Under the pieces are notes generated by a model. That model saw only the letters and a list, made by a program, of their open reading frames with translations. It had not been told where the DNA came from and did not search any database. A program made the position numbers and the translations under genes. Below are positions 1-64,000 of a DNA stretch of 64,000 nt, in pieces. Origin of the DNA: Cirrosporium novae-zelandiae (lineage: Eukaryota); assembly GCA_026023565.1 (NCBI GenBank), contig JAPETS010000021.1, positions 248,001 to 312,000 of the forward strand, in the 5' to 3' direction. Positions within the stretch are counted from its first letter, which is position 1. Each line of letters opens with the position of its first letter.

Positions 1-439
1 CTCTCTCAAATTCGCGCGGGCTGATTCCTGGGCATTCACCTGACTCGATATGCTTTACGAGACTAGATGCGAGAACAAATCCCTTGCCGCAGTTATTGCC
101 CTTGCAAACAATATTCTGGCCTGTTCGATGCATCTAAGTAGATGGTTAGCAGCTGAGCTTTGATAAATGAATGGAATGTCAATATACTTGTTTGATATGC
201 CGGTTTTTTCCTCCTTCAGATTTGAAGTCACAGCCACAATGTTCGCAGACGATATGCTTTTTGTCGGTCATCTGTACTTTGTGGATACGGAGAGAGTCTT
301 CATCGTCAAAATCCAAGTCACAAGCCTTACAATAATCATGTTCTGGAGCGCTGTGCTTGTGACGCTGAAGAGCACCTAGGCTCTCGAACTTGGCTTGGCA
401 GTTTTTGAAAGTGCATGGGATGTAGTTTTTAGAATACAT
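1..439 (-). CDS. C2H2 zinc-finger protein, 5' part (runs off window start; one intron about 133-187)
   Basis: ATG at 439. Repeated CxxC..H motifs (CTFKNC..HKH, CKAC..H, CEHC..H). After a GT..CTAAC..TAG intron the frame continues MHRTGQNIVCKGNNCGKGFVLASSLVKHIESGECP. Confidence 0.8.
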
Positions 440-1537
440 CGTTAGTGATTAAAGAAGTAACACGTTTGAATCGAGGATAGAGTAGGCTTTTATGCGAAAG
501 GGTTTGCCGTATAGCACGAGTATATAAGCAGCAGACCAGAATTGAAAGTGGCCTAAGGATTTTGGGTTAGAGTTAAGGGATAAGTCCACAAACAGGATGC
601 AGGTGAAAGAGGCAAACTTGAAGTGAATATGAATGAATACCTTAGGCACTATAGATTCTTGGAGATACTAACGATGTGCACGTTGGCCAACTAATCTAGG
701 TGCTAGACTGTGCTCAGCACGTATAAATTTGTAGAAAAATATCCATCAAAGCTGCACTCACATAGTATTCCCAATTATCAAAAAATCTTTACCAAAATTT
801 TTAAGGACTATAGATATTCCACTCGATATTGTTTATCATGACGATAAAAACGCTAAGAGATCCGCCTAGAATACGCAAAGGAAAATCGCTTCATACACAC
901 TCGATGCCAAACAGCCAGACGGAGTATCATCATCGGGCTAGGTGCTAGAGAAGATCTCAAGTAATGATATTTGAAATGGTCAGAACTACAAGGAATCCAT
1001 CCTCGCTGATTTTATCATTTTAACTATGAATGTCATTAGTTAACTCATCACAAAAACACTTCATTCTCAATTTAGATGGTTTCATTAGTCTTCATGTCAA
1101 TATTGAAATCACCAAGTCCAATGTATATTAACTTTGCTATAGATATGTTTCTTTAATACCTCTGATAATTTGAGGAGGTGATACTTCCCCTTGCCTTAGT
1201 ATGTATAGAAATTAGATCAATAAGGGTCTCATTACTAGACATCAATGAGGGATCTGAATAAATATCATAGGTAGCATCGTGCATAAGAAGAACTAGAGTG
1301 TAGCTGTTTAGTAGATAAACTTTTGAGTTCCAAGCCTTGGGTTCCTGAAGTTCTAAGTTTGCAATACATGTAGCATATGGATTATATGTTGATCCTAAAA
1401 TTAATATATTTAGACACGAACATCTATGATGGGCATTTAATATATAGATGCGGTAATTCGCCTGACTGACTAGGTCCAATGTTAGTACAGACCATACTAA
1501 CGTTTTGATATTAGCATACTATGAGTAGCATATGGAT

Positions 1538-2125
1538 TCAGAAACGTGAGTATGGGAGCCTTATATCATATTAGCGGGTGAGGAAATTTCGAAGGCCAAA
1601 TCATTGAACATACCACTTTCCACGGAGAGTAATGACAGCCCAGTTGTTACCATCTTTGTCAGTCTCTTTCTCGACTTTAGTGGAGAAAGATATTGCACTC
1701 ATGATACCATCGCCAAACTTTTCATTGAGAATTGCTTTATATGCATACCCGTAGTTCTGAATGATTTCGTATAGTCTATAGATTAAAGGTTCTTTTGGTG
1801 GCATATCCATAGCTCGGCCGCGATCAGGAAACCCACTCAACTGTTGGATCAAAGTCGATTTATCAATGCCAAGGACACGCGAAAGATTCTCGATATCATC
1901 CATGGATGCCTGAGCCTGCCCATAAAATATGGCTGCTATTGCTACTTCATCGCGGTTCAGCTCCTTAGCAATATCTTCAAATGATAGGTTATTTCTTGCT
2001 TTGCCTTCGAAAAGGGTGGTATATGAGGCCGGGAGCCTAGGAGTAAGAGATGACTGTAACGATTAGCAGATGATATCTTCGAGTGATGGTGAAAACAGCC
2101 ATACATCAAATGTGCACAAAGACAT
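1538..2125 (-). CDS. CYN1: Cyanate hydratase (cyanase), 3 exons
   Basis: Spliced [15 protein letters not shown]...[15 protein letters not shown]...[13 protein letters not shown]...[23 protein letters not shown] is the cyanase signature. Confidence 0.95.
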
Positions 2126-2524
2126 GACTATCGTTTATCAGCAATAGTCCTGGTCAGGGGATTTAGTGATTTGAAAACTAGGAAAATGCTAAAGTATTCC
2201 GTAGCATAAGTGGAATTATAGCCTACGTCATCTTACTAGATATTTTGCTTCGGTAAAAAATTTAGGAAGTATCGAAGTAAGAGGCTCACGTGATGCATTA
2301 AAGGTATAAGCGACAGCATATCTATAGTGTTATGTTGGTAGGGAAAAGGGGAAAACATTAACACTTTATTTTCAAGTTTTCATCCTCTATGTGAATCGCC
2401 GTTGTTCTTATAAGTAATTATAGTAAGTGCTTAATATTATCTACTATGGGCTAAGTTAGTGTGGCTCGTTATGAGCTTACATATATAGTACCACAGCTAT
2501 CTTGAATATATACATATGGCCAAC

Positions 2525-2574
2525 AACAAAGAAGTCAATGTTGATGAATAATTACCCATTTAAACACAAAGGAG
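2525..2574. promoter_or_regulatory. Candidate HMG-box binding sites upstream of the pheromone gene
   Basis: AACAAAGAA (2525-2533) and ACAAAGGAG (2566-2574) resemble the CAAAG-core sites of fungal mating HMG proteins (Ste11 TR-box, Prf1 PRE). Short motifs in AT-rich DNA could be chance. Confidence 0.25.
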
Positions 2575-3306
2575 GCAATGGGCTTCCAGGCTCTAGATTC
2601 TCTAGCTAATGGCTATCGCACAGCATTTCCGCCGGCAAATCATATTTACTAATTCTGTTATGCCTTTTTAGGTGCTTTCTATAATTGCCTACTTAGATAG
2701 GTAGTATAACAAAACAATTTTCATTGTCCGATACTAGTTTTTTTTGTCACAAGGTGAAAAAATATTATGAAGGCGATATGCGTGATGATGTCCAATTATC
2801 GTTTTTGGTTGTTGTTTAGTATTATCCTTAATAGCAAAACTTGGGATGAAGGACAACTTATCCCCCGTCTTTATTTTGGAGGCGTACTAGTCGTGGCGCT
2901 TTTCTTTGACTAATAAGAACAATATCAAATAAAGCAATACCAGTGTGAATATAATCTAGCTCCCACCTATTGGGCCAATTTACAGGAATTTTTCTATCTC
3001 GACATCTACTTGAAGGATTAGTTTTAATTAAAGGGAAGCACTTAGATAAAGAAAGTACTAATGCCTAGCCCCCTTCTTTATTCAGAGCTTTAAATTCCAT
3101 TATCTCAGCATCCCATATGTCTAATTTGGCATTATTCAGTGAAATCACCCCTGGCCGTTGAAGAATTATAAATTGACCTTGTTTTCCTTCCTTCATTCCA
3201 TCTTTCTCTCCATTCTACGCTCGCTATCACCAACCACACTTTCAATATCCAACTTCAAACACAATCTTTAAACTCTCCCTTTTCAAACCAAACCAAGCTT
3301 ATCAAA

Positions 3307-3426
3307 ATGGCTAGAGGCTCAAACGGTCCTGGCGGGGGTTGTACTGTCATGCGTGGCCCTGGCGGGGGTTGCACTGTCATGCGTGGAGGCTCGAACGGCC
3401 CTGGTGGTGGTTGTACAGTTATGTAG
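3307..3426 (+). CDS. a-factor-like (CaaX) mating pheromone precursor with three repeats, 39 aa
   Basis: MARGSNGPGGGCTVMRGPGGGCTVMRGGSNGPGGGCTVM*. Terminal CaaX CTVM plus two internal copies; repeats differ at synonymous sites (TGT/TGC, ACT/ACA, GTC/GTT). Good start context (ATCAAAATGG), C/T-rich leader and TATAAA near 3167. Confidence 0.9.
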   Translation: MARGSNGPGGGCTVMRGPGGGCTVMRGGSNGPGGGCTVM

Positions 3427-4306
3427 GCCGCCATAGGACATTGATAGGCGGTTATTGATGTACGGCTTTCGACATCTCTTTCTACAACAATACTCTATTG
3501 CACGTCCATTGGTCCATTACTTTTCATTGAGTAAAGAAATGTGGCCGTATGGTGAGCCTGCCCGACATCCCCACAAAATACGAACCGATCTTACAAACAT
3601 CAAGATGTCTTTCGAAGGCAAATACTAGTACGAGTTTCCATTTTATAGGGCCATTATGTTAACATTACGGACCTTTTAATTCATTTCTTGATTTGGGATA
3701 TTTGTTGATATTTACGCTGGACTCCACCTGTTTCTGTCTAGTTGTTTCGTGACAGAAACAGCGGCGGCTACGCTGTTATTTCTCGGCTATGAATGAGAAA
3801 ATAGATAGGAGTTATTGAAAGTTATAAAAATATATATAACTAGCTATTCTAATGCTCAGAGACTACATTCTTTAGCTTTCTATTGAGCTTCTGTAAGTAA
3901 AAGATATATCACTTGATGCTCTCGCAACCATATTCCAACTGACTTAATTAAGCTGTTACTATAAAAAATAATGTATAGTCTAGAAAATAATTCAGCATAT
4001 TCTATGTCCTCTTCTCAATATTATGAATAACTAGTGTAACTTTAATAGATCTTTGATAAATGATAAAAGTCAAAGTTTGCATGGGCATTAGGTAGTAGAT
4101 AACTAATATCATTTTTAGCTCATGGTCATAGGCTCCTGTATAGATACTCCAACAACCGGCCCGCAGAAGCACCACCCCTAACAGACTAATAAGCATCTCG
4201 AACGTAGGAATATCTTAAGATGATTTAGGAAAGTACTACATCTCGATTATGGATTCTAACAGGGAATAGCAACGTTTCCTACTCACTCCCCTTTATTATT
4301 TACATT

Positions 4307-6307
4307 CTATGCCTGATTAGTATCGTTGTTCATAAATCTGGCAACCGCCTCAGTAACAATAGATAGCCGCTCCTCTATAATCAGTACATCTCCTAACCCT
4401 TGAGCCAAGTCGTCATTTCCTCCAATCTGCTTCAGCTCCCCGCCCTCCTTGAATCCTTCTTTGAGTCTCCCTACCGCCTCGCCTAATGGTTGTAGAAATA
4501 ACCCAGCAACATCATAATCTCGATGAACATTTTGTATATTTAGTCTTTCCCGGATATCTGAACGTGCTATGATGAGGTAGTAAAAATTAAGGGCTGAAAG
4601 GTAGAACGATATGTTTGTCCTCAATCTTTGCCATGTGCAGGGGAGAGGAACTTGTAAAAGATTCGTGCGGAGAGACGGAAAAATTGCCGGAAGCAGGAGC
4701 GTTAAGGGAAGTTGGGTGGCGAAGATGGAGGTTTCGGAATGCTTGCAGATTGACAGCTGATCGGTCAAGGCCGAGACTGCAGCTAGAATGGCGGTTTTGA
4801 GCCAGGACACTGCACTTGATTTGAGGGCAGGATGGTCCATATTTTCAAGTATATGACGAATAAAAGAAAGGACCACAAAATCAGAGGGATGGGATAAAAG
4901 TATTAGAGTTGTTAGGGTATGAATATGGCCGCGAAGGGATGGGGACCTAGTATTGATACAAAGCATGGAAAGGGTTGACAGGTATTCTAGAAATACCTCA
5001 TCACTGACAGGAGCCCCAATTTTATTATTTTTCGACCACTGAAGGCCTAGATAAAGAATTCCATCAATAAGAGGCTCTGGTCCGATGCCAAAATCAGACT
5101 GCGATGATTTACCCACATAATTCTTCACGATAGCAGCATGATGTGGGAATATAGAGCAGATATCCGAGTTGCAAGACTGAGAATCAAAGAGAATATGGGA
5201 AGACTCTTGTGCTGCAAAGAGATAAAGAGAACCATAGTATGAGAGGCAGACGTCAGAAGGTGCTGAGGGTAATTCATCGCTCGAAAGATCATGTTCAGAG
5301 AAGTCTTCTTCAGGATTTTGGATTACGGCAAGGAGTTCATCTGACGAGATTCCGAGATCGCAAGCCAAGGCCTACTAGTGTTATCATCCGTCACTGGCAC
5401 TTAGTACCACAGCGATACTTACAGTAAAATTTCTCATGAGAGAATCTCGACTTCTCAGATCATCATCATCTATAAATCTTTGCGAGTATGTCTTTCGGAC
5501 AGGAATGACTCTTCTTGGCTCAAATATTTCAAAAGCCCTACTTGCCCATGCCAATCCAGGCACGTCATCCTTAGAAGCTAGGGATCTAAGATAAGTTTCA
5601 AGTACAAACGTAAGAAAGGCTTGTATCAAGCGTTTCTGTAGAGCGGCCTCTTCATCTGATGCAAATTTATGTTGGGCCTCTGGGTCGGGAGTGGCAGTAT
5701 CATAAGAGGAGGCTGCTGCTTCCATATAAATATTGATTCTGCGGGGCGGCAAAACTGGTCTTTGGAGACCAGAAATGTGCTTGATGAAATCAAATACCTT
5801 GATGGTTGTTTCAAGAGAGATGAGATTGTTGTAGCAGCGAAGAACGGCTTGAAGACTAGTAGATAGGAAGCGGGTAGGGTGTTTCGTCTTTATGCGAGGA
5901 TGAAGGACCTCTAGCATTGATAGGAGAGCCGTAAATTGTAAAATATGAAGAGGTGACTGAGAAGATGGAAGATTCTCATGACAATTTGAAGAAGCATTTG
6001 ACTCTGGTTTATCTTGTATAGTGATAGCAATCTCCACCAAGGATTCAGTGACCTTGAGGATAACTTCTCGTGGATTCCCAAATCTGGCTACGTCCTGCAA
6101 GCACTCATGCGATTCTGGAAGAAGAGGCAGCAGCAAATGTACGAGATCCCAACCGATGTTGTTAGTCAAGGTGGTATCCTGTAAGACCTTGTGCAACGTT
6201 GGAAGCTGTGCAGCATTAAGTTGATATTCAAGTATTGTCAAGTATGTCATATAGTCGGTGGTTGGAGGTAAAGCCAGCAGAAGAGGGCTCTCAGAATTTT
6301 CATCCAT
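4307..6307 (-). CDS. YBP1/YBP2-like (DUF1760, glomulin/ALF4-like) protein, 2 exons
   Basis: ORFs 5384-6307 and 4307-5368 joined by an intron at about 5372-5422 (GTAAGT..TAG). N-terminal LPPTTDYMTYLTILEY..IGWDLV..CLQDVARFGNPREVILKV is typical of the family. Confidence 0.8.
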
Positions 6308-6549
6308 TGTAACTGACTAGTAAGAAGGATCGAAAGAAGGACAATGATGATAGGAACACTCTGTGGTTGTCGTGATTATGATTGTTGTTCCGTCAATGAT
6401 GGGTGATGGTGAAGCGTATGAGGGGTCAATATCCTTCCTGCGTTAGCTCCTTTAGCCGTCTTCAACTCTCATCATGCTTGCTCGCTGATAATGGTGTTAA
6501 TTGGACTTCTTTCATCTATCTAATATATGCCCTAGATCTACTACGTTTG

Positions 6550-6767
6550 CTATCTCCTAAACCGTCCACAAATGGCTATCGCTAACAGGGGGGGTAAAAC
6601 TGGGGGTCAATTGGCCCAATGATAGGACCTTGAGGCTCAGTATGATTCAGCAATGAAGTTGATGCCTGGTTCTGCCTGAAAACAGTGATCTGACCTATTA
6701 GACTATAATCCTTACATGACATCCCTACTAGCGATAATTAGCTATTTGTGGACGGTTTAGGAGATAG
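6550..6767. mobile_element. MITE-like element with a perfect 24-bp inverted repeat
   Basis: CTATCTCCTAAACCGTCCACAAAT (6550-6573) and its exact reverse complement (6744-6767), with imperfect inward extension (GCTA..TCGCTA). TA at 6551-6552 and 6765-6766 could be a TA target-site duplication. No coding capacity. Confidence 0.7.
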
Positions 6768-6870
6768 ACTATCTTCCATCTTATAGGGTACATACTATAC
6801 ACGTCCGCAAATTGCCGGTTTCAACCGCTTGCTACACCCAGGCTCTGTAGTCGAAACCCGATCCAAAGCA

Positions 6871-9800
6871 ATGGCCGCATCCTTTCAACACCAAACGGAG
6901 CGGCAACCAGCTTCGCACGGCTTTATCTCCAATCCTAATTCCAACATCGTCTCTCCTACGTCGCAAGCCGTGCATAGAAGATCTTATCAGGCATGCGATC
7001 CGTGCCGTCGGCGGAAGGTGAAATGTGACCTAGGAAGTGCGCTCTCCTCATGCTTCATTATTCTCCTCGCCACCGCTTTCCTTTAGAACACTGAAGATAT
7101 ACCATTTTATACTAATAAATTGATTACTTACAGGCGTCGATAATCCAAGGCCGCCTCCTTGTTCAAGGTGCCGTCGAGAGAGCAAGAAATGCGAATTTTC
7201 GGCAACACGAAGGAAGCGAAAGCTCTCTGAGGATGAAGTCGATGGCCAGGAACACAGCTTTGCCCGCAGTTATGGAGATGAAAATACCTGGCTAGGTAAT
7301 ACACGCAATTCAGCAGAAAATGAAAAGTTATTACGACAATCGCCAAATGGATCCATAGCGTCCTCTATTTCGAGGACACCCGGTAGCCACACCACGGCCG
7401 ATCGGGTCCTTCCTACTATTGAACGTGGCGATGGGAGAGAACAACAGCTCCTTGATAACTCTGCTGCTGCACTGTTTACCTCTAGTGTCAACAACCCACA
7501 TGATGCGTTACATGTCTTAGTCGAAGCTGCTGGGCAAACTGAGAGCTTGAACCGCAACGAGGCTGAGTCCGTTCGTCTTCACCAAAGCTCTTCAGCTCAA
7601 GGAAAATCCTCTCAGGCCCCAATTGCAAGTCAGCATTCAGGTCTTACCCAGATCTTCAATGCCCACGGTGTCATTGATCCTGCAATAACATCGCCTACGA
7701 ACACTAAACAAGAAGGCTCCGATACTGAGATTATTGAATATCAGAATTCTTTGAAGGCCTGGGCCAAGCTGAGGTTTGTTAGAGCAGGTTGGTTCACGGG
7801 ACAAGAAGCCATTGCCTACGTTCAGTAGTGTGTACTTTCCTGACCAAACCGTAATTTGGTACTAATCAAACCTAATACTAGCTATTATGACCACCTGGCT
7901 CCTCTGACTCCAGTCGCAATTCCGGACTATCGTTTACCATCGACGCATGCCAAGTTGTTGCATGATGAGCCTGTGTTAACAATAACCATACTAACTCTAG
8001 CATCGAGGTACATGGGCCTTGAAGGTCGTGCATCCCTCTCGAGGCAATATGCTATTCACGAAAAACTTTGGGCCTACCTTAGAGGTATGATTGAACGATT
8101 GTTCTGGGGCCAAGAAGAATTCACGATTGGATCCTATGGTGTCTTGATTCCCAATACAGATCCATCGTCACATTATACAACGAAAAGAGCGAGAAGGGCG
8201 AGCCTACGGACATTAGGCACCATTGAGGCATTACTTCTTCTAACTGACTGGCATCCAAGGGCACTTCATTTCCCTCCATCTGATGACACTGGCGCTTTAG
8301 TAGAAGAGGAGTCCTACTCTGTTAGGGAATCCGAAGGCAGCTCAAACCCTCCTAGCCGACAGGAAGGAATATCGGGCAGAGCAGGCAGGGTAGCCTTTTC
8401 TAGTTGGCTGGAGCCTGCTTGGAGATCTGATCGTATGTGCTGGATGCTCCTAGGCAATGCCTACACTCTGTCCTTTGAACTTGGAGTGTTCGATAGGATC
8501 TTTGGCACTACAGCCTATGCTTGGGATTCTTATCAACAAAATGATCCTCACTCGTACGGTCATCGAGCCAGTAACCTTCAGAAGCTCCTAGTAGTTTACA
8601 TTACTCAGACAAGTGGAAGACTCGGAATTAATTCCATGCTAAATTTTAGCGACTGTGTGAAGCAATTAACGGAACGACCATTGACATTGTCTTCAGATCA
8701 GTGGTACCTGCATCAGCATGGATCGTCACCCCAGGATCGAATTCTTCAATTCTGGATGGACATTGCCGCAATTATGCATGACAGCAATGCCATGCTCTTC
8801 ACGCCTCGGGAAAAGACAAGGGAGATAATCAAGAGCGGCGAATACCTTGCGCTCCTCGAGAAATTTCAAGCCCCCCTTCGAAGCTTTAGCGCCCGTCTTG
8901 ATGAAGTTGATAGTAAGTGTCCCATTAATGTCCGAAAATTTTGATCTAACATGGATTAGTTTCCAAGTATATGAAACACATACTGAGGATTGAGTATAAT
9001 TATACCCGTATGGCATTTTTTCACACCTCCTTTAGAGTTATATTAACACTTCTTCAGGATTATACATTAACTCGCTTGCACTGCAAGCGGTGGTTGAGCG
9101 ATGGACCAACATTCCCAAAAGTACATATCGCAAAACTGAGGATGACTCCGAGGCCGGAACTCAGGACATTCACTCGCGAATTCTTCCAGGCAGTCCTGTT
9201 TCCCCAATCATGTTACGTGAACTCTACCGTGGCAATGAAGAATATATTCAACAGGTTGTCGATGCCTGTCGTGGTTTGATAACTACTGTGGTGAACGACT
9301 TACGACCGGGAGATTTCTTAAGGCATGCTCCTGTGAGGACATATTTTAGGATTATTTCAGGGGCTATGTTTCTTTTAAAGGTATCAATGGCTCTACTCTC
9401 TAGAACTGGATCAACTTTAGCCTCGTCATGACTAACTTGACTTGTTAGACCTTCGCTGTTGGAGCCCCCGCAAATTCCGTTCATAAGTCTCTCGACCTTC
9501 TTGATGCCTTAGTTGATGCCCTCGAGAACTGTGTTGTCGATGACGTCCACCTCTCCGGCCGCATTGCCGATCTCCTGCGATTTCTAACTTCAAGTATTCG
9601 TCCCCGCTTTATTCGCTATGTGACGGCGACAGCGAATCAAAGTCGAAGCCGAACTCCTCTCCCAGCATCGGCAGACACGGAAAATCGTCTCATGAATGGT
9701 TATGGGAATTCTACTAGACAAACCGGCCAGCACGGAGGAATAGATCTATACCGTAGCGAACAAAACCAAGGCCCAATTAGGCAATACCCCGTTGAGATAA

Positions 9801-10204
9801 CTGAAGGGAGTTACTTCTATAGCTCTCCCCTTCATTCTCGAGGTATCAAGCAACCCAGCTCATCCGCCTCATCCTCCTTACCACATGTATCCCAATTGCC
9901 GCCTCATCATCCTGTCTCCTTTATGCCACCGCCTTTCGACGATACCTGTGTCGTTCAGCCTTCATTGCACCCCGCTGAACACCCCCTGAATTCCCCCAAT
10001 CAAAGTGAGGGAAATACTAATGCGAGTTTGCTCGATTGGACAGCTCTTCCATTAGATCTCTTTTTCAATAACCCAGAAGTTAATGTCGACCAAGGATTTG
10101 GCGGAATTGGTCCTACGGTCGGTGAGTATGATATGTTAGAAGTTATGTTAGGGCATGAACATTTTGGTCAGAAATGGGAAGGTGGGACTGCTTATAATTG
10201 CTAA
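6871..10204 (+). CDS. Zn(II)2Cys6 transcription factor, ARO80-like, multi-exon
   Basis: Intron-split cluster RRSYQACDPCRRRKVKCDLG/..DNPRPPPCSRCRRESKKCEFSATRRKRK. Downstream motifs RFVRAGWFT, LRTLGTIEALLLLTDWHPRALHFPP, WLEPAWRSDRMCWMLL and LRHAPVRTYFRI. Confidence 0.88.
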
Positions 10205-10922
10205 ATGGGGTAAGTTGTGACCTTACGATCTAGGAGTACCGGGGTATTGTCTACGTAATCCTAGAATACTAATGTAGCCAACCTACTTTCAAATTAAAAT
10301 GAATAGTGTTTAGCTAATCACTACATATAGAGGGTTCTGTCGAAATCTCATAAGCACTAGCTCCGGATTAAATCATTTTATCAAAATCAGAATGTGACGA
10401 CTTCGCGTATAAATGTCGTTTAAGGGGAAGAGTGAGGCGGCAGATAAAAATTGGTGGGAAATAGAGAGTCAAAGAAGAAGTGAAGAAACTGAACTTAAAA
10501 GGATATGTGCACACTTTGCAACATGCAGTGTGTTAGGTGTGATCGGTTTTATGATATTTTAATCTTTAAGAACACCTTCTTAATGTTGCTTCGTATAAGA
10601 AGCTGCTGCTAGCGCATGAACACGTGCCACTTGTAGAACCTAAACGTAGCCACATTCTAGAACTACCTAAATGGTGTAGATGTACAGTACATAGCTCTTG
10701 ATAGCCCATGATAATATCCTATTAGTATGTTAATAGGGGTTCTAAAAAGACGAATTTAGAAGGAATGTTTCAATATTTGATATACAGAAGAATACTGTTA
10801 GCGTAAACTAGAAAGAAAATATCTCACTTATTTCAGCTGGGCCCAAAAGTTCAGAATGCCCATATGTTAGCTCTCATAGCATGGCAGTGGTAAGGCCTGC
10901 AGTTATAGCCTTAGATCAGTAA

Positions 10923-12150
10923 TTACTTTGGTCGTCGTGTATTTATGCACTGGTGCGCTGAATTTCCGAGACCTCCACTGTCTTTTGTTTTCTCCTTTTC
11001 TTGTCTATAAAGTGTTCTTCGCTTCTTGGAATCTAGATCCTTGCCTTTCGGTTTGACCATAGAAATATTACGGCCACCATTTCTTTTTAGCTCCATCTTT
11101 TTAACCTTTCTCCATTCTATTTCGGCGGTTAAAAGCTCTCTGTTCTTCAGAGCAGAAGCATCAAATTCTCGTTTCAGTTTCTTCCCTTTGTCCAACTTCG
11201 TTATTTCTTTCTGCCCTCGTTTTTGCACTCGGGCTCTAGCTTTTCGAGTAGCTCTAATGATAAGTTGTTCTTCGCACTTGCGGGTTTCTTTCTTTTCTCG
11301 TCGCAAATCAACCTCAACAGCAAGGTTTTCGTGCTCTACCCCAGTATTTTCTATGCTATGTGAAAGACTATTATTTTGTTTAGTAACGGTACTTTGGAGT
11401 GTCAATTCACTACGAGTAAGGACAATATAGTCTTTAGAAGGTTTGGATAGTGAGTTAGGTACACTAATAGCAATGCGATTTAGATCTATAACAAATGACT
11501 GTTCGGATTTTTCCTATCATGTGGCATCAACTTCTTCTAGGGCTATTGTTCCAGTGGGAGCAATTTAGGCTCCATCATTAATATTCAATTGGTAAGATTT
11601 GGATGTGTTGGTGTTCTAATAAGCAGACTCAGCGAGTATCATATAAATTCTCGAGAAGCATCTCTTGTAGCAATCACTACTTCCTTCGCTCTTTATCATC
11701 TTCGAAATTTCTCTCTACGATTTATGGGGTTCGTCGTGTACGGCTTTTTATATCCTCTAAGGAGCCTAGATAATGTCGAACAACCAATAGATAGTATTAA
11801 AAGGCCTATACAATACTGGGAGAGTATATGAACTTAGACTAGGAATTAAATGTCCTGACTTTTGGCCATGGCATGTTCAAGGTATACCTACCCTCTTATG
11901 CAGCTCCTTTGAAGCTTCTTCAAACAAATCTCTAGGACAAATTTTCCCCTGTGATATTTTTATAACCGTTTAAACTGACGTTGTTTAGAATGTAGTTTGG
12001 TTGTATACAAAAAGTGCTTGGCCTAGAGAATAAGCCATATTTAGATAACGCAAGGCCTTGCTAAAAGAAGCAAATTTCGGCATGAGATACCACTCTCTTT
12101 ATAGCTCGTGCGTTCGGGGATAGGGCACCTTAAATAGGAGTATAATATGG
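10923..12150 (-). pseudogene. Decayed coding-like relic (gene or transposon remnant) at the MAT border
   Basis: A 160-codon K/R/E-rich open frame without an ATG start (10923-11405) is preceded by coding-looking sequence broken by many stops, in AT/TpA-rich surroundings. No family recognised. Confidence 0.3.
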
Positions 12151-12633
12151 ATAAATGAAGTGTAGATAGATAGGTACTGGACAATGCAAGGAGATTACCT
12201 AAGTCTTTCTACGAAGTTTGACAGCAATGTCTGACAGGTTGGCTCCTTGATCCTACAGGTAGCGATAGACACAAAAAATCACCACTTTTTGATGGACTAA
12301 GTTAAGTTGTATTTAGTGTTAGGCGAATACGCTATATGTATTGTATGTATTGGCCTATGTTGGAACAGTGAAGATGATTCAGAGAGCATGAGACATCAAA
12401 GAACATAATTGGATGGTATTGGCTGATTCTGCTATAGGTAATTCTAATTTAACTGAAAGCCACATTCCTGTATTTGCATTCCAGGGTATCCAGGCACATT
12501 CCTAACACATAAGATCACCCATGCGCCCATTTTGACTTCTGGATACCGCCCGTAGTATACAACCAACTCGCCAAACTCGAAGGAAAAACTAATATCATCT
12601 CTCTAGGGAGGACGGACTTGACGACTAAAGTGG

Positions 12634-13960
12634 TTAAAATAATGTGAGAAGATTGACATCCCAAGTATCCTCAAGAGGGACCACCTCATCTGAATCTGTG
12701 CGAAGAAATTCACTATCGAAGAGGTCTAGGTTCAATGGAGAAAGAGCTCGCCCGGCAACATCTTCTGGATTCAGGAATTTCTCAAAGAGTTCGTTGTCCT
12801 CGGTATCTGCAGCAAAGACAGCATCTTCTGCCTGTTTCCAATCGATAGCGGATGTATCTATCATTGATTCCACAATCTGTTCTTCACTTGGGCCACTCAA
12901 AGGAAGAAAATTGGGAATATTCATTCTTCGGTAATACTGATTGGTTGCATTGATAAAGCTCTGCTGATTTCCGAAGTTGGAAATGTGAGGAGGTTGAATC
13001 AAGGAAGGTGGAGGGGGTGGCTGAGTACTGGCAGCAGCAGCTTCTTGTTTTTTTGTTGCGAAAGCGAAGTTGTGACAGTTGGAGAGATCTTGAAGCTCTG
13101 CATCAACAAGATCAAGGTCGTCTGACTGGACAGGAAGATTGATAGCCATGGACTTATTATCCACAGGCTGGGTGAAGTTAAGAGAGTCAATATCTTCGGT
13201 CCCTGAGATCTGAGTAGTTCCCACTTGTCCTTTGGCTGGTGCAGTTGTATCTCTAGAATCTTTTGCATCCGTTGCAGCCGCAGCTATAGCTGCAAGTTTC
13301 CTGGCAGTCATACGTCGTTTCTTTTCTGAGGGCTTGCGAGGGCAGTACTGGTACTGAGGATGGTCAATGAGGTGTTTGGCTTTGAGATCCCTGGCTTGTC
13401 TCTCAAACATCTGCTTCACGGGGAGGGATTCATTTCTCCACTGTTGACCTAAAATGATCGCTAATATGATATTAGTATATTCCAATGTTCACAAAAGGAC
13501 ATATTTCTTACATATCTGGTTGTTATGAAGTCCAGGGTTGTTTTTCTTAACTTGGGGGTGGTGATGCTGTCTGTACAGAATGAAGGCATTTGGAGGACGA
13601 GGGATCTTGGTGGTGCCAGCTCGTTTAGTCGTATATTTGATGGGACGGCCAAGAACAGCAGGACGCATCAAGCGAGTAGAACTAGAGCCAATATCATAGA
13701 CAACCAAAGGCTTGGCTTTAATCGCCATTCTAGTAATGTTAGTGCCATGTAATAAGATATTTGAGATGCTCTTGTACATACTTGAATCGAGATTCGAGTA
13801 CTCGCAAACCTTCAACACCAATGAGATCCTTGATGTCGTCTGGGATAATGATCTCCTCAAGGCCGTCTTTAAACGCACCAACAGCGATGCTCCAAACTTG
13901 GTCAACAAGCTCACTTGGGCTGCTAGCCTCAGGTGCGAAAGAAGAAGAGGAACTGTTCAT
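12634..13960 (-). CDS. MAT1-2-1: Mating-type HMG-box transcription factor, 3 exons (13960-13782, 13729-13512, 13460-12634), about 407 aa
   Basis: HMG box KIPRPPNAFILYRQHHHPQVKKNNPGLHNNQIS/IILGQQWRNE...HPQYQYCPRKPSEKKRR, with the diagnostic intron inside the Ser codon (T|CG). Adjacent to SLA2. Confidence 0.96.
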
Positions 13961-14335
13961 CCTGAGTGTATGATAGTGATAAGAAAAGTTTGAAAGACTT
14001 TGATCAGTTGGTAAGTGAAGTAGCTGTGATGAATCTTGATGTGTGGTTGTTGAAAGTCTTGGTTATGAGAATGAAGTTGAATGAATGAGTTCTGGGTGAA
14101 GTTTTCTGCTTGGGTTAGGAAAATGGGGAGGTTGGTCCTTTGTGTTGTGGAAGATCGAGAGTGCAGACAACACCAAAGGGCTACCAGTCAATGCGAGCTT
14201 AGTCTTAAATTTCTTTTACCGGGTTGAGTTCCCTCTTTATCTACCCAAACAATTATTTCTCAAGCTAGCTAGCCTCGACCAGAACTATCTTTGCGTTCAA
14301 AAAACATTATCTTTCTGTTGCTGAATACCGCAGAG

Positions 14336-15120
14336 ATGGGGGTGGTCAAATCTCAGAAGAGCAAATCCGTGCGTGAGGAGAAAGCAAGCAAAAGAACAAT
14401 CTACTTTGCTAAAAGACTGAAAAAGATCTCCAAGCTCACTGTCGGAAAAGTCGATGTCCCAAGTCTGAAGAATACAGAGAGCGGATCTATTTCGATGGAA
14501 CGAACAATTATCTTGCCAGCTGATAAAACACTGGTGCCAACTCACTTGAGTGATCTTAATGATCTATACAAGACTGAACAGGAACTGGCAACTGTGCTTA
14601 TGAGCTGCGCCGATACTGTGCTCCGCCTGCACAAACCAGCATACACTGATTCCGAAATTAAAGAGCTTTGTACGCTGTATCGCTTAGCTATTCGAGTATT
14701 GCTTCAAGAGTAAGCAGCAACCCCGAAGAGCACTGCCTTCACTGACAACCAATTAGACAGACCAACTCCTTCACTGCCGATCAAGGTTTGACAGAACGGA
14801 GGCAAGGCTTAGATCTTGGCCCTCGAACTGTGGAGCTATTTGAACAATTCTTCGCCAACTCGAAAAAACCCAATGCGGAGGAGCGAATCATGTTAGCCAT
14901 TGCTGGTGGTGTTAACTTAGGTCAAGTTGACCATTGGTGTAGGTGACTCCAGACCCCTTCAATAAACGCTTAGACTGACTTTTTCTAACATATAGTTGAT
15001 ATCAAAAACGAGAAAATGAGACCTGTATTTGCTATTAGAGCCAAAATTCGTGGTAATGGACCATGTGAGAGATATCTTCGCTTACAACGTATCCTATCAG
15101 CACGAAGCTTCGAGATATGA
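14336..15120 (+). CDS. MAT-idiomorph gene encoding a degenerate homeodomain protein, 3 exons (14336-14709, 14757-14938, 14996-15120), about 226 aa
   Basis: Introns GTAAGC..CTGAC..TAG (14710-14756) and GTAGGT..CTAAC..TAG (14939-14995) keep one frame. The product contains LGPRTVELFEQFFANSKKPNAEERIMLAIAGGVNLGQVDHWFDIKNEKMR with homeodomain spacing; the second intron splits the Phe codon of WF. Confidence 0.75.
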
Positions 15121-15908
15121 AGACTGGAGGCAGAGAGCGTTTGGAATGGTCTCAGAGCGGGAGTAAAAACATGCTTAACGAAATATTCTCTGCACTGCTA
15201 CAGTTGTGCAGAAGGTTGGGCGTTAGACGTTAGGATGTGTGATAAAAATGCAGCATAGCCGAGCCGCTCGGCAGAATTCATGTATTCCCTAGCTCATTTT
15301 CTTTCCTATATTGAGCAACGGCACCTACCTTTGTAATTAATTCAGACTGAATTCCATCACGCAAGTTACAGGACAAGTTAACTATGGTTGTTTGTCGTAG
15401 CCTAGGGTACACTAAGCCTGATGTATCTATTTGGTCCTCGTAAGTTCGGAAGTCCTATTTAGTACCCTTGAAAGGCACGTGGAAGGTTAATGCACCTCAC
15501 GCCTTGGAACCTTTTTAACACTACTGTGTATATCCGGAGCTAATGTGTGAAAAACTAGCTTGCCATGAGCCTTATTTATTCTTTCTATCTCATTAGATCA
15601 CTATAACTACTTTAGCTGTATAATATATTGATGATCGATGTTAAATGACTTAGCTTGAATTAGGAGTTTAGTGTTTGAGTACCTGCGTAAATATTTTTGG
15701 TTAATAGTTTGAAATAAAATATGAAAATGTGTAAAGCAAAGGCAAGCAGCTTCTCACTTTGTTCGTGGGAAAAGCATGGATAAAAGATATGAACAGTGTA
15801 ATATACACATGAGGTTGCTTTCTAGACAGACATTGCCCTAAAAATTGCACATATAAGGTAAAAGACAAATATGCGGTATTATTTGTTGATGAGCTACTGA
15901 TACTTTTA

Positions 15909-18900
15909 CTACTCCTCCCTGTAGGAAACCTTTCGCATCTCCCCAAGCCGCTTTCTTGCTAGCTCTAAATTGTTCTCTAATTGTAGGATCTCGACCTAGA
16001 AGTTATTAGCCTTAGGCCTTATAATGATAGGAAAGTGATAATAACAGACCTGCTGTTCCATCTCTCGCACTTTGAATTCATGCCCGCTGAGTTTGGTATA
16101 ATCCACTGCTTCTTCGCTGTCCTTATTTCTCTGGCTAATAATTTCCTGCACCTGACGGACCAAGCTCCGACAAGCAGCCGTTACAGCTTTGCTAGCAGAC
16201 TCTAACCGATCTTGTGTCTTGCTCATAAATGTAGCTTTCACCCTGCTAGCGGCTACCAACTGTGCAGTGGATGCAGCGACTTCGTTACTCGCGACTATCA
16301 GCTGCTCGGGACTATTACGTCCAGAAATAACACCGTCAGCTGTTTCAATTAAGGTATTCGTGGAAGTAGCAACAGCCTTGGCCGCACTGATTAGGCCTTC
16401 CGTCCATCGATTATTCTTTTTATAGAATGCGGTTCTAGATGAGCTACCTCGCCCTTCACGGACAATTTCTTGCTGGGAAGCTGTTGCTGCCTTGATCAAT
16501 TGTGCGATTGCATTCGTAACTGCAATCGCAGCCTCCAGGATGGAGTCATGTATCCGAAGTTCATAACTAGAATAGCCATCCCTCGGCTTCTTCTTGAGCT
16601 TACTTAACCGCTCTGCTGCTGCATCAATTGCATTGGCAGCATTTGTTAACTCTTGGTCAACCAGATCTCCGAGGTCACCCGCTGCGTTTGTAATTTTGCT
16701 ATGCGGAGCAAAGGCATCGGCAAGCTTAGATAACTTCTGCAAATTCATGAGAACTTCATGGTTGTTATTGATTACGACATCCGTCTTCTTCATGGGATCT
16801 AGCCCCTCTAGGCGAAAGGATTGAACACCCCTAAAGAAGTTCATGGTTGATTGAGCTGACTGTCTGGCCGCATTAATTAGCTGGTCGCCTTTCTTCTCGT
16901 CGGTGGCAAATCGGGTTAATCCTTTTGTATTACTTAGGACATCAGCTATGGATCCAGCAAACACATTGACCGTGCGAATGATCTCCGCATGCGTGCTATT
17001 GGGTCCATCTGCAATGAAATTGTTGTAAGCTGTAGCAAACTCGGTAGCACTACTTGAAGCCTTTTCGATTTGGGATAAGACATAGGCTGCAGAGGCATTT
17101 TGGTTTCCCGCTTGCATGGTTGAATCAAGTTCATATAGCGCATCGTCAACTCTCTGAACTCCACTCTGAAGAACCGAGTCGATGATGTCACTTATTTTCT
17201 GCACATTTTGGAGTAGAACCGAATCAATTTGCCCGTCGAGGGCTTTATCGGTATCTCCCTGAGATTGTTTGAGCTCCTCCACTTCTAGTAAGGCTTGGTC
17301 CATCCCTGATTTGTATATCTCGAGTTCTTCTTCTTTCTCTCTTAGAGCACGCTCAAGATCATCCCCATGCTCACCCTGTTTGATATGCATATCTTCAAGG
17401 GCTCGGGTTTTGTTGCGAAGTGCTTCCTCTAGATCAGCCATTTCGCGATTATATTTCGCTAGAAGATTGGACAATTCAGTCCCTTTCGAGCGTTCTGCAT
17501 TATCTGCTTTCTCTAATGCAAATCTAAGTTCTCGTTTGAGTTTTTCGACTTCTTCTTTGCTGCCTCCGGTTATTCTGTCCTTCTCGTGTAAAGCTTTGTC
17601 TCGTTCCCTGATCATGTCTGCCAGTTCTAAGTTCTTAGTTTTAATTTCTCTTTCTAGCTTCTCTTTCTTATCTATTGCTTCCTGGGCAGACGCTGCTTTG
17701 AGTTGTACAGACTTGAATTTCTGAAGCAACTCTAAGTGCTCATGTCGTAACTGAGAATAAAGCTTTGCTAGGGCTTCATACTTTGACCGCCAGGTATTGA
17801 GCTGCTCTTGTAGTGCACGTATTTGATCGTCTTTGGAAGAGTTCTGCTGAGCAAAGTTTGAATTTAGCTGCTCTAGTTGGGTTTCTAGGTCCTTCATTCT
17901 CCGATCATATTGTTGAAGAAGAAGCTGGTCTCGTTCGTACTGTGCACGAGCATTAAGATTCTCCTGCTCTAGCTCTGCGAGGCGCCCCTGAGTTTGTGCT
18001 TGATATTGTTCCCGCATCAATTGCTCTTGGGCGAGACGTTGTTGCTCGGCTTGAAGTCTTTGTTGGTCTTCAAATTGTCTTTGGGCTTGTTCCTGAGCTG
18101 CAAGCTGTTGGCGTTGCTGTTCTTCCCACTGCTGCTGTAGTCTACGCTGTTCAGCTTCAAATTCATCCTGTTGGCGGCGCTGTTCATTTTTCCAGAATTC
18201 GTTTATCGGCTCTGGATCTACAGACGGGGCTTGCGCCGGAGGAGGGGTTGGCTCTTTCTCGACTTCTTTAGCGGGTCTCTTGGGAAGGGCAGGCCGGTCT
18301 TCATCTTCTGCAAGAAGATTTGGGGGGTCTTGAGGCAGTCTTGGGACAGTAATAAGGCTGGTAAGGTATCGAAGATTGGAACATTCGTAATAAAATTTAA
18401 CTAGACGGTAATGCTGAGCATCGTATCGACCTCGTAATGGTTCTAAAGCTTCTTCATCACCGGTGGCTGAAGCCAATCAGAACATGGACGTAATGTGAGG
18501 AGGTTGGCTCTTACTTGTATGCATCGCTCTGAGCATGCTTGTGATGAACTTATAAATACCATAAGACTCCTGCACAAGCGGAACAAGAGCTGATATCCTG
18601 CATTCGTTACTATTTCCTCCTCGGAAATGAGAGAAAATAAGTTTTTGAAATGCATCGATCTGATCCTGTAAAGTCATAAGATCAGATATTGTCTCATAAC
18701 TATTATTCTTAGTTAGTTATAGCCTAGTTTTAAAGAAGAGCACTGGAACTTCACCCTTCGTTAGGGTCATTTATAGATTTAAGGCTGATATACTCCTCAT
18801 ACTCGAACAATCCTAGCTGTTTATCAGCACGTCTCATTAAATCGGGTGTGACCGTAGCTCACCATTAAATTCAGGGTGTTGTCGATGAAATGCCAGCTTC

Positions 18901-19555
18901 GCAAGTAAAAAATAGACATATTCCCTTATAAGAGGACCGTAGCCTATGGCCTTTGATAAGCGTTTGTTCATAGCTAGAGATGCCTAGTCGGTTATTTCCT
19001 AAATGGCTGACCTCGAAGTCCTTCCCCAGACACCCCTCTTGTCAAGCTTTCTAGCCAACTGACATGGCTCTGGCCTTCCCTGACTGTTATTGGATGGCCT
19101 TCCTGCAATACCTTATGAATTGTGATAAGTGCTTTGAATGTTTGGACCTCATCGGCGAGAACAGGCTGTCTGCAAATTAAAGAAGGCGGTTAGCAAGGAC
19201 AAATATCTTAGGGCCTCATGGGGGTGGAAATTGCTTACACTTTCATGCCAGACCAAAAGGACTGGGACGATTTGTGGTCCCATGTATAGACAATGCAGCT
19301 ACGTACATGCTTTCCTGGGTATCTTTCAGCATCATTTGATCGGTGGCGCAAGGTAGTCCATACGTTTAGGGGCCGTCTCATCTAGAAAAACGGTTGATTA
19401 GCCAGGTTGCTTTTCAACGGGAAGTGCCCAAGGGCGTTAAACCTATGCTTGTGGCTTTTCGGATGTTAATGGCTAAATCGGTTTCGGACCTGAAGACGTA
19501 AAATGTTCAGCTCGAATTCAAAGCAGGCATTAACTGATGTAGCTTACCTGCTCAT
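15909..19555 (-). CDS. SLA2: Endocytic adaptor Sla2/End4 (ANTH, coiled coil, I/LWEQ), multi-exon
   Basis: MSR/SETDLAINIRKATSI..ETAPKRKHVRSCIVYTW (ANTH). I/LWEQ region FYKKNNRWTEGLISAAKAVA..QLVAASRVKA..EMEQQVEIL. Canonical MAT flank. Confidence 0.97.
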
Positions 19556-20359
19556 GTTGATAGGGTACGACGTATCTGTCGTGAGATATCTAAACGAAGA
19601 AAAAAGCCCTTAATAGAATATCCTATAAGTGGAGAATAGAGAGGAGATGGGATAAGAGGTTAGGAAGTACCTTAAGAAGACAGATTAGGAGACACGATTA
19701 AATCTTGATGAGTATCGTCAGAAGGGAGAAGGGACTAAGAAGTATGATCAATTTCCAAGGCAGCAGCACTCCAGTTGTCGCAAGCTTTAGCCTTGCCACT
19801 AATGATTTGATTAACTGATGACTGGTTGTGATTATCGAATAGATCGAAGCGCAATTTAGACAGAATTGTCCCAGGCCGCGGGCAGCTTTTCAAATGATAG
19901 TAATGATTGGGGTATTGTAAAAAGGTACGGGAATTAGCGGTGCCTAAATAATATGAATAAAGTGCAGGGACTAATTATGCACATCCCGAGGCACAAATCA
20001 GCCACTATCCTTATTTGAATCTAATGAGCTACAAAAGTATGAATTCTATAATTCAAACTTCCAGTTGCTAAATATGACCTATCATCTGCGCAAGTGCAAA
20101 ATGGGGTAGCATTAATAAGCTACAGTACATCATTTCTATATTAATTGAATACTAATGTAGAGCTGCCATCTCTAAAGTACGTGACTTGCCTAACTATTTG
20201 ATAGAAATCATCGCCTTAGCTCTTAGCAGATAACATCAGATTGTTCATAGCGCTTCTCCACTAACCAGCTTGCCAAAAACATCCCCTGCAGACTGTATGG
20301 TTTGGGAGTCTTATTTGATGCCCTAAACACCCGCCCAGATCTTAGGATATTTGCCATGA

Positions 20360-23287
20360 TCATGGATGCCTATTATCTTCATTGACCCATACATTCTTTG
20401 TTATGGCTTCGTCCTCTTGAGCTGTAGACCAGCTAGGCAAATCACGCCATTCATCCTCAACTGAAGCTGACATTAGCCTATAGTCTGTCTCAAAGGGTAG
20501 GCGATTATCCTGGGCGGACAGATCCTGGGAGTGGTTGCAAGCAGATTGTACATCACCTCCTTTGCTGGAGGGCATATACTCTTCAGTGCCAACCTGTTCC
20601 TCATTTTCGGATTCATTTCGAGTAAAGCTTGAGTTTGGGCTGGGGGGTTCTGGGTCAGCCGGGGCACCAACAACCATAAGTCTGTCTCCTATTCCTTCTT
20701 CGCTTTCAACTGACATGGACTTGACCTTGCGAGCAGGTAAAGGGGGGGGTGTTTGTAGTCTCAATTTATCGAGATTAGATAACGGTCCATGAGTAGGAAG
20801 GCGAGGTGGGAGAGGGGGTTTTCTTTTAGGTATGCTAATTGGCGTAGTTGAGGGAGTGGGACTCTTTGATAGGAACTGTGATATTCCTTTCGGTGGTGAT
20901 GGCGTCTCTCTACCAATAGGGAGTTTGGATACGCCTGCTTTTTTCTGCGTTGGCATCTCAGGAGAAGTTTTCCACTCGGAACGCCCAAGTACACCAAGTC
21001 CCCATTTCTTAGCAGCAGTCCCAATTGATGAAAGTGACTGTCTCTTATTAGCAGTAATGGGAGGCTGGATCGACGACCCTACAGGTTTGGTTGATATGGA
21101 TTCTTCACTTGGAGCAAGATGCCTGGGAACAGGTTGTTTGTTGAGGCTCACAGACATGGGCGATTCGGGAAATGCCTTACATACGTTTAGATCCGTAAAA
21201 GCAGGATATTCTTCAGCTGAGTTGCTAGCTGTAGAAGATATCGATGACCGGCTTCCTCGTCCAGTGTTTCCCGAACACGATTCGGAATTAAATATCAGTG
21301 GTTCATCAGGAGGGGAGCCGAAAGGTGTGTCCGATGGGGTTGGGGACTGAGAGCGTTGACTAATGGCAATCATCGAGTTTGTAGCTTCAGATTTCCTCTC
21401 ATCACTAGAATTTTGCCTGTAAGCCCCAACTTTCGCGGTGCTTCTTGAGACGACAGGATGTGCAGCAGAAGCAAAGGAATTCGAACGCATCGCTTTGGGG
21501 GCCCTCGGTAACGGAGAACTGACTGGCTTGTCTGTCCCAGAAGACGCACCGGAATCAACAGAATCATAGAGTTCCCCGGCAGATTGAGCAGTTGTTTGAG
21601 ACCTCATTAACGTTGAAGGAGAAGCGGATAGACTAGGCATACTCCTGGTCTTACCATCTACTTGGTTCTCTGCACTCGAGGCAGGCGGAAGACTGTTACC
21701 AGACCCATCCTTGGATTGAAACTGACATTCTTGTATTTTTGTTGTCGAGTTAGATGCAGAATGTGGAGCTTCATTTTTTGCCCATATCCCCCCTCGAAAA
21801 CGTTGGCCCTCAGTATGCAAGAAAGGACTGTCATCCCAGTGGGGGATGACAAGTGTTTCAGCGATGACTTCTCTTATCCGACTTTCGATTGCTCGGATGA
21901 TGACACCGTAAGTAATCTGGCGTGAACTTACAATAGGCTCTATAGCCATTTCAAGTTTGGGCATAGCTTCAAAGGAAAACCAGAGTCTGTTGCTTGGTGG
22001 TGGTTTTAATCGGACTATGGCACGCCCTTCGAGCCTTTTCAGAACAACAGCTAGGACCAGCTGGACCTCGCGAGCCTTAAATCTGGCACCTAAATCAATC
22101 CGAGCTGTTGCTGCAATTTCAATTCTGAAATTTCCAGTGTAACTTACGTCTGATTCGACGCAGCATTCACCATCTACCGTTAGATCTCTTAGTTTTGGGT
22201 TCGTAATTAAAGGCGCCCCTTCACCCATATCAATTTTCCCAACCTTGATATCAGATAGAAAGGCAGGCTTTTTAACTCTTGATATTTTCGTCATCATTTT
22301 TTGCCGAATAAAATCTTCGATTTCACTTGTTTTATATAAAGCTAAGAACGCTCGGCCAACCAGCGCATTGATCCACCGTGTTTCTAAATGTTCCTCCGAG
22401 GAATGCAAGCGTTGGACTAGTGTTATAATGTGCTGAATTTCAAACAGCTGCGGAGTTGGAGAGCTCCCATCATCATCGTCATTGTTTATTTGTGGCTCTT
22501 GATGTCGCAGAAGTGCAAAATAGAAGTCTTCTTTCTCCGAGCAATTTTCCGAAAATAGGTAGAAGGGTTTTGATGGAGGTAGCATGCCTTTGGAATCCGG
22601 AGTCCTGGTTAGACATATAGCATTGCGTTTGATCCAAAGTTCACCTTCTGGTATTATGTCTCTCTCTCCACATATGCTGACATGGTGGTGAGCTAACGAT
22701 ATGACATGCCGTACCTCCAGCTGTTCGGAATCATCGTAAAGCATAAGATGACAATGTCTAACATTAGATTTAGTATGTGGATAAATCTCGGACTATTATG
22801 TTTTCCGGAAATACCTTAAAACCACGAAGAAGACATTCGAGGCCCGTTTAACGTTCTTGGTTTTCCCCTTTGCAGGATCGAAGGTTGGGGTCTGTTTCCG
22901 GTCAAAAATACTTCTGTACATGCTTTGATAGACGCTTGGGCTCTCGGTAGCAATCACTTCACCAGCAGGTGTGGTGCGTTCAGGTGGTTTGCCGTTAATA
23001 CCCCCTGGAACGTATTCCCGGCAAACGGCAAAATATCCCGCGGCAACATCTGGCTCATGACTACTTCTGAACTTTTCAGCAAGAGTATCTATGGCGGATC
23101 CTAAACTGAAACCATCGTCACCCAGCTGCCGGAGGCTTTCTCCATCAGAGTCGAAAGGTGCATGATGATTGCGATCGTAACGTGACGAAGTGAGAAAGGC
23201 ATATCCTAGAACGAAGACAAGGAGAACGGGCAGGAAGGTAAGACCTCCGAGAAGATATGCTAGAAGGAAGTTGATAAAAGAGCCCAT
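20360..23287 (-). CDS. NVJ2: PH + SMP domain membrane-contact-site protein (Nvj2/TEX2-like), 2 exons
   Basis: N-terminal TM (FLLAYLLGGLTFLP), PH-like region (FFVVLR..EGELWIKRNAI), SMP region (TRWINALVGRAFL..KPPPSNRLWFSF..IEPIVSSRQIT). Confidence 0.85.
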
Positions 23288-23957
23288 CAGGTTTTCGATG
23301 GAATTAGGAGTGGAGATGAGTCCATTTGGACTTGGGATTTAGCGATCCGAAGTAGATAAGAAGCAGATAAGAAGTTAGAACTTGGGGTGCTCCAAAGACT
23401 AGTATGTCATAAAGGAGTCTTAAGACGTGCCTAGATAGGAATTGAAGCCCAATAATCGTATCGTAAGAGTATGCAATGTGAATACCATGTATTGTAGGCG
23501 ACAAGAGGAGTCTCGTTGGTAACTTGAAGGTAACGTGGGTGTGTTGGTGCGTGGGTGCATGGGCGCATGGGCGCCAAAGCACAGGTCAGATTCTTGATTA
23601 TTACCTAATAAGGTTCTATAGCCCACATCTAAGTGTTGCTTAACTGAATCCTGTTGCTACATTGGTCTTACCTATGAATGTACCTACATTTAAGGCAACG
23701 ATTAGTACAACGATAAGAGAAAGGGAAGTCGCTTGACCTATTGTTGATTTTGAATTTCCCAGCCGTTATAAAATTTATAGTGTCCAACTTAGGAGAAATG
23801 GATTGTATCATTATCTACTTGAGACGGAAAGAAAACAGATAGTTGTATTCTGCATAGGAAAGTTTTGCTCCATTGGCAATTTCTTGTTTGTAATAAGTTT
23901 CAAAGAGCTAGTAATGGTAGCTTGGTTAAACAAGATAAATATTATAGCAGAGCTCAA

Positions 23958-24652
23958 TCATTGACCGTCTACCTTTCTTCTCTTTACCCCGCCCTCAGGA
24001 TCTTCCTTGGTCGGTACAACCACCTTGATTCCTTTTTCACCAGGGTGCCAGTTAACAGGGCAAACCTCGCCATATTTCTCGGTGAACTGGAAGGCATCAA
24101 TAAGACGCAAGGCTTCATCCACACTTCTACCAACAGGAAGATCATTGATGGTAATTTGCCTCAGTGTCCCGGATGGGTCAATAATAAACATGCCTCTAAG
24201 GGCTACTCCTTGATCCTCTAGAAGTACACCATATGCCTTGCTCATCTTGTGATTCTTATCACTAAGCAAAGGTACCTCTACACCTCCAAGCCCACCGTTG
24301 TCCCGAGGAGCGTTATTCCAAGCAAGTAAAGTATGTTCGGAGTCCGTGGAAGCAAATGCTACGGTGGTATTCCGCTTAGCAAACTCGGGGAGGGCCTTGT
24401 TGAAGCCAATAATTTCGGTTGGGCAAACAAAGGTGAAGGCCATTGGGACAAAAACAAGAATAACCCATTGCTTCTTGCTCATAAAGCTTTCAAGGGAGAG
24501 TTCTATAGATGTTAGCAAGCGGTGGAGCTGAGGGCGAGAAAAGATGAAAATAATCATACGCAACACATACCTTCAAACGTGCCATTGATGACGGCTGTGC
24601 ACCTGAACGAGGGAGCAGGTTGCTGCACTCGGGCTTGAGATTCGTATGGCAT
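23958..24652 (-). CDS. TSA1: Typical 2-Cys peroxiredoxin (AhpC/Prx1 family), 2 exons
   Basis: FTFVCPTE peroxidatic motif, [25 protein letters not shown] and resolving GEVCPVNW. Confidence 0.92.
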
Positions 24653-25198
24653 TTTGAAACGGTGGTATATGTAGAAGGTGTAGTAGATGCTTTCGATAAT
24701 GTGCTAATCGTGTATAGTGGCCGAAAATTAAGGCTTGGCACTAGTTTAGACAGTCTGGTTGTTGTGTATAGTTGCTGTGGTTATCACCTCACCACTAGGA
24801 GGAGGTGAAGCGACATATTTATAAATCATTTGAGCAGTGGGTCCAAAACACGGACTTTGGCGCTCTTGGCAGACATTTCAAGCATTTCCGCAAGAATCCG
24901 AAGGCGGTCAATCATGAAATTGAAAGGCCTCTTCTAAGGTCTTCCAAAACGTTTTGCTGATGAGATAAGCTCAAGGTCCAGCCAGGACACAACTTTATCA
25001 ATTGAAACTCCCCCACTCGAAACTTATCGATAAAGCCGATAAGGCTCTACAAGCGAGCAGAACCCGAGAACCTTCATCAAAGTGGATCTACACTACTTTA
25101 GTATCCGTCATCTCAAATTCCTCTTAATTATCCAAGATCCTCCTTTATTTATAACATGCCAACTGGAAATTCCGCTTTCATTTCGCGTCACCGTTATC

Positions 25199-27475
25199 AT
25201 GAGCTCTCCCAGGGATTTCCGGACCATCCTCAATGCTGCCTTTGATGAAGAGGGAGATGCGACTAGTGAGGAGGATGATGACGACATGGAATACCAACCC
25301 ACAAACGATGAAAGTGACAACGAAGTCGGCTTTTACAGCCATGAACTTCAAGGTGCGCGAAACCTGAAGGACCCTCCGTTAAACTATCTTGTCTTGACCT
25401 GGTAATTTTTTCATTCCCACCAGATGACGACGATGGCTTGAACAATATTGAAATCGAGCTTTCCTTGCATGAAGGATCTTCCGACGAGGACGATGAACAC
25501 CCGCAAGGTGAACACACTATAGAGACAGTGGATGGGCAGACTCACACCATGCGTAGTGAGAACCTTTCTCTGCATAAGGTACCTTAGATTAAGAATCCTG
25601 ATGTCTATGTTTAGTTCCTCCACGTCAGATTATTCAATACCTTCTATCAGATCGTGGTAGTTCACTCTGGCTCGGGGGAACTTCCGTTGAACCTGAAGAC
25701 GAGGGGTCTGAAAGTAATAGACTATGGACTTTGCGGCCGCGGCAACGGCGGAGTTTGAAAAGCGGATTAGACAAATACCCAAAGGTTCCAAGTGACATAG
25801 GCCGAAATTTAATGAATTCAGGACAGTTTGGGAACCACGAGTATTACAGAAGCTCTTTCAAGAACCGGCGGAGAAAGCTAGCGACTAAATTGATGTGGCG
25901 GGAATTGGGATACGAGTTTGGGGGTAAGCGGAAGAGAGAGAGCAGGATTCTAGTACAGGTCTGCTCCTGAAGCCCCCCTCCCTTAATGCAAGCACTCATA
26001 CTGATTCTAATGGAGGATTTAATACCTTCTTCAAATGCTGATACTATTATCTATTATGATTCTCGATGCTACTCTGGTCAATTTTCGGACGATGGCAATT
26101 TCTTCTTTTGTTGTGCTCAGGATTTCAGAGTAAGAATGTATGATACGTCCAATCCTTACGACTGGAAGTATTATAAGACTGTCGACTACCCGTATGGACA
26201 TTGGACTATTACCGATGCTACGTTGAGTCCCGACAACAAATACCTTGCATATAGTTCGATCCGTAGCATTGTTTGTTTAGCTCCTACAGATCCGGAAGAG
26301 CATAGGGATCCTCACCATTTAGACTTTTCCGACCTTGGTACCGATCATGGCCACAGGGGATGGTCTGAAAACTACGACCTTGGCGTACGTGTAGCTACTT
26401 TCTCCGGTTGTATTGAAGGCTAATATATATCTAGATCTGGTCTATTCGCTTCTCAGGAGATGGGCGCGAGATAGTCGCCGGAACTTCAGATCATTCAGTC
26501 TATGTCTATGATATAGAAGCACAGCAGTCCATTCTCAGAATCAATGGCCACTCGGACGACGTGAATGCGGTGTGCTATGGCGACTCCTCATCACCACACA
26601 TACTCTACTCTGGATCTGATGATACTACTATCAAAGTCTGGGATCGGCGTAGTATGGGCGATAGTCGGGAGGCCGGTGTTTTCCTAGGCCATACCGAAGG
26701 GCTAACTTATGTTGACAGCAAGGGCGATGGCAGATACGTCTTGTCAAATGGCAAAGACCAGACCATGAAATTGTGGGATTTAAGGAAGATGATGAGCACT
26801 AACGGATTCGACAAAGTCGACCCTCAGAAATATACAACAGGTTTTGACTATCGGTTCATGAAGTTCGATGAAGAGATTTATGAACCGCACCCATACGATA
26901 GCTCTCTAGTGACTTTTCGTGGACATAAGGTGCTCAGAACTTTAATCAGGTGTCACTTTTCTCCTCCCGGAAGTACTAACTCAAGATATGTCTATACAGG
27001 CAGTGAGGATGGTAGTGTTTATGTTTATAACCTTGATGGAACTTTGGCAAAGAGGATTGATGTGAAGAAGGCTACAGCACAGACTAGACCTAGAAACTCG
27101 GATATTATGGATGGTGCCTATCATGACAGGGCGAGGAATCAGAGTGAATGGAAAACATGCGTAAGGGATGTTAGCTGGCATCCAAATGCACCAGTGATAG
27201 CAGGTTCGTACAATACCCTTTCATGTCACCTGCTAATCTAACCTTGCCTAGCAACTTCTTGGAATGGCTGGGGCGGTGCCACTGGCACCTGCACCCTCCA
27301 TTCTTACAACGATGGCATAGATAACGACGATTCAGAATCAAAGATGGGATTAAGGTTGAATCCTAGGCTGCAGCACGATGAAAGCCTTTACGATCCCATC
27401 TCATTAAGGCGGGGCATATTACGGAGCCGTAGAGTGGCTATCACCCTCGATGAGGAGGATGAGGATGAGTGGTAG
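25199..27475 (+). CDS. WD40 protein, DCAF11/WDR23/LEC14B-like, multi-exon
   Basis: YSGQFSDDGNFF, GHSDDVNAVCYGD..LYSGSDDTTIKVWDRR, GHTEGLTYVDSKGDGRYVLSNGKDQTMKLWDLR, TFRGHKVLRTLIRCHFSP, CVRDVSWHP. Confidence 0.9.
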
Positions 27476-27784
27476 ATGGTTGAAACTTCAATTGCATCTA
27501 AGATGTCGCATTGAAATCCATTGGTAGTATATAGTTTATAATGGACAAGGATTAATGATTGCTATTTTATTGGCATCCTCGGTTTACCTCATAGGTAACC
27601 GACTACTTTCAGGATGCCTTGACATCATGCAGAACATTCATTCCTTCCTTTCTTCCAGGATAAATCGAGCAAACCGCCATGGAGGCTTCATGTCAACTTT
27701 TGCCTGCTACCCTATAGCCTCGGACTTTCATCTAGCTTAGATAACGTCTTGAAGTTCATTGTATCCCGAAAGTTTCTTAAGTTA

Positions 27785-28105
27785 TCATGCACCTCCAACC
27801 AGAATGTTATTCACGGGTATGTGGACTAGAGAAAGTGCCATAGGTTAGTTTAGTAGACCGAGAATTACAAAGCCCCGAGGACGTACTAATTTTAATCACA
27901 TAGCCAATGACGCCCATTATCAGGAAACCAATACCGACAGCTTTTGATATATTTAGATATTCACGTTGGTCCGCTGGAAAAGAATTAGATTATGGTTTCT
28001 ACCGATAGCAAAGCAACAAGACTAGAACTTACGCTTTGTGCATCTATTGATGAAACCCATTCCTTCCCTAAGAAACTCCCTTGGGATTTCGAGGACTTCA
28101 GACAT
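27785..28105 (-). CDS. SSS1: Sec61 translocon gamma subunit, 3 exons (not in ORF track)
   Basis: Spliced MSEVLEIPREFLREGMGFINRCTK/..DQREYLNISKAVGIGFLIMGVIGYVIKI/.HIPVNNILVGGA*. Confidence 0.93.
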
Positions 28106-29229
28106 GACGTATTGATGAAGCTCTGAGAGGTTATAATGGACCTTCGGATTTGAAATAAAGAAGCTGAAAGTGGAACCCTGCTCTTAACGGCAGGAGGTTT
28201 CTAAAAAAGAAAAGAATGTTTGTAGAATTAGAATGCAAGGAACGAAATCTGGTCAGAAGAAATCGAGAGATGGAGGTTTGTTAATCGAGGTCGGGTTCGT
28301 CGCAGGGGTGAATTTGTTGGATGATAATTATGGCCAGCCTGGCACCTGGAGTAGGAAAGTTCTACATAATTTCCTAAAGTACCTAGGTACCTACTAAAGC
28401 AGAGTAGAGTACTTTTCAAGGCACTAGTGTAATCGTATCGAAATACGGTGGTACGGATTCCGTTATTAGCTTAGTCATGGGCGGTCACAGTCTACTCTAG
28501 CTTTCTGCAGACCATTGACCTTTCTCCTTTCGAGTAGGTTCATCGGTTCTGGTCAAGCTATCTACCTTACCCAGAATCAACATCTTCTCTTCTTGGACGC
28601 TGAGTATAGCATCTTACCTTCTCTCACGTTCTTCTAACTATAGGATCATTATTATTTCCCTCTGTTCTTCCTAGACTTGTTGATACCTAGCTTTTTATCC
28701 GCACGCTCGCAAAGTTTGAAACGGCTAAGTTGGTTTGACGGATGAGTAGGTGGACTCGCAGCTTTTACACACATCCAACTTTCTTTTGATTGTTGTATTT
28801 CCAATCGGAATTTGGAGGCAGGGCTAGCACTCGTGCGCTTCGAGTGGCTAGCAGTCACGCACAGCTTGAGCTTTGTCTTTACTATTATTTATCTGTTCTT
28901 GCCGCTGAAGGCAGTCAGACTACCGCTCCTCTCCATGTGCATCTAGTTCTCGCACTTTCAAGCGTCCGTATTATTGAAGGATTCAGTGGTTTTCTGTACG
29001 TATCTCTTGTTCCTCCTATCGAATTGTGACTGTTTGCATGCCTTGGTCGAAAGCTAGACTTGTCACGGACTATCTCAACTCATCGCTATCAAGTCTTTTC
29101 CTTGCTAATATCAATAATCTTAAATGACAGACCTGTACTTCTCTTGAATTCTTCGAGAACAGAACTTGTGCATAGAGCCAAATCAGATACTCCAAGCTTT
29201 GACTGAGAAACCTTCCTCTCTTCCTTACA

Positions 29230-30657
29230 ATGACTACTGAAGAGGATAATTTCGACATTGACATATATGGGGATGGTGGAGGAGATTATCAGGGCAATGA
29301 ACATAATGGATCCAGCATCAGAGAAGAGGCTCCTCGCCCTATCAATGGTGATAGCCACACAGCTCATGAGTCTAGTGACTCCATCAGACAAAATTACAAC
29401 GGAAATAGTTCGGGGTTCTACGACGACGGTAAAACAGATAATAACTACGTCAATTTAACAGAACGACAGCAATCCATTGTTGATGCTGATAAGCATGCAC
29501 AAAATCCTAAACTTATCACTCAACAAGGCATAAAGCGTAAAGATGGCCCCGATGAAAGACCACTCGATCCTGGTGCTACTACTGCTTTGTTCCTTGGTGA
29601 ACTTCATTGGTGGACGACAGATGATGACATTCGAGGTTGGATCAACGATGCTGGTTGCGAGGCTGAGCTTAAGGACGTCACATTTAGTGAGCACAAGGTC
29701 AACGGAAAGAGCAAAGGGTAAAGTCAAGCACCCAAGTGCGTAATCCACATAAGTTCCAGCGGCTAATCTGTTTAATTTGCGTATAGTCAAGCTTTTGTAG
29801 AGTTCGCGTCACCTCAGGCTGCTACTGCTGCGAAACATAAAATTGACTCTCTAGGCAAGGAGCAGCAACCAAGCTCCAAAAAGTACTCCGCTACATATAC
29901 GAATCCGTTCACAAACCCCTTCCGCACATTACCGAAAGATGCACCGACTCGAGGAAAAGATGGTACAAGCCATCGCTCCAATTCTGGAGCCTTTAACGCT
30001 TCGAACATAGGGGGGCCTCCACAAAATAGTATAAGCTATGGCGTAAACAATATGAATAGTGGGGGCTACCGTGGGGGAAGAGGTAACTACAACAATCGGG
30101 GAAACTCCATGAATGTGGGAGGATACAATAATCGTAGCTTTTCGGGGGCTTTAGGGGGTTACCAAGGAGGGCCACTAGGAGGGTTTTCGAATCCGCAAAT
30201 GGGGAACATGCAACCTTATGGCGGATATCAGGGTCGTGGTGGTATGATGGGTGGGATGCGTGGTGGACCAGGGGGGATGAGAGGCAGCCGTGGTGGCATG
30301 CCGGGTGGCATGATGTCGTTGCCAATGGGAGGGATGAACATGGGTAATATGCCGGGTCAAATGGGAGGGATGGGGATGGGGGGGAATATGCCAATGCAAG
30401 GTGGGCCTTTATTTCTATATGTTCGATTCCTGCTATGGCATGAAATTTGTTCCATGTGGTATTCATTTCCTATGTGCGGCTGTTATGTCTTCTGGTGTTT
30501 TACTTGATGTCGCTAACATTCATGATCCGTAGGTCAAGGAGGATTTTCGAGTCCATCACCACATTTCAATCCTGCATTCTTCTCTCAAAATACTCCCCCT
30601 GCGGCTGGAGATGGAAGCTGGAATCCGCACGGTGCCAAGCGAACTCGTCAAGAATGA
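29230..30657 (+). CDS. RRM protein, CFIm68/CPSF6-like cleavage factor, 3 coding exons
   Basis: DIDIYGD N-terminus, RRM ALFLGELHWWTTDDDI..FSEHKVNGKSKG/QAFVEF, RGG/GM-rich region, C-terminal PHFNPAFF..NPHGAKRTRQE. Confidence 0.85.
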
Positions 30658-31746
30658 TAAGCTGTTTTAGTGTCGACCCTTGAAGCTTCAGCGAACTTTT
30701 AGATGGCATTCCAGCAAATTGTTAGGCCAGTGGTCTAGTGCCTACCTCGTTTTGGCCCTCTGATCTTTCGTCCTGCCATCCCATTCCGTTTCTCGGCCCA
30801 ACTGGGTCTTGTAGACCTAGCGAGGATTGGAGTTATAATTTTTTATGGAATTGAAAAATTTGGTGTTAAGGAGAGAATAGGGACACAAATGGAGGCGCTT
30901 GTCTAAGTTGAAGGTTCGGAAATCAAATCCTATCTCAAGTCTAGTCCAGGTGATGAGAAAAGGTAGGGTGATTGAGAAAACTAGGCATTGCGAGTTCGAG
31001 TTCGAGTTCTCGATACCTTAATTCCTGTAACATTATGTCAAGGAAGTTGTGGAGAGGATTAGAATACGGGGAAATCGCTAGAAAGGGAAGCAAAAATATG
31101 GACAGGATAGCGGGGTTTAGGCTAAAGCCTCCATACTTCGATTGATTCTGTGGTAATGCTTCACCATTTGTTCAAACGTCCATTATGTTATGGGCTCTTG
31201 CGATGGAATTATCATCCTAGCTCGTCATGTCAGTTTTGGCGCGGGAATTCCCATAGGCTATTGCCTTTAAAAGTACTTCTACTTGGAATTTTATATTTGA
31301 GAGGTCTACTCTGTACGTAACAAGGGCATGGGCCTTGGGTGATCTATCTTTTTAAGGGTTAACCTTAGTTATACTATCATAATATATTGCTTACAAGAAT
31401 TATATACCACCACCCATCAAGTGTAAACCTTGCTTTTCGTTGATCTCGTTCCATCCATGAGCCTCGAGTTTGTCACTAATCGACCTAACACCAACCCAAA
31501 GCCCAAGGGGATTCCTCGCTGAATATTTAAATTGATAAACCCGGATCCTGTATTTCCTTTCCAGCACTCCAAGCTACCTAAAACAAGATAATCTATACGG
31601 GCATGAATTATGCGTCCGGACATGTATTGTGCCAGCAAACACCAAGAAGTCCAGGGCCTTGAAGAGCGTATGCACATACATCCATATACAAGAGTGGTGT
31701 TAACGAAAGAAAGTAGAGTACAAGGCCGGCTCACGACCGAAGAGTC

Positions 31747-33005
31747 TTAAGACACAGTCCCGAAGACGTTCAAAATAACTTCATACATACCAAACATGAT
31801 TGCGGCACTGGGTACTACCCTTAGTAGGTGTGGTGTCAGGCCCCCATACAATCCAACAAGCCCTTCTTCTTTCCAAATCGTCTTAAAACATTGAACCAAC
31901 CCATAATATTTTAGCCGGCCATTCTCCATTGGGGCTTGCCGTAGCCGAGTCCGTACAACCTCATGTGGATATGTGACTACAGCAGCAAAGAGTTTGGCGG
32001 TGCCAGCAGCACCAACCTTGCCTGTCCAATTGACAGTATTATCCCAGGGAGTACGATCACGGCCAGAGGTAACCAGATTTTCCTCCCGTCGGCGAAGGTA
32101 CATTTTCATTTGTTCATAAAGGACCCACTGCAAGGTGCTTTCGGAAACACCCAGGTAACTAGCACTAAGACCACGATAAAGACCACGAACACCTTCACCA
32201 CGGACGGTTTGTTGGATACAGTCCCATGAGTTCCGATATTGTCGATTCAAGTGAGTATCACCTCCCAACTTCTCGGCTTTGGACTTGTCAAGCTGAAGAC
32301 GTGTTTTAACGAGCCAGATAGGATTGGTAGCAGTACCAGTTACAATACCAGCACATGCAGCAGCGCAAAGGTGTACCCACGCAGCTTCATCTCCATGATT
32401 GAAATACTGGCTGATGAGACGCTTCCCATTTCCATAAGCATAGAAATTGATAGCGCGAGCAGGAACGACGCCTGTGAGGTTCGGACCGAGGCCCTTGAAG
32501 AGCGCACGCCAACCTTCAACACGATGGATAGAAAAAAGAATCGAAAAGGTTTCACGGACGTGTAAGAGGAGGCTGCGGTGGAAGGGTAGGACGGATGGAT
32601 GGGGGATATTGCGTGCAGCTCGAGAAGCTGTCAATTGAGATTGATAAAAGTCGGACTGAAGACGGGTTTTGAGTACATCGAGGGGAGATGTCAAGGTAGC
32701 GGCTGTCATACCACCAACGCTACAGAACCGAAATCTTCGTTAGTAGGAGGATAATGGGAAATGAATCAAGTAGTAATTTAGTAAGCAACAGATAAATATA
32801 TATGAGAGACATACCCCCCCGCAACGAAGTGTGCCCATGGTTTAGCTACCGGTTCCTCTTGTTTTGGTCTTGTAGACTGATGCCCAGATATGGGAATTAC
32901 ATCACCAGTTTCTCTTGACTGTGTTAAAGGTGCCTCCTGGATGTGCGCATGAGAAGCTCGTAAGTGCGCCGGCACAGGGCTCGCGGAAGACGTGGAGAAG
33001 GGCAT
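31747..33005 (-). CDS. RIM2: Mitochondrial pyrimidine nucleotide carrier, 2 exons
   Basis: WAHFVAGG/..TSPLDVLKTRLQSD, KGLGPNLTGVVPARAINF, TNPIWLVKTRLQLD, TYPHEVVRTRLRQ (three carrier repeats). Confidence 0.92.
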
Positions 33006-33635
33006 GTACTGAAATTTAATATGTCCAGAATCAGTGGGGGTACAAGCTATTCTATCATGATTGAGTATGTGAAATGAGGATCATATGAGTAATGTGAATG
33101 AGACTGGATAGCTTGCCTTGGTTAAGTTGTTGCTCTTGATACTGGCAATCTATATGTTAGTACTTTTGTACGGACTTGTATTTTTTTCCCCGGTCCTCGG
33201 ACGCAGGACAAAGTACGGTGGTCAATAGGGCCGACGAATGCTAAATTCTCACTATGCATCTGATTACTAAGTTGTAAGGATGCAAGTAAGTACGGTCTGT
33301 ATATAGGCGTATGGCAGGCATTGATATCCTAAGAAAGCTACCTCTGTTAAAATGAAATAGAGTCTCTTTGTAAAGCGATTAATGTTAGTACTTCTGTTAT
33401 GAGATTGTACGAGGCATTCCAACCAGTCGTTCATGAATTAATCTACCAACGTAATGTGAGAGGCGCCCACAACTAGCTTTCATAGCCATTTGCTCTTTCG
33501 TAGAACAAAACCATAGAACTTAAGTATCACATTCGCCTTCCGAGACCTTCTAACCACATATTTTTGGCAGGCTCCTAACCGTGCTAGCCACCATCACTCC
33601 ACCACAATCCTTCTGAAAGCAACTAGGAAGAAGCC

Positions 33636-34417
33636 TTAAATTGTAGTTTCATAAGGAACTGGTGTGATCGTCTCTGGCTTATTTCCTTCTGTGCTGACCG
33701 TATGTGCTTCTCTGGGCATGACTGGCTGCCTTTTCAAAAACAAATGTGTCCCTTCAGCCTTCGCCTTTCGCTTCTTTTCCGCATTTTCCTTAACTCGCTT
33801 GAGGAAGTCTTCACGCGATCGCGATAGACTTACGTGTTCGATGCGTACATTAACACGCTTCTCAAGGTAGCGGTTACCGACCCGTTTGTAGATGATCACA
33901 CCGACCTAGGATGTCAGTGGCAACACTTGTTAATCGAAGTAGAGGGTAGTTACTGCTGATTTTGTGACATTGTAGATAACACCTGGGCATAGACAACTTT
34001 AGCTGAGGACTTGAAATATATTGAATTGGAGGGGTGGAAGTGCTAAGCTAATTACCGGTCTTTCCGTGGTACACCTTGTGTGGCATACTAGACATATATC
34101 AGTATGAACTATTTAATGTTGCCGGATTTGGGTGAATAATGTGGGCAAACCGACCCCTTTTGGACAGCACCATTTGTCTTCAGATCGACTATATCACCAA
34201 CTCTAAAATTGTTTAGTTATATCAAATTATCTCGGGCGCAATGTTTATGCACTAACTTGTATTGTCTGAGGTAGGTTGACAGTGAAATAAACCCCTTCTT
34301 TCTAAAATCCCGTGAAAAGGCATCTGGAATAAAATGTTAGTTACAAGATCACCGTTCACTAAAGGATAGATAGAACATGCATCGTGTGCCCGATCGAAGA
34401 CCGCGAGATTGACCCAT
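33636..34417 (-). CDS. RPL21: 60S ribosomal protein L21 (eL21), 6 exons
   Basis: [88 protein letters not shown]. Confidence 0.96.
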
Positions 34418-34521
34418 GGTGATTGTTGATGGTTGTTTTGGAGGAGGAAACTGATCTTTATCGCTGCTGTTAAGACGTCGACCCCACAAATTTTGTTGTG
34501 TCACTTTACTTAGTGTTAATG

Positions 34522-34530
34522 TTAGGGCTT
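34522..34530. promoter_or_regulatory. Candidate ribosomal-protein promoter element TTAGGGCTT in the RPL21/RPS9 divergent promoter
   Basis: The identical 9-mer occurs upstream of RPS4 (AAGCCCTAA, 47896-47904). It resembles the Tbf1-type TTAGGG element of fungal RP genes. Confidence 0.5.
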
Positions 34531-34658
34531 CGCTTATCCAACAAAACTTCCCATATCTGCTCTAGTGTCTAAAACCCACACCATGGCATGGGTTAAGTTA
34601 TCAACATCAAACTCCATTTTCTCTCGACTACCAACAACTACTCCAACAATCATCCACC

Positions 34659-35494
34659 ATGGCACCTAGGAGCTACTCGAAGACGTACCATGTCCCTCGT
34701 CGTCGTAAGTATAAACTTGATGTTAATTTGCATCTCAAGCTAACCTGACCTTCTTTCAGCTTTCGAGTCCGCCCGTCTGTTAGTATTCCCTGGCCACTGA
34801 GCATGAGCTTGCTCTGCTTATGTCAAGAGATACTCGTCTTTCTAACCTTATATTTCTACCAGTGACTCTGAACTGAAGATCGTGGGCGAATATGGTCTCC
34901 GAAACAAGCGCGAAGTGTGGCGTGTTTTGCTCACTTTGTCCAAAATTCGTCGTGCTGCTCGGTATGCTTCTTTTTATGCCTTGGGCCTTGGCTTTGCAAC
35001 GATAAACAACTAATCCGGTGTAGTGAACTTCTCACCCTCGATGAAAAAGATCCTAAACGGCTATTCGAAGGCAATGCTTTAATCCGCAGACTTGTCCGTG
35101 TCGGTGTTCTCGATGAATCTCGTATGAAACTCGATTACGTCTTAGCCTTGAAGGTAGAAGATTTCTTGGAAAGACGACTCCAGACCTGTGTCTACAAACT
35201 AGGTCTTGCTAAGAGCATCCATCATGCTCGTGTGTTAATCAAACAGAGGCACATTCGGTTCGTCCATAGCAATAATTCGAAGGGTTTTAAATGGACTAAT
35301 CGCTAACTATTGAAAGTGTTGGGAGACAAATCGTCAATGTACCATCATTCGTGGTCCGACTCGACTCGCAGAAGCATATTGACTTCGCTCTCACCTCGCC
35401 TTTCGGTGGTGGACGTCCTGGTCGTGTTAGGAGAAAGAAGGCTAAGGCGGCGGAGAAGAAGGACGACGACGAGGGAGAGGAGGAAGAAGAATAG
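34659..35494 (+). CDS. RPS9: 40S ribosomal protein S9 (uS4), 5 exons
   Basis: [93 protein letters not shown]. Confidence 0.97.
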
Positions 35495-35742
35495 CTGTCA
35501 CACTATCAGCAGCATCAGAATTCTATGGAGTTTGCTAATTAGCAGACATATCCTAGAAAATGATCCTTTAGCCAGGGAATGGGAATGGACACTAAAAGAC
35601 CTTAGTACCAGGGAATTAACTCTGAGCTATCCCGACGACCTTTTTCACTAAAAATGCCATGAAACTTCTCACATATATTTCTACTTGCAGTAAATTACTA
35701 GAATGCTTTGATCTGTAGGTCATAATGAATCATCCTAGTCTA

Positions 35743-37167
35743 TCAATCAATTAGCTCATCTCTGCCTAAACAATTAACCATAGGATCATCTGCCAACGTC
35801 TTAGACTTCTTGTAAGCGTCAAGTTCTTCATCCTTTCTATCCATCAAGTCAGACATAGATCGCTTCTTTGCTGTAGGTTGGAGCTCATATTGCCCCCTGT
35901 CCTTGATAACGCTTTGCTCGAAATCTCGTCCACCAAGACCAATCCCTCTACTCCCCCGAGTTGGCTCCAAATTCCCACTAGTCTTTACTTTCTCTATGTC
36001 TGCAAATGCACGTTTGCCTTCTTCTCCTATGCAGTAGCTGTTTTTGACTGTCGAATGGCAGCAAGCATACCCCCATTTAGAACTTGACCACCAGCTACCC
36101 CATACAGATTTGTGATTGTGAAGATATACATCTTCAGCATATTTCGATTTTGCGATTTTCACACTAGTGCCTTTAATAACACCCGCTTCATCGTACTCGA
36201 AGTAGTTCTCATTCTCCACAACCGCTAAGTCTCGCAGTGGAGTGGACTGGAGATATTGTTCGCCGCCATACTTTTCCAACAGAACCTTGCGTTGGGCTTC
36301 CCTTTTGGCCTCATTCTTAGCATTTTCTTGCTTTCGAAGGAACTCTCCAGACGTGGGATTAGCTTGTAGATGGATTTTGTTCCTGTCTCCTCGTTCTTGT
36401 GACTCCCATGCATATTTCTGGGCTTTCTCAAATTCAGCTGCATCGCCCGATGCTCGCATAAAATTATCTTCTGCGACAAGCGCCGCAGCTTGATCGGCCT
36501 GCGCGCCCATGTCTACCATAGATCTGGTTTTGGGGTCATATTTAGCTGAGTCAAGATCCAAATTTAATAAATATTTCGCAGTATCCTCCCGTAGTCTCAG
36601 ATTGCGTGTTGCGGTACTCTGGTGCCTCCCCATATCTGACTCTTCGGCATATTTGGCTTCTTCTATTCCCTCTGCTCCATCTTCTCTGTCTTTAAGGAGC
36701 ACCGGTGTTGTATCACCTTCATCTTTTGTTTTCCGTTTTAGTTCCTCCAAGTCGTTATACTCCTCCACAATGGCTCGGTATTCCTTAGGATCGTAACCAT
36801 TCCAACGATCCCTTTTTGCATCCCAACTCATCTCAACCTTTTGTACCATTTCATCAGCCTGTATATCCTTGCCCGTCCATTTGGCACCCATTTTGCGTGG
36901 TCTACTCAGACATTCTTTCGTTTTGTGTGTCATTGCACCACAGTTTTCGCAGGCCCCCTTGCGAAATTTGGTAGCAGCTGGACCAGCCTTTTTACCTCGG
37001 TCATACCATTTTTCATGGTCCGGCGTGCGGCGGTGGAGACGTTGATGTTCGAGATAGTCAGCATCCGAAGTAGAGTCGTCATCGATGTAGAAGGGCTTCT
37101 TGGAGATAAAGGAAGGGATGTATTCATTGCGCTCTTTCGAGGCGACATCGGCAGGCTTTCGAGACAT
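35743..37167 (-). CDS. SLU7: Pre-mRNA splicing factor Slu7
   Basis: [14 protein letters not shown], zinc knuckle [57 protein letters not shown]. Confidence 0.95.
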
Positions 37168-38125
37168 TGTGAAACGTAGATGGAAGATTAAGAGATTCAA
37201 GGGAAGAAAATTGTAGATTCAACTCTGGCTATCAGTTATCATAAAATCCGAGACGTGAATGGATGAAGGTAACAGGAGGCCATTGACCTTATGGGGCTAA
37301 GCCTTTTCAGAAAATTTACTGCAGTTTAAAATACGGCTAAGAATTCCATACGAACTTACTTGGTAGAGGATTGCAGAAACTCGGCACGTGCTCAGTTATT
37401 CAGGATTTATGTATTTTATTACGGTATTTGCATACATGTACCCAGTACTCTTTTAACTAGTTCTAATTAATAATTAGTTAACTAGGATACCGGCTCAGTG
37501 AGGCTCTTATCTAGGTGTATAACTGGTGTGGATTCTATGGCTTGAGGTCTAGATCTAAGGTGCAAGACTCAGGAATCTACATGGCATATACAGTGGATCA
37601 TGTGACCTAGGTCATATAACTGGATGCCTAAGGCATCACATGGCTTGGTGTCCCGTAACATTAACTTCCGAGATCCACGCCCCTTTGTTTGTCTGATTAA
37701 TTCAGGGGCTGACCAAGTATATACTTAGTACCGTGCATGCTAACCAATATAATCAGCTACATACCATTATATTTCTATAATTTCCTATGTTGACAGTGGC
37801 ACGTGCGTGGATGGGAAGGGAAATTATCAGTTATAATACAGACGGCTAAGGCCTTAGTCAAAACGTAGATCTTTTAAGTAATTCAGGGATGGATGAGTAT
37901 AATCACAATAACCTCTGACGCCTCATTAATAAGCTTGTCATTCATTAACTTACGCCTTGGCACCCATTTATTATACACAATGCAGTAAGAAAATTCTTCT
38001 ATGAGCTACATTATAAACAGATTATATCTAGGTTAACTACGGGCACGATTGTACTGACTTTGTGCCATACTCGCCATGAAAAAGACATTGCATTTATTAT
38101 GCCTCTCAATCCTGCGTCCTATTCT

Positions 38126-41100
38126 ATGGAACCCTTTCGCGTTCGGTTGAACTGCGTCGATCATTATCAATCCACTACTACCCAGTTTGACCCTCAATTT
38201 TCCAGAAAACATAGGACTTCAAAAGATCCTCCAAACGACTGTCCTAGGGTACCTGTTATACGAGTTTTTGGTTCAACCGAGACGGGGCAAAAGGTCTGCG
38301 CTCACATCCACGGTGTCCTCCCATATCTATATATAGAGTATACCGGAAGTACACACCCAAATTCTGGTCTGTTTCTTTGTTATCTTATCATCACATCTTC
38401 TAACTTTCTCTATAGTTGCGTTATACATTCGATCTCTTCATCTATCAATCAACCATGCTCTTGCTGTGAGTTATCGTCGAGATATCCAGGATGGGGAATC
38501 TGCCTTTGTAGCTCATATTACCGTGGTTAAAGGCATACCTTTTTATGGTTATCATGTTGGTTATCGTTTCTTTCTCAAGATCTATATGTTCAACCCAATT
38601 TACATCAACCGACTCGCTAGCGTACTACGCGAGGGCGCAGTGATGAAAACAGCATTTCAACCATACGAGTCGCACCTACAATATCTGGCTCAATGGATGT
38701 GTGATTATAATCTTTATGGATGTGCCTATATCAATTGCTCCAAAGTCAACTTTCGAAACCCAGTTCCTGATTACCTAGAGCTTAACAACCCTTCCCATCA
38801 ATGGCACGATCGTTCCATCCCGGCAAATCTTATTTCTGAACAAAACAGGCCCTATCGACAGAGCTACTGCGCCATAGAAGTTGATGTCTGTGCGGAAAAT
38901 ATATTGAATCGTCTCCAGATCAGAGAACGTGCTGTTCATAATGATTTTGAAGAGTATATGAATCCGCCAAATTTGAACGAAAAACTTGTACATAGTCTAG
39001 AGGAACTATGGAAGGATGAAACCAGAAGACGAAAAGCTAAATTAGGACAAAGTGATCCTACAAGTAGCCCTTTCCCCCCTGGAGTGCTAATATCAATGTC
39101 AGCCGAACCACGAAATTCTAAAGCAGGAAATTGGATCCACGAAAATGAATATCGAGACAAGATTAAACAAGTAATTAGCGCTGAACGAGCAAGTAATAGA
39201 AGGAGCATGACTCTAGGTTCTTTTATTAAGCCAACGCCATTTGAAAATGCTATTAAAACAGCGTTTCAAAGCGTAGCGGATTTGTTCCCGGAAAATTTAT
39301 CAGTATTAGATTATGTGGTGGATCAGCCCTCAAAGGACCAGAGTGCATGCATGGACTTTCATGAGGAGCATGTCTATGTTGACGAGAGCCTCATTCCAGA
39401 GTTTCATGATGATGAGCCTGGTAGCGATACTGACAAAGAGAAATTTCTTGTATTCGGTAGTGATGGTTGGCGGAACGAGCAATCTTCTACGGAGAACAGT
39501 CGGCCCGTGCCTCAAAACAAAAATAATATCAAGCTCGGAAGCGAGGGCTACGCTGCCGATCCCAATAACATCATGCATTATTCGGCATCACATCAACCAT
39601 GGGCCTCTGCGGAGCTAGAACATCTCGGCGTAAGGAAAATGGAAGATGCAGCCAATTTTGACAATGACACTTTCCACATACCTCCTGGATGTGTTAGTGA
39701 TATGATTATGTCCAATTCACAGCCTAGAACGATGGTCCCCGTAATGCATAGCAGTCAGAGAGAACAACACTCTGTATTCGTTCACTTGAAACCTGCACGT
39801 GGTGTCTCCAGAGATGATATAGAGTGTCTTCACAATAAAATGACAAGTCTTTCCGAGTCAAGTCATTGTTTCCAGCGGCCATTAGTGGTTTCTGATGTCA
39901 ACTACTATCCTCGAAAAAATTCGGACCTCGAAGCCTACCAAGACTCTTCCCCAGAGGAGAGTGCTCTGGATAACTGCAAAGAAGCCTTGAAAAGTTCCTT
40001 GCGAAGATGTGAAGGGAGCAGAGAAGCAGTTATATCTTTCACCACAATTAAAAATTCACCGTACCCAAAAAAATTATTAAGCCCTACTCCAGATTATGGT
40101 GCCTTACATCCCAAAAAGAAAGCCCAAGATCAAAGTTATAGAGCAACACCTGCTGATGAGAACTGCCCACCTCCAACTCCATCAATACGACCATTCATCC
40201 ATGAGAATAATTGCTCAAACCAACATAACCAGGATACTCAAACCAGACAGATTTCTAGTTTACTCCATTTATCATTTTCTATCTCTAGGATAATCGAAAT
40301 TTTCCCTTTCTCTCCTCCACCATTAAGGTCAATAACCAGCGATTTAGTAACAGAAAAAGGGCTTCCTTCATTGATATACAAAGGGGTATATTATAGTGAT
40401 GAATACGATGTTCCAGGTCGACCTCGTTCGTATGGAGGGAGGGATTTCATGCTTGGTAGCGAGACTGTACCTTACCTTTCTCTCTTTGATTCTGCTGGAG
40501 AGTCTCCGGCAAGTAGAGGGATTGAAACTTCGATTGTCGTCAATTATGAAATCTTGGGACGTAAATCCCAGTGGAGGAAACGGAGGTGTACCCTAAATTT
40601 CTGGGAAATGGTAGCCCCCCCACCATCACGTGCAGAAGTTGAGGCCTGGGAGAATGCCAATAACCAAGCCCCCAAATATGAAGGAGGGGAAGAAAATGGA
40701 GAAAGAGCTCTAGAGGCAGTACGAATTGCATTCCCAAGCAACCCTAATGCCCGTGTATCTCAGATCGAGGGGCCAACGCCCAAGAACGAACGCGACTATC
40801 AATGCTCTCGAAAAGAAAAATTTGCAGGTAATCATACTGGAATGCAATATATGAGCATCATGAGTTTAGAAATTCATGTGGATACTCGCGATTTACTCAA
40901 TCCAAACCCAGAAAATGACGAGATCCAATGCGTTTTTTGGTGCTGTCAATTAAATAGTGGAGAGCCTATCCTTAATAGAAAGAAGCAAGATCAACATATG
41001 GGGATTATCACTAAAACTAGTCTGCCTAGTCATACCCGCAAAGTGTACTTAGCAACTGGAGTGGATATAGACCAGCAATCTTCAGAACTTGATATAATCT

Positions 41101-43412
41101 TGCGAATGGTCAGCATAGTTCGTGAGTACGATCCAGATATCTTAACAGGATATGAAATTCATAATAGTTCTTGGGGATATATGATTGAAAGAGCCCGACT
41201 TCAGTATGATTATAATCTCTGTGATGATCTCTCACGTATGAAGTCACAGTCTCATGGACGGTTTGGAAAGGAAAATGACACATGGGGTTTTAACCATACA
41301 TCAACGATTCGTATTACAGGAAGGCATATGATTAATATCTGGCGCGCGATGCGCGGAGAATTAAACTTGCTTCAGTATACAATGGAGAATGTTGTCTTCA
41401 ACCTCTTGTGCCGGCGAATCCCGCACTTATCATACCACGATCGAACAATATGGTACCAAAGCGGCAATCCCAAAAATCTCGTCAAGGTACTCGACTTTTA
41501 TCTTTCCCGTGTCCGACTAGATCTTGATATTCTTGAGCGAAGCGAACTCATTCCACGGACTAGTGAACAAGCACGCGTCCTTGGGATTGATTTCTTTTCC
41601 GTATTCTCAAGGGGGTCTCAATTCAAAGTTGAGTCTATTATGTTTCGGATTGCAAAACCGGAAAACTACCTCTTGATATCTCCAAGTAGGTCACAAGTTG
41701 GCCAACAGAATGCATTAGAATGTTTACCACTCGTCATGGAACCTCAAAGTGCGTTTTATCCAGACCCTGTTTTAGTTCTAGACTTTCAGTCACTTTACCC
41801 TAGTATCATGATTGCATACAATTATTGCTATTCCACATTTCTAGGAAGGATAATGAATTGGAAAGGGAAGAACAAAATGGGCTTCACAGAGTACCGCAGA
41901 GACGAACGCCTCCTTGAACTATTTCAAGATCACATCAATATCGCGCCTAACGGTATAGTATATGTGAAACCGGAAGTCCGTAAGTCGCTACTTGCTAAGA
42001 TGCTAGGTGAGATTCTTGAAACCCGAGTTATGGTTAAGAGTGGGATGAAAATCGATGTAGAAAATCACCCTTTGCAACGACTACTAAATAATCGGCAACT
42101 AGCTCTCAAGCTTCTTGCAAATGTCACCTATGGGTACACATCAGCCTCTTTCTCTGGCCGCATGCCTTGCTCTGAAATTGCCGACAGCATTGTCCAATCA
42201 GGTCGAGAAACTTTGGAGAAGGCCATAACCTTCATTCATTCTGTGGATAAATGGAATGCTGAGGTTATTTACGGCGACACGGATAGCTTGTTTGTACATC
42301 TTAAAGGGCGGACCAAGGACGAAGCATTCGCTATCGGTGAAGATATTGCCAAGTCAGTGACAGAGCTGAATCCTCGACCCGTTAAGCTCAAGTTTGAAAA
42401 GATATATCTACCTTGTATTCTCCTCGCGAAGAAGCGGTATGTAGGATATAAATACGAAAACCGGGACCAAATTCAGCCAGACTTTGATGCTAAAGGCATT
42501 GAGACTGTTCGCAGAGATGGAACACCAGCTGAGCAGAAAATTGAAGAAAAGGCCATCAAAATTCTCTTCAGGACAGCAGATCTTAGCCAAGTCAAGAGAT
42601 ATTTCCAACGACAGTGTGCTAAAATAATGAGAGGCAAGATCTCTATTCAAGATTTCTGCTTTGCGAAGGAAGTGAAGCTCGGGACTTATAATGAAAGGGG
42701 ATTACAACCACCCGGCGCCCTGATAAGCACGAAAAAGATGCTCGAAGATCCGAGGGCTGAACCCCAGTATGGCGAACGAGTTCCTTATCTCGTGATCGCT
42801 GGAGCCCCTGGCACGAGACTTGTAGACCGCTGTGTTCCTCCAGAGGTGCTGTTATGTAACGCTCAACAAGAACTTGATGCAGAGTACTACATATCCAGAA
42901 ATATCCTTCCACCTCTAGAACGTATCTTCAATCTTATGGGTGCTAATGTACGGCAATGGTACGATGAAATGCCCAAATTCCAGCGAATTCGCCAAATGGA
43001 AGGAACAATCTTACAGCGAGGTGAAAAAAAGGGGCATATCAAGATGACCCTTGAATCATACATGAAGTCATCCTCATGTGTGGTCTGCCAAGGCAAGTTA
43101 CAATTAGACGCGGAAACAGTGTGGGAATATCTAATTTGCCACAACTGTCTAGAGACAGTGGAAACATCACTCGTTGCATTACGGCTGCGTCTAGCAAAAG
43201 CAGAGAATAGGATGGCAAAGTTAGAGAAAATATGTCAATCATGCAGTAACATTGCATGGGGAGACGAAGTCATATGCGACAGTAAGGATTGCCCGGTTTT
43301 CTATTCACGAGCGAGGCACAGAGCGCTGTTGAGAAACGAGGAAGCAACAATTCCCCCAATAATCAATCTTCTAGAAGTTCGAGCTCATCATGTAGATGAA
43401 TATGATTGGTAA
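38126..43412 (+). CDS. REV3: DNA polymerase zeta catalytic subunit, 2 exons
   Basis: VPVIRVFGSTETGQKVCAHIHG, B-family motifs LVLDFQSLYPSIMIAYNYCYST, QLALKLLANVTYGY, YGDTDSLF, KGIETVRRD and C-terminal Cys clusters. Confidence 0.97.
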
Positions 43413-43795
43413 AGGTTTATGGAGGAAATAAATAGCAGAAGCGACATATTCCAGGCTACTTGTATCTAGGGAGTGGGAGTTACCTTAAAGTGTGGTAATT
43501 AGTAGTCTTGTGCAACAATTCGTATTTCGGCTATTAATCTAAACCTCTCGCATTGGCCTCCTACACCCCACCTAGCATTCTTATCCCCACCCTTGATATT
43601 CTCCTTGACCAGGAACTCCCTTTCTATATTATAGTTATCCATACATCCAAACTTAACTTCTCAATATAAACTGAATTTCATCGACAGCTTGTGGCTTCTA
43701 TGCTGGTCGCCAAGTTCACAATCGTGATAAGCCAGTGATAGCCTCCGACCACTCTCCAGTGTCGCCACAAAAACAACTCCAAACCAATAGTCAAG

Positions 43796-44413
43796 ATGCA
43801 GGCAATGCCAGATGCGCGCCAGCAATCATTTGAAGAAATATATGGTCCACCTGAAAACTTCTTGGAAACCGAAGTTCGTTTACTCTTCTACTCATCTTCT
43901 TACTATCTTCCATCCTTGTCCATGCACTGATTAGTATACCTTTCTAGGTTCGTAACCCTCAAACTCATGGTGTCGGCCGTGGCATGTATACCTCTTATGA
44001 GATTGTTTGCCGCACCAATATCCCCGCCTTTAAGCTTAAACATTCGGTCGTTCGGCGTCGCTATTCAGACTTCGAGTACTTCCGAGATATCCTAGAACGG
44101 GAGAGTTCAAGAGTTACCATTCCACCACTCCCTGGCAAAGTTTTCACAAATCGCTTCAGTGATGATGTGATCGAACATAGAAGGGAAGGGCTAGAAAGAT
44201 TCTTGAAGATCGTAGTAGGCCATCCGTTGCTGCAAACCGGTAGTAAAGTTCTAGTGGCTTTTGTGCAAGGTAAGTCAAACGCGCTTTCTTTCCAATTCCT
44301 AGCTCAGCTCACAAGGAGCAACTACCCCAAACAACGAATGTGTCAATAATATCGAGATAAGAGGCTGATACCATCCTATCTTAGATCCAAATTGGGACCG
44401 AAATGCTTGGTGA
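43796..44413 (+). CDS. SNX3: Sorting nexin 3 (PX domain), 3 exons
   Basis: [79 protein letters not shown]. Confidence 0.95.
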
Positions 44414-44700
44414 TGAGCATGACGAACACGCGAAGACGAAGATAGTATGGTATTCTGCCCGGTTAAACTGCGTATGAAGGCTTCTTCTTTCCTTGTTTAT
44501 ATTAAGTTGATTAGCATTCGAAGCACTTGAGCGGGGTAATTCTTGCATGGAGTTATGGGCTCTCTCTAAAAATTGTTCTAGTTCTTATTTCCTATACCGT
44601 ATGACCACAAAGCGTCCGTCTTTTTAATTTTTACATTCCTCTTGTAAGTGAATTTTATTTGACCTGGCGAATCAAAGGAGATGGGATAATTAGATCATTT

Positions 44701-46243
44701 CTACGTATCCAAAAATTCGCCTTCCCAATCCATCAATGGTTGATAGGTAGTCACATCCTCACCTTCCTCGGAGATTTCCTCTGGAAGCTTAGGGGACAAT
44801 TTGCCTGGTCTCCCGCTATGGTCTTTTCTGAATGCTAACTCTGCTTTAGACTCTCCAACTAACACCGGAGGCCTTAGGAACAACTCTGCCGCTGAACTAG
44901 ACATCGACAATTTCGGTCCCTCCCCACTAGGTCTAAGGCCACCTTGTTTATAGATTTCCGAAAACTTGTTTCTGAATCTATCTCTAAGATCTGTTGACTT
45001 GCGGTGCCCCAGGCAAAACGATGGATCTTTTTGAATGACCGCCCACTGAAAGCCGTACGTCTCATAACCATGCCACAAGTTAATGTCTTCTTCTTCGGTG
45101 AAAGCGTGCCGCGAACGACGGTTTGCTTTGGGGAAAGGGCCAGTGATCCCAAGTCGGGCAAGCTCACAGGGATTTTTGCGGTGGGAACGAGTGTTTTTAG
45201 ACTTGACATTGGGGTTAGGCTGAGAAGAGAGTAGAGGGGAGGACATTGAAGATGGTTGCAATAGATTTTCGATGGTCATGCCACTAGGTATACGACCTTT
45301 ACTACTAGTATCTGGGACTTGGACTTTCAAGTGGCTGCAATAGGCATCTGGGCAGCAGACTCGAAATCTATAGACGATCAGTTAGAGGTTTGCTCGTAGT
45401 AACTTTCCTAATGTAGTGTACTTACCGGTCTTTCAGGTCGATGGAACTCCGACTCTGAAAATGGTACTCTGAATATGACAATATCTTCTTCCAATTTCCA
45501 ATACCGAACCTTGCAACTCCTCTCAATAGATCGTTTGTCTCTTGTTCTGACCATTTTCTTCTCGACCTACTTTGTAGCATTTTAGGTTTCTTGGATTTGG
45601 ACTGTGAATGTGGACATGAGCCCATACGGTCTTGAAGCGTGTGGGGCTCCATTGGAGAACCTACACATACCGGCTCTTCGATAGATTTCCTTCGAAGCCC
45701 TGGGACATCATTTGGGTTAATAGGAGGGAAACGAGCGACATATGGCGGTGGCTCATGTAGCCCATTTAGCATAGGAGGCAAAGCCGGATGGGGGAGCAGC
45801 TTCATTGCCGTTGGCTTATCAGGCGGCTTTGGAAGCTGCACAAACTCGTCCATGCCCTGTGACTGAGCGGAAGAATCCACGATAGTCTTGAATCCATCCA
45901 GGCGGCGGTCTAGCATTCGTGGGCTAATAGTTGAAGGCAACACTATCAATTTTGGCACCTCGACCATCTTGGGCTCTATTGTTTGGGACACAAGGTTATC
46001 TGATTGTAGTCTCTTCGTTGTGGAATCCGCTTCAATTCTCGATTTCACTTTCTGGCCCGATAATCGAACTTTGCTAGCATGATCCGCCCTCTGGGACCCA
46101 GTATCTGGTTCTAATAGCAGTGGACGCTCCGAAGTGCGGGAGGGAATAGGATCTTGTAGAGGGGCAATCCGAGGAATATCTAAGGGTTGTTCAGTCAAGG
46201 CATCACCAAGACTGGCCAGTGGAGGATCAGCAATTAAATTCAT
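44701..46243 (-). CDS. Double Myb/SANT-domain protein (Tay1/Teb1-like telobox type), 2 exons
   Basis: RRKWSEQETNDLLRGVARFGIGNWKKIL..RSSIDLKDR/FR and RRSRHAFTEEEDINLWHGYETYGFQWAVI..RKSTDLRDRFRN. Confidence 0.85.
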
Positions 46244-46647
46244 CGTGTACTGTAAAGGAATGGAAAATATATTTTGATGTCAAATGTCTCTGGTTAAATC
46301 AGCTTTATATTTAGAGCACTTAAGTAGCTCCAGGCCATAGCCAGCTCCGTGAAGTATGGCGATATATTTGGTGCATGACAGATACAGTATTCGACCGAGA
46401 AATCACGTGGCACCCATGACTTTAACCTTTACGTTCTACATGGTACATAATTTACCATTGCACCGCCACATGAGAAGCATTGTATGCAAAATTTACTAAT
46501 TTATATATAGAAGCATCGAGATTTTTTCTTTGATTCATTTATCACATAGGAAGTCCTTCATACTCCTCCAGGGTGCCTATGTTATGATTTCAGTGGCAAC
46601 AGTATCCTTAACCAGTCCGAGATTATTTCCCCATAATCGAATTCCAC

Positions 46648-47795
46648 CTAGTGTCCAGCCAATGCAACTGCGCGGCGACGATCTCTCTCTTCCGCAATTG
46701 AGAGCTGTAAATTTTGGTGGTTAGCATATAGAATAAAATAGACATGATCAAGAGCATACCTTGACACCCTTGCCCTTAGGCAAGCTAATCCATGGTTTCT
46801 CTTGTCCGATCACAAAAACGTTACTTTCACGGGTAGCAAATGAGTTGTCAATTGCATCCTTGATGTGAACAATATTGAAACCGCCCTCATGTCGTTCTCT
46901 ATGAGTAATGACGCCTACTCGACCCATGTTACGACCACCGATTGCCATAACAATGACATGAGTATCGAACCGAATGAAATCCGTTATCTTGCCAGTCGCG
47001 AGGTCAATCTTGACGGTGTCGTTCACTTTAATCGCGGGATCTGGGTACCGAATCCTACAGCATTTTTCCAGATCAGCACCTAATTTTTATCCAAAACTTG
47101 ATCCAACGTCTGAATGATGCGGAACTCACGTTCTTGCATCGTGCGTAACCAAGAATGGGATGCCTCCCCTGCCCAACTGCACTCTCTTAACCTTGCCCAG
47201 CTTGTATTCTGCCTCTTCGGCGGTAATCCGATGAACAGTGAAGCGACCTTTCGTGTCGTAGACAAGCCGGAAGTTCTCGCCCGTCTTTTCAATTGTGATC
47301 ACATCCATAAACCCGGCAGGATAGTTTGTATCTGTTCGGACTTTGCCATCGATCTTGATCAAGCGTTGCATGCAAATTGCCTTCACCTCTCGGGCATTAA
47401 GTGCATACTTCAACCTATAAACTGTCAGTACTATATTTCTGATCCAAGTTTAAAGCATTCCATGTTGAGAGATAACTAACCTATTTCGAATGAAGACTAT
47501 CAGTGGTAGGCTATCACGAAGTTTGTGAGGGCCTGGGGAAGGACGAGGTGCGTAGGCGCCGGAGAGCTTGTCCAGCAACCAGTGAGATGGCGCACTAAGG
47601 CGTTTCTGATGTTTCTTTCTATAGCAGGATACCCGTCAGCAAAATTGATATGAGGTATGTTCCCCCAACGTTGTAGGTTTCCAGTGTTTGATCAGGCAGT
47701 AAAAATATTATCACTCTATCGAGGTCAAATTAAGCTGTCGATACAACGTGTACAATGCAATAGAAAGAAATGTTCACTTACGGTCCACGTCCCAT
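46648..47795 (-). CDS. RPS4: 40S ribosomal protein S4 (eS4), 5 exons
   Basis: [76 protein letters not shown]. Confidence 0.97.
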
Positions 47796-47885
47796 GGTGC
47801 TGATGGTTATTGTTGAGTTGACTTGAGGTATGGGAGAATGATTGTCAAAGAGAAAAACAGTGGAAATTTAGATTTGAGTGTCTTG

Positions 47886-47904
47886 GTAAGGGTTTAAGCC
47901 CTAA
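47886..47904. promoter_or_regulatory. Candidate RP promoter element upstream of RPS4 (GTAAGGGTTTAAGCCCTAA)
   Basis: Near-inverted pair of TTAGGG-like half-sites about 100 bp upstream of the RPS4 ATG; shares a 9-mer with the RPL21/RPS9 promoter. Confidence 0.5.
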
Positions 47905-48053
47905 TCTAATCTAATACCCGCGCAGTTTGCACCTCAGCGGCACCGCCATTCCAAATACCAATGTTCAAATAGGCTACAAAATAGATTGATCCACCACTAA
48001 TTAATAAGAGTAGCATTTACTGTTGTGTCTATTGAATATGCAAATAATTTTAG

Positions 48054-49262
48054 CTACAGGATTCCTTTAATTACAGCAGCCTCCGCATTGAGTATCGACG
48101 ATCCTGCTGCGCCGATGACTGTATTATGGCTCAGTCCAACATACATCACATCGTAGACTCGGCTTTCCGCCTCCCTGATACGACCGACACTAACTGTATA
48201 GCCGTTATCAAGATCCCTGTCCAGCCTTGGTTGTGGCCGGTTGGGTTGTTCAAACACTGTTATTGCATGCTCAGGGGCAGAGGGGCAGCCCAGTTTCTGT
48301 GCTTCGGAAACATATTCTCTCAAAGCCTCTTTAACTTGCGTAGCAGTTGGGGCAGGCCTTTGTTGAAATCTGAGTGAAACGCAGGCCATATGGCCATCTA
48401 GGACCATGACTCTATTGCAAGCTGCTGTAATCTCCAAGCTGGACTGGTTTGAAAAGCACATTGCTTCTTGATTAAAGGAGCCGAGAATCTTTTGGGCTTC
48501 CGTACATAGTTTGTCCTCCTCTCCGGAAATAAAAGGTACAACGTTGTCGAGGATGTCCATACTGCTCACGCCTGCGAATCCAGCGCCGGATATGGCCTGC
48601 ATAGTAACCACACTAGCGTGATCAATTGGCCCAAATCTATCTTGTAGAGCTTTGAATGGAATTGCCACCCCGATAACAGCACAATTGGAATTACACACAA
48701 GGAAGCCTCGTTGTAAGTTGAACTGCTGCCGCTGGTGTGGAATAATATCAAAGTGAGATAGGTTAACTGTAGGAACCACCAGAGGGACAATAGCATCCTG
48801 GCGATGATTTTTGGCGTTGGAGAACACTGGAATATCTGCTTTCATGAAATCGAGCTCTAGGGAGTAATTAGATCAGCCCAACAGCACAATGCAGAAAGTG
48901 TTTGTGTCTTACCAACTTCGCCAGCCACATTACTGTCCAGCCCTGAGAAGACCATGTCACAATCCTTGAAGTTCTCTGAACTGCACTCTCTGACCACCAA
49001 CTCAGCAAGCTCCTCCGACATTGGCTCCTTCTGTTTCCAATCAACAGCATCCTTATATTTCTTGCCGGCTGATCGTGATGAAGCACCGAGAGCGTGGACC
49101 TTGAAGTATCTATGTTTTGCGAGAAGTAAGATAAAGCGCTGGCCTACAGACCCTGTGCAGCCCAGGACTCCTAAAGAGATAAACAATTAGCAAAGTACTG
49201 GATTGTTTTATGCATTATGCTAACGGACCACATTTCTTTTCAGGAAAATTCAGCGAGACCAT
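48054..49262 (-). CDS. HOM2: Aspartate-semialdehyde dehydrogenase, 3 exons
   Basis: [26 protein letters not shown], catalytic [32 protein letters not shown]. Confidence 0.96.
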
Positions 49263-50032
49263 CGGTACTGTACTGCCTTTCTGCCTTCTAATGCTTGCAT
49301 CAATAATTCATTCGAATATCATCGATTGCGGGTTTCGGAGGATAATTGCCAAGAACCCTGAGAAATCAAATATTTTGGGACACAATGACTCAGCTACCCA
49401 CAGTGCAGATCATGCCATCGATGCACCACAATTAGTTCAACTCCCCAAATATGGGGTTTTTGTATTTCCTGTTTTATTATGACATGCACTAAAGTATCGT
49501 TACAGGGTTTCTTATATCTATTAAATCTTTAATAGTCGTTTTGATAGTACGATGGTAAAAGGGTATAGCATTACTAAATTGTGTGCCAACCCCTACCTCT
49601 TTTGACCCACCGAACTAACAACCCTACATGGAGAATTGTGATGGATTGAGAGTAGAGAGACCACTTTCTTCTGTAAGTTTTGAACATTTCGTCATGATTT
49701 CTAGAGGGAGAGATAGTAAGGAAATATCCCATACAATATCATCTATAAGTTCAATCGTGCCTTCTTTGCACAAGACATTTACTATTGATCCACACCAGGT
49801 AATGGCCATTCAAGAGACGCAACACTAAGGCCTCACAAGGATCCGAAGTTGTCTTGTATTTTCTATTGGCAACTACCTCTCTAGCGACCATCGATAATAT
49901 TTTCAAATGCAAGGGCTCGACAGCTGGCCATTTGTGGCCAGCCTTATCCCAATCTTCTACTTGAATTCCATTATTGGTCTATCAAAATATGAAACTAACT
50001 AGAATGGATAACCTATACAGGTATTTTAAAAA

Positions 50033-50847
50033 GTGTTCTTTATACAGGAACGTCCACTATTAAGTTTGCTATTAGCGAGGGCACTTAATCCTTCAATGGA
50101 GTTCCGCAAGATATACTGCCTATATACTATATGCCTTCTCCTAAATAGCATAATCTGGCTTGTGCCTTTATGCTCCCAGCATCATTGCCAGAATCCATTT
50201 CTTTCCCTGCAGACATGCCGGCCTTTTTCCGAAAGGTGTGGGAGGAGACGATCGGGCTCTCTCTATGAACAAGAATGGTCCTATTCATGACTGATATTAT
50301 ACCCTTCGAAGTCCTAGAGAATTTCTTACAGCAAATCTTGTAAATTCTAGACTCTTTATTAGATTAATGCTCAGTGTTATTGTCCCTTGCAATACTTACC
50401 AGGCTCTCAGATGGAGTGTTTGCTCATTCCCATACTTCATCCAAAAGCACAAATACTTGCTAAAGCCCTTTAGCTGGCATAAAACCTCTTCAATTAGATC
50501 GGCTCTATGACCAAATTAAGCGTTATTTTATTGGATGGAAAGAGTACAGAGTATTGGACTTAGGATTTATGGGTGTTCTTGCCGCTTGCTCCTAGAGCAA
50601 TGAAATGACACCTACGCTCGCAACCGAAACCACGAACTTTCCAACTTCTATGACCATTACTGTTGACATTGAACAAAGAAACCTTCCACCTCGACAGCAT
50701 TTGCAGCAGACACAAAAACTCCAAAAGAAAATCGAACGTCAAGGTATACCAGTAAAGGTTCAAGCTGCAACCCTAGAGTTTTTACTTGCCTTAAAAATAT
50801 CACGCCAAACCGACTTTGATCCTATTCTAGCCCACTGCTTCCTATGA
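50033..50847 (+). pseudogene. Probable pseudogene of a helical hypothetical protein
   Basis: One frame from 50164 to 50847 reads protein-like (AFMLPASLPESISFPADMPAFFRKVWEE..DQIKRYFIGWKEYRVLDLGFMGVLAACS..KIERQGIPVKVQAATLEFLLAL) but has 5 internal stops (50266, 50341, 50365, 50461, 50593). The upstream part is in another frame. Confidence 0.45.
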
Positions 50848-51960
50848 ATGTATAAAGGAATGGTGGAAATCAGACTTAATGTTACGTCTCTCACCCTACA
50901 ACTTGAAGAATAAATGAAGAATTGACTTTAGCTACTTTCGATAGGTAGAGATGAAAACGACCAGACTCAAAGGTGGAACTAGGAAAGTGACCCCAGGGAG
51001 GTCTTTCAACAAAAAGCGGTTTTTAATAAAAATTCGATTTGAAAGCCTCCCCAAAGCCTGAAGAGCGGAAATCAGCTTTGAATGTATAATGTCTGGTTTT
51101 ATTTAAAGGCCCATAGCACAATCCTAGCGAGTATGACAAATGAGCAAGTTTTGAATTTAGCATTTCTAATTATGAGACTATCAGTTGGGAAGTAATTGGA
51201 GGAGATTTCCAGTAGGTTCCAAAGGACTAAATGTTATGAAAACTGCATGAATTATCCTATTCTATGGAAGTTCTGACACACTTTTGTGGTACTCTAGGTG
51301 GTGAGTGGTTTACCCTACCGCCAGTATTTAATATTGTCTCTTACTCCTACCCCTGGAAATAGGCAACGCAACATGTTCCCGGTATGCCAACTCTCCTGCG
51401 TGCTAGCTTCCCGATGTTTGGGGAACGAGAAACATTTCAGCATCCTACTAAAAGGTATAGATATACTAGTGGTTATTTTGTGACTGGGTAGTATCAGGAT
51501 TTAGAGAAGATTCAAGCAAATGTTTAGTAATAAGTTGGCTCTGGAACAAGGTATTGCAAGCGAAAAGGTGGACAACCGACCTCGCTAGATGGGACTCATG
51601 TTCTTCTAGTAATTGGAATTTGTTTGTGTTTGACTATATACTTAAGTACTATGCGTTGATCCGAAGTATTATTTACCTAGGTAAGTAGCTGTTCTAAATG
51701 GGCTTCATGATATTCACTAAAGTCCAGTTACAATTACCCAACTTCTAACAGAAAGTAAATCTTGCTTCAAATTCCATTACTTCTGAGTTCCAAATTTCTT
51801 TTCAGAGCACGACCTCTCACACTTATTTATTCATTTTCTTCGACCTTTTATTTATTCTATATTGAACTCGTCTAGTTTTTAATAGGTCACTTATTTTGGG
51901 ATATCTCAGGCCAATCTATTCTTACAAGTACCTCATTTATTTAATGTGATAGCATACACC

Positions 51961-52215
51961 ATGAAGCATTGTGGATCATCAGAACGTATATCTGAACCAG
52001 TTCCTAGTCCAGAACTGGACAATATAGCTTTTGCATTGGCTGCTAGTAATAGCAACGAAACTTCGAAAGAACTAGATACTATGAGCTCTAAGCTAATAGA
52101 CGTCAGGCTAACTGAGAAATTTGGAATTTCATCTCTTGACTCTGTCTTTATACCTCACAGGGGAATAACTGATAACCACAAGTCAGTCACTACCATCACC
52201 CCCGCTCCTGCCATC

Positions 52216-52262
<47 letters not shown>

Positions 52263-55200
52263 AGTTGACAAGACATCCCCACCCACCGAACCTCTCTCTT
52301 TAAGAAAATCACTCAAAAGTTCACTCTCAAGCTCGGCAAGCAACATTCAAACGAAAACAGGTATGCTGCGAGAATTAGGAAGATCCGATTTTGGGCATCG
52401 CTTGCCATCGAGACAAAATAGCTATCCGTCCAATAGCAGATATAATCGGCATGGACGAGGCGATACCCGGCGGGCTATTGCGCTATTACACCAAAGACCT
52501 TCAATGAATGATGCCCGAAACCAAGAGTTAGAGGCACATTCTCTCAAAGAACCGAATCACAAACTCAGCGCGGTTGTCCGCCCTCCTCTCATCGATAGGC
52601 AACTACAGGGCGACTGGAGATACTGGGAAGAGATATGCGTTTTACTAATAGGTCTTCCATTCAATGTTACCACAATCGAGCTGTGGAAAGCCTTCCAAGC
52701 AGAAGGGAACATAACCCGGATTGAAATTTTCGAGGACTCCTCAGGTACAAGGCTAAGGAAGGGGAAAATCTTGTTTTGGTATGAATTAATGACTAATAAT
52801 TCTTAATTCTGTCACTAAAACTTGAGCCAGCCCACCTCCACAAAACCCATTTTGGGGTAATATCAGATACCAATTTTCGAGAGATAACGGCGAGGTTTGC
52901 AGACTTGAAACTCAACTAGAGGTCGCATACAAACATCGTTTCTGTCTTAGTCCTATTAATAATCGTATACGTTATCCAGCTTTAACTGTAAGTATCGTTG
53001 TTTCATAAAGGGCGTGGCCAATGTGGCGCTAACCTAACCATAATTCAGATACTGCATGCTGAGACCATTCACTTTGGTTTCATGTATCAGGCTGATGCGA
53101 TGGTTTCTATGTTCTCTTGTGCGGGAAACTCTGCAGAAGTCCTCCTTAAGTTGAACCTCATACACCGAGAAATTGAAGTTAAGTTTCAGCTAGATATTGT
53201 CGATCCAAGACTGGCAGGGACACCTTACGACAAGACTCAAGAAATCAGCCGAATTAAACGTACGGAGAAGATGAAATTTATGATACCCCTGGCTCAGCTG
53301 AAAAGTGTATTTGAAATGAAGGTGAATGATAGTGAAGTGACCTTGGTTGTGCCCCTGGAAACACCTCCCTGTTTCTATCGGAAATCTTTCAATCTGGAAG
53401 CCACACATGATGCAAAATCGACCCTGTGGACCGAAAACTATACATACTATCGTCAGACTGACATCGTCTCCGCACCAGAGGAGTTACCGTCAGTGCCATT
53501 GACTCTGCGAAAGGCAAAACCAATCATTGATATAGGACGATGGACTACTTACCGTTTCAGTTTTGATATTTCTAAAACGGGTGTCGGGAAATACCAGACT
53601 CTCTGCAATGCATTGAAAGACTATAATGTTCGGGTGATAGCATCTACCGATATGAAACTCCTTAGAGATAGCGGGTCAGCTATATGGCAGTTTATCGACC
53701 CCCCAACACTTTCACGATTGCCCAGAGCAACAGAACTAGCAGAACTTCAGGACGCAGAAACTCACTTCTTACCTTTCACTGTACGCTACCAACTAGAAGT
53801 TTGCATCTCACAGGGCATTTTGAATGAACATAACCTGACTAAGGAATTTGTAGATCGCCTGATGGATCTAGGTGAAGTGTTAGCACAAAACGTTCTCGAA
53901 TATATTGTGGATAAAGGCAAGCGTTACTACAATCCCTTGGAGGTCTTTGATATCAACATTGTCAAATCTACCTCACAACGACTCATCCCACATTATTGTT
54001 CGTATACTCGCTCGGTAACTGTTACCCCGTCCATGGTCTACTATAGTTCTCCGGTTATTGAGACTTCAAATCGGGTGATTAGACAATATGCTCAATACTC
54101 CGATAGATTTCTTCGTGTTCGGTTCAGTGATGAGAAATCAGTAGGGAAAATCCGATCCCGTGATAACAACATCATGAACGAGGTATTTACGCGTGTCAAA
54201 CGTGCCATGAGAAATGGGATTGTTATAGGCGATCGGAAGTATGAGTTTCTTGCATTTGGAAATTCTCAATTTCGGGAACATGCGGCCTACTTCTTCGCAT
54301 CCATACCAGGCGTTATCAACACCGACGGGATCCGAGCCTGGATGGGGCATTTCGAAGATATTCGAATCATTGCAAAGCATACTGCTCGTCTGGGACTGTG
54401 CTTTTCTACAACTAGGGCAATCAATGGCACACGAGTCAAAATCTCCGAAATTCCGGATATTGAAAGAAATGGTTACACCTTCAGTGATGGTGTTGGAAAA
54501 ATGTCCGGTTTTCTGGCCCAGTTAGCTGCATCTGAACTCGGAGCTTTCACTCCCGCCGGAGATCCTCCGTGTGTATTCCAATTCCGGCTCGGCGGTTGCA
54601 AAGGGGTCCTGACTGTAGCTCGTGACTTACAAGGTCAGGAAATACATATAAGACCAAGTCAGTACAAATTTCCGGCAGTCCATGAGGGGTTGGAAATCAT
54701 CAGATGGTCTCAATTTACAAGCGCCTATTTAAACCGGCAACTCATTGTGGTACTTAACGCCCTTGGCGTCCCCGACAAGATATTTACTTCCAAGCAAAAA
54801 ATGATGCTCGCAAACCTTGAGCGGGCAATGACAGACGAGGAAACAGCCCTATATTTCTTGCAGAAGTATATTGACATGAATCGGATGACTATGACCTTGG
54901 TTTCGTTGATTCTAGAAGGGTTTCAGAAAAGCCAGGAGCCATTCTTGTTGTCTTTACTTCAGTTGTGGCGAGCCTGGTCCATAAAGTACTTGAAAGAGAA
55001 GAGTCGCATCGCTATCGAGAAAGGCGCTTGTCTGTTAGGATGCTTGGATGAAACTGGAATCCTAAATGGTCATTTCGAGAGAGAGCAGCCTAGCGCAGAT
55101 GCATCCTTCGCAGATAAGGTGAAAGCGCTACCAGAGGTTTTCGTCCAAGTAAGTGACTCTGAGAATCAGGGTCATTATAGAATCCTGGAAGGCATCTGCA

Positions 55201-56600
55201 TTATCGCACGAAATCCTTCCCTACATCCGGGAGATATCAGAGTTGTTCGGGCTGTCAATGTTTCAGCTCTTGCTCATCTAAAGGACGTAGTGGTTCTTCC
55301 ACAGACCGGAGATAGAGATCTTGCAAGCATGTGCTCAGGGGGTGATCTCGATGGCGATGACTATGTGGTGATTTGGGATGAAGATCTGATTCCAGGAGAA
55401 TGGAACCATGAGCCAATGGACTATATGGCCCCAGAGCCAAGGAAACTAGACCGCGAAGTGACTACCGATGACATTACATCATTTTTCGTGACATATATGA
55501 AGAACGATCGCCTGCCATTAATTGCTAACGCGCACCTTGCACTTGCAGATTACGCAGATGAAGGCGTCAAAGATGAAAGATGCCTGGAGCTTGCGGCGTT
55601 GCATTCAAAGGCAGTTGACTATCCAAAAACCGGAGAGCCGGCAATCATGAGCAAGCACTTCCGTCTAAAAAAGCGGCCTCATTTCATGGAGAAGTCCAAA
55701 TCAAGAGGGTTAGTATATAATTCGAAAAAGGTCCTTGGTCAATTATATGATCAGGTTGAACGTGTGGATTTTGTGCCTAGATTCGATGCACCATTTGATG
55801 AACGTATCCTTCAAGCTTATCAGTTGGACCATGATATCATAACCTCAGCAGCAGAAGTAAAACAGGACTATGACGCTGCCATGAGACGAATCATGGCTCA
55901 ACATGAAATACGTACTGAATTTGAGGTATGGTCGGCATTCGTTCTACAGCACAGTGACGCATCCAATGATTACAAATTCGCAGAGGAAATAGGCCAAAAG
56001 TCAACTGCGCTCAAAGACCGATTCCGTAGGATCTGTTCTGAAAGAGCTGGAGGGAAAGACTTTAGTGTGTTAGGACGATACGTGGCAGCTATGTACGTTG
56101 TAACCAATGCAAACATTCAGAAGGCTTTGGATGAGTGCGGTCAAGTAAAGTCAGTTGGTGGCAAGGAGGTTCCAGTACGGAAAATGCATCCTGATACCAT
56201 GCCTTTAATTAGTTTTCCCTGGATCTTTCATGATGAGCTAGGTAGGATCGCAACAAATAGTCGCCCACGAGATATGCCTCTTTCTATTTCCGTTAAGCCT
56301 GAAATAAAGCGCTCCGGAACCACCAAGGTGAATATATATCCTAACACAAGCACATCAGAGGAACAAGACATGATCCAAACTACAGAGGGGGTCACCCATC
56401 GCGGAGAGTTGTTAGAGCTTTTCCATGGATCGGAAGGCCCGCCGATCCCCCAGCCTAGTTCCAAGCAATCTACTAATATCTCCAGCGAGAAACATTCTCA
56501 AGAGCCTCCTCTAAAAGTTCAAGAGCATGACGGACTAGAGGACAGCAAAAATGAACGCACAGCATTGGAAAGGTTGATCAAACTAATGGCAGAAGACTGA
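51961..56600 (+). CDS. RNA-dependent RNA polymerase (RNA silencing), probably SAD-1 clade, 3 exons; start uncertain
   Basis: SNRVIRQY..FLRVRFSDE, FLAFGNSQFRE, FSDGVG, FQFRLGGCKG, RNPSLHPGDIR, catalytic CSGGDLDGDDY, LHSKAVDYPKTG and an N-terminal RRM-like segment. Clade assignment is inference. Confidence 0.93.
52216..52260 (+). repeat. (AAC)15 microsatellite encoding poly-Asn in the RdRP N-terminus
   Basis: Perfect trinucleotide repeat, in frame. Confidence 0.95.
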
Positions 56601-56899
56601 AGTAAAGGGTAGTGTTACTTGCCAATAAGTAATTATTCTAGCGAGCGGATATGCTAAATAGAAGCAAAAGGGAATCAGCATCCTAATTTTACTACCGTCT
56701 TTAATGGAAGTAAGATGATGACACGAAAGTTGAACAATATACTTTGTAGATTCGTAGTAAGGTAATACTGTTACTTTTGTATTTCAATCCTCGACTAAGG
56801 AAATTCGTAGCATCTACTACCCGTTACTACAGGGATTTACTCAAGTGTAAACGCAACAGGGCCTAAATATCTTACCTCGTTCAGTTTAGATCTTGCCAA

Positions 56900-59169
56900 C
56901 TATCTACCCACACTGGCTAATCCCAAGCAAAACTCCTTGAAATCGCCCTTCCCGAATATATCCTCAATGTCATGTTCTAGCTTTGCTCCATACCTCTCCC
57001 TATACTCGCTTTTCACGCGCTCCATGTGACGTGGCTCCCAATGGTATCGCACTAGTCGTGATACAAGAAGCTCAGTACGGTTGGCGTCCTTTGAGCTCTC
57101 GGAAAGAGATTGGTGTAGTAGCATGGCATCGCGTAGCGGACGCGAGAGTGCGCCATTTATGATATGGGTTAGAGTTTCGCCCTAGTCACAAGATATTAAT
57201 GAGAAGATCATGAACAGGCGAGTCACGGACCGAAGGCTGACGACAAGTATTCGTGGGTTGGGGGGGGGGAGGCGAAAACAATCAAGAGGGCTTCGACATT
57301 TCGTTGCGCTTAGATCAGGTCTAAGTTTCAACAAATTGTGTATTCGGACTTGAATTTCAAGGATGACTTTTCTGTTAAATGTGTAATGCTTATCGAATCC
57401 AGCCCACAAGTTCTGAGAATCACCTTCGGATCTAGGCTGTTGCTCAAAGACTAACGTACCACCAAGTTGTTACTGCGATCAAGCAGGTCCCTCACAATAT
57501 TCCTCCTATATACCCGATGAAATACCCTTGAAATCTCTCGGATATGGTTGTCACTCCTCACTACCAATATCCGAATCATCGTGGACTCACCTCCTTCCTT
57601 TGCATTTAGACATCTATACAACGTTCTTACATCGGAATCCACTAAACCAAGATCTAGTCGCGCGTCTTCGGACATTCGCGTCTCTTCCAAGGCAAGCAAA
57701 ATCGCCATGCGAAATTTATCTGCACGCAATTCAGCCTTCATACATCTTTCCAACGAGTCTCCATAACGTTTATCTGAGAAGGCATTTTTTATGGCGCGAA
57801 TCTCGGAATTGGGGCGTCCCATCAGACTCTCTATTAGCAATTCCCTACGACTCGAGTTGCTCTGATACCAGAAGTTAGCCCAATGGGCTTCGGATTCCCA
57901 GCGGCCCAGTGCTGTTGCATAGGTTACGATGCCAATTTTTCCAGGGATTTGCATTTTGATATGTTTTGCAATGTTAATGCCATGACCAGATATCTTAACT
58001 TGATTCTTATACTCTATCCGTAGATCCAACATATCCTCCGAGGAGAGGCGTGGAAGGATAGACACTAGTGGACCTAGATCAGGTTTATGACGCGCAAGCG
58101 CTCTAGCAATAGCTTTGGCATCTGGATTCGGGTCATAAAAGGAGACACGTTTGGGAGCCTTGGATTTGGAGGGTTTAACGGCATGCTGGCGCTTTTCACT
58201 ACGGCCGTGCTCATGAGAGGAGGTGGAAGAAATCGCCGGCGAGAGAGGCTCAAAGTCAGAGAGATCAGAGTCATTGTGATGAGAAACAGACAGCATCATC
58301 GGTGACGGCATTGGGGATATTGATTGATAAGTTCCGAGGTAAGGTTCCAGAAGAGGAGAGCCTGGTGGGCGAACTCCAGCTTGGCTGTGGACGGTACTGA
58401 CATCCAGGTTCACTGGACCGGTACCGGCAACAGATAGTCTTTGCATTCCTAGACGAGGGGACGGTGGTAGTTCCGTCGAATTGCCGCTGGGAGCAATCTT
58501 GTATCCAGGGTAGTGTGAATCGGGTGATCGAACGTAAGAAGGCTGGTCATATGAAGGCTTCGACTCAGTAGCATAGGCTAACTGAGTGGCTGGATGGAGG
58601 TAATCATAACGTCCGAATTTCGCATGATCTGGAGTGGATGAGGAATTGAGAGAATTGACTATGGTGCCGTTCACGTCAGCAGAAGTAGATGCTGGAGGCG
58701 CATACGAAGACGTGGGCATTGACGCATATTGTGTTGATGGTGTTTCATAAGACCTTAATGGTGGTGCATAGCCTGGTAATTCGCATGCGGGAATTGGGGC
58801 CCAGTCATCTGCCGAAGATTGGCTATATGTCGGCTGTCGATTGTCCGAATGATTAGTAGTCTTCCGATGTTCAACTGGTTCAGTATATGGAACAGTTGGC
58901 TGGCTTGGTCGAGGGTGTTGTTCTATTCCCCTGGCAGAGGTATATTCAAATCTGGGGGATGATGGTAGGGAATGGCCGCCGTGATGCTCGTCATCGTCAC
59001 GACCCCCATAGCGGTCGTGATGCTTCCGTCTGTGAGTATGGGGCTTCTCAGAAGCCTTTAAAGAATGATGCGAACTTTTAGATCGGCCATCTCTTGATCG
59101 GGAGCGGTCGCGGTTACTACTCGGGGATTTTGAGCGGCCCCGCGCTCGCGATTCGCCGACTGAGAGCAT
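56900..59169 (-). CDS. Annexin C4-like (AnxC4) fungal annexin, 2 exons
   Basis: Low-complexity N-terminus, then INIAKHIK..YATALGRWESEAHWANFWYQ..RRELLIESLMGR..ELRADKFR..NLV/GETLTHIINGA..RDAMLL..ELLVSRLVRYHWE. Confidence 0.8.
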
Positions 59170-59980
59170 GTTCGTGTGTACTCAGTAGGTGGTAGAGGAA
59201 GGCAATTGTTTGTGTCAGTTGTATTATGAAAATAGTAGAAAGTGAGACGAAAGATGTATTGGAGGAAGCTGAAATTGACGATGTGGTAGAGGCTGGAAGT
59301 AATAATTAGACGCTGAAGCTGCAGGTCACACGGCAGCCTTTGGGTAGTTTAGCTGCCCAGTCGCATATCTCCTAACTACAGGGAGGAAAATAACAAGTAT
59401 TACTGATACCTATACCCTTGCCTACCTAAATATCTTAGGCCTAGTATATCTTTTAATACGGCCCATTGTTAGAATTATTAGGCATACATTCATTCTATCT
59501 TGCTTGCACCCCTGTTTCCTTAATCCCTACTGACTAGAATTCATTATTTCTATTGCCAAAGTCGCTATAATCAGGTATGCCTGACGTCGACAAATACTCT
59601 CATTTTTGGTATCTTGCATAATTAATCAACATGAGAGACGGTAAAACAGCTATAGACCTACTCGGGAGCCTCAGATTCCCGGAGCGATGAAATAAAACGC
59701 ATACAAGTCTTCCCAATATCGCAAAGCCCTGCAAGTTGAAATGCTCTCGGTGGAAGCAGTAAACTGCTAGCTAAATAGCACCGCGCTTAAGGGGGGAAGC
59801 AAGAAAGTGCTCAGCACAAGAAGCCAAGGTTAGAAAAAACGTAAACAACGGATGAAGGGAAATCGTCTGGTAGAAGAACATAATATGCCGATAGCGCATG
59901 CATGCAGCACTGAAGCAAGGGGCTACCATAGCACCAACTTGCATTGAAAGAAGTAGCCATTAGTCAACCAACTGTTTCAT

Positions 59981-61745
59981 TCATCGAAGTTTTGCTTTCC
60001 CACTCCTATCAAGTCTGCTAGTTCTCCAGCGCTCGTACCATACCTCCCTGCTGGCTTCCCTTAACTCTCCCCTCCACTCTTGGAACACGGCATCCTTGAG
60101 TTTAACAAAATCGCAATGCTCTATGTTATAGGGATCGGCAAATCCCCAAGGAAACTTTCGTCCAACGAATTCTGGTGTATACATGTCTGGGCTGAGAATG
60201 CTTAGAGGAATATAGGACGCTTCATCAGATGTACTGCCGATAGAGGAGCCATGTTTGTATGACGACCGACGTTTGATAGACAATGATGAAGCAGACTCAG
60301 ACTTCGACGGATCTTCCGAGCCGCTCTTGGCATTCTCTGCCTTTGCATTTTCGGAATCCTCATCACATTCGTCCAGCCTATCCACGTCCTCTGCCTCCAA
60401 ATCATCCAGCGAAAGCGCTTCAAGGGGATCAAAGTTGGCCTCTCGAAGGCTCTCAGTGATAGTCTTTTTGAGAAGGGCCATATGGGCAGAAGTGATTGTA
60501 TCTGCCTTACTAATAATCGGTAGTACGGTCGTCTTTCCATGAAGAGCCCGCAAAACCTGTAGATCAAGGTCTTCATCAAGAGCCCCCACTACTCGTGGAG
60601 AAACGCCATTGAGTTTGTCTTTGGAGGACCCATTGGACTTTGTCGCCTGAGCAGCAACAATATTTGCATCGAGACGAGTCGGATCGAGAACCAAGAAAAC
60701 GCAATGAATGTGCGTATCCCTAACTCCAGGCGATCGAACTACCTTCATCTCCTCATTGAAAGTATCTTCGAACTTACTCTCTAAGAAAGCACTCATCTCA
60801 CGCAACTGGAGATCGACGACATTTTTATCCAATCCTTTGGAGTCCCAAAGTGTTACGCCAATACGCTCTCCCTCTACTTCGGTCTCAAGATAGTGTGATA
60901 CGAAATTGGCATTAGCAGGCGAAACGGCGGACATACAGTCGGTCTCTTCAGGCGAACGTGTTGGGCGCTTACTCTTTGGCAGAGCAAGAGCTTTACGGAG
61001 GAAATTGAGAAAGCTAGTCTTGCCGGAATTGCGGGTTCCAATAACGAGGATGCTATACAATTGATCAGTAAAAAGTAGGACAAGTAGTTTGAATGGACTA
61101 AATAGGAGCTTACTTGAACGGCGTGGGATCCTTTCTTCTCCGAACTCTACGCGGGCTGTTGATAGTACTGACAGCACTACTCGCATAACTGTAACGACCA
61201 CGATGCGTCATGCTCTCTGTCCTCGCATAGGGGTCAGTGGCAGGTTGCCCACTTGAGCCACCTAGGGCAGCAGCAACAGATATAGAATGAAGAGCGGTCT
61301 CCATAGACGATTTTGGTGTTCGTGGCGACTTTTGATTGTAAGCAGATTCGGATGTTCGATTTGAGATGATAGCAATGCTGTCTGGTCTGTCTTCGCCACC
61401 AAATGTTTTCAATTGTGGAGGGGGTGCAAACTCGGGGATACGTGGTGGTTGCTTAGGTATAGCTTCACGTTGGCGAAGAAGTTCTTGTTCTCGAGCGGCG
61501 GATTCCTTTTTACTTCGCTTCCCGCTAGAGGAACTGCGATGGTTTCCAAGGCGTTCACCTGATTTGGCACGACGCAGAAAGCCTAGTGAGGTTCGCCGCG
61601 GGGCATGAGCGGAATGTAAGCCATGAGATCCTTTCTCATTTGCACCTTCCGAGACAGAGGGAAGCCTTGTTTGGGTAGACTGTGCAATTTCATCCGGTGG
61701 CGGGGATCTTCCCGGGGTACGAGGACGTGAGTGAGGAGGTGACAT
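59981..61745 (-). CDS. aspE: Septin, AspE-like (group 5), 2 exons
   Basis: RRRKDPTPF/.ILVIGTRNSGKTSFLNFL (G1), LWDSKG (G3), DTHIHCVFLVLDP, ISKADT (G4), GRKFPWG..HCDF. Confidence 0.85.
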
Positions 61746-63244
61746 AACGACTCGATTGAGAAGGGTCAATAGAAGTGTAAGGTAAACGCGCAATATGCGA
61801 TGCAGGTGGTCAATCGGGAAGCTTTAAAGTTGAGGTCCCGTCGCACTCGGATATTATGATATAATGAATCCGAAGGAAGGAGCGGAAAGGTTGATGGACC
61901 TATTTGGGCTGTTCAAAATGTCAGGTTGTGATTCATATGGGAAATTGGCAGCAAATAAGAAAGAACGTGAAGCATCCCTAAACGCAGAGTGCACAGCTAT
62001 TTCTACTAGCTGGGATATTTCTGCATTTTAGCCTCCTGTCTTGACTTTGCTCCAAACACACCTGCCTACATCTCAACAGACCAAAAAGACAGTTTTTGTT
62101 TTTTTTTTTTTTTTGTTTTTTTGTTTAGGAAAGGCTGCTCGTACCTCACAGTATTTTTTAAATGCACCTCCCTGTGTCGCCTTCTTGATTGGGGTATAAT
62201 TGGGGTATAATTTAAGGTACGTAAGATAGGTGTGTGCCAGCGTCACTACTTGGATGATGGTTTTGTAAGGAGTGCTCAGTTCTCTAGTCTTCTTATATTC
62301 CAATATTTTAACACCTGCGGTGCTCTGGTGCTAACCGAGTGAGTGACGAGAGTTCCGAATATCAAATACAATGTGACGTATGATGGCGCAAACGTTTTGC
62401 GATTATGATAACAGAAAATAGCTTGGCTGGGTTAAAGGGTAATAGAGTTTTGATGAAAGAATGAATGGTCGTGGTAATTTAACGATCTGGTTGACTGAAT
62501 GGCTGTACGGAATAGAAGTGAAAGGTACAGAACGGTGTCGATGTTGGCAGTGTCGAAAATGTCGAAAAAAAAGTGAAGGGTTGAAAAGAGCGTAGCTGTG
62601 ATGTTTATACCCGGAGCCTGTCAGGTCATAAACAGACAGGGCATGTCTGGAAAATGATATGCCACGGGGCGCAAAAGCAGAGGGGTTCTTGGACTTGAAG
62701 CGTTCAACGGCTCGCAGTTCACAGTTCACGGATGGCAGCTTCTTGGAAGGTTATGATGGTCATAATTTATTGACCAAGGCCCATTGTCGCCCAGATAACA
62801 GATACAAAACCAAAGACTGAAGAGAGAAATATGCAAGCTACCCAAAACTGCCCCTGAGCGATCAACAGGGTAGAGATAATTACCTTGATTCTCTGGTCTA
62901 CCTTTGAGGGGGGTATGTTGGAGCAGCTAGATAGGTAAGATACCAGGATACCTAGGTAACCTTACTAAAGTAGAGACCTTTAGGATTATTACTTTAATAC
63001 AGCCAGACCTACTTTGTAAACGACAAGGGCACGTGGAGAGTCGGTTTATTAAAGGATAGGACCGAGAGTGATCCAAGGGGACGCTTGTGCGAAACTTCAA
63101 ATTGACTAGCCATTTGACAATTTGCGACTACAGGGACTGGCCCTCCAAGTACCGAGAGTGCCCTACAGGGTAAGAGATAATACGAACTTATGTTAGTTAC
63201 CCCCCTCCCCCAAATTATCTACCTAGGTACTTCATTCCCCACCA

Positions 63245-63945
63245 CTAAGGATCCCTTCTAGTCTTAAAAAGGCTGAGATCCAGTGGAATCTTTTCACCCA
63301 TCCATGTAGCTCTCTGGCTGTGATCTCTTTCTTCCTCATCCGTATTCGGGTGCACGAGGACACTAAGCGGACCCCGGTTGATGACAAGCCACGAGATAAA
63401 CGCCCCGAATTGGCTAGGGCTAAAAATGTTGACTTCAAACATCCCTATGGGATGTGGCCCGACTGGCTTCTCCCAAACCTGGTAGATCCGCAGCTCAGGA
63501 ACTGCCATTCTTAGCACTCATCGAGAATGATCGCTTTGAGATGCCATCAATTGAAGCGACTCAAACAACTTACATTCACGTCGGATACGCTCCCAAAGTG
63601 CAGCTGCAAATTCTATCTGCCTCTAGTATGTGGTGAGCACACGCTTAAGGTTCAAGTAGTTCGATTAACTCGCGGGAGGTAAGAGGTCTCACGGGAAAGA
63701 AATAGATATGCGCATCAAATCCGCCCCTGCTGCTGTTGGAAATAGGATGCTGAAATTCTTCGTATGCTGTACTTTTCCTGGCAGCTGGAGGGTTATAATA
63801 GCTCTTGCCGTCATCGTTTCTTTCACTGGGACGCAATCAGTTCGTGCACCTTAATATGCTCGGGGACTGCGAACTTAGGCAAAGGCGCAAGCTTCTCTGA
63901 GTCATCTAATGGCCATGGGTAAGAATATGCGGATGGATCTGCCAT
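63245..63945 (-). CDS. DOPA 4,5-dioxygenase family protein, 4 exons
   Basis: GGFDAHIYF/..LWERIRREF/PELRIYQVWEKPVGPHPIGMFEV..GPLSVLVHPNT..RDHSQRATWMGE. Confidence 0.9.
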
Positions 63946-64000
63946 TATGGATATTCCGATCTAGAACATAAAGCATTTGTTTTAACAGTGGACGTTAAAA

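Follow-up and report, generated by a model that had tools for sequence, protein, structure and literature searches.

A candidate tandem-CaaX a-class pheromone precursor gene close to MAT1-2-1 in the Xylobotryomycete Cirrosporium novae-zelandiae

The tandem-CaaX design of pheromone precursors and single basic junctions between their units have already been published for Trichoderma HPP1, Huntiella and Microbotryum, and this architecture is not new. HPP1 of Trichoderma reesei and related precursors of Fusarium were defined in 2010 as the h-type, with three CaaX boxes (Schmoll et al.; PMC3068285). In the same report, three prenylated peptides per precursor were already proposed, and the question of how the internal CaaX units mature was posed (PMC3068285). 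The a-factor genes of Neurospora, Colletotrichum, Magnaporthe and Fusarium are described as adjoining the cyanase gene (PMC8661429; PMC3068285). As PMC10569646 summarized the field in 2023, the a-factor genes known from filamentous ascomycetes were all from Sordariomycetes. Since then, one candidate has been added in the Leotiomycetes and one in Aspergillus, and Cirrosporium adds a further class. For Aspergillus, Krappmann et al. reportedly described in 2025 (Curr Biol 35:2414) an a-factor-like pheromone of A. fumigatus, ppgB. Our literature search found no pheromone paper on the class Xylobotryomycetes or the genus Cirrosporium.

The window analyzed here is a stretch of 64,000 nucleotides from contig JAPETS010000021.1 of C. 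novae-zelandiae, which belongs to the class Xylobotryomycetes (NCBI taxonomy). The initial annotation had claimed a 39-aa ORF with three CaaX boxes, and this ORF was found as described and was absent from the protein collections searched. Its features are as follows.

3307..3426, + strand: ORF of the putative a-class pheromone precursor (P0001), 39 aa, stop TAG at 3424-3426
3313-3351, 3352-3381 and 3382-3423, + strand: the three precursor units, each with Arg at the front and CTVM at the end
3167..3173, + strand: putative TATA box, TATAAAT, with a pyrimidine-rich tract and a leader rich in A and C behind it

In the translation of 3307-3426, the CTVM boxes are at residues 12-15, 22-25 and 36-39 and the Arg residues at 3, 16 and 26. 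The start context of the ATG is good (CAAAATGG at 3303). Judged by eye, no hydrophobic leader or signal peptide is visible in the 39 residues, in agreement with the initial annotation. Short ORFs (<100 aa) ending in CaaX/CpaX are typical of the a-class, and this one ends in CTVM-stop; the alpha-class features of a signal peptide, KR-flanked repeats and a lack of CaaX were not found in it. Taken with the comparisons below, the 39-aa ORF very probably encodes the precursor of an a-class (farnesylated) mating pheromone in this Xylobotryomycete.

Similar to HPP1, the Cirrosporium precursor is small, lacks a signal sequence and carries three GC(S/T)VM copies, of which one is at the extreme C-terminus as in the h-type, and a normal alpha-factor gene is found elsewhere in both genomes (PMC3068285). 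Different from HPP1, in which Leu or Ile precedes the motif, the Cirrosporium ORF has Gly there, and GGCTVM fits the h-type consensus (L/I)GC(S/T)VM at 5 of 6 positions, failing at the first. HPP1 is described with dibasic sites, whereas none is found here and the Cirrosporium units abut directly. Moreover, hpp1 is not beside cyanase in the account given (PMC3068285), and the two fungi belong to different classes. The Cirrosporium precursor appears to work like an h-type precursor and is not filed here as an HPP1 orthologue. The multi-repeat a-factors of Huntiella also have tandem units that always start with Arg and a CpaX end, but their units are 12 aa long with another sequence, up to seven genes occur per genome compared with one in Cirrosporium, and the flanking genes encode tubulin and a nucleolar protein (PMC10182648). 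Tandem units with CaaX-like spacers and several mature peptides are also described for the red yeasts and Microbotryum (rhodotorucine A), which are Basidiomycetes and are likened here by architecture (PMC4675872). The single-CaaX a-factors of Sordariomycetes, such as mfa-1 of N. crassa, those of Colletotrichum and MF1-1 of Magnaporthe, share with the Cirrosporium precursor the cyanase neighbor, a terminal CaaX ending in Met and, in several cases, an Asn shortly before the Cys. However, as described they have one unit behind a Ser/Thr-rich pro-region, follow cyanase in the same orientation and possess a Gly-Tyr before the Cys, which the Cirrosporium precursor lacks. With the Leotiomycete BCIN_13g03330 family, whose members are reported as 45-64 aa long with a Ser/Thr-rich N-terminus, a Gly-Tyr motif and a single terminal CTVM-type box, only the CTVM end is shared (PMC10569646). 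What is new is the lineage, the presence of MAT1-2-1 nearby with a broken SLA2-MAT-APN2 order and two relatives found by a promoter motif (L039 and L041) that lack a terminal CaaX, implying that their internal units would be cut out.

A de novo repeat search recovered the three DNA copies of the unit, spaced 30 and 42 nt apart. The three units vary at 7 positions, all of them synonymous third-codon positions (P about 1e-4, with about 27% of random single changes expected to be synonymous), and units 1 and 2 differed at only 2 sites. The 39-codon ORF is under selection on the peptide. The initial annotation had called the repeat differences synonymous, which is correct for the substitutions but not overall, as unit length varies: Gly-Ser-Asn is present in units 1 and 3 only and absent from unit 2. 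In 184 kb of the contig, the pheromone ORF was the only short ATG ORF with at least two CaaX-like boxes and one of 3 that ended in CaaX. Block shuffling produced three boxes in 0 of 20 cases and two boxes in 1 of 20. In the genome, the ORF was a single match; the tandem CaaX pattern was elsewhere at control level (26 matches vs. 22), and the DNA pattern of a single CaaX plus stop was uninformative (156 matches vs. 107 in the control). Searches with the 39-aa peptide gave no Pfam family and no ESM Atlas match, and the exact sequence was not found in a collection of 15 billion proteins.

The genes on both sides of the ORF are listed below.

179..439, - strand: exon of a C2H2 zinc-finger gene
1613..2125, - strand: cyanase (cyanate hydratase), ATG at 2125, main exon 2053-1613, PF02560 (E 2.7e-31)
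4307..6307, - strand: YAP-binding/Alf4/glomulin gene (YBP2), PF08568, convergent with the pheromone ORF
6871..10204, + strand: Zn(2)-Cys(6) transcription factor, PF00172, between the pheromone gene and MAT1-2-1

The ATGs of the cyanase and pheromone genes are 1182 nt apart and divergent. A short-ORF scan beside cyanase in relatives, which the initial annotation had suggested, identified a small CaaX-type precursor at 11 of 48 fungal-looking loci among the 80 best of the 494 cyanase loci on metagenome contigs; the other 32 of the 80 (L082-L086, L088, and L090-L115), with 42-52% identity, were left out as taken to be non-fungal. Five loci (L056, L060, L067, L069, and L078) possessed a single-unit ORF ending in YCVVM downstream of cyanase on the same strand. 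L072 is a sixth locus of this type, its precursor being cut by the contig end. The cyanases of these six loci formed one clade, and their peptides resemble the Sordariomycete ones quoted in PMC3068285. At three further loci, a predicted spliced single-unit gene was found upstream of cyanase and divergent from it, with a phospholipase D (PLD) gene in between, and at two others three tandem units without a terminal box were located downstream of cyanase.

L038:30-229, L045:168-390 and L046:266-428, - strand: single-CaaX precursor genes past PLD, predicted with an intron
L039:2999-3142 and L041:7674-7799: precursors of three aromatic-rich units that lack a terminal CaaX

The cyanases of L038, L045, and L046 grouped with those of Lecanoromycetes (support 0.98). 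Between L045 and L046 the exons are kept and the intron differs; in L038, the last exon ends in PGYG-CTVM and an Arg closes the first exon. The nearest named cyanases to those of L039 and L041 were from Cladophialophora and Pyrenula (Chaetothyriomycetidae-like), and splicing close to the 3' end is possible in L041. A conserved 3' stretch of L039:3170-3250 and L041:7880-7930 reads GPEDVL-x-x-MPSRCL in one frame; it may belong to a C-terminal extension joined by splicing, to a second micro-ORF or to a conserved element of the UTR, and was not seen in the window. No candidate was found at 13 fungal loci that cover 2.7 kb or more on one side (L040, L047, L048, L053, L054, L055, L064, L065, L071, L075, L077, L079, and L080), of which L040, L047, and L048 were not extended past PLD, and the remaining scanned loci were short. 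In L040, positions 400-1100, where a pheromone gene would be expected directly after the motif site and PLD, are very AT-rich and repeat-like.

The C2H2 zinc-finger gene also follows cyanase in L038, L040, L047, L048, L054, L065, and L075. The PLD orthologue of C. novae-zelandiae is on another contig, C66, where neither a second pheromone gene nor the motif was found beside it. The pheromone locus in the window looks like an L038-type arrangement after loss of PLD. Similar to L038, L045, and L046, the cyanase and pheromone genes are divergent here, whereas they are in tandem at the Sordariomycete-type loci. This difference in orientation counts against the a-class identification, as do the 13 loci without a candidate and the six-residue Gly-rich peptide, which carries little specificity.

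A phmmer search of 1.84 billion representatives returned 11 matches, of which 9 were tandem PGGG-CaaX-K/R proteins (P0242-P0246 and P0248-P0251); the other two, P0247 and P0252, were dropped as unrelated repeat proteins. Four of the 9 (P0242, P0243, P0248, and P0250) are labelled as hypothetical proteins of Penicillium. Similar to the Cirrosporium precursor, to which they were 59-66% identical over the matched stretches, they contain x-PGGG-C-x-V-M units, and every internal box is followed by a basic residue. Different from it, they contain five or six units of mixed sequence with mostly Lys junctions, and their annotated C-termini, which come from predicted models, are not CaaX. They are probably related to A. 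fumigatus ppgB, of which they may be orthologs, and the ppgB paper may already describe the Penicillium family, its locus or its motif. The 9 tandem proteins are annotated as hypothetical, and in several of them an apparent intron donor is read through after the last unit.

The initial annotation had singled out the use of one Arg instead of KR between the units. The single Arg is present but is no peculiarity, as all 40 internal units counted in 12 related precursors (the 9 tandem proteins, the pheromone ORF, L039 and L041, with P0247 and P0252 excluded) are followed by Lys or Arg. The first units of L039 and L041, outside this count, are also followed by a basic residue.

The promoter of the pheromone ORF contains one copy of a motif that is common to the related loci.

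2918..2928, + strand: candidate MAT1-2-1 (HMG-box) site AACAATATCAA, 389 nt upstream of the ATG

The motif was first noticed in the window and in L038, L045, and L046, and its 8-mer GAACAATA was found in 4 of 5 held-out loci. The final pattern, RACAATAY(C/T/G)AA, which was widened after the 8-mer test with all nine promoters seen, is found in the 600 nt preceding all 9 precursors, including the Sordariomycete-type metagenome loci (shuffle P 0.001-0.011 each). Six of the nine promoters have 3-4 copies, compared with the single copy here. Two results do not depend on the widening of the pattern, namely those from loci picked by the motif and from the gene set of the genome itself. When four further loci were picked by the motif alone, a precursor was found downstream in 3 of them, L040 being the one without. 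In the 31.4-Mb genome, where RACAATAYYAA has 378 sites, the motif was found upstream of RAM1 (-201), the isoprenylcysteine methyltransferase gene (about -310) and STE2 (-550) and upstream of 0 of 11 other genes examined, i.e., two other prenyltransferases, RCE1, STE24, five M16 peptidases, STE3, and alpha-factor. A near-match at L203 (C52:949528), which is on the opposite strand and precedes the start of STE23 by about 200 nt, was not counted. The combination of a cyanase(-PLD) neighborhood and RACAATAYYAA is also a handle for mining and led to candidates on contigs that are lichen-fungus-like or Chaetothyriomycete-like.

The MAT1-2-1 site of F. graminearum is given as ATTGTT (PMC4559316), of which the AACAAT core of the motif is the complement. 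In Podospora, the MAT1-2-1 protein FPR1 is described as activating the lipopeptide pheromone gene, PRE2, RAM1 and the methyltransferase gene, with RCE1, STE24 and STE23 listed as not regulated by it; the account names the methyltransferase inconsistently and, in its part on these targets, gives no binding motif (PMC3125171). The motif-bearing genes of C. novae-zelandiae match this activated set. MAT1-2-1 may thus bind the AACAAT site and turn on the pheromone gene together with RAM1, the methyltransferase gene and STE2.

Both receptor genes, STE3 (on C1) and STE2, were found in the genome, as were homologs of RAM1, RCE1, STE24, ICMT, and an IDE-like STE23; STE6 was not picked out among 34 ABC-domain matches. 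An alpha-factor pattern search gave 296 matches in a loose version and 8 in a tighter one, of which 2 were inside a real gene:

C66:205497-205991, - strand: alpha-factor precursor (L178), 164 aa, three WC-x-RPGQ-x-C repeats

This precursor is canonical, with a leader and KR/RR-flanked repeats, and shares its contig with the relocated PLD. The identity of the 39-aa ORF as a multi-CaaX a-class precursor, which was proposed in the initial annotation, is thus backed by synteny, homologs, the promoter motif and a separate alpha-factor gene.

Two other readings of the ORF are to be weighed against this identity. The CTVM boxes could have arisen by chance in a short tandem repeat, or the ORF could be the by-product of an antisense 59-codon frame (3255-3434, minus strand), which shares third codon positions with it and would show much the same repeat pattern. 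However, the units read in the antisense frame differ by Ile/Met and Pro/Leu, the homologs fit the sense reading, none of the 20 shuffles gave three boxes, and the TATA box, start context and promoter motif all indicate the + strand, which makes it extremely improbable that the ORF is not a gene. Alternatively, the gene may encode a prenylated micro-peptide with a role other than attraction, such as self-signalling or development, or be a pheromone relic in a non-mating fungus. The Leotiomycete candidate ending in CTVM is reported to lack mating-type specificity, and a role in mating is doubted by the authors of that study (PMC10569646); moreover, the MAT region of C. novae-zelandiae is rearranged. 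Such a role is nevertheless improbable for a gene whose locus and promoter motif are the same as those of Sordariomycete-type a-factor genes, in a genome where RAM1, the methyltransferase gene and STE2 share the motif and the alpha-factor gene and both receptors are present.

As an a-class precursor, the peptide would be made in the cytosol. By analogy with the yeast pathway, Cys36 of the terminal unit would be farnesylated, TVM clipped and the Cys methylated, and the insulysin-family Ste23 would most likely cut Asn30|Gly31 to give GPGGGC(farnesyl)-OMe, Asn|X being the cut pattern described for yeast Axl1/Ste23 (bioRxiv 2021.09.28.462209). The terminal unit could be maturable by this yeast-type route alone. 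The two internal units would be freed by a cut at the Arg after each CTVM and then matured alike; a cut before the Arg exposes the CaaX at once, and one after it yields CTVM-R, which must be trimmed once more before it can be farnesylated. The lipopeptide would be exported by an ABC transporter and act on Ste3/PRE1 of a MAT1-1 partner. As the residue directly before GPGGGC is Asn in units 1 and 3 and Arg in unit 2, all three units could give the same hexapeptide. The initial annotation had proposed up to three lipopeptides through cleavage at M-R|G; three products are possible, but M-R|G is only one option, with Asn|X as an alternative, and an Asn|Gly cut together with a cut at Arg is likelier than Arg|Gly alone. 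On balance, we expect that one precursor yields up to three identical hexapeptides, and the internal units are somewhat probably productive; the hexapeptide itself is a more tentative choice for the mature form. Otherwise, only the terminal unit of the a-class precursor would be matured, units 1 and 2 being slippage duplications in a pro-region that is discarded after the Asn30|Gly31 cut. The canonical pathway is described as requiring a C-terminal CaaX (bioRxiv 2021.09.28.462209), the relatives L038, L045, L046, L056, L060, L067, L069, and L078 at the cyanase locus have a single unit, and the duplication may be recent, given the 2 sites at which units 1 and 2 differ. Maturation of the terminal unit only also keeps some room because the dibasic sites of HPP1 are dispensable, their mutation being reported not to abolish fertility (PMC3068285). 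However, it is a doubtful alternative in view of the substitutions, which are all synonymous with the internal units included, of the Lys or Arg after all 40 internal units, and of L039 and L041, from which a lipopeptide could be produced only via internal units as both lack a terminal CaaX box. The invariant basic residue and these two precursors argue that a cut at the basic junction exists. For the maturation of internal CaaX units, the 39-aa precursor is a minimal substrate, and L039 and L041 are natural controls without a terminal box.

Beyond the Zn(2)-Cys(6) gene, the window contains the following features.

10205..12633, no strand: AT-rich single-copy gap with 38-39% GC and a 196-codon frame without known family
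12634..13960, - strand: MAT1-2-1-type HMG-box gene, PF00505, start codon tentative
14273..14713, + strand: ORF divergent from MAT1-2-1, between MAT1-2-1 and SLA2
15996..18476, - strand: main exon of SLA2 (ANTH, I/LWEQ), transcribed towards MAT1-2-1

The HMG box is split by an intron (donor at 13511) at Pfam position 33/34, and we take the gene to be MAT1-2-1 from its position beside SLA2 and from its motif and intron features. The divergent ORF had no Pfam family, nor did 14336-14710 have an ESM Atlas match; it is possibly a lineage-specific MAT1-2 accessory gene. The stops of MAT1-2-1, which the initial annotation of the ORF does not mention, and of the pheromone gene are 9.2 kb apart with two genes between them. 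The gene order is pheromone, YBP2, Zn2Cys6, MAT1-2-1, SLA2, then after about 90 kb POL3, APN2, COX13, and APC5. APN2-COX13-APC5 is located at C43:353800-362000, about 92 kb away on the far side of SLA2, with the DNA polymerase delta gene on the 3' side of APN2. Given that SLA2 and APN2 are described as the usual MAT flanks (PMC10569646), the pheromone gene is outside the SLA2-APN2 interval and not inside the MAT idiomorph. The usual order would be regained by a single inversion, with the pheromone gene then about 100 kb from MAT, and the AT-rich gap is presumed to be a rearrangement breakpoint zone. For the alpha box of MAT1-1-1, the Pfam search, run without a positive control, gave 0 candidates, an alpha-box motif was at background level (41 vs. 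57), and no match was found in the 184 kb around MAT and APN2. As no MAT1-1-1 was found, the strain is probably MAT1-2 and the species heterothallic.

In all 8 named genomes present in both lists, the longest-contig value, which is given per 90% cluster, differed between cyanase or YBP2 and APN2. Contigs were longer than 140 kb in five of them (Candelina mexicana, Cladophialophora chaetospira, Usnea florida, Lecanora helva, and Acarospora aff. strigata), and the other three were too fragmented to count. The tight linkage of pheromone gene and MAT thus looks local to the Cirrosporium lineage. A narrow literature search found no report of a MAT-linked pheromone gene in filamentous ascomycetes. 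The proximity may be explained by gene shuffling within a chromosome without selection, or by mis-assembly. It is rather unlikely, by comparison, that an inversion brought the pheromone gene into a non-recombining MAT1-2 block in which regulator and pheromone make up a basidiomycete-style mating locus, with a family that also needs a cytosolic protease to free the internal CaaX boxes. Inheritance as a block with MAT1-2 holds if the rearrangement is mating-type-specific. The proximity of MAT1-2-1 is a lead on mating-locus evolution, for which one genome cannot take the case beyond gene shuffling.

A switching inversion of the Sclerotinia type was considered and is unsupported, since the two presumed breakpoint zones share no repeats and the left gap is single-copy. 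Between APN2 and COX13, a 1.7-kb element (C43:356.3-358.0 kb; L155:4319-6024) is bounded by 30-nt inverted ends (90%) and contains a degenerate frame that resembles a transposase.
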